Assembly: GCA_964507605.1 (NCBI GenBank) | Contig: CAZDQA010000003.1 | Location: 1-37,379, forward strand | From: an uncultured Pseudomonadales bacterium | GTDB lineage: Bacteria > Patescibacteriota > Microgenomatia > UBA1400 > CG1-02-47-37 | Direction: 5' to 3' | Length of the DNA: 37,379 bases | In this document: one piece after another, positions 1-37,379 of the stretch | Layout of the letters: every line of letters begins with the position of its first letter | Position numbering within the stretch: the stretch's first letter is position 1 | Program-made: the position numbers and the translations under genes | Notes under the pieces: generated by a model | What the model was told of the DNA's origin: nothing | The model's input: the letters and a program-made list of their open reading frames with translations, nothing else | The model's database searches: none

Positions 1-48
1 ATTTCGTCCTTGACAGGGACGCGTGTTAACCAACTACACTACGAGTCC
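1..48 (-). tRNA. tRNA-Asp(GUC), partial (3' portion lies off the left edge of the window)
   Basis: Reverse complement of 1-48 reads GGACTCG-TA-GTGT-AGTTGGTTA-ACAC-G-CGTCC-CTGTCAA-GGACG-AAAT. This gives the acceptor 5' arm, D arm GTGT/ACAC, anticodon stem CGTCC/GGACG and loop CU-GUC-AA. Confidence 0.8.
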
Positions 49-101
49 AACTGGTTTATGCTATACTGAAATCATTAAAAACTCAAGTAAAAGGAGACTT
101 T

Positions 102-689
102 ATGTCCTTACCAACAATTCTTTTAGTTATCGTTATTGCCGTCGGACTGTATGTTTTGTCTGTTTTTAACAAATTTAAAACCACCGATGTCCGGATTAAG
201 GCATCGATTCAGGAAATCGGAAATCAGCTAAAACGCCAAGCTGACTTGATTCCTAACTTAGTTGCCGCTGTTAAAGGTTATTTTAAACATGAGCAAACGG
301 CTTTAACCAAGATTACCGATGCCCGGACCAGCATTCTCTCGGCCTTAAAATCCGGCAGTTCCCAAAAATTGGTGGATGCCGCTTCGGCTGTAGCCTCAGC
401 GCTAGGGCCAGTCCGAGCAGTCTTTGAAAGCACGCCGGAACTGCAAGCCGCCGGTCCCACCAGACAGTTAATGGATGAGGTTCGTGATACTGCCGATAAA
501 TTAATGTATTCCCGGAGGACCCTGATCGATCTTTCCGCTGACTACAACACCATGATCGAAACAGTCCCTTCCAGCCTAATTGCCGGTCTGTTTAAATTTC
601 AGGCTAAGCCGGGCTTGAAGACCCCGGGAACCGGTAGCCACTTGGAAGTCAGCAGCGCGGACACCAAAACGCCTCAGGTCGATTTGTAA
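102..689 (+). CDS. lemA: LemA family membrane protein
   Basis: 195-aa ORF with an N-terminal TM helix followed by the LemA-like pattern (FNKF...V..A...I..QLKRQADLIPNLV..VKGY..HE...L..I..AR). A strong SD (AAGGAG) lies 7 nt upstream of the ATG. Confidence 0.85.
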   Translation: MSLPTILLVIVIAVGLYVLSVFNKFKTTDVRIKASIQEIGNQLKRQADLIPNLVAAVKGYFKHEQTALTKITDARTSILSALKSGSSQKLVDAASAVASALGPVRAVFESTPELQAAGPTRQLMDEVRDTADKLMYSRRTLIDLSADYNTMIETVPSSLIAGLFKFQAKPGLKTPGTGSHLEVSSADTKTPQVDL

Positions 690-690
690 T

Positions 691-1599
691 ATGCTCAATG
701 TTTACGAACAGGTAGACGCTAACAAGCGTAAAAGCTGGCTGGTGATGCTGTTTTTCACCATCTTTGTGGCTGGCTTTGCCTATGTTTTAGGTGAGGCTTC
801 CGGCTATGGCTTGTCCTGGGTTGGCATTGCCTTGGTTTTTTCCGGCTTAATGTCCTTTGCCTCTTATTACTATTCTGACAAGATTATCTTAACCCTGTCC
901 GGCGCCCGGGAAGCTGATCGGAAAAGAGACTTTAATTTTTATACCGTCGCCGAGAATCTGGCCATGGCCGCCGGCTTGCCCAAACCACGGCTTTATGTGA
1001 TCAACGACACTGCTCCCAATGCTTTTGCTACCGGCAGGGACCCGGAACACGCCGTTCTTTGCGCCACCACCGGACTACTGCAGAAACTGGACCGGACTGA
1101 ATTAGAAGGAGTAATTTCACACGAGCTTTCACACGTGGGTAATTATGATATGCGTTTAATGTCTATTGTCTCTGTTATGGTCGGTCTGGTCACTCTGCTG
1201 GCCGACTGGTTTTTGCGATCGACTTTATGGGGTCGGAATCGAGACAGCGATCGTAACAGCAATCAGGCCCAGCTGATTTTTTTTGCAGTTGGCATGATTT
1301 TAGCGTTACTTTCACCTTTAATTGCCCAACTGATTCAATTAGCTATTTCCCGGCGGCGGGAGTTTTTAGCTGATGCTTCAGCTGTAAAAATTACCCGTTT
1401 TCCTGATGGCTTAATCCGGGCTCTGCAAAAAATTTCCGCTGATAAAGAACCCTTGGAAGCAGCCAATAAAGCTACGGCTCATTTGTATATTGTCAATCCC
1501 TTACGCAACCGTCACGGCTCAATTGGCTGGTTTAGCGGTTTATTTAACACCCACCCGCCGATGGCTGAAAGAATTGCGGCTTTAAAAGCCATGAGTTAA
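691..1599 (+). CDS. htpX: M48 family zinc metalloprotease HtpX
   Basis: 302 aa with two N-terminal TM helices and the HExxH motif (HELSHVGNYD). The C-terminal motif THPPMAERIAAL is typical of HtpX. It starts 2 nt after the lemA stop, the common lemA-htpX pairing. Confidence 0.9.
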   Translation: MLNVYEQVDANKRKSWLVMLFFTIFVAGFAYVLGEASGYGLSWVGIALVFSGLMSFASYYYSDKIILTLSGAREADRKRDFNFYTVAENLAMAAGLPKPRLYVINDTAPNAFATGRDPEHAVLCATTGLLQKLDRTELEGVISHELSHVGNYDMRLMSIVSVMVGLVTLLADWFLRSTLWGRNRDSDRNSNQAQLIFFAVGMILALLSPLIAQLIQLAISRRREFLADASAVKITRFPDGLIRALQKISADKEPLEAANKATAHLYIVNPLRNRHGSIGWFSGLFNTHPPMAERIAALKAMS

Positions 1600-1616
1600 A
1601 AGGTAAACTAGTCTGT

Positions 1617-1907
1617 ATGAAAGTGGACGTTCAATATTTGGCCAAGATTCTACAAATGACGGTGAAACCAACTGAAGCCAAACAGCTGCAGGCTGGCTTT
1701 GCCAAAACGATTGAAACAGTTAAACTCTTGAATCAACTCGACACCACCAATATCAGCCCTAACTTCCAGGTCAGTGGTCTGACCAATATTTTCCGGGAAG
1801 ATAAAATCGACAAGAAAAGAATTCTCACCCAAGCCCAGGCTTTAGCCAATGCCCAACATACTTATCAAGGCTACTTTGTCGTACCGGCCATTCTACATGA
1901 AACTTAA
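1617..1907 (+). CDS. gatC: Asp/Glu-tRNA amidotransferase subunit C
   Basis: 96-aa ORF directly upstream of and overlapping gatA. Size and position fit GatC, and the C-terminal FREDK...P is GatC-like. Confidence 0.8.
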   Translation: MKVDVQYLAKILQMTVKPTEAKQLQAGFAKTIETVKLLNQLDTTNISPNFQVSGLTNIFREDKIDKKRILTQAQALANAQHTYQGYFVVPAILHET

Positions 1908-3309
1908 TCAATTAAATCTCCACCAAGCTTTAGACGGCTTAAAGAACCAGCTCTTTTCTTCAAAAGAGTTAGTGAAAGCCTGCTTAGACCAAATTCAAGC
2001 CAAAGATAAGTATCTTCATGCTTTTTTAACTTTAAATGAAGCTGCTTTTGAACAGGCTCAAGCTGCTGATCAGGATAAAGCCGATAAACCTTTAAAAGGC
2101 ATTCCTTATGCTTTGAAAGATAACTTTTTAACTGCCGGGATCCGAACGACCGCTTCTGCCAAACTTCTGGATCAGTTTATCCCGCCTTATGAGTCAACCG
2201 TCTCTGCCCGGTTAAAAGCCGCCGGAGCAATCTGCTTGGGTAAAACCAACATGGATGCCTGGGCGCACGGCTCCTCGACCGAAACTTCCGATTATGGCCC
2301 GACTCATAATCCCTGGAACTTAAATTACTTGCCCGGCGGTTCTTCCGGCGGTTCAGCCGCCGCCGTCAGCGCGGACATGTGCACTTTTGCTATTGGCTCG
2401 GAAACTGCCGGTTCAATTCGCCAGCCGTCAGCCTGGTGCGGTATTACCGGCTTTAAACCCAGTTACGGTCGGGTTTCCCGCTATGGTTTGATTGCCATGA
2501 CTTCCTCGACCGACTCGCCCGGACCGATTACCAAAAACGTTTACGATGCCGCTTTAATTACCCAAGTGATTGCCGGCCGCGACCCTTATGATGCCACAAC
2601 CTCGCCTTTAGCGGTAGATATTAATGCCGCCAGCCTGCAAGGAACATCCTTGAAGGGTAAAAAAATTGCCGTTCCTAAAGAATACCTAGCCAATATTTCT
2701 CCTCAGGTAAAACAGTTAATTGAAACAGCTATTCAACAGTTAATTAAACTGGGAGCGGAACTGAAACCAATCACTTTGCTCGACCCCCAATACTCAATCG
2801 GGGTCTACACCATTGTCCAGCGCGCCGAAGTTTCTTCCAATCTGGCCCGCTTTGACGGTGTCCGCTATGGCCAAGACCGCTCGGCTTTTTCCCATGAAGC
2901 CAAGAACCGCTGTTTACTGGGCACTTACGCTCTTTCTTCCCGTTATCATGGCGCTGGCGAGTACTATAACCAAGCGCAAAAGGTGCGGGCTTTGATTGTT
3001 AAAGATTTTGCCAAATTATTTAAATCTTTTGATCTTTATTTAGGTCCCACCTCGCCGGGCCCGGCTTTAAAATTAGGCGCCAGCCAGGATAATCCGATGT
3101 TTGGCGAAATAGAAGACAGGCTGGTCGAAGCGGCCGCTATTGCCGGCTTAACCGGTATCAGTATTCCCTGCGGTTTGGTTAATGGTTTGCCGATTGGTCT
3201 GCAGTTAACCGGTCCTCAATTTTCTGAACAAAAAGTTTTAATTGCCGCCCATGCTTATCAAAAAGCAACTGATCATCATTTACTCAAACCAAATTTAAAC
3301 TATGACTAA
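1897..3309 (+). CDS. gatA: Asp/Glu-tRNA amidotransferase subunit A (amidase family)
   Basis: Amidase signature GGSSGGSAAAV and KDNF...G..TTA.S. I place the start at the internal Met (MKLNQLN..., 1897), which overlaps the gatC stop by 11 nt. The upstream 16 codons of the tracked ORF (1849) lie inside gatC. Confidence 0.9.
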   Translation: MKLNQLNLHQALDGLKNQLFSSKELVKACLDQIQAKDKYLHAFLTLNEAAFEQAQAADQDKADKPLKGIPYALKDNFLTAGIRTTASAKLLDQFIPPYESTVSARLKAAGAICLGKTNMDAWAHGSSTETSDYGPTHNPWNLNYLPGGSSGGSAAAVSADMCTFAIGSETAGSIRQPSAWCGITGFKPSYGRVSRYGLIAMTSSTDSPGPITKNVYDAALITQVIAGRDPYDATTSPLAVDINAASLQGTSLKGKKIAVPKEYLANISPQVKQLIETAIQQLIKLGAELKPITLLDPQYSIGVYTIVQRAEVSSNLARFDGVRYGQDRSAFSHEAKNRCLLGTYALSSRYHGAGEYYNQAQKVRALIVKDFAKLFKSFDLYLGPTSPGPALKLGASQDNPMFGEIEDRLVEAAAIAGLTGISIPCGLVNGLPIGLQLTGPQFSEQKVLIAAHAYQKATDHHLLKPNLNYD

Positions 3310-4621
3310 GCTATATCCGACTATCGGTCTGGAAATTCATGTTGAATTAAAGACTAAATCCAAGATGTTTTGTGGTTGTCCGGCTGAACATTTCCAGGTT
3401 AAACCCAACACTCATACCTGCCCGGTTTGTTTAGGTTTGCCCGGGGCTCTGCCTGTACCTAATCAAAAGGCGGTTGATTGGACTATTCTGACCGGCTTGG
3501 CTTTAAACTGCCGCATTAATCAGGAATCTACCTTTGACCGCAAGCACTACTTCTATCCTGATCTCCCCAAAGGCTTTCAGATTTCCCAGTTTGACGATCC
3601 TTTTTGTCAGCAGGGCTTTATCCAACTGGACTCCGGCAAAAAGATTCTCATTAACCGGGTCCACCTGGAAGAAGACACAGCCAAACTGATTCATAAGAAG
3701 ATCAAGGACAAAGATGTCACCTTAGTGGACTTTAACCGTTCCGGCGTGGCTTTAATGGAAATCGTTACCGAGCCTGATGTCGCTTCCGGAAATGAAGCCA
3801 AAGAATTTTTAAAGAAATTAAGGGACATACTCCGCCGTCTCCAGGTTTCTGACTGTGACATGGAAAAAGGTTCGATGAGGTTGGAAGCCAACATTTCTTT
3901 AACTTCTGACCCAAAACACTTGGCTGATTACAAAATCGAAGTGAAAAACTTAAACTCTTTTCGCTTTGTTGATCAGGCCATTAACTTTGAAATTGAGCGC
4001 CAAACTGTCCTCTTAAAGCAGGGGATTACTCCGGTCCAGGAAACCCGAGGCTATGATGATCTGAAAAAGCAGACCTTTTCCCAACGGATTAAAGAGGCGG
4101 CTGGGGACTACCGCTATTTTCCCGAACCGGATATCCCGCCGATCGCCTTGACAAAAGAATATGTTGAAAATTTAAGAAAGCTTCTGCCAAAATTGCCGGA
4201 AGCAGAAATAAATGAGTTGATTCAGCATTTTCACTTGAACATTTCCACGGCTCAATTATTGGTAAAAGACGCGGTAAAACTGGCTTATTTTAATAAATAC
4301 GTAAATAAAATCGAGCCGCAGACTTTAGCCAATTTAATTATCAACAAAAAGATTGATCTTGATAAACCGCCGCGGCTGAAAACTACTACTCAAACGCTTA
4401 ATCCCAAAATAATTGCTCAGGTCTTAAAAGAAAATGCGGATGTTGTCGCTAAATACAAGGCCGGCAAAACCTCGGTCATCGGCTTTCTCGTCGGCCAGGT
4501 AATGAAGCAGACACACGGCAAAGTTGACCCCCGCCAAGCCAAAGATCTTTTGTTGCAAGCCGTCAAGGTCCTCAACCTGCGAGGTCGGACCTCGCAGGGC
4601 TATTCTTCAAAATCTAAGTGA
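3302..4621 (+). CDS. gatB: Asp/Glu-tRNA amidotransferase subunit B; last ~15 codons run through a REP palindrome
   Basis: N-terminus PTIGLEIHVELKTKSKMFCGC and a C-terminal GatB/YqeY-like VIGFLVGQVMKQTHGKVDP. It overlaps the gatA stop (ATGACTAA). The tail NLRGRTSQGYSSKSK is encoded by the palindrome at 4576-4598 plus the antisense of the RAYT1 3' end. Confidence 0.9.
   Translation: MTKLYPTIGLEIHVELKTKSKMFCGCPAEHFQVKPNTHTCPVCLGLPGALPVPNQKAVDWTILTGLALNCRINQESTFDRKHYFYPDLPKGFQISQFDDPFCQQGFIQLDSGKKILINRVHLEEDTAKLIHKKIKDKDVTLVDFNRSGVALMEIVTEPDVASGNEAKEFLKKLRDILRRLQVSDCDMEKGSMRLEANISLTSDPKHLADYKIEVKNLNSFRFVDQAINFEIERQTVLLKQGITPVQETRGYDDLKKQTFSQRIKEAAGDYRYFPEPDIPPIALTKEYVENLRKLLPKLPEAEINELIQHFHLNISTAQLLVKDAVKLAYFNKYVNKIEPQTLANLIINKKIDLDKPPRLKTTTQTLNPKIIAQVLKENADVVAKYKAGKTSVIGFLVGQVMKQTHGKVDPRQAKDLLLQAVKVLNLRGRTSQGYSSKSK
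4576..4598. repeat. REP-like 23-nt palindrome, type 1, copy a (stop-proximal flank of RAYT1)
   Basis: CCTGCGAGGTC-G-GACCTCGCAGG, perfect 11-bp arms around one central base. It ends 1 nt before the RAYT1 stop codon (4600-4602) and lies inside the gatB 3' end. Confidence 0.9.
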
Positions 4622-5250
4622 ATTTCTTTAATTCTTAAAATATCAGTTTCGTCAACTTCCTCAACAAATTGTCGGTAAGATAATTGCTGATTTGTTTTAG
4701 AAAACAAACTCAAAATTTCTTCTGATTTCACCCAGGATTGATCGAATAACCTCAGATAATTTTGATAACTTGAGTACTTATAGCCTGCGAGGTCCGACCT
4801 CGCAGGCAAAATTGCTAATGGGTTGCGGTGGATATACTTTGATAAGTAGGTAAATTGCTCTTCGCTGGTTACCGCCACTGCCTTTAATTTTCCTTGAAAG
4901 ATTGGACCAACTCTTTTATATTTTGTATTAAAATATCGGGAATACTTGGACATCAAAGATCTCATAAAACTAGTAATAGATGTTAGTTTATCTTGGTAAA
5001 GCAAGAAGTGAAAATGGTTCGGCATCAAACAGTAAGATAATAAAACTACATCAGCAAAAAAATTATTTAGTTGTTTAGAAGGAGAAATAGATTTATCTAC
5101 AACTATGGGAGTTAAATAAAATTTTAAATAACTCAGAAAGGTTTTGTAATCTTTTTCATCAAAAAAAATATTCTCTTTGGCAACGCCGCGATTATAAAGA
5201 TGATAATAGCTTTGTGGAGAATACTCTTTTACTACATTTTTGCTGGGCAT
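4600..5250 (-). CDS. REP-associated tyrosine transposase-like protein (HUH/Y1, IS200-like fold), paralog 1
   Basis: 216 aa. HUH motif in CLMPNHFHFLL and catalytic-Tyr motif YIHRNP, followed by YKYSSY. It is flanked on both sides by the same palindrome. Clear paralog of 22642-23301. Confidence 0.85.
   Translation of the reverse strand: MPSKNVVKEYSPQSYYHLYNRGVAKENIFFDEKDYKTFLSYLKFYLTPIVVDKSISPSKQLNNFFADVVLLSYCLMPNHFHFLLYQDKLTSITSFMRSLMSKYSRYFNTKYKRVGPIFQGKLKAVAVTSEEQFTYLSKYIHRNPLAILPARSDLAGYKYSSYQNYLRLFDQSWVKSEEILSLFSKTNQQLSYRQFVEEVDETDILRIKEIHLDFEE
4784..4806. repeat. REP-like palindrome, type 1, copy b (inside the RAYT1 coding sequence, in frame)
   Basis: CCTGCGAGGTC-C-GACCTCGCAGG. The central base is complementary to that of copies a and c, so the orientation is opposite. 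On the coding strand it reads cct gcg agg tcg gac ctc gca gg = PARSDLAG. Confidence 0.9.
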
Positions 5251-5257
5251 TAAATAT

Positions 5258-5263
5258 ATTATA
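5258..5263 (-). promoter_or_regulatory. Candidate -10 box (TATAAT) for RAYT1, 7 nt upstream of its ATG
   Basis: The minus strand reads ...CCTCACAGG-G-TATAAT-ATATTTA-ATG. The palindrome occupies the spacer/-35 region. No SD is present. Confidence 0.45.
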
Positions 5264-5264
5264 C

Positions 5265-5287
5265 CCTGTGAGGTCGGACCTCGCAGG
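5265..5287. repeat. REP-like palindrome, type 1, copy c (start-proximal flank of RAYT1), one mismatch
   Basis: CCTGTGAGGTC-G-GACCTCGCAGG. One transition (C>T at 5269) turns one stem pair into G.T. Confidence 0.9.
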
Positions 5288-5300
5288 CTGATGATTGCGG

Positions 5301-5329
5301 TTGAAAACCAGTCCTAAAAAAAATATGAT
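5301..5329 (+). promoter_or_regulatory. Candidate sigma70-type promoter of dnaE (TTGAAA-17-TATGAT), leaderless geometry
   Basis: TTGAAA at 5301-5306, a 17-nt spacer, TATGAT at 5324-5329, then 6 nt to the ATG at 5336. No SD is present. Confidence 0.5.
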
Positions 5330-5335
5330 AAATTA

Positions 5336-8300
5336 ATGACTGAATTTGTTCATTTGCACGTTCATACCCAGTACTCTCTTCTTGACGGCTTATCTAAAAT
5401 CGATGAACTTCTGCTTAAAGCTAAAGCCCTGAAAATGAAGGCTATGGCCATCACTGATCATGGGGTAATGTACGCCGCGGTTAAGTTTCACAATGCCGCC
5501 AAAAAACTGGGGATTAAACCGATTATCGGCATGGAAGGCTATTTAACTACCCTTGACTGCCACGAAAAATCTCCCGGCTCGCAAAAACAAACCTACCATC
5601 AGGTCCTTTTGGCAAAAAACTTCATTGGCTACCAGAACTTAATGCGCTTAACCACCTATGCTAACTTGGAAGGTTATTACTATAAACCCCGTTTTGATTT
5701 TAAAGCCTTAGAAATGTATCACGAAGGTCTTATTCTCACTACTGCCTGTCTGCAGGGTTTGATCCCACAGATGATTCTGCAAAATAATGATCAGCAAGCC
5801 TTGGAATACTGCCGTTGGTTTCAAAAACTATTTAAAGACGATTTTTACCTGGAACTGCAGGTCCACCAGGGCCTGCCGGAACTGGAAAAAATTAATCAGA
5901 AATTAGTCGAGTTTTCCGGGAAATTAGGTATTCCCTTAGTGGCTACCAATGACCTGCATTATGTTAACAAAGACGATGCCAAAGCCCAGGATGCTTTGCT
6001 GGCGATTCAGACTAAAACTGTTCTGTCTGATAAAGACCGGCTGTCGATGATCGATTCACCGGACTATTACTTAAAATCCGCAGAAGAAATGACCCAACTT
6101 TTCCCTCAGCACCCGGAAGCGATTAAAAATACGGTTAAGATTGCTGACAAATGCAATGTCACCATCCCGACCGGCAAGTGGATCTTGCCTGCCTTTGCTC
6201 TGCCCAAAGGCTTTACTAATTCAGAAAAATATCTGCGGGATTTGTCCCAAAAAGGCTTGATTTACCGTTTTTCTAAAATTACTCCCGAACTCCAGAAACG
6301 CTTGGATTACGAGTTGAAAATTATCTGCTCCAAAGGTTTTGCCACTTATTTTTTAATTGTTCAGGACTTTGTCAACTGGGCAAAACAGCATCGCATTCGC
6401 GTTGGCCCAGGCCGGGGCAGTGTCGCCGGCTCGCTGGTAGCTTATGCTTTGCGTATTACTACCATTGACCCGATCGAGCATAATATTCCTTTTGAAAGAT
6501 TTATGAATGAAGAGCGGCCGTCGCCGCCGGACATTGATCTGGATTTTGCTGATGACCGCCGCGACGAGGTCATCGAATATGTGGCTAACAAATACGGGAA
6601 AGATAAAGTTGCCCAGATTATTACTTTCGGCACTATGGAAGCCAGGGGCGCTATCCGGGATATTGGCCGGGTTTTAGGTATGCCTTATTCTGAGCCGGAC
6701 AAAATTTCTAAACTGATCCCGGTTGGCTTTAGTCTTGAAGAAGCCCTGGTTAATGTACCGGAACTGCAAACCTACTACCACCAGCCTGAGTTTAAAGAAC
6801 TGATTAATTTAGCCAAAAAAGTTGAAGGCACTGCCCGTCATGCTTCGACTCATGCGGCAGGCGTGGTGATCGGCGATAAGCCTTTAACCGATTACACTCC
6901 CTTGCAGATTGAAAATAAAAACAACCGTATCATGACCCAATATGACATGTACTCGCTCGACTGCAACATTGATCAGGATGCTATCGGTTTATTGAAAATC
7001 GACTTGCTCGGTTTGAGAAATCTCACCATTCTGCAAAATGCCATTAACTTTGTCCAGGAGCAAAAACATTTGAAGGTGGACATGTCTGAACTGCCTTTAG
7101 ATGATCCTCTGGTTTATCAGCAGTTAAGCCAGGGCAATAACATCGGCGTTTTCCAACTGGAGTCCGGCGGTATGCGCAGTGTGGCCAAAAAACTTCAACC
7201 CTCCCGTTTTTCCGATATTACCGCTATGGTGGCTTTGTACCGGCCCGGCCCTATGGACCTGATTGATGACTTTATTGCCGGTAAAAAAAATCCCTCTTCA
7301 ATCAAGTATCCCCACCCGGACTTAAAACCGGTATTGGCAGAAACTTACGGAATTGCTGTTTACCAGGAACAGGCTCTGCAAATTGCCAACGTTATGGCTG
7401 GCTACAGCCTAGCTGAAGCCGATCTTCTCCGCCGGGCGATCGGTAAGAAAAAGCATGCACTCATGGCTAAAGAAAAATTCAAATTTATTCAGCAATCGCG
7501 GGCCAAAGGCTATACCAAAGAGATTGCCGAGCGGGTTTGGGGCTATATTGAAAAATTTGTCGGCTATGGCTTTAACAAAGCCCACGCCACTGCTTATGCC
7601 ATGATCGCTTACCAAACCGCCTACATGAAAGCTCATTATCCGGTGGAATTTATGGCCGCTTTATTGACCGCGGAAACCAGCAACAAAGATAAAGTTCCCT
7701 TGGCGGTGGCCGAAGCCAAAAGAATGAAAATTAAAGTTTGCCCCCCTGACATCAACCTTTCCTGCACCAACTTCACCATTATTAAAGATAAAACCTCCCT
7801 TAATCAGCAGGCGATTTTGTTTGGCTTATCGGCGATTAAAAATGTTGGTGAAGCGGCCATTGACGCGATTATCCAAGCCCGGAAAACTAATAAATTTTCT
7901 TCCTTAACTGATTTTTGCCAGCGGGTGGACAACCAAAAAGCTAATAAAAAAGTTCTGGAGAGCCTAATCCAAGTTGGCTGCTTCGATGCTTTTGCCAAAA
8001 GAAGCCAGCTGATGCTGTCAATGGAAAAGATCCGCCAAAACGCCGCCGAGACTCAAAAAAATAACAACAGTCCCCAAGTCTCCCTTTTCTCCGCTGAAGA
8101 GAACAAAAAAAACGAGGCCGTGGACAAGCTGACCGATACCGAAGAATTCAGCAAGCTGGACCTGTTAAACTTTGAAAAACAACTGCTGGGTTTTTATTTG
8201 ACTGAGCATCCTTTAGCCCAGTCAATGGATAAAATCAAACAGTTAACCTCTCATCAGATCGCTGAACTGGACCCGCAAACCCACAATAACCAGACGGTGA

Positions 8301-8785
8301 CCGTCGGCGGCATTATTAAAGGCCTGAAAATTATTATTACTAAAAAAGGCAACCGGGAAATGGCTTTTGCCAATTTAGATGATAACACCGGTACCATTGA
8401 ACTGGTTATTTTCCCCAAATTATTTGCGGCTACTAAATCGCTTTGGGGTAATGACCAGCCGATTTTAGTCAGCGGCAAACTTGATTTCCGGGACAGATTA
8501 AGCCTGATTGTTGATTCTGCTGCTAACCCGACTGCTCAACTGCAAGTTAAATCCCGCCGCATCACTCTCACTATTAAACAAACTACACCCAAAGAAGTCT
8601 TAGTTAAACTTAATCAGTTGTTTCAGTCTAATCAGGGCCAGGATACGGTGACTTTGAATCTGGTTAACGGCGAGCAACCCAAAGAAATTACCTTGCCGTA
8701 TTCAATTGATTTTTCCAATATCAAAACCAAGGTTGAGAAGATTTTACTGCCCTATGGTGGTATAATACTCTATGCCGAAAACTAA
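5336..8785 (+). CDS. dnaE: DNA polymerase III subunit alpha
   Basis: 1149 aa. N-terminal PHP domain FVHLHVHTQYSLLDG, polymerase core (GPGRGSVAGSLVAY, PDIDLDF) and a C-terminal OB-fold region. Confidence 0.95.
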   Translation: MTEFVHLHVHTQYSLLDGLSKIDELLLKAKALKMKAMAITDHGVMYAAVKFHNAAKKLGIKPIIGMEGYLTTLDCHEKSPGSQKQTYHQVLLAKNFIGYQNLMRLTTYANLEGYYYKPRFDFKALEMYHEGLILTTACLQGLIPQMILQNNDQQALEYCRWFQKLFKDDFYLELQVHQGLPELEKINQKLVEFSGKLGIPLVATNDLHYVNKDDAKAQDALLAIQTKTVLSDKDRLSMIDSPDYYLKSAEEMTQLFPQHPEAIKNTVKIADKCNVTIPTGKWILPAFALPKGFTNSEKYLRDLSQKGLIYRFSKITPELQKRLDYELKIICSKGFATYFLIVQDFVNWAKQHRIRVGPGRGSVAGSLVAYALRITTIDPIEHNIPFERFMNEERPSPPDIDLDFADDRRDEVIEYVANKYGKDKVAQIITFGTMEARGAIRDIGRVLGMPYSEPDKISKLIPVGFSLEEALVNVPELQTYYHQPEFKELINLAKKVEGTARHASTHAAGVVIGDKPLTDYTPLQIENKNNRIMTQYDMYSLDCNIDQDAIGLLKIDLLGLRNLTILQNAINFVQEQKHLKVDMSELPLDDPLVYQQLSQGNNIGVFQLESGGMRSVAKKLQPSRFSDITAMVALYRPGPMDLIDDFIAGKKNPSSIKYPHPDLKPVLAETYGIAVYQEQALQIANVMAGYSLAEADLLRRAIGKKKHALMAKEKFKFIQQSRAKGYTKEIAERVWGYIEKFVGYGFNKAHATAYAMIAYQTAYMKAHYPVEFMAALLTAETSNKDKVPLAVAEAKRMKIKVCPPDINLSCTNFTIIKDKTSLNQQAILFGLSAIKNVGEAAIDAIIQARKTNKFSSLTDFCQRVDNQKANKKVLESLIQVGCFDAFAKRSQLMLSMEKIRQNAAETQKNNNSPQVSLFSAEENKKNEAVDKLTDTEEFSKLDLLNFEKQLLGFYLTEHPLAQSMDKIKQLTSHQIAELDPQTHNNQTVTVGGIIKGLKIIITKKGNREMAFANLDDNTGTIELVIFPKLFAATKSLWGNDQPILVSGKLDFRDRLSLIVDSAANPTAQLQVKSRRITLTIKQTTPKEVLVKLNQLFQSNQGQDTVTLNLVNGEQPKEITLPYSIDFSNIKTKVEKILLPYGGIILYAEN

Positions 8786-10400
8786 ATACATTTTTATTTC
8801 TGGTGGAGTGCTGTCCGGGTTGGGAAAAGGGGCGATCACCGCTTCGTTGTCACTGTTACTTAAATCTCACGGTTATCAGGTTATGCCGGTTAAATGCGAG
8901 AACTACTTAAACCTGGATGCCGGCTTGATCAACCCCATCGAACATGGCGATCCGTTTTTGTGCGAAGACGGGGCGGAAACCGATATGGATATCGGCACCT
9001 ACGAGCGCTTTTTGGACATTAATTTGGGCAAAGAAAACTTCATTACCATGGGCCAGATTTATAAAGCGGTTATCGACAAAGAAAGAAACTTTTTCTATCA
9101 GGGTGAAGACGTCGAAGCCATTCCTCACGTCACCGATGAAATTATTAACCGTATTAAAAAAGTAGCCGGGACTAGCAAAGCCGAGATCGTTATTGTCGAA
9201 TTGGGCGGTACTGCCGGGGAATATCAAAATGCTCTTTATTACGAGGCCGCCCGGATCATGAAACTTAAATATCAGGACACAGTTGTCCACGTTCACGTTT
9301 CTTATCTGCCGACCCCGCCCCACTTGGGGGAACCCAAGACCAAACCGACCCAGCTCTCAGTGAAACTGTTAAATTCCATGGGCATTCAGCCCGACTTTAT
9401 CGTCGCCCGGGCCGACCGAATGATTGATCTACGCCGCACAGAAAGATTTGCCTTATTTTGTAATGTTGTACCCGGCCATATTATTTCTGCTCCGGATGTA
9501 ACTAATATTCTGGAACTCCCCTTAGTTTTGGAAAAACAGCAGTTTTCCGCTAAAATTTTAGCTCAGCTGGGTTTAGCCCAAACTCCGCCTAAATTATCCC
9601 AATGGCGCCGCTTAGTTCAATTAATTAAACAGCCCAAAAAACAAACTATCACCATTGCCATTGTCGGCAAGTATTTTGCCACCGGCGATTACCACTTGAC
9701 TGATTCTTATGCCGCTTTAGTCGAAGCCCTTAACCACGCGGTTTGGCAGCAAAAAGTAAATCTTAATTTAAAACAGCTTAATGCCGAAAAAATCACTGGC
9801 CATACTGAAAAGTTTTTAGCTGACTGCGACGGAATTATTGTTCCGATCGGCTGGGGATCAAGAGGCGTTGACGGCATGCTGGAAGCAATTCAATATGCCC
9901 GGGAAAACAAAATTCCTTATCTGGGATTATGTTTTGGCATGCAGCTGGCGGTCGTTGAGTTTGCCCGCCATGTTGCCCATCTGCCTAAAGCCCACTCCAC
10001 TGAAGTTGATCCCAAGACGCCTTATCCGGTCATTCACATGATCCCCGAACAAAAAAGAAACATGAAAGCCCGGGCTTATGGCGGCACAATGAGGTTAGGT
10101 ACCTGGGATTGCCGGGTAGTTCCCAATACTTTAGCTTACCAGGCCTACCAAACCACTTTAACTTCCGAGCGCCACCGCCACCGCTACGAATTTAATCCGG
10201 CTTATTTAAAACAATTAACCAAGGCCGGTTTGATTATCTCCGGCCGATCGGTTAAAGAAAATCTGGTCGAAATTATCGAACTTTCCCCAAAAGACCACCC
10301 GTTTTTCCTGGGAACTCAGGGCCATCCCGAATATAAATCCCGGCCTTTAAAACCGCACCCGATTTTTATGGAATTTGTCAAAGCAGCAAAAAAAGTATAG
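8772..10400 (+). CDS. pyrG: CTP synthase
   Basis: 542 aa. N-terminus KYIFISGGVLSGLGKG and the glutamine amidotransferase site YLGLCFGMQ. Overlaps the dnaE end by 14 nt. Confidence 0.95.
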   Translation: MPKTKYIFISGGVLSGLGKGAITASLSLLLKSHGYQVMPVKCENYLNLDAGLINPIEHGDPFLCEDGAETDMDIGTYERFLDINLGKENFITMGQIYKAVIDKERNFFYQGEDVEAIPHVTDEIINRIKKVAGTSKAEIVIVELGGTAGEYQNALYYEAARIMKLKYQDTVVHVHVSYLPTPPHLGEPKTKPTQLSVKLLNSMGIQPDFIVARADRMIDLRRTERFALFCNVVPGHIISAPDVTNILELPLVLEKQQFSAKILAQLGLAQTPPKLSQWRRLVQLIKQPKKQTITIAIVGKYFATGDYHLTDSYAALVEALNHAVWQQKVNLNLKQLNAEKITGHTEKFLADCDGIIVPIGWGSRGVDGMLEAIQYARENKIPYLGLCFGMQLAVVEFARHVAHLPKAHSTEVDPKTPYPVIHMIPEQKRNMKARAYGGTMRLGTWDCRVVPNTLAYQAYQTTLTSERHRHRYEFNPAYLKQLTKAGLIISGRSVKENLVEIIELSPKDHPFFLGTQGHPEYKSRPLKPHPIFMEFVKAAKKV

Positions 10401-10403
10401 AAT
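10375..10403 (+). promoter_or_regulatory. Candidate promoter of rplS (TTGTCA-17-TAGAAT) embedded in the pyrG 3' end
   Basis: TTGTCA at 10375-10380, a 17-nt spacer, TAGAAT at 10398-10403 (its TAG is the pyrG stop), then 8 nt (CACCCTCT, no SD) to the ATG at 10412. Confidence 0.5.
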
Positions 10404-10411
10404 CACCCTCT

Positions 10412-10729
10412 ATGGCTATCACTACTAAAATAAAAGATACCCAGGTTAAAGTTGGTGATACTGTTAAAGTTAAGCATCAATTTACGGTTGATGATAAAAC
10501 TCAAACCCAAACTTTCCAGGGTCTGATTATCGGCATTCAGGGCAGAGAAGTGGGCAAAACCTTTACTGTCAGAAAGATTGCCGCCGACTCAATCGGAGTG
10601 GAAAAAATCTGGCCGGTCCACAGTCCCAATATTCTTAAAGTGACAGTGGTTAAGGCCGGCAACACCAGAAGGGCTAAACTATATTACTTGAGAAAACGCA
10701 TCGGCAAAACCGCTCTCAAAGTCAAATAA
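10412..10729 (+). CDS. rplS: 50S ribosomal protein L19
   Basis: 105 aa. The L19-like pattern (GD.V.V.......K.R.Q.F.G.II......G....FTVRKI..G.GVE...P.HSP.I..V.V) ends in basic RRAKLYYLR. Confidence 0.9.
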   Translation: MAITTKIKDTQVKVGDTVKVKHQFTVDDKTQTQTFQGLIIGIQGREVGKTFTVRKIAADSIGVEKIWPVHSPNILKVTVVKAGNTRRAKLYYLRKRIGKTALKVK

Positions 10730-10827
10730 GCTTCAAAGATGTGTTAAAATGGGTTTACGCTAAGTAAAATGGGCTCCGCCTTGATCCCGCCAGCTGGCGG
10801 AGAAAGGCCAGCCCTGAGCGTAGCGAA

Positions 10828-10900
10828 GGGCCGGTAGCTCAACGGTTAGAGCTTTTGCCTTTTAAGCAAAGTGTTCTGGGTTCGAATCCCAGCCGGCTCA
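10828..10900 (+). tRNA. tRNA-Lys(UUU)
   Basis: GGGCCGG-TA-GCTC-AACGGTTA-GAGC-T-TTTGC-CTTTTAA-GCAAA-GTGTT-CTGGG-TTCGAAT-CCCAG-CCGGCTC-A. Full cloverleaf with anticodon TTT. CCA is not encoded. Confidence 0.9.
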
Positions 10901-10912
10901 CGGGTTTTTTTT

Positions 10913-10984
10913 GGCCCCATAGTCTAGAGGTTAGGACATTGGGTTTTCATCCCAAAAACCAGGGTTCGATTCCCTGTGGGGTCA
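10913..10984 (+). tRNA. tRNA-Glu(UUC)
   Basis: GGCCCCA-TA-GTCT-AGAGGTTA-GGAC-A-TTGGG-TTTTCAT-CCCAA-AAAC-CAGGG-TTCGATT-CCCTG-TGGGGTC-A. Anticodon TTC. CCA is not encoded. Confidence 0.9.
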
Positions 10985-10989
10985 CAAAA

Positions 10990-11589
10990 ATGAAATTTTT
11001 AATACCAATCGGGTTTTTAATATTTATATCAGGTTTATACTTAGCTTTTCTCAAACACTCTGATATTTGGTATAGCGTTTTTCTAATAGGCGGTTTTTTA
11101 CTCCTTGAGGGAGTAAATTTCAAAAAAGGATCCTCTGTACTGAAAAACAGAAAATGGTTTTTGCTGACGTGGTTAATATTTATAGCCATAACGATTGTTG
11201 TTGAAATTATCGGTAATTATTGGTTGAACCTTTGGGATTATCCAACTTTTGATAAAGTTGATTACTTGATCCACGTGATTGTTATAGGTTATCCATTAAC
11301 TGGTTTCTTTGGTTTAGAATTTTTTATTTTACTGCAAAAAATTTTTACTTCGCGAAAAACCCAGATAATCATCCTGCCTATATCTGCTTTCCTTTTTGGT
11401 TATCTTAATGAATATCCGAATATTTTTGCCTACGAATGGAAATATATTAACTGGCCATTCGCTGAATTTCTGGGAATTCCGATTTTGGTATCGCTTTTAT
11501 GGATTCTGTTGTTGATTGTTATTTTCTTTAAGAAGCCTTTTGAATTCAGAAAAGTCAGCCTGCGAGGAGTCTCCTCGCAGGTAATCTAA
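10990..11589 (+). CDS. Hypothetical polytopic membrane protein (visibly AT-rich gene); C-terminus runs through a REP-variant palindrome
   Basis: The start is moved to the Met at 10990 (MKFLIPIGF...) because the tracked 5' extension (10855) is the tRNA-Lys/Glu sequence. About 6 hydrophobic segments. No family recognised. The tail SLRGVSSQVI is encoded by the palindrome at 11559-11581. Confidence 0.6.
   Translation: MKFLIPIGFLIFISGLYLAFLKHSDIWYSVFLIGGFLLLEGVNFKKGSSVLKNRKWFLLTWLIFIAITIVVEIIGNYWLNLWDYPTFDKVDYLIHVIVIGYPLTGFFGLEFFILLQKIFTSRKTQIIILPISAFLFGYLNEYPNIFAYEWKYINWPFAEFLGIPILVSLLWILLLIVIFFKKPFEFRKVSLRGVSSQVI
11559..11581. repeat. REP-like palindrome, variant type (compensatory inner stem), orphan copy
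   Basis: CCTGCGAGGAG-T-CTCCTCGCAGG, perfect 11-bp arms. The outer 9 bp are identical to type 1. The inner two pairs are swapped on both arms (TC/GA to AG/CT). Confidence 0.9.
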
Positions 11590-12188
11590 AGGCTTAGTTT
11601 CAACCTGGCGCCGGAAAGATTGGCCTGCTCGCCAGTGGTGGACTTCAGTTCAATGACATAAGTATTAGTCCCGTTGTGCAGTTTAAATGCGGGCGAACTT
11701 TTCCAGGTGGCAATATTGGAATTGTTAAATATTTCCGTCACCTGCATAATCGCTCCGCTGGTTTTGTTTTTCAGTCTCGCCCAGGCTTCGCCGTTGACAA
11801 TTGATAGTTGCGCTTCAAACACCGCCTTCACCTCAGCCGGATAATCACTGCTGTTCAGCTGGATGGCCGCGCCGGTTTCCGTCCATTCGGTCTTAGTAGT
11901 CGTCGCCGAGCCCAAATAAATATTCTGGGGCTGCCAGCTAGAACTAGGGGTAATCACAGGAGAAGTTATCACTGCCGGACTGGAACTGGGAATTAGGCTG
12001 GGACTGGGGCTGACACTGCTGGGGACCAAACTCGGGCTGGGGATTATGCTGGCTTCAGGCACAAGACTTTGACTGGTAATAAATAAATCCAAGCTTTCCG
12101 TCAATTGTTTTTGCTTAACCCATAAACCAATCACGCTTAAACCTAAAACTACCAAGCCCGTAATCACCACAATCTTAAAGCGATCCAT
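11586..12188 (-). CDS. Hypothetical membrane-anchored protein with a Ser/Pro-rich linker and a C-terminal beta-rich domain
   Basis: 200 aa. An N-terminal TM helix (IVVITGLVVLGLSVIGLWV), then a low-complexity SPSPSL[VI]PSS repeat linker (nt about 11937-12059), then a ~115-aa domain. No family recognised. Confidence 0.55.
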   Translation of the reverse strand: MDRFKIVVITGLVVLGLSVIGLWVKQKQLTESLDLFITSQSLVPEASIIPSPSLVPSSVSPSPSLIPSSSPAVITSPVITPSSSWQPQNIYLGSATTTKTEWTETGAAIQLNSSDYPAEVKAVFEAQLSIVNGEAWARLKNKTSGAIMQVTEIFNNSNIATWKSSPAFKLHNGTNTYVIELKSTTGEQANLSGARLKLSL

Positions 12189-12195
12189 AAACTGC

Positions 12196-12201
12196 TATAA
12201 T
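12196..12201 (+). promoter_or_regulatory. Candidate -10 box (TATAAT) 6 nt upstream of the ATG at 12208
   Basis: TATAAT-CTTATC-ATG in a 19-nt divergent intergenic gap. No SD. The -35 is weak (TCTTAA). Confidence 0.35.
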
Positions 12202-12207
12202 CTTATC

Positions 12208-13071
12208 ATGAATCCGCTTAAATATGTTTTAATGCTTTTCACTTATCTATGGTTAAGGTTCGACCTGATTCTGTACATAACTTTTAGAAAAGACTGGACG
12301 CCCCGTTATGAATTTCTCGCCAGTATTTTTGGTGAAGACGATGCCGAAAAGTTTTTAGCCCATCGCGTCAATCTTGTTAAAGCCAGAAATAAAATTTTAC
12401 CTCCAATAATTCTTTTAACTGATGTTGACAAAAAAATCACTGAATTTTTAACAATTAAACCTTCCACTAAACTCAATAAAACCCAGCGTCTGGCAATTAT
12501 CGATCAGCTGATCTTTTGGGCAGTTGACCCGGAAATTAACCGCTTCAACATCGACAGTTACCAGTCACGGTCAGCCATTGTTGACGGTTTATTAAATCCT
12601 ATCTTCCAGAACAGTTTAATCAGTGAAATTAACTTCATCCTGGACGGTCTTAAAAAAATTGTTTTTTCCCGGGTAACCTATCTTGGCAGTAAAGGCGAAC
12701 CTTCACCGGTTGTTCATAATGTCATTCTTTCCGGCGCCGCCCGGATATTAACTTCTCACTTTAACGAACTGGTCAGATTAAGGGATGAAAAACTGGACAA
12801 ATTAACCAAAGTTAAGTTGATTAAAGAAATCAATCAAGCCAAAGGCGAAACCGGGTCGCTGGCTTTTTCCGCCGATCCCAAGGTTGATGAAGACTTTCAA
12901 AATAAATTTCCGCTGCCCCGGTACCAAGCCAAGCTTTTATGGAAGATTTTAACCCATTACCGGTTTTCCGCTTGGCCTGAATCAAGAGAAAAAGCAGCAA
13001 GGCTCATTAACAACTTCCATAAACAACTGGGCTTTTCCCCGGAAGAACTATTTGCCTTAAACAAAAAATAA
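12208..13071 (+). CDS. Hypothetical protein, first gene of the atp transcription unit
   Basis: 287-aa ORF with one N-terminal hydrophobic helix and no motif I recognise. It ends 17 nt before atpB on the same strand. Confidence 0.5.
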   Translation: MNPLKYVLMLFTYLWLRFDLILYITFRKDWTPRYEFLASIFGEDDAEKFLAHRVNLVKARNKILPPIILLTDVDKKITEFLTIKPSTKLNKTQRLAIIDQLIFWAVDPEINRFNIDSYQSRSAIVDGLLNPIFQNSLISEINFILDGLKKIVFSRVTYLGSKGEPSPVVHNVILSGAARILTSHFNELVRLRDEKLDKLTKVKLIKEINQAKGETGSLAFSADPKVDEDFQNKFPLPRYQAKLLWKILTHYRFSAWPESREKAARLINNFHKQLGFSPEELFALNKK

Positions 13072-13088
13072 TATATAATTGACTTATC

Positions 13089-13802
13089 ATGGCCTTGAAT
13101 ATTTCCATATCGGCAGAGCCGATTTTTAATTTGGGACAGTTCGAGTTTACCAACTCCATGCTGGTCAGCCTCTTAGTTACTGTTTTTTTATCCCTATTGG
13201 CAGTTAGTTATAGCCTGCACATTAGGTCAAAGAAAAAAACACCCTTCTTTGTCTTTATTCAAACGATTCTGGAATCATTTTATGAATTTGTTCAATCGAT
13301 CGCTCCCCAGCAGGCAGGCCGTTTTTTCCCTTTAATCGCTTCGATCTTCTTTTTTGTTATGTTAGCCAGCTGGGCCGGTTTACTGCCTGGCGCGGAAACC
13401 ATTTTTTGGCAGGGAGTTCCTCTTATCCGCGGCGGCACCGCTGATTTAAATATTACTTTAGGCTTGGCCATATTTGCGGTTTTCAGCATCCAAGTCTATG
13501 GCTATAAAACTTTAGGGATGAAATATTTTAAGAAGTTTTTTGATTTTTCCAATCCGATTAATTTCTTTGTCGGTTTCTTAGAATTAATCAGCGAATTTGC
13601 CCGTATTATGTCTTTTGCTTTTAGGTTATTTGGGAACATTTTTGCCGGCGAGGTTTTATTGGCCGTAATTTCTTTCTTAGTTCCGATTTTCGCTTCTTTG
13701 CCTTTTATGGGTCTGGAAATATTTGTCGGCTTTATTCAGGCCTTAGTTTTTGCTACACTGACATTAGTCTTTATTAATATCGCTACTACTAGCCATCATT
13801 AA
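13089..13802 (+). CDS. atpB: F0F1 ATP synthase subunit a
   Basis: 237 aa, polytopic. The conserved stator Arg lies in FAFRLFGNIFAGE. Confidence 0.9.
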   Translation: MALNISISAEPIFNLGQFEFTNSMLVSLLVTVFLSLLAVSYSLHIRSKKKTPFFVFIQTILESFYEFVQSIAPQQAGRFFPLIASIFFFVMLASWAGLLPGAETIFWQGVPLIRGGTADLNITLGLAIFAVFSIQVYGYKTLGMKYFKKFFDFSNPINFFVGFLELISEFARIMSFAFRLFGNIFAGEVLLAVISFLVPIFASLPFMGLEIFVGFIQALVFATLTLVFINIATTSHH

Positions 13803-13822
13803 ATTATATTTAGGAGGTAATT

Positions 13823-14041
13823 ATGTCAGACAGTAATGTTATAGTCGGTGCTACCATCGCTATCGGCAGCATCGCCCCGGCTATCGCCATTGGTTTAATT
13901 GTTTCCAAGGCATTAGAAGCCATTGGCCGCAACCCTGAAGCCGCCGCTAAAGTCCAGACCGTCATGATCTTGGGCGTCGCCTTTGCTGAAGCCATTGCGA
14001 TTTATTCCTTGGTCGTCGCCTTGATTCTGAAATTTGTATAA
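13823..14041 (+). CDS. atpE: F0F1 ATP synthase subunit c
   Basis: 72-aa hairpin proteolipid with loop GRNPEA and the carboxylate in GVAFAEAIAIY. A strong SD (AGGAGG) lies upstream. Confidence 0.9.
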   Translation: MSDSNVIVGATIAIGSIAPAIAIGLIVSKALEAIGRNPEAAAKVQTVMILGVAFAEAIAIYSLVVALILKFV

Positions 14042-14060
14042 ATAATTTAGGAGACAAGCC

Positions 14061-14549
14061 ATGTCCATCCATTGGTATCAGCTTTTGTTTCAAATCATTA
14101 ATTTTGGCATACTGATTTTGGTGATGAAAAAGTTTCTTTACCAACCCATCATCACTATTATTAATCAGCGCAATAAAAAAATCGAAGATTCCATCAAAGC
14201 CGCTGAAGCTAATTTAAAAGAAAAAGCCAAAATTGAAGAAATTAAAAAACAAGCGGTTATCGAAGCCGAAAAAGAAGCGGTCCGGATTGTGGAAACAGCC
14301 CGGAAAGAATCAGATAAAACCGGCAAACAAATTCTTCTGGCCGCCCGGGCTGAAGCTGAAGAAGAAGTCGATAAAAAATTAAAACTCTTGACTGAAAAAC
14401 TGGCCGAACAAGAAAACCAAATTACCGGCCGGATTACTGATCTGGTCATCAAAGCCACTCAAAGCGTTTTAAGCAACAGTCTCACCCTTAGCCAGCAAAA
14501 AGCGATTCTTGACAGCGAAATTAAAAAACTAGCCAAATTATCTAAATAA
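14061..14549 (+). CDS. atpF: F0F1 ATP synthase subunit b
   Basis: 162 aa. An N-terminal TM helix followed by a long charged coiled coil. SD AGGAG upstream. Position in the operon fits. Confidence 0.85.
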   Translation: MSIHWYQLLFQIINFGILILVMKKFLYQPIITIINQRNKKIEDSIKAAEANLKEKAKIEEIKKQAVIEAEKEAVRIVETARKESDKTGKQILLAARAEAEEEVDKKLKLLTEKLAEQENQITGRITDLVIKATQSVLSNSLTLSQQKAILDSEIKKLAKLSK

Positions 14550-14899
14550 TGAAAGATTCCCATCAAATCGAAGCCATTACCGCCGCTATTTTAGATTACC
14601 TGCAAACCAATAAAGCTTTGGATTTACTGCCGCAGATTGCCCAAAAATTAACTGAAGAAAGCTGGGTAAAAATCGATCCGGACCTCGCCCAAATCAGCGC
14701 CCCGATAAAACTTTCTCCTCTCCAAACCAAAAGCATCCAAGCTCAATTATCAGCGCATTTTAACCGGCCAATCAGGATTAAAACCAAGATTGACCCGAGT
14801 ATTATCGCCGGTTTAAAGATTTCTGTTGCCGGAAAAATCATTGACGCTACCGTTAACCACCGTTTAAAAACCTTAAAAGAGCAGATAATCTATGACTAA
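14549..14899 (+). CDS. atpH: F0F1 ATP synthase subunit delta (OSCP), short form
   Basis: 116 aa between atpF and atpA. The C-terminal OSCP-like motif IIAGLKISVAGKIIDATV..RL is present. From memory it is about 60 aa shorter than typical bacterial delta. Confidence 0.7.
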   Translation: MKDSHQIEAITAAILDYLQTNKALDLLPQIAQKLTEESWVKIDPDLAQISAPIKLSPLQTKSIQAQLSAHFNRPIRIKTKIDPSIIAGLKISVAGKIIDATVNHRLKTLKEQIIYD

Positions 14900-16414
14900 C
14901 TTGCAAAAAATTATTTCTGACCGGATTGATCAATTTACACCGGACTTAAGTGCCAAGAGTGTCGGCAAGATCATTACCCTCGGTGACGGTGTCGCCACTA
15001 TCAGCGGTTTAAATGATGCCATGATGTCCGAAATCCTGGAATTCCCCCGCAAAACCTATGGTTTGGTCCTCAATTTAGAAAAACACTCGGTTGGGGCGAT
15101 TATTTTAGGCAGCTATAAACATTTAAAAGAAGGGGATGAGGTCAATACTACCGGGAAAATTCTCCAAGTCCCGGTCGGTGAAAATTTGCTCGGCCGGGTG
15201 ATCGGTCCTTTAGGCAATCCGATTGACGGCCAACCTGCTCCTAAAACTTCTACCAGCAATCCTTTAGAAAAAATCGCTCCCGGTGTCGTCACGCGCGAAA
15301 AAGTCAACCAGCCGGTGCAAACCGGAGTCACCGCCGTTGACAGCATGATCCCTATCGGCAGGGGACAGCGGGAACTGATTATCGGCGACCGCAGTACCGG
15401 CAAATCTTCGATTGCCATCACCACCGTCATTAACCAAACCAAGAAAAATCTTATCTGTATTTATGTGGTTATCGGCCAAAAGGCCGCCTTCACCTCCCAG
15501 CTGGTCGAAACCTTGAAAAAGTTCAAAGCTCTGGACCATACCCTTATTGTTGCCGCCAATGCCGCCGACTCGCCCTCTTTGCAGTATTTAGCCCCTTATG
15601 CCGGAATGGCCATTGCCGAATATTTTGCCGGCCAGGGCAAAGACGCCTTAGTGGTTTTTGATGATCTTTCCAAGCATGCCTGGGCTTACCGCGAGCTTTC
15701 TTTACTGCTCCGCCGTCCTTCCGGCCGCGAAGCTTATCCCGGCGATGTGTTTTACCTTCACTCCCGCTTGCTGGAACGGGCAATTAAGTTCAATCAGGAT
15801 AATAACGGCGGGTCAATCACTGCTTTGCCGATTATCGAAACTCAAGCCGGCGATGTTTCCGGCTATATCCCCACCAATATTATCTCTATCACCGACGGCC
15901 AAATTTATCTGGAAACCGACCTGTTTAATGCCGGTATCCGTCCCGCTATCAATGCCGGCCTTTCTGTTTCCCGGGTGGGCGGCAATGCCCAAATCAAAGC
16001 CATGCGCCAGGTTGCCGGCAAGTTAAGAATGGACCTGGCCCAATACCGGGAAATGGCTGCTTTTGCCCAATTTTCTTCTGATCTGGACTCAGCCACCAAA
16101 GCCCAGCTGGACAGGGGCGCCAAGATCACCGAAATCTTAAAGCAGGGTTGGGATACACCCATGCCTGTTACCGACCAAGTGTTAATCATTTGGGCAGTTA
16201 CCAATGGTTATTTGGATTCAACTCCTCTGGATAAAATTAAAACCTGGCAGCAAGAATTTATAACTTACCTGGCTTCCACTCAGCCGGAAATCGCCAAGAC
16301 AATTACCTTAGAAAAAATCCTCTCCGATAAAACCATTAAATCATTGCAAAAATATACCCAAAAATTCAATGACGCCCATCCTGATTTAAGCTTGCAAGAC
16401 GAAGAGGAAAACCT

Positions 16415-16418
<4 letters not shown>
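14892..16418 (+). CDS. atpA: F0F1 ATP synthase subunit alpha
   Basis: 508 aa. Walker A GDRSTGKS and other typical alpha motifs (e.g. PAINAGLSVSRVGG). Confidence 0.95.
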
Positions 16419-18716
<2,298 letters not shown>

Positions 18717-18719
18717 TTT

Positions 18720-19148
18720 ATGGCCGCCAATAAACTGCAGCTAACGGTTATTACCCAGGAGAAAATTGTCCTGCAGGATGAGGTTGACCTGGTTCTGGCC
18801 CCCGGCTGGGACGGCCAAATCGGCCTTTTGCCCGGGCATATCGGTTTGCTGACTAAACTCCAACCGGGCGAACTGTTTATTTTTAAAGGCCCGTCAATTT
18901 CCGTCTTAGCCGTTTCCGGCGGTTTACTGGATATTCATAACAATCAATTAAGCGTCATGGCTGATAGCGCTGTCCGGGCTGATGAGATTGATGTCGCTAA
19001 AGTCGAAGCCGCTAAACAAAAAGCTGAAGAAGCTTTAAGAGAGCGCTTATCCGGCACTGAATTTGCTCTGGCTGAAGCCGACTTGAGAAAAGCGGTTTTA
19101 GAATTAAAAGTCGCTAAAAAACGCTACCGCCATCAACATGGAATTTAA
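18720..19148 (+). CDS. atpC: F0F1 ATP synthase subunit epsilon
   Basis: 142 aa. An N-terminal beta-sandwich pattern (L.V.T.E......V..V..PG..G..G.LPGH) and a C-terminal helical hairpin. Confidence 0.85.
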   Translation: MAANKLQLTVITQEKIVLQDEVDLVLAPGWDGQIGLLPGHIGLLTKLQPGELFIFKGPSISVLAVSGGLLDIHNNQLSVMADSAVRADEIDVAKVEAAKQKAEEALRERLSGTEFALAEADLRKAVLELKVAKKRYRHQHGI

Positions 19149-19515
19149 TCTCGCCCCGGACATCCAGCGCCGGCTTTCCCAAATTCAAACCAAACTGCAG
19201 CTGCCCCACATTGACCCGCAAAGAATTGTTTGTTTCCGCAGTCGCGGTTCCAAAGCCCGGGCCCGGGCCAGAATCTGGGCTTTCCCGAAAATTTGGCAAA
19301 TAGCCTTAAAATTGCCGCCGTATTATTGCATTGAAATCATCTCCGAAAAATTCGATCATTTAAAGCCGGATGATCAAACCCGGATTATCATCCACGAAAT
19401 TCTGCACATTCCCAAAAACTTTTCCGGCGCTTTACTGCCCCATCGGGGGAGAGGCAAACTCCTGATCAACGCCCGCTCAGTCGAACAATTATTTAAGCTT
19501 TATCGAAAAAAATGA
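19138..19515 (+). CDS. Small predicted HExxH metallopeptidase (resembles the COG4900-type 'predicted metallopeptidase' family)
   Basis: 125 aa. Motif IIIHEILHIPKNFSGALLPH preceded by RSRGSKARARARIWAFPKIWQ. Overlaps the atpC end by 11 nt. The family assignment is from memory and was not searched. Confidence 0.55.
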   Translation: MEFNLAPDIQRRLSQIQTKLQLPHIDPQRIVCFRSRGSKARARARIWAFPKIWQIALKLPPYYCIEIISEKFDHLKPDDQTRIIIHEILHIPKNFSGALLPHRGRGKLLINARSVEQLFKLYRKK

Positions 19516-20156
19516 TTACTATCTTTCATGGCGATAACTATGTTTTAAGCCGCCAGGCTTTAAACCAAAGTCTCACCCAAACTCCTGAACGTTTTGATGC
19601 CAAACACCTAACCGAAGAAACCCTCACCCAGGCTCTGGAATCAAACTCCATGTTTAAAGACGACAAAATTTTCGTCATCGAAAACTTGCTCACCTCACCC
19701 CGTTCTCAACTTAAAGAAAAGCTAATTAAAATTATTTTAAATAATGCCGGGCAGAATATTTTCCTTTGGGAGAAAAAAGCCCTGTCTCCGGCAGTCAAAA
19801 AACAGTTTGCTAAAGCCGCAATTAAAGAATTTAAACTGCCGGCTTCTTTATTTAATTTTTTAGACAACCTAACACTTAAAAATTTTCATTTAGCCTTAGT
19901 TAATAATCCGGCGGAGCTGATTTTTTATCTTTTGCACCGCCGCATTTCCCAGTTAATCCAAGCCTTAGATGATCCGACTTCTTTAAAAGGCGCGCCTTGG
20001 CAGCTGGGTAAACTCAAAAACCAGGCTAAAAAATATTCTCTGGACCAATTGCTTAATTTTCACCAAAAATTATTAACTTTAGATGAACAAGTCAAAACCA
20101 GCCAAACTGTCCTGTCTTTAACCGGCTGCCTTGACCTATTACTCTTAGAACTCTAG
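19512..20156 (+). CDS. holA: Possible DNA polymerase III subunit delta (short HolA-like)
   Basis: 214 aa. The N-terminus IFHGDNYVLSRQAL resembles the HolA start (..L.GE..FL....L). It is much shorter than canonical HolA. Weak call. Confidence 0.35.
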   Translation: MITIFHGDNYVLSRQALNQSLTQTPERFDAKHLTEETLTQALESNSMFKDDKIFVIENLLTSPRSQLKEKLIKIILNNAGQNIFLWEKKALSPAVKKQFAKAAIKEFKLPASLFNFLDNLTLKNFHLALVNNPAELIFYLLHRRISQLIQALDDPTSLKGAPWQLGKLKNQAKKYSLDQLLNFHQKLLTLDEQVKTSQTVLSLTGCLDLLLLEL

Positions 20157-20159
20157 AAT
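20131..20159 (+). promoter_or_regulatory. Candidate promoter of the PMM/PGM gene (TTGACC-17-TAGAAT) inside the holA-like 3' end
   Basis: TTGACC at 20131-20136, a 17-nt spacer, TAGAAT at 20154-20159 (its TAG is the upstream stop), then 6 nt (AAACTT, no SD) to the ATG at 20166. Confidence 0.5.
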
Positions 20160-20165
20160 AAACTT

Positions 20166-21584
20166 ATGCAGGCTACCTTTGCTGATAATATTTTCCGGGG
20201 CTATGATATCCGCGCTAAAGTGCCTGAAGAGTTGAACTCAGCCGGCGCTTATGTTTTAGGCCAAGCTTACGGTACTTATTTAGCCCAAAGAAGAATTAAC
20301 CAGGCCGTTGTCGTCAATGACAACCGTGTTTCTGCTGAAATGATTAAAACCGCTTTTGTTCAAGGTCTGCTGAATACCGGCATTAATGTGATTGATCATG
20401 GCTTAGGCTTGGTTTACTTCATGTACTTTTCCCAGTATTTTAACCAATCCAAGGGCGGCGTCTCTGTTTCCGCTTCCCATAACCCGAAAGAATACAATGG
20501 CTTTAAACTGGCCGTGGGTTTTTCCGATACCATGATCACTGCCGAAATTATTGAACTTAAACACCTGGCCCAATCCGGCAAATTCGTCAAACCTTTAATC
20601 AAAGGCCAACTGACCAATCAGCCGATCTTTGAGGTGTATAAAAAAGATATCTTTAAACGGATTCCCCAAAAGCTAAATTTTAAACTTGTTTTGGATGGCG
20701 GCAATGCTACTCCCGGCAAATTTCTTCCCCAACTGCTGAGAGAAGCCGGTTGTGAAGTTATCACCCAAAACATTGAACTAGACGGCAACTTTCCCTTAGG
20801 CACCCCTGACCCGACCGATGCTGGTTACTTAAATCGTCTCGCTGTAGGGGTCAAAAAAAACCAGGCCGATCTCGGCTTATGCTATGACCCGGACGGCGAC
20901 CGCTTAGGTATTGTTGATGAAACCGGCACTAAAATCTGGAACGATGTTTTAGTTGCCCTTTTTGCCAAAGATATTTTAGATTTTCTTCCCGGCAGTCCGA
21001 TTGTTTTTAACACTCTTTGCTCTAAAGCTGTCTCTGACACCATTCAGCAATCCAACGGTCAGCCGGTGATGTGGCTTACCGGCCATTCCTTTATCAAAGC
21101 CAAGGTTAAAGAAACCCGGGCGCCGTTTGGCGGCGAGCTTTCCGGCCACTTTTTCTTTATGGATAATTTTTACGGCCATGATGACGGCGCCTTTGCTACT
21201 TTGAGACTACTGGCCTATTTACAGCGGACCAAGCAATCCTTAAAACAAGCCATCGCTCAACTGCCTCAATATGTTTCCAGCCCGGAAATTAAACTCGGTC
21301 TGCCTGACAAAATTAAGTTTGATTTTGTTACTAATGTGATTGGCAAAGAATTAAAAAAACTTTATCCCCAGGCAGAGTATGTCGAAATCGACGGCGTCCG
21401 CATGGACACCAAAGAGACTATGGCCATTGTCCGGGCCAGTCAAAACGGGCCGTATATTACTATTAAATATGAAGGCAAAACTCAACCACAGTATAATCAG
21501 CTAAAACTTGAGTTAAGAAAAATATTAAAATCTCATCCCCAAATAGATTGGAGCTATGGCGTCAACCTTGACGCTTTTGATTAA
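20166..21584 (+). CDS. Phosphomannomutase/phosphoglucomutase (alpha-D-phosphohexomutase family)
   Basis: 472 aa. Active-site Ser loop SASHNPKEYNGFK and Mg-binding loop YDPDGDR. Sugar specificity (PMM/PGM versus GlmM-like) is not resolvable by eye. Confidence 0.85.
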   Translation: MQATFADNIFRGYDIRAKVPEELNSAGAYVLGQAYGTYLAQRRINQAVVVNDNRVSAEMIKTAFVQGLLNTGINVIDHGLGLVYFMYFSQYFNQSKGGVSVSASHNPKEYNGFKLAVGFSDTMITAEIIELKHLAQSGKFVKPLIKGQLTNQPIFEVYKKDIFKRIPQKLNFKLVLDGGNATPGKFLPQLLREAGCEVITQNIELDGNFPLGTPDPTDAGYLNRLAVGVKKNQADLGLCYDPDGDRLGIVDETGTKIWNDVLVALFAKDILDFLPGSPIVFNTLCSKAVSDTIQQSNGQPVMWLTGHSFIKAKVKETRAPFGGELSGHFFFMDNFYGHDDGAFATLRLLAYLQRTKQSLKQAIAQLPQYVSSPEIKLGLPDKIKFDFVTNVIGKELKKLYPQAEYVEIDGVRMDTKETMAIVRASQNGPYITIKYEGKTQPQYNQLKLELRKILKSHPQIDWSYGVNLDAFD

Positions 21585-21586
21585 CT

Positions 21587-22645
21587 ATGGCAGATAATCT
21601 TGACCCCGCTAATTTATACCAATCAATTGTTGACCTGACCAAACAATGCCAGCATGCTTTCAAGCAGGCTAACCAAGTTAAAGTTGCTCCTCAACCTGTC
21701 AAGCAGTTAATTATCTCCGGCATGGGCGGCTCGATTCTGGCCGCTCAGGTAATTGAATCGCTTTACGGTCTTCAACTGAGCGTTCCCTTAACCAAAATCA
21801 GTGATTACCATTTGCCGGTTTGGGCCAATCAGGACAGTTTAGTGATTTGTTCCAGTTATTCCGGTACCACTGAAGAAACTGTTCAGACGCTCAAAGAAGC
21901 CCTGGCTAAAAACTGTCAAATTATTGTTATCTGCGGCGGGGGAGAGCTGGAAACTTTGGCTTTAAGCAACCACTTGCCTTTGTATAAAATTAACCCGGTT
22001 TATAATCCCTGCCGCCAGCCGCGCATGGCCATTGGTTACTCTCTAATTGGCCAGCTGGTCCTGGTCGCCAAAGCCGGTTTATTAAAGTTCGACCAACCTG
22101 ACATACAGTTAATTCAAACCGCCATGGCCCAAGTGGTCAAAGCTAACCACCGGGATATGCCTGTCGAAAACAACCCTGCCAAAAAACTGGCCCAGGAGTT
22201 TCATTCCCGGCAGGTGATTATGGTTGCCGCCGAGCACCTGGCCGGCGCCTTCCATGTTGTCAAAAACCAGATGAATGAGAACGCTAAGCAATTATCCCAC
22301 CGCCACGACCTGCCTGAACTTAACCACCACCTGCTCGAAGGTTTGCGCTTTCCTGAATCTAATCGAAAAGATGTAGCTTTCTGGGTAATTAACTCTAAGC
22401 TCTATTCTCCCAGGCTCCAAACCCGCGTCCGTCTAACCATTGATGTTATCCGGAAAAATAAAATTAAGGCTTTTGAATTTACCCCTTCCGCTGACACTAA
22501 ACTGGCCCAGGTTTTCGAGCTGATCCAATTTGGCAGCTTCGTCAACTACTATATGGCTATGCTCAACCATCTCAATCCTGCCCTGATCCCCTGGGTCAAC
22601 TACTTCAAAAAACACCTGCAGGATCCGACCCTGCAGGCAATCTAA
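21587..22645 (+). CDS. Bifunctional phosphoglucose/phosphomannose isomerase-type SIS domain protein; C-terminus runs through a type-2 palindrome
   Basis: 352 aa. SIS motif ISGMGGS and SYSGTTEET. Size and pattern fit the PGI/PMI family. The tail HLQDPTLQAI is encoded by 22615-22637. Confidence 0.75.
   Translation: MADNLDPANLYQSIVDLTKQCQHAFKQANQVKVAPQPVKQLIISGMGGSILAAQVIESLYGLQLSVPLTKISDYHLPVWANQDSLVICSSYSGTTEETVQTLKEALAKNCQIIVICGGGELETLALSNHLPLYKINPVYNPCRQPRMAIGYSLIGQLVLVAKAGLLKFDQPDIQLIQTAMAQVVKANHRDMPVENNPAKKLAQEFHSRQVIMVAAEHLAGAFHVVKNQMNENAKQLSHRHDLPELNHHLLEGLRFPESNRKDVAFWVINSKLYSPRLQTRVRLTIDVIRKNKIKAFEFTPSADTKLAQVFELIQFGSFVNYYMAMLNHLNPALIPWVNYFKKHLQDPTLQAI
22615..22637. repeat. REP-like 23-nt palindrome, type 2, copy a (stop-proximal flank of RAYT2)
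   Basis: CCTGCAGG-ATC-C-GAC-CCTGCAGG. An 8-bp outer stem, an inner A.C mismatch, then 2 more pairs. It ends 4 nt before the RAYT2 stop (22642-22644). Confidence 0.9.
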
Positions 22646-23301
22646 TCATCAATATCCAAGACTTGGCCTTTAATTCTCAAAATATCCGACTCATCAACTT
22701 CTTCGACAAACTCCTTATAAGATCTTGCCGGTTTTGTCCGGTTAAAATAACTCAAAATGTCCTCGGTTTCTACCCAAGGTTGATTAAACAACCCCAGGTA
22801 ATTCTGATAGCTCGAATACTTATACTCCTCCAAACCTGCAGGGTCGGATCCTGCAGGTAGGGGATTACGATGAATGTATTTAGATAAATATAAAAACTGT
22901 TCTTCTGATTCCACCTCAACCGCCTTGTATTTTCCCTGAAATACCGGCCCCACCCGTTTATATCTCTTATTAAAATACATCGAATATTTGGTCAGCAGTG
23001 ATTTTAAAAAAAGCGGAATGCCAAAAACATCTTTCTGAAACAACAATAAATGAAAATGGTTGGGCATTAAACAATAACAATGTAAAAAAGCTTGTTGGAA
23101 AAAATTCTTCAACTGCTTCGTTGGGGGCACCTGCAGGATCCGACCCTGCAGGTCCTTGGAAGCTAAATATAGCTTTAAATATCCAATAAAAACCTTATAA
23201 TCCTGCTTATCTAAAAAAATTTGCTGTTTAGCTACGCCGCGATTATAAATATGGTAAAACCCGTTTTCTTTATACTCGCGGACTGTATTTTTGCAGGGCA
23301 T
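22642..23301 (-). CDS. REP-associated tyrosine transposase-like protein (HUH/Y1), paralog 2
   Basis: HUH motif in CLMPNHFHLLL and YIHRNP followed by YKYSSY. Collinear with paralog 1 and roughly 55-65% identical by eye. The start is set at the Met at 23301 (MPCKNTVREY, matching MPSKNVVKEY of paralog 1). The tracked 21-codon extension to 23364 reads through the upstream palindrome. Confidence 0.85.
   Translation of the reverse strand: MPCKNTVREYKENGFYHIYNRGVAKQQIFLDKQDYKVFIGYLKLYLASKDLQGRILQVPPTKQLKNFFQQAFLHCYCLMPNHFHLLLFQKDVFGIPLFLKSLLTKYSMYFNKRYKRVGPVFQGKYKAVEVESEEQFLYLSKYIHRNPLPAGSDPAGLEEYKYSSYQNYLGLFNQPWVETEDILSYFNRTKPARSYKEFVEEVDESDILRIKGQVLDIDD
22835..22857. repeat. REP-like palindrome, type 2, copy b (in frame inside RAYT2, inverted relative to the flanks)
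   Basis: CCTGCAGGGTCGGATCCTGCAGG is the exact reverse complement of copy a. The coding strand reads cct gca gga tcc gac cct gca gg = PAGSDPAG. Confidence 0.9.
23130..23152. repeat. REP-like palindrome, type 2, copy c (second in-frame copy inside RAYT2)
   Basis: Identical to copy a (CCTGCAGGATCCGACCCTGCAGG). The coding strand reads ctg cag ggt cgg atc ctg cag g = LQGRILQ(V). Confidence 0.9.
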
Positions 23302-23313
23302 AACCATTCTCAT

Positions 23314-23336
23314 CCTACAGGATCCGACCCTGCAGG
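23314..23336. repeat. REP-like palindrome, type 2, copy d (start-proximal flank of RAYT2), one mismatch
   Basis: CCTACAGGATCCGACCCTGCAGG. One transition (G>A at 23317) in the outer stem. It lies 12 nt upstream of the RAYT2 ATG. Confidence 0.9.
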
Positions 23337-23370
23337 TGCAATGATTGAAATTTTTTGTTATCATTAGTTA

Positions 23371-25665
23371 ATGCCCGATTCACTGCCCATGATCGTTGAT
23401 TTTAAACAAGTTGGTAAAAACGACGTAGGCCTAGTCGGCGGCAAAGGTGCCAATCTCGGCGAAATGGTCCGCGCTGGTTTTCCTGTCCCTCCAGGTTTTA
23501 TCGTTACCGCCGCCGCTTACTATCATGTTGTCGAGTTAAACAACTTAAAGCCAAAAATCAAACCCATTCTCCATGATTTAGACATTCACGATATCCACTC
23601 TCTCAACCAAGTTTCCCAAAGAATTAAAGCTTTAATCTCCCGCGCTAACATCCCCAACCAACTGGCCCTGGATATTATTGAACGCTATTTAAAGCTAGGC
23701 TCCGGCCATAATCAAACTTTAGTCGCCGTCAGGTCCTCGGCTACAGCCGAAGACCTGCCCGACGCTTCCTTCGCCGGCCAGCAGGAAACCTTTCTCAATG
23801 TCCAAGGAGAAGCTAACTTGATTCAAAACATCCGCGCTTGCTGGGCTTCGCTTTTCGAACCCCGGGCGATTTTCTACCGCCAGGAAAAAAACTTCGACCA
23901 CTTCAAAGTCGGCATTGCCGTTCCGGTCCAAAAAATGATTCAAAGTCATGTTTCCGGCATTATGTTTACCGTCAATCCCGTCACTAACAATAAAAATCAA
24001 CTGGTGATCGAGGCAATCTGGGGTTTAGGTGAAAAAATTGTTCAGGGTGCTTACACTCCCGATCATTATTTAATTCAAAAACTCTCCTGGAAAATCCTCC
24101 AAAAACAAACTAATCAGCAAACCAAACAGTTGATTTATTCTAAAGATAGAAATCGCGAATTAAAACTGCCTAAAAACAAACAACGCCAAACCAAGCTAAC
24201 CGATGAGCAAATTATTTTCTTAGCCAAGCTGGGCCATAAAATCCAACAGCATTATTTCTTTCCCCAAGATATCGAATGGGCTTTGGCTGACAATCAATTT
24301 TACCTAGTTCAATCCCGGCCGATTACCACTCTCAACGTCCAAGAGACTAAAACTACACCCATTTCCACCAATAAACTAACCCTGCTTTTAAAAGGCGAAG
24401 CCGCCAGTCCGGGAATAATTACCGGTTATACCAGAATCTTAAAATCATCCAAAGAAATCAACCAGTTGTCCCAGGGAGAAATCTTGGTTACCGATATGAC
24501 CACGCCTGATTTTGTCCCGGCCATGAAAAAAGCCGCCGCCATTGTCACCAATAAAGGCGGTCAAACTTCCCACGCCGCCATTGTCTCCCGGGAACTGGGC
24601 ATTCCTTGTATTGTCGGCACCGCCACAGCCACCCAGGTTTTAAAAACCCGCACCGTAGTCACTGTCAATGGTCAGACCGGAGAAATATTCCGTGGCGGCA
24701 CTATTCTTAAACCAAAAAAAATCTCTGTAGAAAAAATTACCAAAATTCCTGCCAAAGACTTAAAGCCGGACACTATCACTACCGCTACCAAACTCTATGT
24801 TAATTTAGGTGAACCGGACCTGGCCGAAATCATCGGTCAAAAAAACGTTGACGGCCTGGGCTTGCTTCGGGCTGAATTTATGATTGCTCAAATCGGCACC
24901 CATCCTAAAAAAATGATTGCCGACCATAAAGAAGCTCAGTTTATCACCAGTTTAACTGAAAATTTAGCTAAATTTGCCAAAGCTTTTTACCCCCGGCCGG
25001 TAGTTTATCGGGCTACTGACTTTAAAACCAACGAATACTCTAATCTGATTGGCGGCAAGGCCTTTGAACCCCAAGAACCAAACCCCATGCTTGGCTTCCG
25101 CGGCGCCTTTCGCTACTTAACTGATGAAAAAGTCTTTGCCTTGGAACTTTATGCCTTAAAAAATGTCCGGGAAAAACTTGGGTTTAAAAACCTGTGGCTG
25201 ATGATTCCCTTTGTCAGGACAGTTAAAGAGATGGAATTAGTCAAAAAAATTGTTTCCAGTTACGGTTTGATCCGCTCCGCTTCTTTTAAACTCTGGATGA
25301 TGGTGGAAATTCCCGCCAACGTCCTGCTTTTGGAAGAATTTATCAAAGTTGGTATCGACGGAGTTTCTATCGGCTCCAATGACTTAACTATGCTGACTTT
25401 GGGAGTTGACCGGGATAATAGCGAAGTGGCTTCCGAATATGACGAGCTTAATCCGGCAGTTTTATCTTTAATCGAAACTACGATCAAAACCTGTCGGAAA
25501 AATAAAATTACCTGCTCCATCTGCGGCCAAGCCCCTTCTCTCTATCCTGATCTGACTGAAAAGCTGGTCCAATGGGGAATTACCAGTATTTCTGTCACTC
25601 CGGACATGATTGACCAGACCAGAAACATTATTTATCAGGCTGAAAAGCGTTTAATCAATGGCTAA
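23371..25665 (+). CDS. ppsA: Phosphoenolpyruvate synthase (pyruvate, water dikinase)
   Basis: 764 aa. An N-terminal ATP-grasp PEP/pyruvate-binding domain (VGGKGANLGEM), the phospho-His swivel GGQTSHAAIVSRELGIPCIVG and a C-terminal PEP-utilising TIM barrel (IGSNDLTM). The size fits PpsA rather than PPDK. Confidence 0.85.
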   Translation: MPDSLPMIVDFKQVGKNDVGLVGGKGANLGEMVRAGFPVPPGFIVTAAAYYHVVELNNLKPKIKPILHDLDIHDIHSLNQVSQRIKALISRANIPNQLALDIIERYLKLGSGHNQTLVAVRSSATAEDLPDASFAGQQETFLNVQGEANLIQNIRACWASLFEPRAIFYRQEKNFDHFKVGIAVPVQKMIQSHVSGIMFTVNPVTNNKNQLVIEAIWGLGEKIVQGAYTPDHYLIQKLSWKILQKQTNQQTKQLIYSKDRNRELKLPKNKQRQTKLTDEQIIFLAKLGHKIQQHYFFPQDIEWALADNQFYLVQSRPITTLNVQETKTTPISTNKLTLLLKGEAASPGIITGYTRILKSSKEINQLSQGEILVTDMTTPDFVPAMKKAAAIVTNKGGQTSHAAIVSRELGIPCIVGTATATQVLKTRTVVTVNGQTGEIFRGGTILKPKKISVEKITKIPAKDLKPDTITTATKLYVNLGEPDLAEIIGQKNVDGLGLLRAEFMIAQIGTHPKKMIADHKEAQFITSLTENLAKFAKAFYPRPVVYRATDFKTNEYSNLIGGKAFEPQEPNPMLGFRGAFRYLTDEKVFALELYALKNVREKLGFKNLWLMIPFVRTVKEMELVKKIVSSYGLIRSASFKLWMMVEIPANVLLLEEFIKVGIDGVSIGSNDLTMLTLGVDRDNSEVASEYDELNPAVLSLIETTIKTCRKNKITCSICGQAPSLYPDLTEKLVQWGITSISVTPDMIDQTRNIIYQAEKRLING

Positions 25666-26914
25666 GATTGTTAAAATTTATGCCCGGGAAATTTTAGACT
25701 CCCGCGCTAATCCCACCATCGAAACCACGGTTTACTTGGATTCCGGCCATCAAGGTAAATGCAGTGTCCCTTCAGGCGCTTCCTCCAGCAAATACGAAGC
25801 CTTTGAATTAAGAGATAATGACCCCAACCGCTTTGCCGGCATGGGCGTGTTAAAAGCCGTTAATAATGTTAATCAAATCATTGGCCCCAAAGTTATCGGC
25901 CTTGATCCCTCCAATCAAACCGGGCTTGATCAATTATTAATTAATCTTGACGCCACCCCGGATAAAAGTAATTTAGGGGCAAATGCAATCCTCTCTGTTT
26001 CTGTTGCTTGCCTTAAAGCCGGTGCCGCTTATTATCATTTGCCCATTTATCAATATCTTGCTAAAAAATATGGGTTGGTAAAAAATTTAAAAAGAATGCC
26101 TGGCCCCACCTTCAATATCATCAATGGCGGGGCCCATGGCGCCGGTAACTTAGACTTTCAGGAATTCCACGTTATTCCTTCTGCCAGATTTTCTTACCAG
26201 AAAGCCTTGCAAATCGGCATTGAGATTTATCAAAGTCTTAAAAAAACCCTAAAACTTCGGGGAGCAATCCATTCGGTCGGCGATGAAGGCGGTTTTGCTC
26301 CAAACTTATTTACTAACCTGGATGCTCTGGAACTTATTGTTGATTCAATTAATCAAACTCCATATAAACTTACTCAGGATGTTTTTTTAGGTCTGGATGT
26401 CTCGGCCGGATTTTTCTTCAAACACAATCAATATCAGATTAAAGACCGCGCCCAGCCTTTTTCCCGGGACGAACTCATTGCTTACTATCAACAACTTAAT
26501 CAGGAATATCATCTTTTTGCCCTGGAAGACGGCTTAGATCAGGACGACTGGGAAGGATGGTCTAAGCTGACCGACGAACTTGGCGGTCCTACTTTAATTG
26601 TCGGCGACGACCTGCTTTCTACCAATAAAGAACGGGTGAAAAAAGCCATTGCCGTCAAAGCCTGCAACGGGATTTTAATTAAACCCAATCAAATCGGCAC
26701 TGTTTCCGAAACCATTGAGGTGATTAAATACTCTCAGGAAAATGATTTAAAAATCATTGTCTCCCACCGTTCCGGCGAAACCAACGACACCTTTATTGCC
26801 GACTTAGCCGTCGGGGTCGGGGCCGATTACACTAAGTTTGGCGCTCCGGCCCGGGGAGAAAGAATCGTCAAATACAACCGGTTGTTAGAAATCGAAACCG
26901 AGCTTAAACTATAG
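25658..26914 (+). CDS. eno: Enolase
   Basis: 418 aa. N-terminus I..I.AREILDSRANPTIE, plus IKPNQIGT and SHRSGETNDTFIADLAV. Confidence 0.95.
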   Translation: MAKIVKIYAREILDSRANPTIETTVYLDSGHQGKCSVPSGASSSKYEAFELRDNDPNRFAGMGVLKAVNNVNQIIGPKVIGLDPSNQTGLDQLLINLDATPDKSNLGANAILSVSVACLKAGAAYYHLPIYQYLAKKYGLVKNLKRMPGPTFNIINGGAHGAGNLDFQEFHVIPSARFSYQKALQIGIEIYQSLKKTLKLRGAIHSVGDEGGFAPNLFTNLDALELIVDSINQTPYKLTQDVFLGLDVSAGFFFKHNQYQIKDRAQPFSRDELIAYYQQLNQEYHLFALEDGLDQDDWEGWSKLTDELGGPTLIVGDDLLSTNKERVKKAIAVKACNGILIKPNQIGTVSETIEVIKYSQENDLKIIVSHRSGETNDTFIADLAVGVGADYTKFGAPARGERIVKYNRLLEIETELKL

Positions 26915-26915
26915 T

Positions 26916-28541
26916 ATGGATAAATCTCCGGTAGTTTTAATTATCTTAGACGGCTGGGGAATTTCTGCTCCCGGCCCGGGCAACGCCATCACCAAAGCTC
27001 ACCTGCCTTACTTCCGCCAACTTCAGTCCGCCTATCCCTCCACCCAATTAATTGCTTCTGGCCAGGCAGTTGGTCTGCCTGCCGGAGAAGACGGCAACAC
27101 GGAAGTCGGCCACATTAATATCGGCGCCGGCCAAATTGTTTTCCAGGACCTGCCCCGGATTAATACCGCTATTGCTGATGGCTCTTTCTTTCAAAATCCT
27201 AATCTCCTTAAAGCAATCGAACATGTTAAAGCCAACCATTCCACTTTGCATTTAATGGGTTTAATTGGTTCCGGCGGCGTTCATGCCAACAATGAACATC
27301 TGTTTGCTTTAATCAAATTTGCCAAATTAAACAATATTCAAAAACTGGCCTTGCACTTATTCACTGACGGCCGCGATTCACCCCCGACCACTTCTCAAAT
27401 TTATTTAACCGAAGTTCAAAAACATTTAACCGATAATAACTTGGGAATTATTGCTTCTATTATTGGCCGCTATTATGCCCTGGACCGGGACTTCCGCTGG
27501 GAAAGAACGCAAAAAGCTTATGAATGCCTAACTCAAGGCATTGGCTTAAAAGCCTTTTCCGCTCAGCAGGCAGTCCAAAACTCTTACCACCAGCAAAAAA
27601 CCGACGAGTTTATCGAACCCACTGTCATTACTGATGGAAGCGGCACGCCTCTATCCTTAATCCAGGATAATGACGCCGTGATTTTCTATAACTTTCGGGT
27701 GGACCGTCCCCGCCAGCTGACCAAAGCTTTTGTTTTGCCTGATTTTGCCGCTCAGGCCAACCAGTTGGCTTTTGATCCTTTAGCCGACCGTTATCTTCAT
27801 AGCCATCTGCCTAGCAAAGCTTCTGTCAACCCGCCTTTCCTCCGCCAAAAATTGTTAACCAATCTTTTCTTCTTAACCATGACCGAATATCAAGCCAGCC
27901 TGCCGGTACCCGCAATTATTTTACCCCTGCATATCGAAATGCCTTTAAGTAGGATTCTCAGTGAAGCCAACATTCAGCAGTTAAAAATGTCGGAAACCGA
28001 AAAAGAGCGCTTCGTCACTTACTACTTCAACGGCCAGCGGGAACAGCCTTTTCAGGCCGAAGACTGGCTGATCATTCCTTCCCCTAAAATCGCCACTTAT
28101 GATTTACAGCCGGAAATGTCCACGCCTCAACTAACCACTGCTTTGATCAATAAGCTCAAAACCAGATTTTATCAGTTCATTGCCATTAATATCGCCTGTC
28201 CGGACATGGTCGCCCACACCGGCAACTTAGCCGCTACCATCAAGGCTTGCGAGGCTGTCGACGCTTTTCTGTCCCAAACCATTCCGGTTATTTTATCTCT
28301 TAACGGAACGGCAATTATTATTGCCGACCATGGCAATGCCGAAGAGTTAATCAATCTGCAAACCGGCCAAGTCGATACTGAACATTCAGCCAACCCTGTC
28401 CCTTTTATTATTGTCGGCCCTCAATTTCAGGGACAAACCAGAAAATTAAACCAGGGGATTTTAGCCGATGTTGCCCCGACAATTTTAAAACTATTAAACC
28501 TGCCCAAGCCTAATCAAATGACCGGCACCAGTTTAATTTGA
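26916..28541 (+). CDS. gpmI: 2,3-bisphosphoglycerate-independent phosphoglycerate mutase
   Basis: 541 aa. VLIILDGWG, GNTEVGH, FTDGRDS and ADHGNAE metal/phosphoserine motifs. Confidence 0.9.
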   Translation: MDKSPVVLIILDGWGISAPGPGNAITKAHLPYFRQLQSAYPSTQLIASGQAVGLPAGEDGNTEVGHINIGAGQIVFQDLPRINTAIADGSFFQNPNLLKAIEHVKANHSTLHLMGLIGSGGVHANNEHLFALIKFAKLNNIQKLALHLFTDGRDSPPTTSQIYLTEVQKHLTDNNLGIIASIIGRYYALDRDFRWERTQKAYECLTQGIGLKAFSAQQAVQNSYHQQKTDEFIEPTVITDGSGTPLSLIQDNDAVIFYNFRVDRPRQLTKAFVLPDFAAQANQLAFDPLADRYLHSHLPSKASVNPPFLRQKLLTNLFFLTMTEYQASLPVPAIILPLHIEMPLSRILSEANIQQLKMSETEKERFVTYYFNGQREQPFQAEDWLIIPSPKIATYDLQPEMSTPQLTTALINKLKTRFYQFIAINIACPDMVAHTGNLAATIKACEAVDAFLSQTIPVILSLNGTAIIIADHGNAEELINLQTGQVDTEHSANPVPFIIVGPQFQGQTRKLNQGILADVAPTILKLLNLPKPNQMTGTSLI

Positions 28542-28545
28542 ATTT

Positions 28546-30537
28546 ATGGATTTAACCAGTCTATTTTCGCCCCGATCCATTGCCTTAATCGGCGCCTCTG
28601 CCAACCAAAAAAAAATCGGCTTCCAAATTCTAGCCAAACTTCTTCAAACCAAATTGCCGGTTTTCCCCATCAACCCCCATGAATCTAAAATTTTAAACAC
28701 CCAGGCTTATCCTTCTATTCATGACGTGCCTGGTCCTGTTGATTTGGCAATTGTGGCCGTACCCGCCCCGATCGTCAACTTAGTTGTTCAGCAAGCCGGT
28801 GAAAAAAAAGTTAAATCTGTCGTGGTTATTTCCGCTGGTTTTTCTGAATCCGGCCCTGAAGGAAAAAAGCTGGAAGATAATTTAAAAAAAATCTGTCAAA
28901 CATACCAACTTAATCTTCTTGGTCCCAATGTTTTGGGTTTTGCCAATCCGAAAAAGAAATTAGACATTACTTTTGCCAAAACCGCCCCTCCAGCCGGCAA
29001 TATTGGTTTAATCTCTCAGTCAGGGGCCATCGGTTCATATCTTTTTGACTGGGCTAAGTCCGAGAGCCTCGGGTTCTCTAAATTTGTTTCTTTAGGCAAC
29101 CGCGCCGGCTTAACGGAAACTGACTTCTTAACTTATCTGGCCGCTGATCCCAATACCAAAGTTATCGGCTTGTACTTAGAATCATTTGCTGATGGTCAAA
29201 AGTTTTTGTCAGTTGCCAGTCAACTGGCTCGAAAAAAACCAGTGGTGGCGATTTTCGGCGGCCAAACCCAAGCCGGTAAGCAAGCCGCCTTCAGCCATAC
29301 GGCAGCCTTAAGTCCCCAAACAGCAGTGATTGAAACCGCTTTAAATCAGGCGGGCTGCATCCAGGCGCCTGACTTAGAAGCCTTTAGTGACCTGCTCGAG
29401 ATTTTTTCTTTAGAACCGCCCCTGACCGATAATGACTTGGTGATCGTTACCAATGCCGGCGGTCCGGGAATTTTAGCCGCTGACAAGGCCGACGAGGTCC
29501 GCTTAAAAGTGGAGCGGCCGACTGATGTTCGGGGCGACGCTTTGGCAGAGCAGTTCAACACGGCTTTCCAACAAGTGATTAAAGATAAGATTAAAGACGC
29601 TTTTTTAATTATTCTTACTCCACAAACTATGACTCAGCTGGAACTAACCTGTCAGGCAGTAGTGAAACAATTTAAACACATTAAAAAACCAATAGTCGTT
29701 TCTTTGTTAGGCGGAGAAATCACCGCTAAGGCTAAGGAGATTTTAAGAAAAAACCACATTGCTACTATCGACTTTCCCCAAAAGGCCGTTAACTACTTAA
29801 GCATTCTTTTCCAATATTGGCATAATCGTCTAAAGCAAACTACTTATCCGATAAGACAAAGCTCACTTATTAAAGCTTCCCCCCTCAACCTTCAACCAGG
29901 CCGGCAAACTTGGCAGCAAATTAAAACCTTAGCTAAAACTTATCATTTGCCTTTAGTCACCACTAAAATTGTTAAAGAAAATACCCTACTTCAATTAATT
30001 AAAGAGATTGGTTTCCCCTTAGTTTTAAAAGCTGATCCAACCGAAGCTTTGCATCGAACTGAAAAGAAAGCCTTGTTCCTTAATTTGAATTCTATTCAGG
30101 CCGTTAAAAAACACTTTAATCAATTAAAGTCACAGTTTAAAACCATTCTGATTCAGCCGCAAATCCTGGCAGGACACGAACTGTTTCTGGGTTTAAAACG
30201 CCATCCCGGCTTCCCCCCTTTATTAACCATTGGTTCCGGCGGGATTTACACAGAAATTTATCAGGATGTCGCCCATACTTTTTTACCTGTCAATAAAACC
30301 TCCGTCTTAAAACTATTAGCGCAAACCAAGCTCGGCCAGATCCTGCTGGGCACCCGGGGACTGGCGCCTACTAACGTCCGCCAGGTTATTGATTTAATTT
30401 TGAATGTTTCTCAATTAGCTCTGAACTTTCCCCAAATCGATGAAATTAACATTAACCCGGCCATTATTAATCAATCCAAAATAGACATTGTCGACATCAA
30501 AATCACAGCCTGCGAGGTCCGACCTCGCAGGCCCTAA
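28546..30537 (+). CDS. Acetate--CoA ligase (ADP-forming), fused alpha/beta type; last 9 codons run through a type-1 palindrome
   Basis: 663 aa. An N-terminal CoA-binding/succinyl-CoA-ligase-like part (SIALIGAS, GPN.LG, ISQSGA) and a C-terminal ATP-grasp part. The tail ACEVRPRRP is encoded by 30509-30531. Confidence 0.8.
   Translation: MDLTSLFSPRSIALIGASANQKKIGFQILAKLLQTKLPVFPINPHESKILNTQAYPSIHDVPGPVDLAIVAVPAPIVNLVVQQAGEKKVKSVVVISAGFSESGPEGKKLEDNLKKICQTYQLNLLGPNVLGFANPKKKLDITFAKTAPPAGNIGLISQSGAIGSYLFDWAKSESLGFSKFVSLGNRAGLTETDFLTYLAADPNTKVIGLYLESFADGQKFLSVASQLARKKPVVAIFGGQTQAGKQAAFSHTAALSPQTAVIETALNQAGCIQAPDLEAFSDLLEIFSLEPPLTDNDLVIVTNAGGPGILAADKADEVRLKVERPTDVRGDALAEQFNTAFQQVIKDKIKDAFLIILTPQTMTQLELTCQAVVKQFKHIKKPIVVSLLGGEITAKAKEILRKNHIATIDFPQKAVNYLSILFQYWHNRLKQTTYPIRQSSLIKASPLNLQPGRQTWQQIKTLAKTYHLPLVTTKIVKENTLLQLIKEIGFPLVLKADPTEALHRTEKKALFLNLNSIQAVKKHFNQLKSQFKTILIQPQILAGHELFLGLKRHPGFPPLLTIGSGGIYTEIYQDVAHTFLPVNKTSVLKLLAQTKLGQILLGTRGLAPTNVRQVIDLILNVSQLALNFPQIDEININPAIINQSKIDIVDIKITACEVRPRRP
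30509..30531. repeat. REP-like palindrome, type 1, copy d (at the ACD / rsmI convergent junction)
   Basis: CCTGCGAGGTC-C-GACCTCGCAGG, perfect and identical to copy b. It lies about 25 kb from RAYT1. Confidence 0.9.
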
Positions 30538-30541
30538 AACG

Positions 30542-31198
30542 CTAAAACATCAACACTATCTCACCTTTAATTTTTTTGTCCTTTAATTTCTCCAAAAGTT
30601 CTTCCGGTTTTCCTCTGATTACTTCTTCAAACTTCTTAGTTAATTCCCGGCAGATAACCACCTGTTTTTCCGGCATTAATTTTTGCAGTAACTCTAAAGT
30701 TTTAATTATTCTGTAAGGGGATTCATAAGCAACTACCGTATATTTTGCCTCTCTTAGTAATTTTTCTTTCTTCCCCGTTTTCTTGGGCAAAAAACCTAAA
30801 AACGTAAATTTATCAGTTGGCAAGCCGCTGACTACTAAAGCCGCTAATAACGCTGAAGCTCCGGGAATCGGTATAACCTGAATATTTTCTTTCACACATT
30901 CCCGCACTAATTTAAATCCCGGATCAGATACTAGGGGAGTTCCCGCATTGGTTACCAGGCCGACATTTTTACCTTCTTTTAGCCAGACGATTACTTGAGG
31001 GATTTTTTGTTCTTCTACCGGTTCGTAAAAACTAACTAATATTGGCAAAGGCTTAATCTGATAAAACTCCAGCAGTTGCTTAGTTTTTCTTGTATCTTCA
31101 CACAGAAGATAGTCAATTTGTTTTAAAACTGTAATCGCTCGTAAAGTAATATCCTGGCGGTTGCCGATCGGCGTTGACACTATATAAATTTCGGCCAT
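30542..31198 (-). CDS. rsmI: 16S rRNA (cytidine1402-2'-O)-methyltransferase
   Basis: 218 aa. STPIGNRQDITLRA, CEDTRKT and GTPLVSDPG motifs of the tetrapyrrole-methylase-fold RsmI. Short form. Confidence 0.85.
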   Translation of the reverse strand: MAEIYIVSTPIGNRQDITLRAITVLKQIDYLLCEDTRKTKQLLEFYQIKPLPILVSFYEPVEEQKIPQVIVWLKEGKNVGLVTNAGTPLVSDPGFKLVRECVKENIQVIPIPGASALLAALVVSGLPTDKFTFLGFLPKKTGKKEKLLREAKYTVVAYESPYRIIKTLELLQKLMPEKQVVICRELTKKFEEVIRGKPEELLEKLKDKKIKGEIVLMF

Positions 31199-31216
31199 AT
31201 AATAAGAGATTCTACC

Positions 31217-32776
31217 ATGAGCTTATTTAACCTCAAAATCAGCGGCGCGGCAGGAGAGGGAATCAAGGTCAGCGCTCTGATCTTTTTAAAAACCTGCTTT
31301 AAACAAGGCCTGTATGTTCATGGTTACACTGAATACCCCTCCTTAATCCGCGGCGGCTTAAACACTTTCCAGATTTGCGCCGCTATTCAACCAATCTTAG
31401 CCCCGGAAACAAAATTTGATCTGGAAATTTCCTTAAACGATTCGTCTTTGGGAAAACCAAAAAATATTTTTGCCGTCGGGCTTTCCTGTGCCAAATTAGG
31501 TTTAAAATTAGCCATTTTACAAACTGTAATTAAAGAAACTTTTGTCAAAAAAACTGCCGCTGTTATTAACCAAAATCTGGCTGCTGCTGAAAAAGGATAT
31601 CAGTCCTGCCAAAATCCGGCTAAACCGATTAACCAGCCGCCTTTAAAAAACCAAATTTTAGTCACCGGAAATGACGCGATCAGCTTAGGGGCTATTGCCG
31701 GCGGCATGAAATTTTTTACTGCTTACCCCATGACCCCGGCTACCTCCATTCTTCACTTTTTGGCCGCTAAAGCTAAAGCGGCTCAGATCGTCGTCCGCCA
31801 CGGCGAAGATGAAATCGGCGTTATTAATATGGCCTTGGGTGCTTCTTTTGCCGGTGTTAGAAGTATGGTGGCTACTTCCGGCGGTGGTTTTTCTTTAATG
31901 AATGAAGCGCTTGGTCTGGCCGGAGTTACGGAAACGCCGCTGGTCATCGTTAACGCCATGCGGCCCGGCCCGGCCACCGGAATGCCCACCTGGACCGGCC
32001 AAGGCGATCTCTTGTTTGCTATTCATGCTTCCCAGGATGAATTTCCCCGCATCGTCCTTACCCCGGGCGATCCGGAAGAAGCTTTTATTTTAACCAAGAA
32101 AGCCCAAAATCTGGCGGAAAAATACCAGCTGCCGGTCATTATTTTAACTGATAAGTATCTGGGAGAATCTTACTTTACTTTTAATAAACCTAAGGTTAAA
32201 CAAACCAATCAGCGTTTTGGTTTTAGCCGCCTCCAAAACCCGGACTCCGCTATTCCTTTCCCAAGATACGCCGACTCTGCCATTGGTGTTTCCTTAAGAA
32301 CTATTCCCGGCCAGCTTGGCGGCGTCCATTTAGCCAACAGTTATGAACATGATCAATATGGTTATGCTACTGAAAACTCCGGCGAACGGACTAAGCAAGT
32401 TAATAAGCGCGCCAGAAAAATTTCCGCCATCCTCAATGATCCTGAATTAACCAAACCGATTCTTTACGGTCCTAAGTCCGTCTCCACCACTATCATTTCC
32501 TGGGGTTCCAACAAAGGCAGTATTTTAACCGCTTTGCCATCACTTCCCAACACTAACTTTCTTCATTTCCCCTGGGTTTGGCCCTTTCCCAAACAAGAGT
32601 TTCTCAGTCTCATCAAAAACTCAACCAAGTTAATTACGCTCGAATGCAACTCCACCGGCCAACTTAACCAACTAATCAGCCAGGTTACCGGTATTCAAAT
32701 TAAAAATCAAATTTTAAAATATGACGGACGGCCGTTTTTTCCTGATGAAATCATTAATCATGTAAAGCAAATATGA
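31217..32776 (+). CDS. 2-oxoacid:ferredoxin oxidoreductase, fused gamma-alpha subunit
   Basis: 519 aa. An N-terminal gamma-like segment (ISGAAGEGIK) is followed by the alpha core (AYPMTPATSIL, GGGFSLM). 2-oxoacid specificity (pyruvate versus 2-oxoglutarate) is not determinable by eye. Confidence 0.8.
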   Translation: MSLFNLKISGAAGEGIKVSALIFLKTCFKQGLYVHGYTEYPSLIRGGLNTFQICAAIQPILAPETKFDLEISLNDSSLGKPKNIFAVGLSCAKLGLKLAILQTVIKETFVKKTAAVINQNLAAAEKGYQSCQNPAKPINQPPLKNQILVTGNDAISLGAIAGGMKFFTAYPMTPATSILHFLAAKAKAAQIVVRHGEDEIGVINMALGASFAGVRSMVATSGGGFSLMNEALGLAGVTETPLVIVNAMRPGPATGMPTWTGQGDLLFAIHASQDEFPRIVLTPGDPEEAFILTKKAQNLAEKYQLPVIILTDKYLGESYFTFNKPKVKQTNQRFGFSRLQNPDSAIPFPRYADSAIGVSLRTIPGQLGGVHLANSYEHDQYGYATENSGERTKQVNKRARKISAILNDPELTKPILYGPKSVSTTIISWGSNKGSILTALPSLPNTNFLHFPWVWPFPKQEFLSLIKNSTKLITLECNSTGQLNQLISQVTGIQIKNQILKYDGRPFFPDEIINHVKQI

Positions 32777-33600
32777 CAAAGCGAACGACTAAAATAAACC
32801 CTACCTGGTGTCCCGGCTGCGGCAACTTTGGCATTCTCGGCGCCCTTAAACTCGCCCTGGACCAGCTCAATATTTTACCACATCAGCTGGCCTGTGTTTA
32901 TGACATCGGCTGTTCCGGCAACATGGCTGATTTTACTTATGCCTATGGCTTCCACAGCCTCCATGGCCGGGCCCTGCCGGTCGCCGCCGGCATTAAACTG
33001 GCCAATCCTAAAATTCCGGTCATTGCCATTATCGGCGACGGCGGCTGTTTTGGCGAAGGCCTGGGCCATTTTATTTCCCTGGCGCGGGGCAACCATGACA
33101 TTGTTGTCTTAAACCACAACAACTATCGCTACAGCTTGACTACCGGCCAAATGTCTCCCACCACCAAAAAGGGGACTGTTACCCCCAGCACCCCCGCCGG
33201 TTCAATTGAAGAAGCTTTTAATCCGCTGGCCAACGCCATTATTAATCACGCTACCTTTGCCGCCCGCGGCTTTAGCGGCAACATTCCTCACTTATCTGCC
33301 TTAATTGTCAGCGCCATTAAACACCCTGGCTTCTCCTTTATCGACATTCTCCAGCCCTGCGTCACTTATAACAAAACCATGTCTTATGATTGGTTTAGAA
33401 ACCGCCTTTACCAGCTTGAGCAAACCGAGCATGATCCTGCCAATAAAACCGCAGCTTTGCAAAAAGCCTTAGAAATCGACCGTCTGCCAATTGGAATTTT
33501 CTACCAAGCTAACAAACCCACTTACCACGAACAAGTTTTACCGCCAATCTCCACCACTTTAGCCGAAGCTGATATTTCCTCCCTTAATTTGCCGAGTTGA
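32773..33600 (+). CDS. 2-oxoacid:ferredoxin oxidoreductase, beta (TPP-binding) subunit
   Basis: 275 aa. WCPGCGNFGI Cys motif and IIGDGGCFGEG TPP-binding motif. Overlaps the alpha stop by 4 nt. Confidence 0.85.
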   Translation: MTKRTTKINPTWCPGCGNFGILGALKLALDQLNILPHQLACVYDIGCSGNMADFTYAYGFHSLHGRALPVAAGIKLANPKIPVIAIIGDGGCFGEGLGHFISLARGNHDIVVLNHNNYRYSLTTGQMSPTTKKGTVTPSTPAGSIEEAFNPLANAIINHATFAARGFSGNIPHLSALIVSAIKHPGFSFIDILQPCVTYNKTMSYDWFRNRLYQLEQTEHDPANKTAALQKALEIDRLPIGIFYQANKPTYHEQVLPPISTTLAEADISSLNLPS

Positions 33601-34210
33601 ACTTTCTGATTACCCCGACTACTTTGCCTTGGACTTTGACATTAGTGGCGTAAATCGGGCTCATATTGGAATTCGCCGGTTCCAACCTGATCCGGGTCGC
33701 TTCTTTAAAAAACCGCTTTAAGGTCGCCAGTCCATTTTCCAATAACGCCACCACAATATCGCCGTTAACCGCTTCCTGTTCTTCTTCCACCACCACATAA
33801 TCGCCGTCCAAAATGCCTTCGTCAATCATTGATTCGCCTTTGACCTGGAGCACGAACGAACGTTTTTTCCCGCTGACCATCTGCGGCGAAACGCTGAAGC
33901 TGGCATTCGGATCAGTGTACGGCTCAATCGGTTTGCCGGCCGCAATGTAACCCAAAATCGGCAAAGTTAAACCGGCGCTGTCATCTGAATACCGAGGATC
34001 GGCAATCTCCAAACCCCGCACCGCTCCTTCATATTTTTTCAACACTCCTTTCCTGACTAAAGTGGCAATATGTTCATGCACTGTTGCCAAAGAAGACAGG
34101 CTCATCGAAGTGGCAATTTCCTGTAAAGTCGGGGAGTGCCCGTGCGATTGAATATATTGACTGACAAAATCGATTAATTGTTTTTGGCGTTTATAAAGTG
34201 TTACGGGCAT
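33584..34210 (-). CDS. lexA: LexA repressor
   Basis: 208 aa. An N-terminal winged HTH (SPTLQEIA), the cleavage region (YIAAG), Ser in GESM and Lys in ATLKRF. Confidence 0.9.
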   Translation of the reverse strand: MPVTLYKRQKQLIDFVSQYIQSHGHSPTLQEIATSMSLSSLATVHEHIATLVRKGVLKKYEGAVRGLEIADPRYSDDSAGLTLPILGYIAAGKPIEPYTDPNASFSVSPQMVSGKKRSFVLQVKGESMIDEGILDGDYVVVEEEQEAVNGDIVVALLENGLATLKRFFKEATRIRLEPANSNMSPIYATNVKVQGKVVGVIRKFNSAN

Positions 34211-34237
34211 AAAAATCCTTTCTCCCCACTTCGTATC

Positions 34238-34267
34238 ATCTTAGCCCGAACAAAAACCGCATGTCAA
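34238..34267 (-). promoter_or_regulatory. Candidate lexA promoter (TTGACA-18-TAAGAT)
   Basis: The minus strand reads TTGACA (34267-34262), an 18-nt spacer and TAAGAT (34243-34238). About 27 nt of leader with a GGGGAGAAAGG SD precedes the ATG. Confidence 0.5.
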
Positions 34268-34274
34268 GTACATG
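34260..34274. promoter_or_regulatory. Inverted repeat CATGT-N5-ACATG overlapping the lexA -35 box: candidate operator
   Basis: CATGTCAAGTACATG. It covers the lexA -35 hexamer and abuts the TGtTACAAT box of the divergent gene. A third ACATG lies at 34286-34290. Confidence 0.3.
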
Positions 34275-34287
34275 TTACAATAAAAAC

Positions 34288-36132
34288 ATGCTTAAACGCT
34301 TAATCCTGATTTTATTTTTATTATTTCTCTTACCTGGCCGGATTCTGGCCCAGGCAGAATTTGTGACCGATTACACCGTTGATTATACTGTTAAAAGCAA
34401 CGGCCTCACCCATGCGAAATTAAGCATTTCCCTTACCAATCAACTGTCCAATATCTATGCCAAAGAATTTACCTTATCCATCGGCTCCACTAAGCTGACC
34501 AATATTATTATTTACAATTCTGCCGGCACCTTGGAACCCAACATTGTTCAAGGCGACAAAACTACCAACATTACCGTCCCTTTTAAAGATAAAGTTTTAG
34601 GTAAAGATAAAGCTCAAACCTTCACCCTGGAATTCGACTCGGCTGACTTTAGCCATCGCTTGGGATCGGTTTGGGAAATTTCTATCCCCCGTTTGTCCAA
34701 AACCGACAACTTAAGAAGTTATCAGCTGTCTTTAATTATTCCCAACAGTTTTGGCCGGCCGGCCACAATTACCCCCGTCCCAACCAGTATCACCCCGATT
34801 GACAGCACGACGGTTTACCGTTTTAAACCGGAAGATTTATTTCAAAAGGGGATTGCCGCCACCTTCGGCCAGATCCAGCACTTTGATTTTAAAATTCTTT
34901 ACCACTTGAATAATGCCAATCTTTATCCGATTAAAACCGAGATCGCCTTGCCTCCGGACACTCCTTTTCAAACAATCATTTATCAAACCATAAACCCTCC
35001 GCCGGAAACCATCACTCTAGATCCTGACGGCAACTGGCTGGCCCAATACCCGCTGGCCGCCAAACAAAGTTTAGATATTATTGCCACCGGTTCAGCCGAA
35101 ATTAATCTTCAGCCCAAAACCGACTTTCCCCAGGAAACTTTGAACTCCGCGGTTAATTATTTTTCCCCGCAAAAATATTGGGAAAGTACTAACCCTAAAA
35201 TTATCAAGCTGGCTTCAGAGCTGGGAACCCCGCAAAAAATCTATCAGTATGTGGTCGACAACTTAATCTATGACTACGGCCGTTTATCGGAAAATACTAC
35301 CCGGTTTGGCGCTGCCAATGCTTTGGATAATCCCACTTCCGCTGTCTGTATGGAGTTTACCGACCTGTTTATTGCCTTGGCCCGGGCCAGTCAAATTCCT
35401 GCCCGCTCAGTTAATGGTTTTGCTTACACCACCAACTCCAGTCTCCGGCCTTTAAGCTTAAAAAAAGATGTTTTACACGCCTGGCCTGAATACTTTGACC
35501 CGGATAAAAACTTATGGATTCCTATCGATCCCACCTGGGGCAATACCACCGGCGGTGTTGACTTTTTTAACCAAAATGATTTAAACCACTTTGCCTTTGT
35601 CTTTCAGGGCCAGGACAGCCAGTATCCCATCCCGGCCGGCGCCTATAAAACCGATGACCAGCAAACAAAAGATGTCGAAGTTAGTTTTGGCCGGCCCTTG
35701 TCTCATCTGCCTCAGACCAGCTTAATCATTGATCTCCCGGATAAATTTTTGGCCGGAGTCCCTTTAAAAGGCAGTCTGATTTTAAAAAACATTGGCAATA
35801 TTGCCTTATACAACCAAACAGTCAGGCTTTCTGCCGCTAAAATGAAATTAACTCAGGACCAATGGACCATTGCTTTTCTAGCGCCGTTTAGCCAAGTATC
35901 CCTACCCTTAGAAATTCCTCCCACCGGCTGGAACCAGACCTTTACCGACTATCTGCAGGCCGAATCTGAACTGTCCTCCACCCAGCATTCTTTAATTATC
36001 ACTCCTGCTTACCGTTTGATTGTCACCAATCCGAAATTTAAATTTTATCTTATTTTAGCCGGCTCAATCATCGTTCTGTTGATTGTGTTAAAATTAATTT
36101 ATGAAAGATTTCTTGCGCCAAAGCCTCATTAA
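34288..36132 (+). CDS. Transglutaminase-core domain envelope protein (N-terminal signal/anchor, C-terminal TM helix)
   Basis: Cys-His-Asp core: CMEFTDLFIALARA, HAWPEYF and IPIDPTWG. The start is placed at MLKRLILILF (34288), 6 nt after an extended -10 (TGtTACAAT, 34273-34281). The tracked start at 34261 would sit on the lexA promoter. Confidence 0.75.
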   Translation: MLKRLILILFLLFLLPGRILAQAEFVTDYTVDYTVKSNGLTHAKLSISLTNQLSNIYAKEFTLSIGSTKLTNIIIYNSAGTLEPNIVQGDKTTNITVPFKDKVLGKDKAQTFTLEFDSADFSHRLGSVWEISIPRLSKTDNLRSYQLSLIIPNSFGRPATITPVPTSITPIDSTTVYRFKPEDLFQKGIAATFGQIQHFDFKILYHLNNANLYPIKTEIALPPDTPFQTIIYQTINPPPETITLDPDGNWLAQYPLAAKQSLDIIATGSAEINLQPKTDFPQETLNSAVNYFSPQKYWESTNPKIIKLASELGTPQKIYQYVVDNLIYDYGRLSENTTRFGAANALDNPTSAVCMEFTDLFIALARASQIPARSVNGFAYTTNSSLRPLSLKKDVLHAWPEYFDPDKNLWIPIDPTWGNTTGGVDFFNQNDLNHFAFVFQGQDSQYPIPAGAYKTDDQQTKDVEVSFGRPLSHLPQTSLIIDLPDKFLAGVPLKGSLILKNIGNIALYNQTVRLSAAKMKLTQDQWTIAFLAPFSQVSLPLEIPPTGWNQTFTDYLQAESELSSTQHSLIITPAYRLIVTNPKFKFYLILAGSIIVLLIVLKLIYERFLAPKPH

Positions 36133-36502
36133 CAGTTTTAGCCTTTACCTGGTTGCCTCGATCTTTCCCGGCTTAACCATTCCGCCGCTGGTCTTTAACT
36201 TAATCTGGGCCGGAATTATCTTTACTCTTGTCAATCGCTTGGTTAAACCGGTCATTAAACTCATTCTTTTGCCGATTAACTTAATCACTTTAGGTCTTTT
36301 TGGCTGGCTGGCCAATGTCTTAGTCCTCTTGATTGCTACCCGCTTGGTCGATTCCTTAACCATCGCTGGTTTTGTTTCTCAATCTTTCACTTATTCCGGC
36401 TTTTCTGTTCCCAGTTTAACTTTTTCTCCCTTTGTTGTCTTGATTATTGCCTCCTTTCTCTTGAGCTTAACCTTTAGGGGTATAATGGCTTTATGCTCTT
36501 AA
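36101..36502 (+). CDS. Phage-holin-family-4-like (YvlD-type) small membrane protein
   Basis: 133 aa with 4 hydrophobic segments. The pattern LVN.LVKPVIKLILLPINLITLGLFGWLANVLVL...RLV resembles the YvlD/holin_4_2 family (from memory). Overlaps the upstream gene by 32 nt. Confidence 0.6.
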   Translation: MKDFLRQSLINSFSLYLVASIFPGLTIPPLVFNLIWAGIIFTLVNRLVKPVIKLILLPINLITLGLFGWLANVLVLLIATRLVDSLTIAGFVSQSFTYSGFSVPSLTFSPFVVLIIASFLLSLTFRGIMALCS

Positions 36503-36702
36503 CCGCAATTCAAATCATTATCAGCCTTATTTTAATCGGTTTAATTTTACTTCAGGCCAAAGGTACCGGTTTAGGCTCAACTTTTGGCGGCCAGTCTCAA
36601 GCTTATCATTCTAAAAGGGGAGTGGAAAAAGTAGTTTTTTATAGCACGATTATTGCCGGGGTTCTTTTTGTGATCATCTCGCTGTTAAACTTTCGCCTAT
36701 GA
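36493..36702 (+). CDS. secG: Preprotein translocase subunit SecG
   Basis: 69 aa with two TM helices and the signature LILLQAKGTGLGSTFGG. Confidence 0.85.
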   Translation: MLLTAIQIIISLILIGLILLQAKGTGLGSTFGGQSQAYHSKRGVEKVVFYSTIIAGVLFVIISLLNFRL

Positions 36703-37379
36703 TTCTGACCAGGCCTTTTCGCAAACCTTTCTGGATCTTGAAATCCTTTGGCAAAAAACACCAAAGGCTCATCTTATTAGCGTCCTTTTTCGGAGCTATT
36801 CTCTTTGTCTTTATTAAAAATCTCCTGCCGCTTTTGCCCCAGATAAAAGCCAGTACCCGGATCGGCCTGGTCGGCCAATACACCCTGAATACTTTACCGC
36901 TTTCCGTCAGCCAAAACATCAGCCGCGGCTTAACCAAAATCGATCAAGCCGGACAGGTTATCCCTGATCTGGCCCAAAGCTGGGAAATTTCCGAAGACGA
37001 AACTCTTTACCGGATAAATCTTAAAAAAGACATTTTCTGGTCTGACAACACCCCGATTAAAGCTAAAGATTTAGGCTTTTCCATTCCCGATGTCCAATTT
37101 AAACCTCTTGACGATTACACTTTAAGCTTTCAGCTCAAAGAGTCTTATGCCCCGTTTTTATCTCTTTTAGCCCGGCCGGTTTTTTCAAAAAACAACCAGG
37201 GCGCTGGCAAATTCATGATCAAATCTTTAAAATATTCCGGCCAATATTTAAAATCAATTGAGCTGGTTAACTTTAAAGAAAATCTTTATTACCGTTTTTA
37301 CCCTTCCCACGAAGCCGCCTGGCTTGGCTTTAAACTGGGTGAAGTTGATCAACTGCAGAACTTGTTGATCAACCCTTTA
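36699..37379 (+). CDS. ABC transporter substrate-binding protein, family 5 (peptide/nickel type), N-terminal part; continues past the window end
   Basis: The frame is open from the ATG at 36699 (ATGA overlap with the secG stop) to the window end (227 codons), so it is absent from the ORF track. An N-terminal TM anchor is followed by GL.K.D..G...P.LA.SWE.S.D...Y...L+.D..WSD, typical of SBP_bac_5. Confidence 0.7.
   Translation, partial: MILTRPFRKPFWILKSFGKKHQRLILLASFFGAILFVFIKNLLPLLPQIKASTRIGLVGQYTLNTLPLSVSQNISRGLTKIDQAGQVIPDLAQSWEISEDETLYRINLKKDIFWSDNTPIKAKDLGFSIPDVQFKPLDDYTLSFQLKESYAPFLSLLARPVFSKNNQGAGKFMIKSLKYSGQYLKSIELVNFKENLYYRFYPSHEAAWLGFKLGEVDQLQNLLINPL

Follow-up and report, generated by a model that had tools for sequence, protein, structure and literature searches.

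Each of the two RAYT-like genes in the window, the whole 37,379-nucleotide stretch of DNA analysed here, from a genome of the Beckwithbacteria type, carries inside its reading frame the same palindrome by which it is flanked. The internal copies are in-frame insertions of a DNA palindrome in two linkers tolerating several peptides; they were acquired a few times and often lost, and copies are nearly identical within a cassette and different between cassettes, including those of paralogues in the same genome. To our knowledge, and within the literature searched, cognate REPs at conserved sites within a RAYT reading frame have not been described. With a probability of roughly 60% the internal copies are considered to be tolerated cognate hairpins in two permissive linkers, kept uniform by homogenisation. 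The underlying unit would be a cassette of ~0.75 kb, composed of a Y1 (HUH) RAYT-like gene and up to four copies of one GC-rich palindrome of 21-31 nt, whose slots appear to be fixed: U beside a -10-like box, A in a loop, B in a linker and D at or overlapping the stop codon.

Genes and palindromes of the window

The features on which the analysis is based are the following, with coordinates counted from the first letter of the window.

4560-4571, no strand assigned: half-palindrome relic CCGTCAAGGTCC of another REP type, which L082 carries at the same junction
4576-4598, no strand assigned: downstream flank copy, type 1, falling within the final codons of gatB (3302-4621) and resembling a terminator on the plus strand
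4600-5250, minus strand: RAYT-like Y1 (HUH) transposase gene 1, 216 aa, from translation and Pfam PF01797 (E 1.3e-8)
4784-4806, minus strand: site B of gene 1, in-frame type-1 palindrome translated PARSDLAG, directly after YIHRNPL
5258-5263, minus strand: TATAAT, a -10-like hexamer 7 nt ahead of the gene 1 ATG, from a comparative pattern
5265-5287, no strand assigned: upstream flank copy, type 1, one stem mismatch; ends 1 nt before the TATAAT hexamer
22615-22637, no strand assigned: downstream flank copy, type 2, in the last codons of a PGI-like gene (21587-22645); terminator-like on the minus strand
22642-23301, minus strand: RAYT-like gene 2, 219 aa; the ORF extends to 23364 through the upstream palindrome
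22835-22857, minus strand: site B of gene 2, in-frame type-2 palindrome translated PAGSDPAG, directly after YIHRNPL
23130-23152, minus strand: site A of gene 2, where a further type-2 palindrome is read in frame as (D)LQGRILQ(V)
23314-23336, no strand assigned: upstream flank copy, type 2, one mismatch; weak hairpin (dG -3.7)
30509-30531, no strand assigned: solo copy of type 1, within the final codons of an ACS-like gene (28546-30537)

Both proteins match the Pfam family Y1_Tnp (PF01797; E 1.3e-8 and 7.3e-7), are 60% identical to one another and contain H79-x-H81 and Y139 (HUH motif and catalytic tyrosine), which are invariant across 122 homologues. The start of gene 2 at 23301 was set by homology, all homologues beginning with MPxKN. 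A PDB sequence search with the window protein gave no match and a fold search was needed: the AlphaFold2 model of the gene 1 product (pLDDT 88.6, pTM 0.87) retrieved E. coli RAYT bound to REP (4er8_A) as its top PDB match in Foldseek (E 1.8e-5), followed by the ISDra2 and IS608 transposases. With 37.3 and 35.2 bits both proteins score below the 80-bit cut-off of the NCBIfam RAYT equivalog model NF047646 and are hence members of a distinct subfamily.

A pattern search of the window for the 23-nt palindrome returned 8 copies against 0.00 expected from shuffles. Type 1 (CCTGCGAGGTC[G/C]GACCTCGCAGG; copies at 4576, 4784, 5265 with one mismatch, and 30509) and type 2 (CCTGCAGGATCCGACCCTGCAGG; copies at 22615, 22835, 23130, and 23314 with one mismatch) are distinguished by two compensatory stem pairs and one G-C to G.T change. 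As expected from the original prediction, both genes translate their own palindrome in frame after the YIHRNP tyrosine motif, and coordinates, peptides and frame were confirmed; around site B the gene 1 product reads ...YIHRNPLAILPARSDLAGYKYSSY... and the gene 2 product ...YIHRNPLPAGSDPAGLEEYKYSSY.... Equally sound was the statement that the internal copy matches the flanks of its own cassette and not those of the other, which holds for both types, each in-gene copy in the window being of the type of its own cassette. Gene 1 has a single in-gene copy; in gene 2 the second in-frame copy, that at site A, had been overlooked, and its frame differs from that of site B, with the orientation of the flanks. 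The alleged inversion of site B relative to the flanks is present in the window and is not a rule, as L081, an 86%-identical orthologue, differs and the orientation of B versus the flank is mixed across loci. The type-1 palindrome is a perfect 11+1+11 structure, so that 'orientation' rests on the central base only (G or C), and on two bases in type 2.

Strong DNA hairpins are formed by all window copies except the mismatched upstream type-2 copy. In both cassettes the most stable hairpins are the internal copies; in cassette 1 it is the site-B copy, with a dG of -14.6 kcal/mol and a z of -8.3 as single-stranded DNA. A scan of the window against Rfam found two tRNAs only and no family at the palindromes. 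Flank copies are not strictly extragenic, since the downstream ones lie inside the last codons of the GatB and PGI-like genes. The C-terminal tails of the GatB, PGI-like and ACS-like proteins (4576-4621, 22615-22645 and 30509-30537) are palindrome-encoded, because the ORFs run through the repeat before their stop. At 5747-5776 dnaE contains a partial palindrome whose complementarity to the type-2 copy at 22610-22639 amounts to only 77%; this coding sequence aligns with dnaE of L081 and L082, and the palindrome was treated as chance.

Hairpin slots in the gene family

The protein has 3380 database relatives, assigned to Beckwithbacteria or Patescibacteria wherever named, and an exhaustive search yielded 209 clusters at E<=1e-30 and 6859 at E<=1e-10. 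For the survey 160 loci (GTDB genomes and JGI metagenomes) and the two window cassettes were combined to a set of 162, and hairpins were scanned without prior assumptions (at least 8 stem matches, at most one mismatch, loop of 3-8). In these 162 genes GC-rich hairpins cluster at four slots: U lies 5' of the start codon, with hairpin midpoints at -20 to -50; A in a loop near residue 50 (reference residues 51-53; 60/162 genes); B in the linker after NP (reference residues 149-153; 67/162 genes); and D 0-30 nt past the stop codon or overlapping it. The remaining in-gene hairpins are scattered, AT-rich and non-cognate.

Cognate copies, defined by at most 5/21 mismatches, were sought with the flank hairpin as probe in the 137 cassettes having one, and 96 of them contain at least one, with site B occupied in 77, site A in 61 and both sites in 42, compared to 0/546 in size-matched control windows of the same genes; 30% of the cassettes with flank hairpins have neither internal copy. 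The site-B copy differs from its own flank or site-A copies by a median of 0-1 positions in 21 nt and from those of other cassettes by 8-9, and the internal copies match the uniformity seen from flank to flank (0.56-0.97 differences). In four-copy cassettes site B is the least frequent outlier, and in the MAG JBDRQW01 each paralogue (L003, L007, L016, L018) possesses a palindrome of its own. The co-variation of internal and flanking palindromes, proposed from the two genes of the window, extends to ~100 independent cassettes.

Among the best 120 of the 3380 relatives the segment following NP reads P-x-(R/G)-x-x-L-x-G, and its residues 2 and 7 pair like bases (A/A in 25, T/V in 27, S/E+D in 28), with T/E as a recurrent one-mismatch class (23). 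Over 59 distinct site-B hairpins compensatory changes are present at 9/10 stem pairs, with a covariation score of 0.62 versus 0.20 in shuffles (0/500) and <=0.16 with slid partners, where the stem threshold used in hairpin detection inflates pairing percentages by ascertainment and leaves the diversity of pair types unaffected. Site B is read in three frames, e.g. PxRxDLxG, ACKDxPCRL and ASQGxxLR, found in 35, 16 and 14 genes, respectively, and the frame is clade-specific on a protein tree that was built without sites A and B, from which it follows that internal copies were acquired a few times. According to Fitch parsimony on 162 genes, ~29 state changes are required per site, mostly losses. 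Both sites are retained long-term, down to 40% protein identity, and lost or decayed copies with the gene intact are met with in, e.g., L013, L024 and L004.

The most distant members (L137, L141, L144, L146, L149 and L152) possess a 5-residue linker, NP-xxYxx-WPYS, and have no palindrome at A or B with the hairpins at U and D kept, and L128 shows a clean 21-nt insert at the linker. On these grounds the internal copies are insertions, not a recoded native (R/K)AG motif, and the eight residues, for which an insertion and a recoded segment had both been considered beforehand, are an insertion relative to the short-linker relatives. Together with the three clade-specific frames this demonstrates that the DNA palindrome is conserved and not a peptide motif. 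COG1943 proteins generally have a short conserved stretch after NP, e.g. NPV(R/K)AGLV, and E. coli RayT reads NPVKHGWV at this point. The suggestion that the GCAGG arm encodes the 'AG' of such a motif had to be abandoned, as the residues co-vary as base pairs, occur in three frames and are missing along with the palindrome from the distant members. Directly after the site-B palindrome one to three tandem LEG triplets (up to LEGLEGLEG) were observed in the homologues P0017, P0051, P0077 and P0093, which suggests 9-nt slippage beside the hairpin arm.

In 30 cassettes the site-A copy is unlike its flank, and 7/30 differ exactly at the base that would otherwise create an in-frame TAG or TAA. In L033 and L085 this stop-avoiding change is compensated at the partner base and the stem stays perfect; in 5/7 it is uncompensated. 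In the AlphaFold2 model neither site A nor site B belongs to a regular secondary structure; both are linkers whose pLDDT is locally lower, and site B marks the boundary of the Pfam Y1_Tnp match (ending at aa 142), between the catalytic Y1 and the C-terminal domains.

Exchange of cassettes at conserved junctions

The position between gatB and dnaE is occupied by a RAYT gene also in L081, L082, L084 and L002, and in L016 and L083, whose loci cover the dnaE side only, the RAYT gene adjoins dnaE; the arrangement of PGI-like gene, RAYT and PPDK is shared by about a dozen genomes. At these conserved junctions the palindrome varies by genome and RAYT identity saturates near 53-60%. The dnaE genes of L081 and L082 are both ~93% identical to that of the window, and their RAYT proteins are 86% identical with the same palindrome (L081) and 64% identical with a different palindrome (L082). 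RAYT identity is thus decoupled from that of dnaE, and close relatives hold alternative cassettes at one and the same junction. In a three-way alignment the DNA of W1, the first cassette of the window, and of L082 is ~88% identical in both flanks and ~62% inside, with breaks exactly at the outer palindromes, and that of W1 and L081 is more similar within the cassette than outside. The whole cassette, bounded by its outer palindromes, is exchanged as a unit at both junctions; similarity breaks at these palindromes, yet the cassette stays at the same junction. The half-palindrome relic at 4560-4571 adjoins the downstream type-1 copy and matches the 3' half of the site-B copy of L082 at 12/12 positions; from this relic it is deduced that the type-1 cassette replaced one of the L082 type, with the break inside the loop of the old palindrome.

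Mosaic alleles are present (W1/P0002, L082/P0011), P0002 being of the W1 type except for residues 167-193, where its sequence is of the L082 type. A shuffling of modules at the internal hairpins was considered and rejected: by maximum chi-square 19/1332 pairs were significant, with breakpoints at residues 80-195 and none clustered at A or B.

Outside the cassettes cognate copies are rare, with 17 in 732 kb of flanking DNA (0.23 per 10 kb, from which genome-wide numbers are extrapolated), and they are ~200 times denser in the cassette than in these flanks. Seven of the 17 lie deep in long ORFs and six in the last codons of an ORF. Solo copies in the window comprise one of type 1 and none of type 2. 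In L020 a RAYT cassette is convergent with a homologue of the ACS-like gene, and the solo type-1 copy at 30509-30531 may be the mark of a lost cassette or a landing site.

Explanations of the internal copies and known systems

It is implausible that four copies acquired the same compensatory changes independently, and a continuing exchange among the copies of a cassette would be needed. Homogenisation within the cassette, one of the possibilities raised at the outset, has gained ground, in that genes sharing an insertion frame by descent carry very different palindromes, each uniform inside its cassette; an ongoing process of this kind would uphold the uniformity of the copies. It might proceed by hairpin-guided cleavage and strand transfer on single-stranded DNA by the encoded enzyme, a putative activity here and one known from RAYT and IS200/IS605 enzymes, which would respect exact element boundaries and therefore the reading frame too, or else by short-patch gene conversion. 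Against our reading it has to be held that 23 bp are short for RecA-type conversion. Selection for an open reading frame would filter the homogenised copies, and most likely the internal ones would be tolerated substrates or by-products of an enzyme acting mainly on its own locus, a protein-level adaptation being improbable. These data fit conversion and enzyme-mediated replacement as well as a selection that acts directly on every copy.

Expression signals near the genes bear on the part that the palindromes might play. In 51/159 family genes the start codon is preceded, at a distance of 6-7 nt, by the end of a TA[TC][AG][ACG]T hexamer, a Shine-Dalgarno-like motif was found in only 8/159, and the upstream palindrome often stops 1-2 nt before the -10-like hexamer. 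The mRNA is thus probably leaderless, with the palindrome in the promoter spacer; the site beside the upstream palindrome, which has a -10 hexamer only, was not called by a scan for promoters with two hexamers, and the promoter is proposed from the comparative pattern. A RAYT gene tends to lie antisense to its two neighbours (54 vs 21), and stem mismatches are mostly transitions, with more A.C (71) than G.T (42) on the sense strand at all four slots. Excess of A.C and antisense bias would fit a use of the hairpin on the antisense strand as single-stranded DNA, although a mutation bias is possible.

Some results point against mere tolerance, namely the compensation in L033 and L085, the superior stability of the internal hairpins and the position of site B as least frequent outlier. 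They lend some weight to a second and clearly less probable explanation, in which the internal hairpins would be selected functional cis-elements, either for autoregulation of expression or activity, or as ORF-protected master templates for flanks and specificity. In the former case the gene itself, single-stranded or extruded as a cruciform, would be recognised by its enzyme, and the internal and promoter-proximal copies together would throttle expression or activity; the U copy abutting the -10-like box of a probably leaderless gene is in accordance with this, as are the lasting occupation of both sites, even where protein identity has fallen to 40%, and an internal uniformity equal to that of the flanks. 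However, copies are frequently lost or decayed in intact genes (29 Fitch changes per site), nearly a third of the cassettes with flank hairpins (30%) do without either internal copy, most stop-avoiding changes (5/7) remain uncompensated, orientation is not fixed, and the same palindromes are found in frame in unrelated genes. That a transposase-like gene stores its own DNA substrate in its reading frame for a purpose, be it self-sensing or self-limiting, or the keeping of master copies that match specificity to the flanks, is therefore a tentative idea; if true, it would provide a built-in route to the co-evolution of a DNA-binding enzyme and its target.

A role as sense-mRNA structures, in stability, ribosome pausing or processing, is very unlikely: the hairpins are stable and the downstream copies terminator-like, but the sense strand shows no G.U-compatible excess (G.T 42 vs A.C 71), both orientations are present, the element lies on either strand at gene ends, and no Rfam family was matched. 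An origin of the palindrome family from this coding segment, as had been envisaged, or an ordinary conserved motif that is palindromic by chance, can appeal to the conserved stretch after NP in COG1943 proteins and is scarcely conceivable in view of three frames and both orientations at one site, peptide positions co-varying as base pairs, short-linker members with flank hairpins and without an internal one, a second internal site, a chance expectation of 0, and the insertion in GatA described below.

In REPtrons RAYT or TnpA_REP genes are flanked by cognate REPs, with repeats specific to each paralogue (PMC2817692, PMC3733652, PMC8266576), and on single-stranded DNA RAYTs carry out cleavage and strand transfer guided by hairpins (PMC8266576); intragenic REPs, in frame in protein genes, are known as well (PMC3733652). 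The window family resembles REPtrons in the Y1 HUH fold, in cognate palindromes flanking the gene, in different repeats for different paralogues and in a stable chromosomal position, unlike insertion sequences, and it departs from them by cognate copies in the ORF, in frame and at two conserved sites, which the RAYT papers searched do not describe. Its repeats in the window are perfect palindromes (CCTGC...GCAGG) without a 5' GTAG tag, some relatives having CCTAC...GTAGG inside a perfect stem, and their copy number outside the cassette appears to be low in the flanking DNA searched, whereas classical REPs reach >100 copies per genome. Further differences lie in the scores below the NCBIfam RAYT cut-off and in the swapping of whole cassettes at conserved junctions. 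Failing the curated model, and with repeats lacking a GTAG tag and apparently also a high copy number, the window family is to be regarded as a variant of RAYT/REPtron and not as a canonical member.

With IS200/IS605 elements the cassette shares the hairpin-gene-hairpin unit bounded by hairpins, the Y1 HUH enzyme and an orientation bias relative to its neighbours. In contrast to them, near-identical whole-element copies per genome are absent here (the window pair is 60% identical and the palindromes of JBDRQW01 differ), the same perfect palindrome stands at both cassette ends instead of distinct left and right ends, and cassette positions are conserved across genomes; a target or guide tetranucleotide in the manner of IS200/IS605 was not identified in the cassettes. 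Rickettsia palindromic elements (RPE), which Ogata reportedly described in 2000, are said to be inserted in frame in protein genes. As in RPE and intragenic REPs, an in-frame translated palindrome occupies a permissive site and is absent from shorter homologues, which applies to GatA of the window alike; here, however, the host is the element's own putative transposase and not an unrelated gene, the sites are conserved family-wide, and the inserted copy is matched to the flanks of the gene. A description of REPs inside a RAYT ORF was not found in the literature searched, which included Nunvar 2010, Quentin 2018, Bertels 2017, Di Nocera 2013, Corneloup 2021 and one 2026 preprint, subscription journals being sparsely covered.

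The family bears on the questions of how the match between RAYT enzymes and their palindromes is maintained and which role RAYTs have in the cell. It offers ~100 natural replicates of one enzyme with up to four presumed substrate copies within 0.8 kb and paralogue-specific hairpins, and hence a ready specificity table for binding and cleavage experiments. In gene-dense Patescibacteria palindromes are routinely written into proteins (RAYT and GatA, and the C-termini of GatB, PGI-like and ACS-like proteins), and annotation pipelines and family alignments should expect octapeptide inserts that co-vary as base pairs.

Other elements were also observed in the window. Read in frame as LQGTSLK, a REP-like palindrome (cctgcaaggaACAtccttgaagg, one stem mismatch) of yet another type lies in gatA at 2634-2656, and at this palindrome GatA has 6-7 residues more than GatA of L084 and L002. 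A solo perfect palindrome of a third type (cctgcgaggaGTCtcctcgcagg) lies between convergent ORFs at 11559-11581; it has no cognate RAYT in the window, and similar types flank RAYTs in L024, L092 and L013. Two tRNA genes (10828-10900 and 10913-10984) overlap the 5' part of an ORF at 10855-11589 (TTG start, no Pfam match), which because of this overlap is probably spurious, at least partly.

Follow-up and report, generated by a model that had tools for sequence, protein, structure and literature searches.

In a window of 37,379 nt, the whole stretch of DNA that was analysed here, a Beckwithbacteria-like Patescibacterium carries two Y1/HUH genes, and each of them is accompanied by its own type of short palindrome, with copies on both sides of the gene and, in frame, within it. 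We interpret these two cassettes as a RAYT/REP-like system, that is, a Patescibacteria-specific branch of class-2 Y1/HUH proteins working with a cognate palindrome of 23-25 nt. Judging from sequence comparison and from a structural model, we would give this reading, with the mechanism proposed for it below, a probability of about two in three.

Cassette 1 lies in the slot between gatB and dnaE and cassette 2 in the slot between pgi and ppsA. The features of both, together with the hairpins found outside them, are the following (a strand is given where one applies):

Cassette 1
4576-4598: 3'-flank hairpin, type 1, centre G, 1 nt past the ORF1 stop
4600-5250, minus strand: ORF1, RAYT-like Y1/HUH protein of 216 aa
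4784-4806, minus strand: site B in-frame hairpin, centre C on the plus strand, peptide PARSDLAG
5258-5263, minus strand: perfect TATAAT -10 box, separated by 1 nt from the 5' hairpin and by 7 nt from the ATG
5265-5287: 5'-flank hairpin, one mismatch, 14 nt 5' of the ATG

Cassette 2
22615-22637: 3'-flank hairpin, type 2, 4 nt past the ORF2 stop codon
22642-23301, minus strand: ORF2, RAYT-like Y1/HUH protein of 219 aa with NHFH (HUH motif) and YIHRNP (catalytic Tyr motif)
22835-22857, minus strand: site B in-frame hairpin, right behind YIHRNP, peptide PAGSDPAG
23130-23152, minus strand: site A in-frame hairpin, in the loop ahead of the HUH strand, peptide (D)LQGRILQ(V)
23306-23311, minus strand: weak -10-like hexamer, on the gene strand GAGAAT, in the stretch that separates 5' hairpin and ATG
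23314-23336: 5'-flank hairpin CCTACAGG...CCTGCAGG, one mismatch, 12 nt 5' of the ATG

Outside the cassettes
2634-2656, plus strand: in-frame hairpin in gatA, decayed and of a fourth type, CCTGCAAGGAACATCCTTGAAGG, peptide SLQGTSLKG
11559-11581: copy of a third hairpin type, CCTGCGAGGAGTCTCCTCGCAGG, standing alone at a convergent junction
30509-30531: lone type-1 hairpin between convergent genes

The type 1 palindrome is CCTGCGAGGTCSGACCTCGCAGG, with the three copies listed for cassette 1, and the type 2 palindrome is CCTGCAGGATCCGACCCTGCAGG, with four copies in cassette 2. All palindromes reported by the first-pass annotation were found in the window where it had placed them, the spacings that it gave from stop codon to hairpin (1 and 4 nt) and from hairpin to ATG (14 and 12 nt) were confirmed, and neither cassette holds the type of the other. 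It had counted a single internal copy in cassette 2; there are two, both in frame. In ORF1, site A has decayed and no palindrome is left. The start of ORF2 is the ATG at 23301, and homologues all open with MP.KN; the start at 23364 that is obtained mechanically would translate through the 5' hairpin. Both 3'-flank hairpins are shared with the neighbouring gene: the one of cassette 1 doubles as the final codons of gatB, and the one of cassette 2 encodes, on the plus strand, the C-terminal residues HLQDPTLQAI of PGI, and is directly followed on the minus strand by TTTTTTGAAG. Cassette 2 is unbroken in contigs of four independent public runs (contigs, not reads), and neither excision nor alternative joints were seen in these contigs.

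As the first-pass annotation had described, the two proteins are collinear paralogues encoded on the same (minus) strand, and they are 60% identical. The Pfam Y1_Tnp profile matched them with 35.4 and 29.8 bits (gathering score 23), and the NHFH and YIHRNP motifs, present in both, are invariant among 115 homologues. The NCBIfam RAYT equivalog NF047646 gave 37.3 and 35.2 bits, which is below its cutoff of 80, in a partial match covering profile positions 48-136 of 146. A sequence profile search of the PDB returned nothing usable, and the fold search alone was informative: for the AlphaFold2 model of ORF2 (pLDDT 86.8), in which the site A region has a low pLDDT of about 62, the top Foldseek match in the PDB was 4er8_A (E 1.1e-6, TM 0.67 on the target), the TnpA-REP of E. 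coli with a bound REP hairpin, ahead of the TnpA structures of ISDra2 and IS608. At the hairpin foot the GT[AG]G guide is absent, with no conserved tetranucleotide outside the stem. Motifs and predicted fold thus support the assignment of both ORFs as RAYT-like Y1/HUH proteins, with an incomplete membership in the canonical RAYTs because the guide is lacking and the NF047646 score is below cutoff. Our literature search found no paper on RAYTs in Patescibacteria or CPR, and among the GTDB representatives searched the best match was 64% identical.

The arrangement seen in the two cassettes is common to the family. In a comparison of 80 related loci from Microgenomates genomes, nearly all carried a hairpin specific to the locus at four fixed places, at about -40, +150 and +460 and just past the stop codon; the 5' copy was present in 73 loci and the 3' copy in 65. 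The hairpins, of 23-25 nt, are GC-rich, near-perfect palindromes with a conserved frame, CCTNCARGG-N5-CCYTGNAGG, and position 4/20 of the 23-mer alternates among G:C, T:A and A:T. Site A falls in the loop that precedes the HUH strand, and site B comes right behind YxxxNP; both are in frame, and site B leaves the length at the family norm. The 3' copy, 0-4 nt past the stop codon, is also the tail of a convergent housekeeping gene. The 5' copy is found just 5' of a -10 box that is itself 6-7 nt ahead of the ATG; such a box, matching at least five of six positions, was present in 54 of 82 loci versus 11.5% in controls, and in 21 loci the hairpin is 2 nt from it, occupying the place of the -35. 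Since the hairpin abuts the -10 box, it probably replaces the -35 and the spacer, and the transcript is probably leaderless. No Shine-Dalgarno sequence was found ahead of ORF1, so its transcript is likely leaderless as well; the -10-like hexamer of cassette 2 is degenerate compared with the family consensus TG-TATAAT.

Within each locus, the copies resemble each other far more than those of other loci do, with a distance of 1.8 of 23 positions within a locus versus 8.6 between loci. Internal hairpins matched the flank hairpins of their own locus in 87 of 107 cases, and the same non-Watson-Crick pair was common to at least three copies in 16 of 62 loci, as in cassette 2, where a G.T pair is present in all four. 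At site B, 90% of the cells are paired, against 28-52% in slid controls, and 10 of the 12 pairs show double changes, a result that none of 500 shuffles reached. Coding constraint is also visible: the A:T pair that would give an in-frame TAG occurs in none of 53 cases at site A and 36 times at the other sites, and A.A pairs, which avoid the stop, outnumber T.T pairs (61 versus 12) and are found in the non-coding copies as well. Close relatives show the copies switching together. In an 88% relative of cassette 2 a G:C pair is replaced by A:T in all four copies, in an 85% relative the G.T pair has become T:A in all four, and relatives of cassette 1 behave likewise. The orientation rule put forward at first, with flank copies in one direction and the internal copy inverted, did not extend to the family. 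In cassette 2 the central 7 nt of site B are inverted with respect to the other three copies; orientation varies by locus, and the 96% relative of this cassette shows a loop flip, its site B not being inverted.

Hairpin and protein also change together across the family, the identity of the proteins being correlated with hairpin distance (Spearman rho -0.59 over 3160 pairs). Paralogues within the same genome (53 pairs; maximum identity 78%, median 58%) had a common type in one pair only, which is the relation between REP type and paralogue that had been proposed for checking. The co-divergence of enzyme and hairpin suggested on the basis of two cassettes is therefore borne out by this correlation, by the matches between internal and flank copies and by the four-copy switches in close relatives, and the sequence comparisons support the view that each cassette is flanked by its own type.

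The types are not, however, private to the cassettes, as had been thought. Scanning the window with CCTGC-N13-GCAGG, allowing at most one mismatch, gave 11 matches where 0.79 were expected, and none of 100 shuffles reached this number. Type 1 and other types also occur as lone copies, in the window as well as in the related loci, some of them in frame within housekeeping genes. The lone type-1 hairpin at 30509-30531 lies in the final codons of an ORF resembling ADP-forming acetyl-CoA synthetase, and the stop codon of an RsmI-like methylase gene is 10 nt away. In L023, the closest relative, the third type is found on the flanks of the intact RAYT, and the fourth type, the one in gatA, marks the RAYT remnant at the pgi|ppsA junction. 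In 1.06 Mb of related loci, the strict pattern found 25 hairpins outside cassettes and none in the reversed control; 15 of these 25 share the type of a RAYT within 10 kb. Their density is low, about one per 26-42 kb (25-39 in the 1.06 Mb), and most are at gene 3' ends or convergent junctions. This scarcity counts against our reading, as classical REP systems run to hundreds of copies. Furthermore, 20 of 42 lone hairpins are in frame within long ORFs and use the same two frames as the RAYT gene. Conserved slots of this kind exist in GatA and in a protein of roughly 650 aa, their content tracks the current hairpin type of the genome, and these hairpins, of 23 nt, add at most one codon. Rfam holds no family for the hairpins, two tRNAs being its sole matches in the search. 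An exact scan of JGI metagenome contigs for type 2 returned a lone match, in an unrelated organism's GC-rich gene for an MFS transporter, which we took as chance.

Regarding mobility, the pgi|ppsA junction is occupied in at least 15 genomes and the gatB|dnaE junction in four, and genomes with the same occupied junctions have ppsA genes that are just 57-72% identical. One genome (L029) has an empty pgi|ppsA site. In L023, the remnant at this junction has lost the DNA exactly from site A toward the 5' end. For L023 the neighbours are 76-92% identical and its RAYT 54%, with a sharp drop in identity at the cassette edges, which points to allele replacement. RAYTs at the same junction (53-66% identical) resemble each other no more closely than RAYTs at different junctions do (50-57%), which led us to reject simple vertical descent of one allele; for the same reason, vertical residence and repeated targeted insertion are not fully separable. 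The first-pass annotation had spoken of a duplicated or mobile unit, reaching perhaps 20 nt past the hairpin. The occupation of the same junctions in many genomes and the maximum of 78% identity between paralogues speak against such a unit, and its extension was not upheld: ATGATTG is not conserved in the 86-96% relatives, and TTGAAA falls on a promoter-like -35 that belongs to dnaE, the divergent gene. Judged by these sequence comparisons, the cassettes are not recently mobile, and they occupy fixed slots with turnover of alleles, with no hopping of the kind known from insertion sequences.

The mechanism that we propose would begin with the enzyme binding its own hairpin, extruded on single-stranded DNA, and then nicking and rejoining at the hairpin foot. 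Copy/paste or strand exchange could in this way keep the copies of one type alike, so that a new variant would sweep the four copies of a gene, and hairpin-like stretches elsewhere might occasionally be overwritten. The DNA between two hairpin copies could be deleted, the promoter-proximal copy would probably serve for self-regulation of the gene, and whole alleles may occasionally be replaced at pgi|ppsA and gatB|dnaE. Ordinary recombination or template switching between repeats offers an enzyme-free alternative for the homogenisation. A further proposal, which we regard as a long shot, is that the target hairpin, lying in two surface loops and rewritten together with the other copies, provides a built-in coupling of target and enzyme, and that the same machinery may overwrite, and not insert into, housekeeping coding segments. 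As the in-frame copies would be rewritten with the rest, each switch of target would also rewrite part of the enzyme. If true, such a coupling might add to specificity, or it might be a self-targeting switch that drives the rapid turnover of alleles at the slots.

Other explanations have to be weighed against the RAYT/REP-like reading. The hairpins could be cis-elements of the host (3'-end or mRNA-stability elements, promoter insulators or protein sites) that are homogenised by general recombination or template switching, with the Y1 protein uninvolved. The preference of lone copies for gene 3' ends and convergent junctions would fit this, as would the T-run behind the 3' copy of cassette 2; loop flips are the expected product of arm-to-arm recombination, whatever the palindrome, and the low copy number requires no transposase. 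Nevertheless, we consider this account unlikely. T-runs follow the 3' hairpin at a background frequency (4 of 65 loci versus 4%), on which ground we rejected its reading as an intrinsic terminator, and four fixed places in a single gene family would be unexpected of generic terminators. G.T pairs are not in excess over A.C on the sense strand (49 versus 39, p = 0.34), so that a reading as RNA structure was rejected, and this argues against a role in RNA only. Moreover, the association of one type with each RAYT paralogue, the correlation of type with protein identity and the sharing of types between lone copies and nearby RAYTs speak against this account.

It is also conceivable that the protein acts, by binding or cutting, on the target sites in its own gene or transcript, limiting expression or serving as a self-destruct device, and that selection rather than copying keeps the sites matched. 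The 5' hairpin that takes the place of the -35 in 21 loci, the family-wide conservation of the positions of sites A and B, and the L023 remnant, whose inactivating deletion stops exactly at site A, are in line with such self-control. Against it, identical imperfections in three or four copies, and a stop-avoiding A.A pair that has spread beyond the coding copies, indicate copying and not independent selection; site A has been lost from ORF1 and many homologues with the gene retained, and the wobble pairs show no strand bias. We therefore hold this to be quite improbable. Ordinary IS200-type insertion sequences, consisting of tnpA alone with subterminal hairpins and moving as units of about 720 bp, are largely refuted and would now be very surprising, even if the size of about 710-720 bp, the presence of just one Y1_Tnp gene with a hairpin at each end, the ISDra2 and IS608 TnpA among the fold matches and the empty site in L029 recall them. 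The proteins carry the class 2 motif YxxxNP instead of the YxxxQ of IS200 (PMC6006769), and TnpA-REP is the best fold match. No genome has near-identical copies, the same junctions are occupied in genomes of divergent ppsA, and the hairpins are symmetric, those within the gene being identical to those at its two ends. As for IS200/IS605 elements with a partner tnpB, which the first-pass annotation had raised against its own reading, the motif is again YxxxNP and there is no tnpB gene in the window.

RAYT/REP systems are the principal instance of a domesticated transposase that co-evolves with a population of short repeats. Under the RAYT/REP-like reading, the family would show with unusual clarity how an enzyme evolves together with its DNA target as a single unit, and would extend REP/RAYT biology to the Patescibacteria (CPR), in which reduced genomes of about 1 Mb retain several paralogues. 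It also offers a very compact natural experiment: every gene has four targets, of which two are constrained by coding, there are dozens of types, and close relatives show intermediates. The natural cognate and non-cognate pairs from one genome would allow simple tests of specificity, and the conserved in-frame hairpin slots are shown in essential genes such as GatA.

REPtrons, reportedly described by Nunvar in 2010, Bertels and Rainey in 2011 and Ton-Hoang in 2012, are said to be RAYT/TnpA-REP genes with flanking cognate REPs (structure 4ER8). The cassettes share with them a class-2 Y1/HUH protein with YxxxNP and the TnpA-REP fold, a short GC-rich palindrome on both sides with an own type for each paralogue, few gene copies without identical duplicates, a long residence at one locus, and further palindrome copies at gene 3' ends. 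Unlike REPtrons, they lack the GT[AG]G guide and have almost symmetric hairpins, with probably tens of copies per genome instead of hundreds and no REPIN doublets seen; in addition, there are two fixed in-frame copies within the gene and a hairpin abutting the -10 box, and the hosts are Patescibacteria, whose genomes measure about 1 Mb and may hold four paralogues or more. Rickettsia palindromic elements, reportedly described by Ogata in 2000, likewise are palindromic repeats in frame within housekeeping genes; they measure 100-150 bp and have no linked transposase, whereas the hairpins here have 23 nt. The same likeness holds for intragenic REPs (Di Nocera 2013, PMC3733652). With IS200 the cassettes have in common the unit of about 0.7 kb, the one Y1_Tnp gene and the hairpins near both ends, one of them beside the gene start; IS200, of TnpA-Y1 subclass 1.1, differs by its YxxxQ motif, by left and right ends that are asymmetric, by its many identical copies and by the lack of a conserved chromosomal slot.

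In the classification of TnpA-Y1 proteins by Quentin, Siguier, Chandler & Fichant 2018 (PMC6006769), subclass 2.1 (TIRYT-like) has NH[YF]H, FQ and Y[IV]HLNP, an SS tail and a C-terminal HTH-like domain, and is REP-less. Subclass 2.4 (NH[IFV]H, WQ, YIxNNP), from Cyanobacteria and Bacteroidetes, has 'long' or 'double foot' REPs with GT[AG]G, and also in-frame REPs inside tnpA-REP, inserted with variable length between HuH and Y and placed in peripheral loops in models (PMC6006769). Compared by motif description, our ORFs (NHFH, FQ, YIHRNP, SS) are nearer to subclass 2.1 than to 2.4, yet hairpins are present. As in subclass 2.4, a cognate palindrome lies within the transposase gene with the reading frame intact; unlike there, the sites are fixed and fall before HuH and after Y. 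REPs within the gene have thus been known since 2018 from subclass 2.4, and the two fixed slots maintained across the whole family described here are a variant of that design.

The window is a low-GC fragment of a Patescibacterium, densely packed with genes, and the homologues found for its proteins by protein search are labelled Candidatus Beckwithbacteria or Patescibacteria. It contains 11 matches to the pattern CCTGC-N13-GCAGG when at most one mismatch is allowed, where 0.79 would be expected; no shuffle attained this count. The palindromes that the first-pass annotation assigned to the two cassettes are present. The features considered here are:

4576, 4784, 5265: type 1 hairpin CCTGCGAGGTCSGACCTCGCAGG, cassette 1
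4600-5250 (-): ORF1, 216 aa
22615, 22835 (centre inverted), 23130, 23314: type 2 hairpin CCTGCAGGATCCGACCCTGCAGG, cassette 2
22642-23301 (-): ORF2, 219 aa
30509-30531: lone type-1 hairpin
11559-11581: lone hairpin of a third type
2634-2656: decayed hairpin of a fourth type, in frame inside gatA (1849-3309)

In cassettes 1 and 2, respectively, the hairpin past the stop codon follows it by 1 and 4 nt and the other flank hairpin precedes the ATG by 14 and 12 nt, as had been described, and the two ORFs are indeed collinear paralogues on the minus strand (60% identity). Instead of the single internal copy expected per cassette, cassette 2 has two, and the types are not private to the cassettes, given the lone type-1 copy and the third and fourth types. 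The flanking hairpins also encode the C-terminal residues of GatB and PGI, just beyond the ends of the Pfam domains of these proteins. Cassette 2 is unbroken in contigs of 4 independent public runs and is therefore no assembly artefact. The mechanical ORF 10855-11589 lacks a Pfam match and shares its 5' part with two tRNA genes, at 10828-10900 (+) and 10913-10984 (+) (Rfam tRNA, 71 and 69 bits); it is thus at least partly spurious, so a shorter gene may precede the lone type-3 hairpin at 11559. Elsewhere, the ppsA coding region carries a hairpin of unrelated sequence with a 13-bp stem (CAGGTCCTCGGCTACAGCCGAAGACCTG, 23730-23757), and the ORF at 33584-34210 (-) looks, from its translation alone, like a LexA-type repressor, with a winged-helix-like N-terminal and an S24-peptidase-like C-terminal part.

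ORF1 and ORF2 pass the Pfam Y1_Tnp threshold and contain the motifs NHFH and YIHRNP, the latter being the class-2 (RAYT-type) Y motif of Quentin et al. 2018 (PMC6006769); with the NCBIfam RAYT equivalog they score 35-37 bits, under the cutoff of 80. The AlphaFold2 model of ORF2, built with 115 homologues (pLDDT 86.8), has as its top PDB match E. coli TnpA-REP with bound REP hairpin (4er8_A, E 1e-6), followed by the TnpA of ISDra2 and IS608. The in-frame hairpins before the HUH strand (site A) and right after the Y motif (site B) fall in loops of reduced confidence.

More than 3000 relatives were found by protein search. Among the best 120 of them, the peptide after H.NP resembles a translated palindrome (PARSDLAG, PTRTDLVG, PSGTDLDG, PAGSEPAG), and many have DLQG.TLKV before the HUH strand. 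In nearly all of 80 loci from GTDB genomes (Beckwith-, Collier-, Roizman-, Woese-, Gottesmanbacteria and others), hairpins stand at about -40 to -15, at +150 (site A), at +460 (site B) and directly past the stop codon. Copies differ on average by 1.8 of 23 nt within a locus and by 8.6 of 23 nt between loci, and in 87 of 107 cases the flank hairpin closest to an internal copy is one from the copy's own locus. At site B, 90% of cells are paired and 10 of 12 pairs have double-sided changes, which 0 of 500 shuffles equalled (slid controls, 28-52%). A coding constraint is visible on the site A hairpin: the A:T pair that would give an in-frame TAG is found in 0 of 53 cases, with A.A instead, and 36 times at the other three sites. 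Some homologues (P0051, P0061, P0067, P0077, P0093) carry 1-3 additional LEG repeats past site B (DLEGLEGLEG), which are 9-nt tandem duplications of the hairpin's 3' arm.

The copies also change together. Among relatives of cassette 2, each of which occupies the ppsA|pgi junction, one with 96% protein identity has site B flipped back through three synonymous changes and flanks partly switched; at 88%, pair 4/20 is A:T, not G:C, in all four copies, with AAG at site A where TAG would stand; at 85%, a G.T pair has become T:A in all four. Relatives of cassette 1 show the same concerted behaviour. Furthermore, in 16 of 62 loci an identical non-Watson-Crick pair is common to at least three copies, which speaks for copying and not for independent selection for pairing. 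The proposed co-divergence of protein and hairpin was borne out, since hairpin similarity follows protein identity (Spearman rho -0.59) and same-genome paralogues (identity at most 78%, median 58%) each have their own hairpin type.

The cassettes are best read as a RAYT/REP-like system, whose enzyme would act on its cognate hairpin in single-stranded DNA. By copying, or by exchanging strands, at the foot of the hairpin it would keep all hairpins of one type alike, among them the four that its own gene carries, and the promoter copy would probably provide self-regulation. Direct observation covers anatomy, conservation, covariation, concerted change, residence and fold, whereas the activity, the copying mechanism and the regulation are inferred. 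As rivals to this reading, the hairpins could be generic host elements homogenised by ordinary recombination, or purely autoregulatory. A third rival, an IS200-type element, is largely ruled out, given the Y motif, the absence of identical copies and the conserved slots.

Regarding these slots, the cassettes had been described as duplicated or mobile units, whereas they are fixed in place and not hopping: at least 15 other genomes have a RAYT at the pgi|ppsA junction, and 4 have one at gatB|dnaE. An empty pgi|ppsA junction is seen in L029 (18540-18620), where the stop codon of pgi and the start of ppsA overlap and no hairpin remains; the conserved PGI tail YFK (TTCAAGG) itself resembles a hairpin arm. 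RAYT identity at a common junction is not above that elsewhere. In the closest relative, L023, ppsA and pgi are 92% and 76% identical to those of the window, the RAYT at this slot (11690-12300) has 54% identity to ORF2 and a different hairpin type, and nucleotide identity falls sharply at the cassette edges. This RAYT is truncated by a deletion from site A toward the 5' end, with everything 5' of site A gone. The rest of its frame is intact, the deletion ends at a hairpin copy, and its hairpin type is that of the window's gatA hairpin. In other syntenic pairs the RAYTs are closer to each other than the neighbouring genes are, so the family is not simply fast-evolving and alleles at fixed slots appear to be occasionally replaced. 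In L088, a LAGLIDADG homing-endonuclease ORF (3028-3453) lies 2 kb from a RAYT cassette and adjoins about 1.9 kb without called genes; this may represent an rRNA-gene intron.

Beyond the cassettes, 25 strict-pattern hairpins were found in 1.06 Mb of related loci, against 0 in reversed sequence. Of the 25, 15 have the hairpin type of the neighbouring RAYT, and others correspond to types belonging to paralogues or to other genomes. About half are in frame within long ORFs, where they are read in the two frames also used in the RAYT gene. The decayed gatA hairpin encodes SLQGTSLKG; GatA of L008 has a different type at the same site, and GatA of L002 and the solved GatA structures have the site without a hairpin, with a net change of one codon, which looks like the overwriting of an existing segment and not an insertion. 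A second conserved slot beyond RAYT genes is found in orthologous proteins of about 650-660 aa (L035 8799-8823, L037 836-860), whose in-frame hairpins of different types occupy one codon position (YLQGLSLKV, HLQGENLKV).

As to expression, 54 of 82 loci have a -10 box (at least 5 of 6 positions matching) no more than 22 nt from the ATG, compared with 11.5% in controls. In 40 of these 54 loci the box ends 6-7 nt ahead of the ATG, and in 21 it starts 2 nt ('TG') past the hairpin. It is perfect (TATAAT) in cassette 1 and weak in cassette 2. No Shine-Dalgarno sequence is present, and the simplest reading would be a leaderless transcript with the hairpin in place of the -35. The 3' hairpin is no general intrinsic terminator, and the hairpins have no wobble-pair strand bias.

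REPtrons, in which cognate REPs flank a RAYT, are an established arrangement. For subclass 2.4, from Cyanobacteria and Bacteroidetes, REPs lying in frame within tnpA-REP genes have been described as a 'unique feature' (PMC6006769), and there are precedents for in-frame REPs in genes of other kinds (PMC3733652). Our literature search found no paper on RAYTs in Patescibacteria. In contrast to subclass 2.4 and the REPtrons, the motifs of this family are nearer subclass 2.1 and its hairpins lack the GT[AG]G guide; it is further set apart by its low hairpin copy number, its host phylum, a hairpin that adjoins the promoter, and two in-gene sites, before HuH and immediately behind the Y motif, whose positions are fixed throughout the family.
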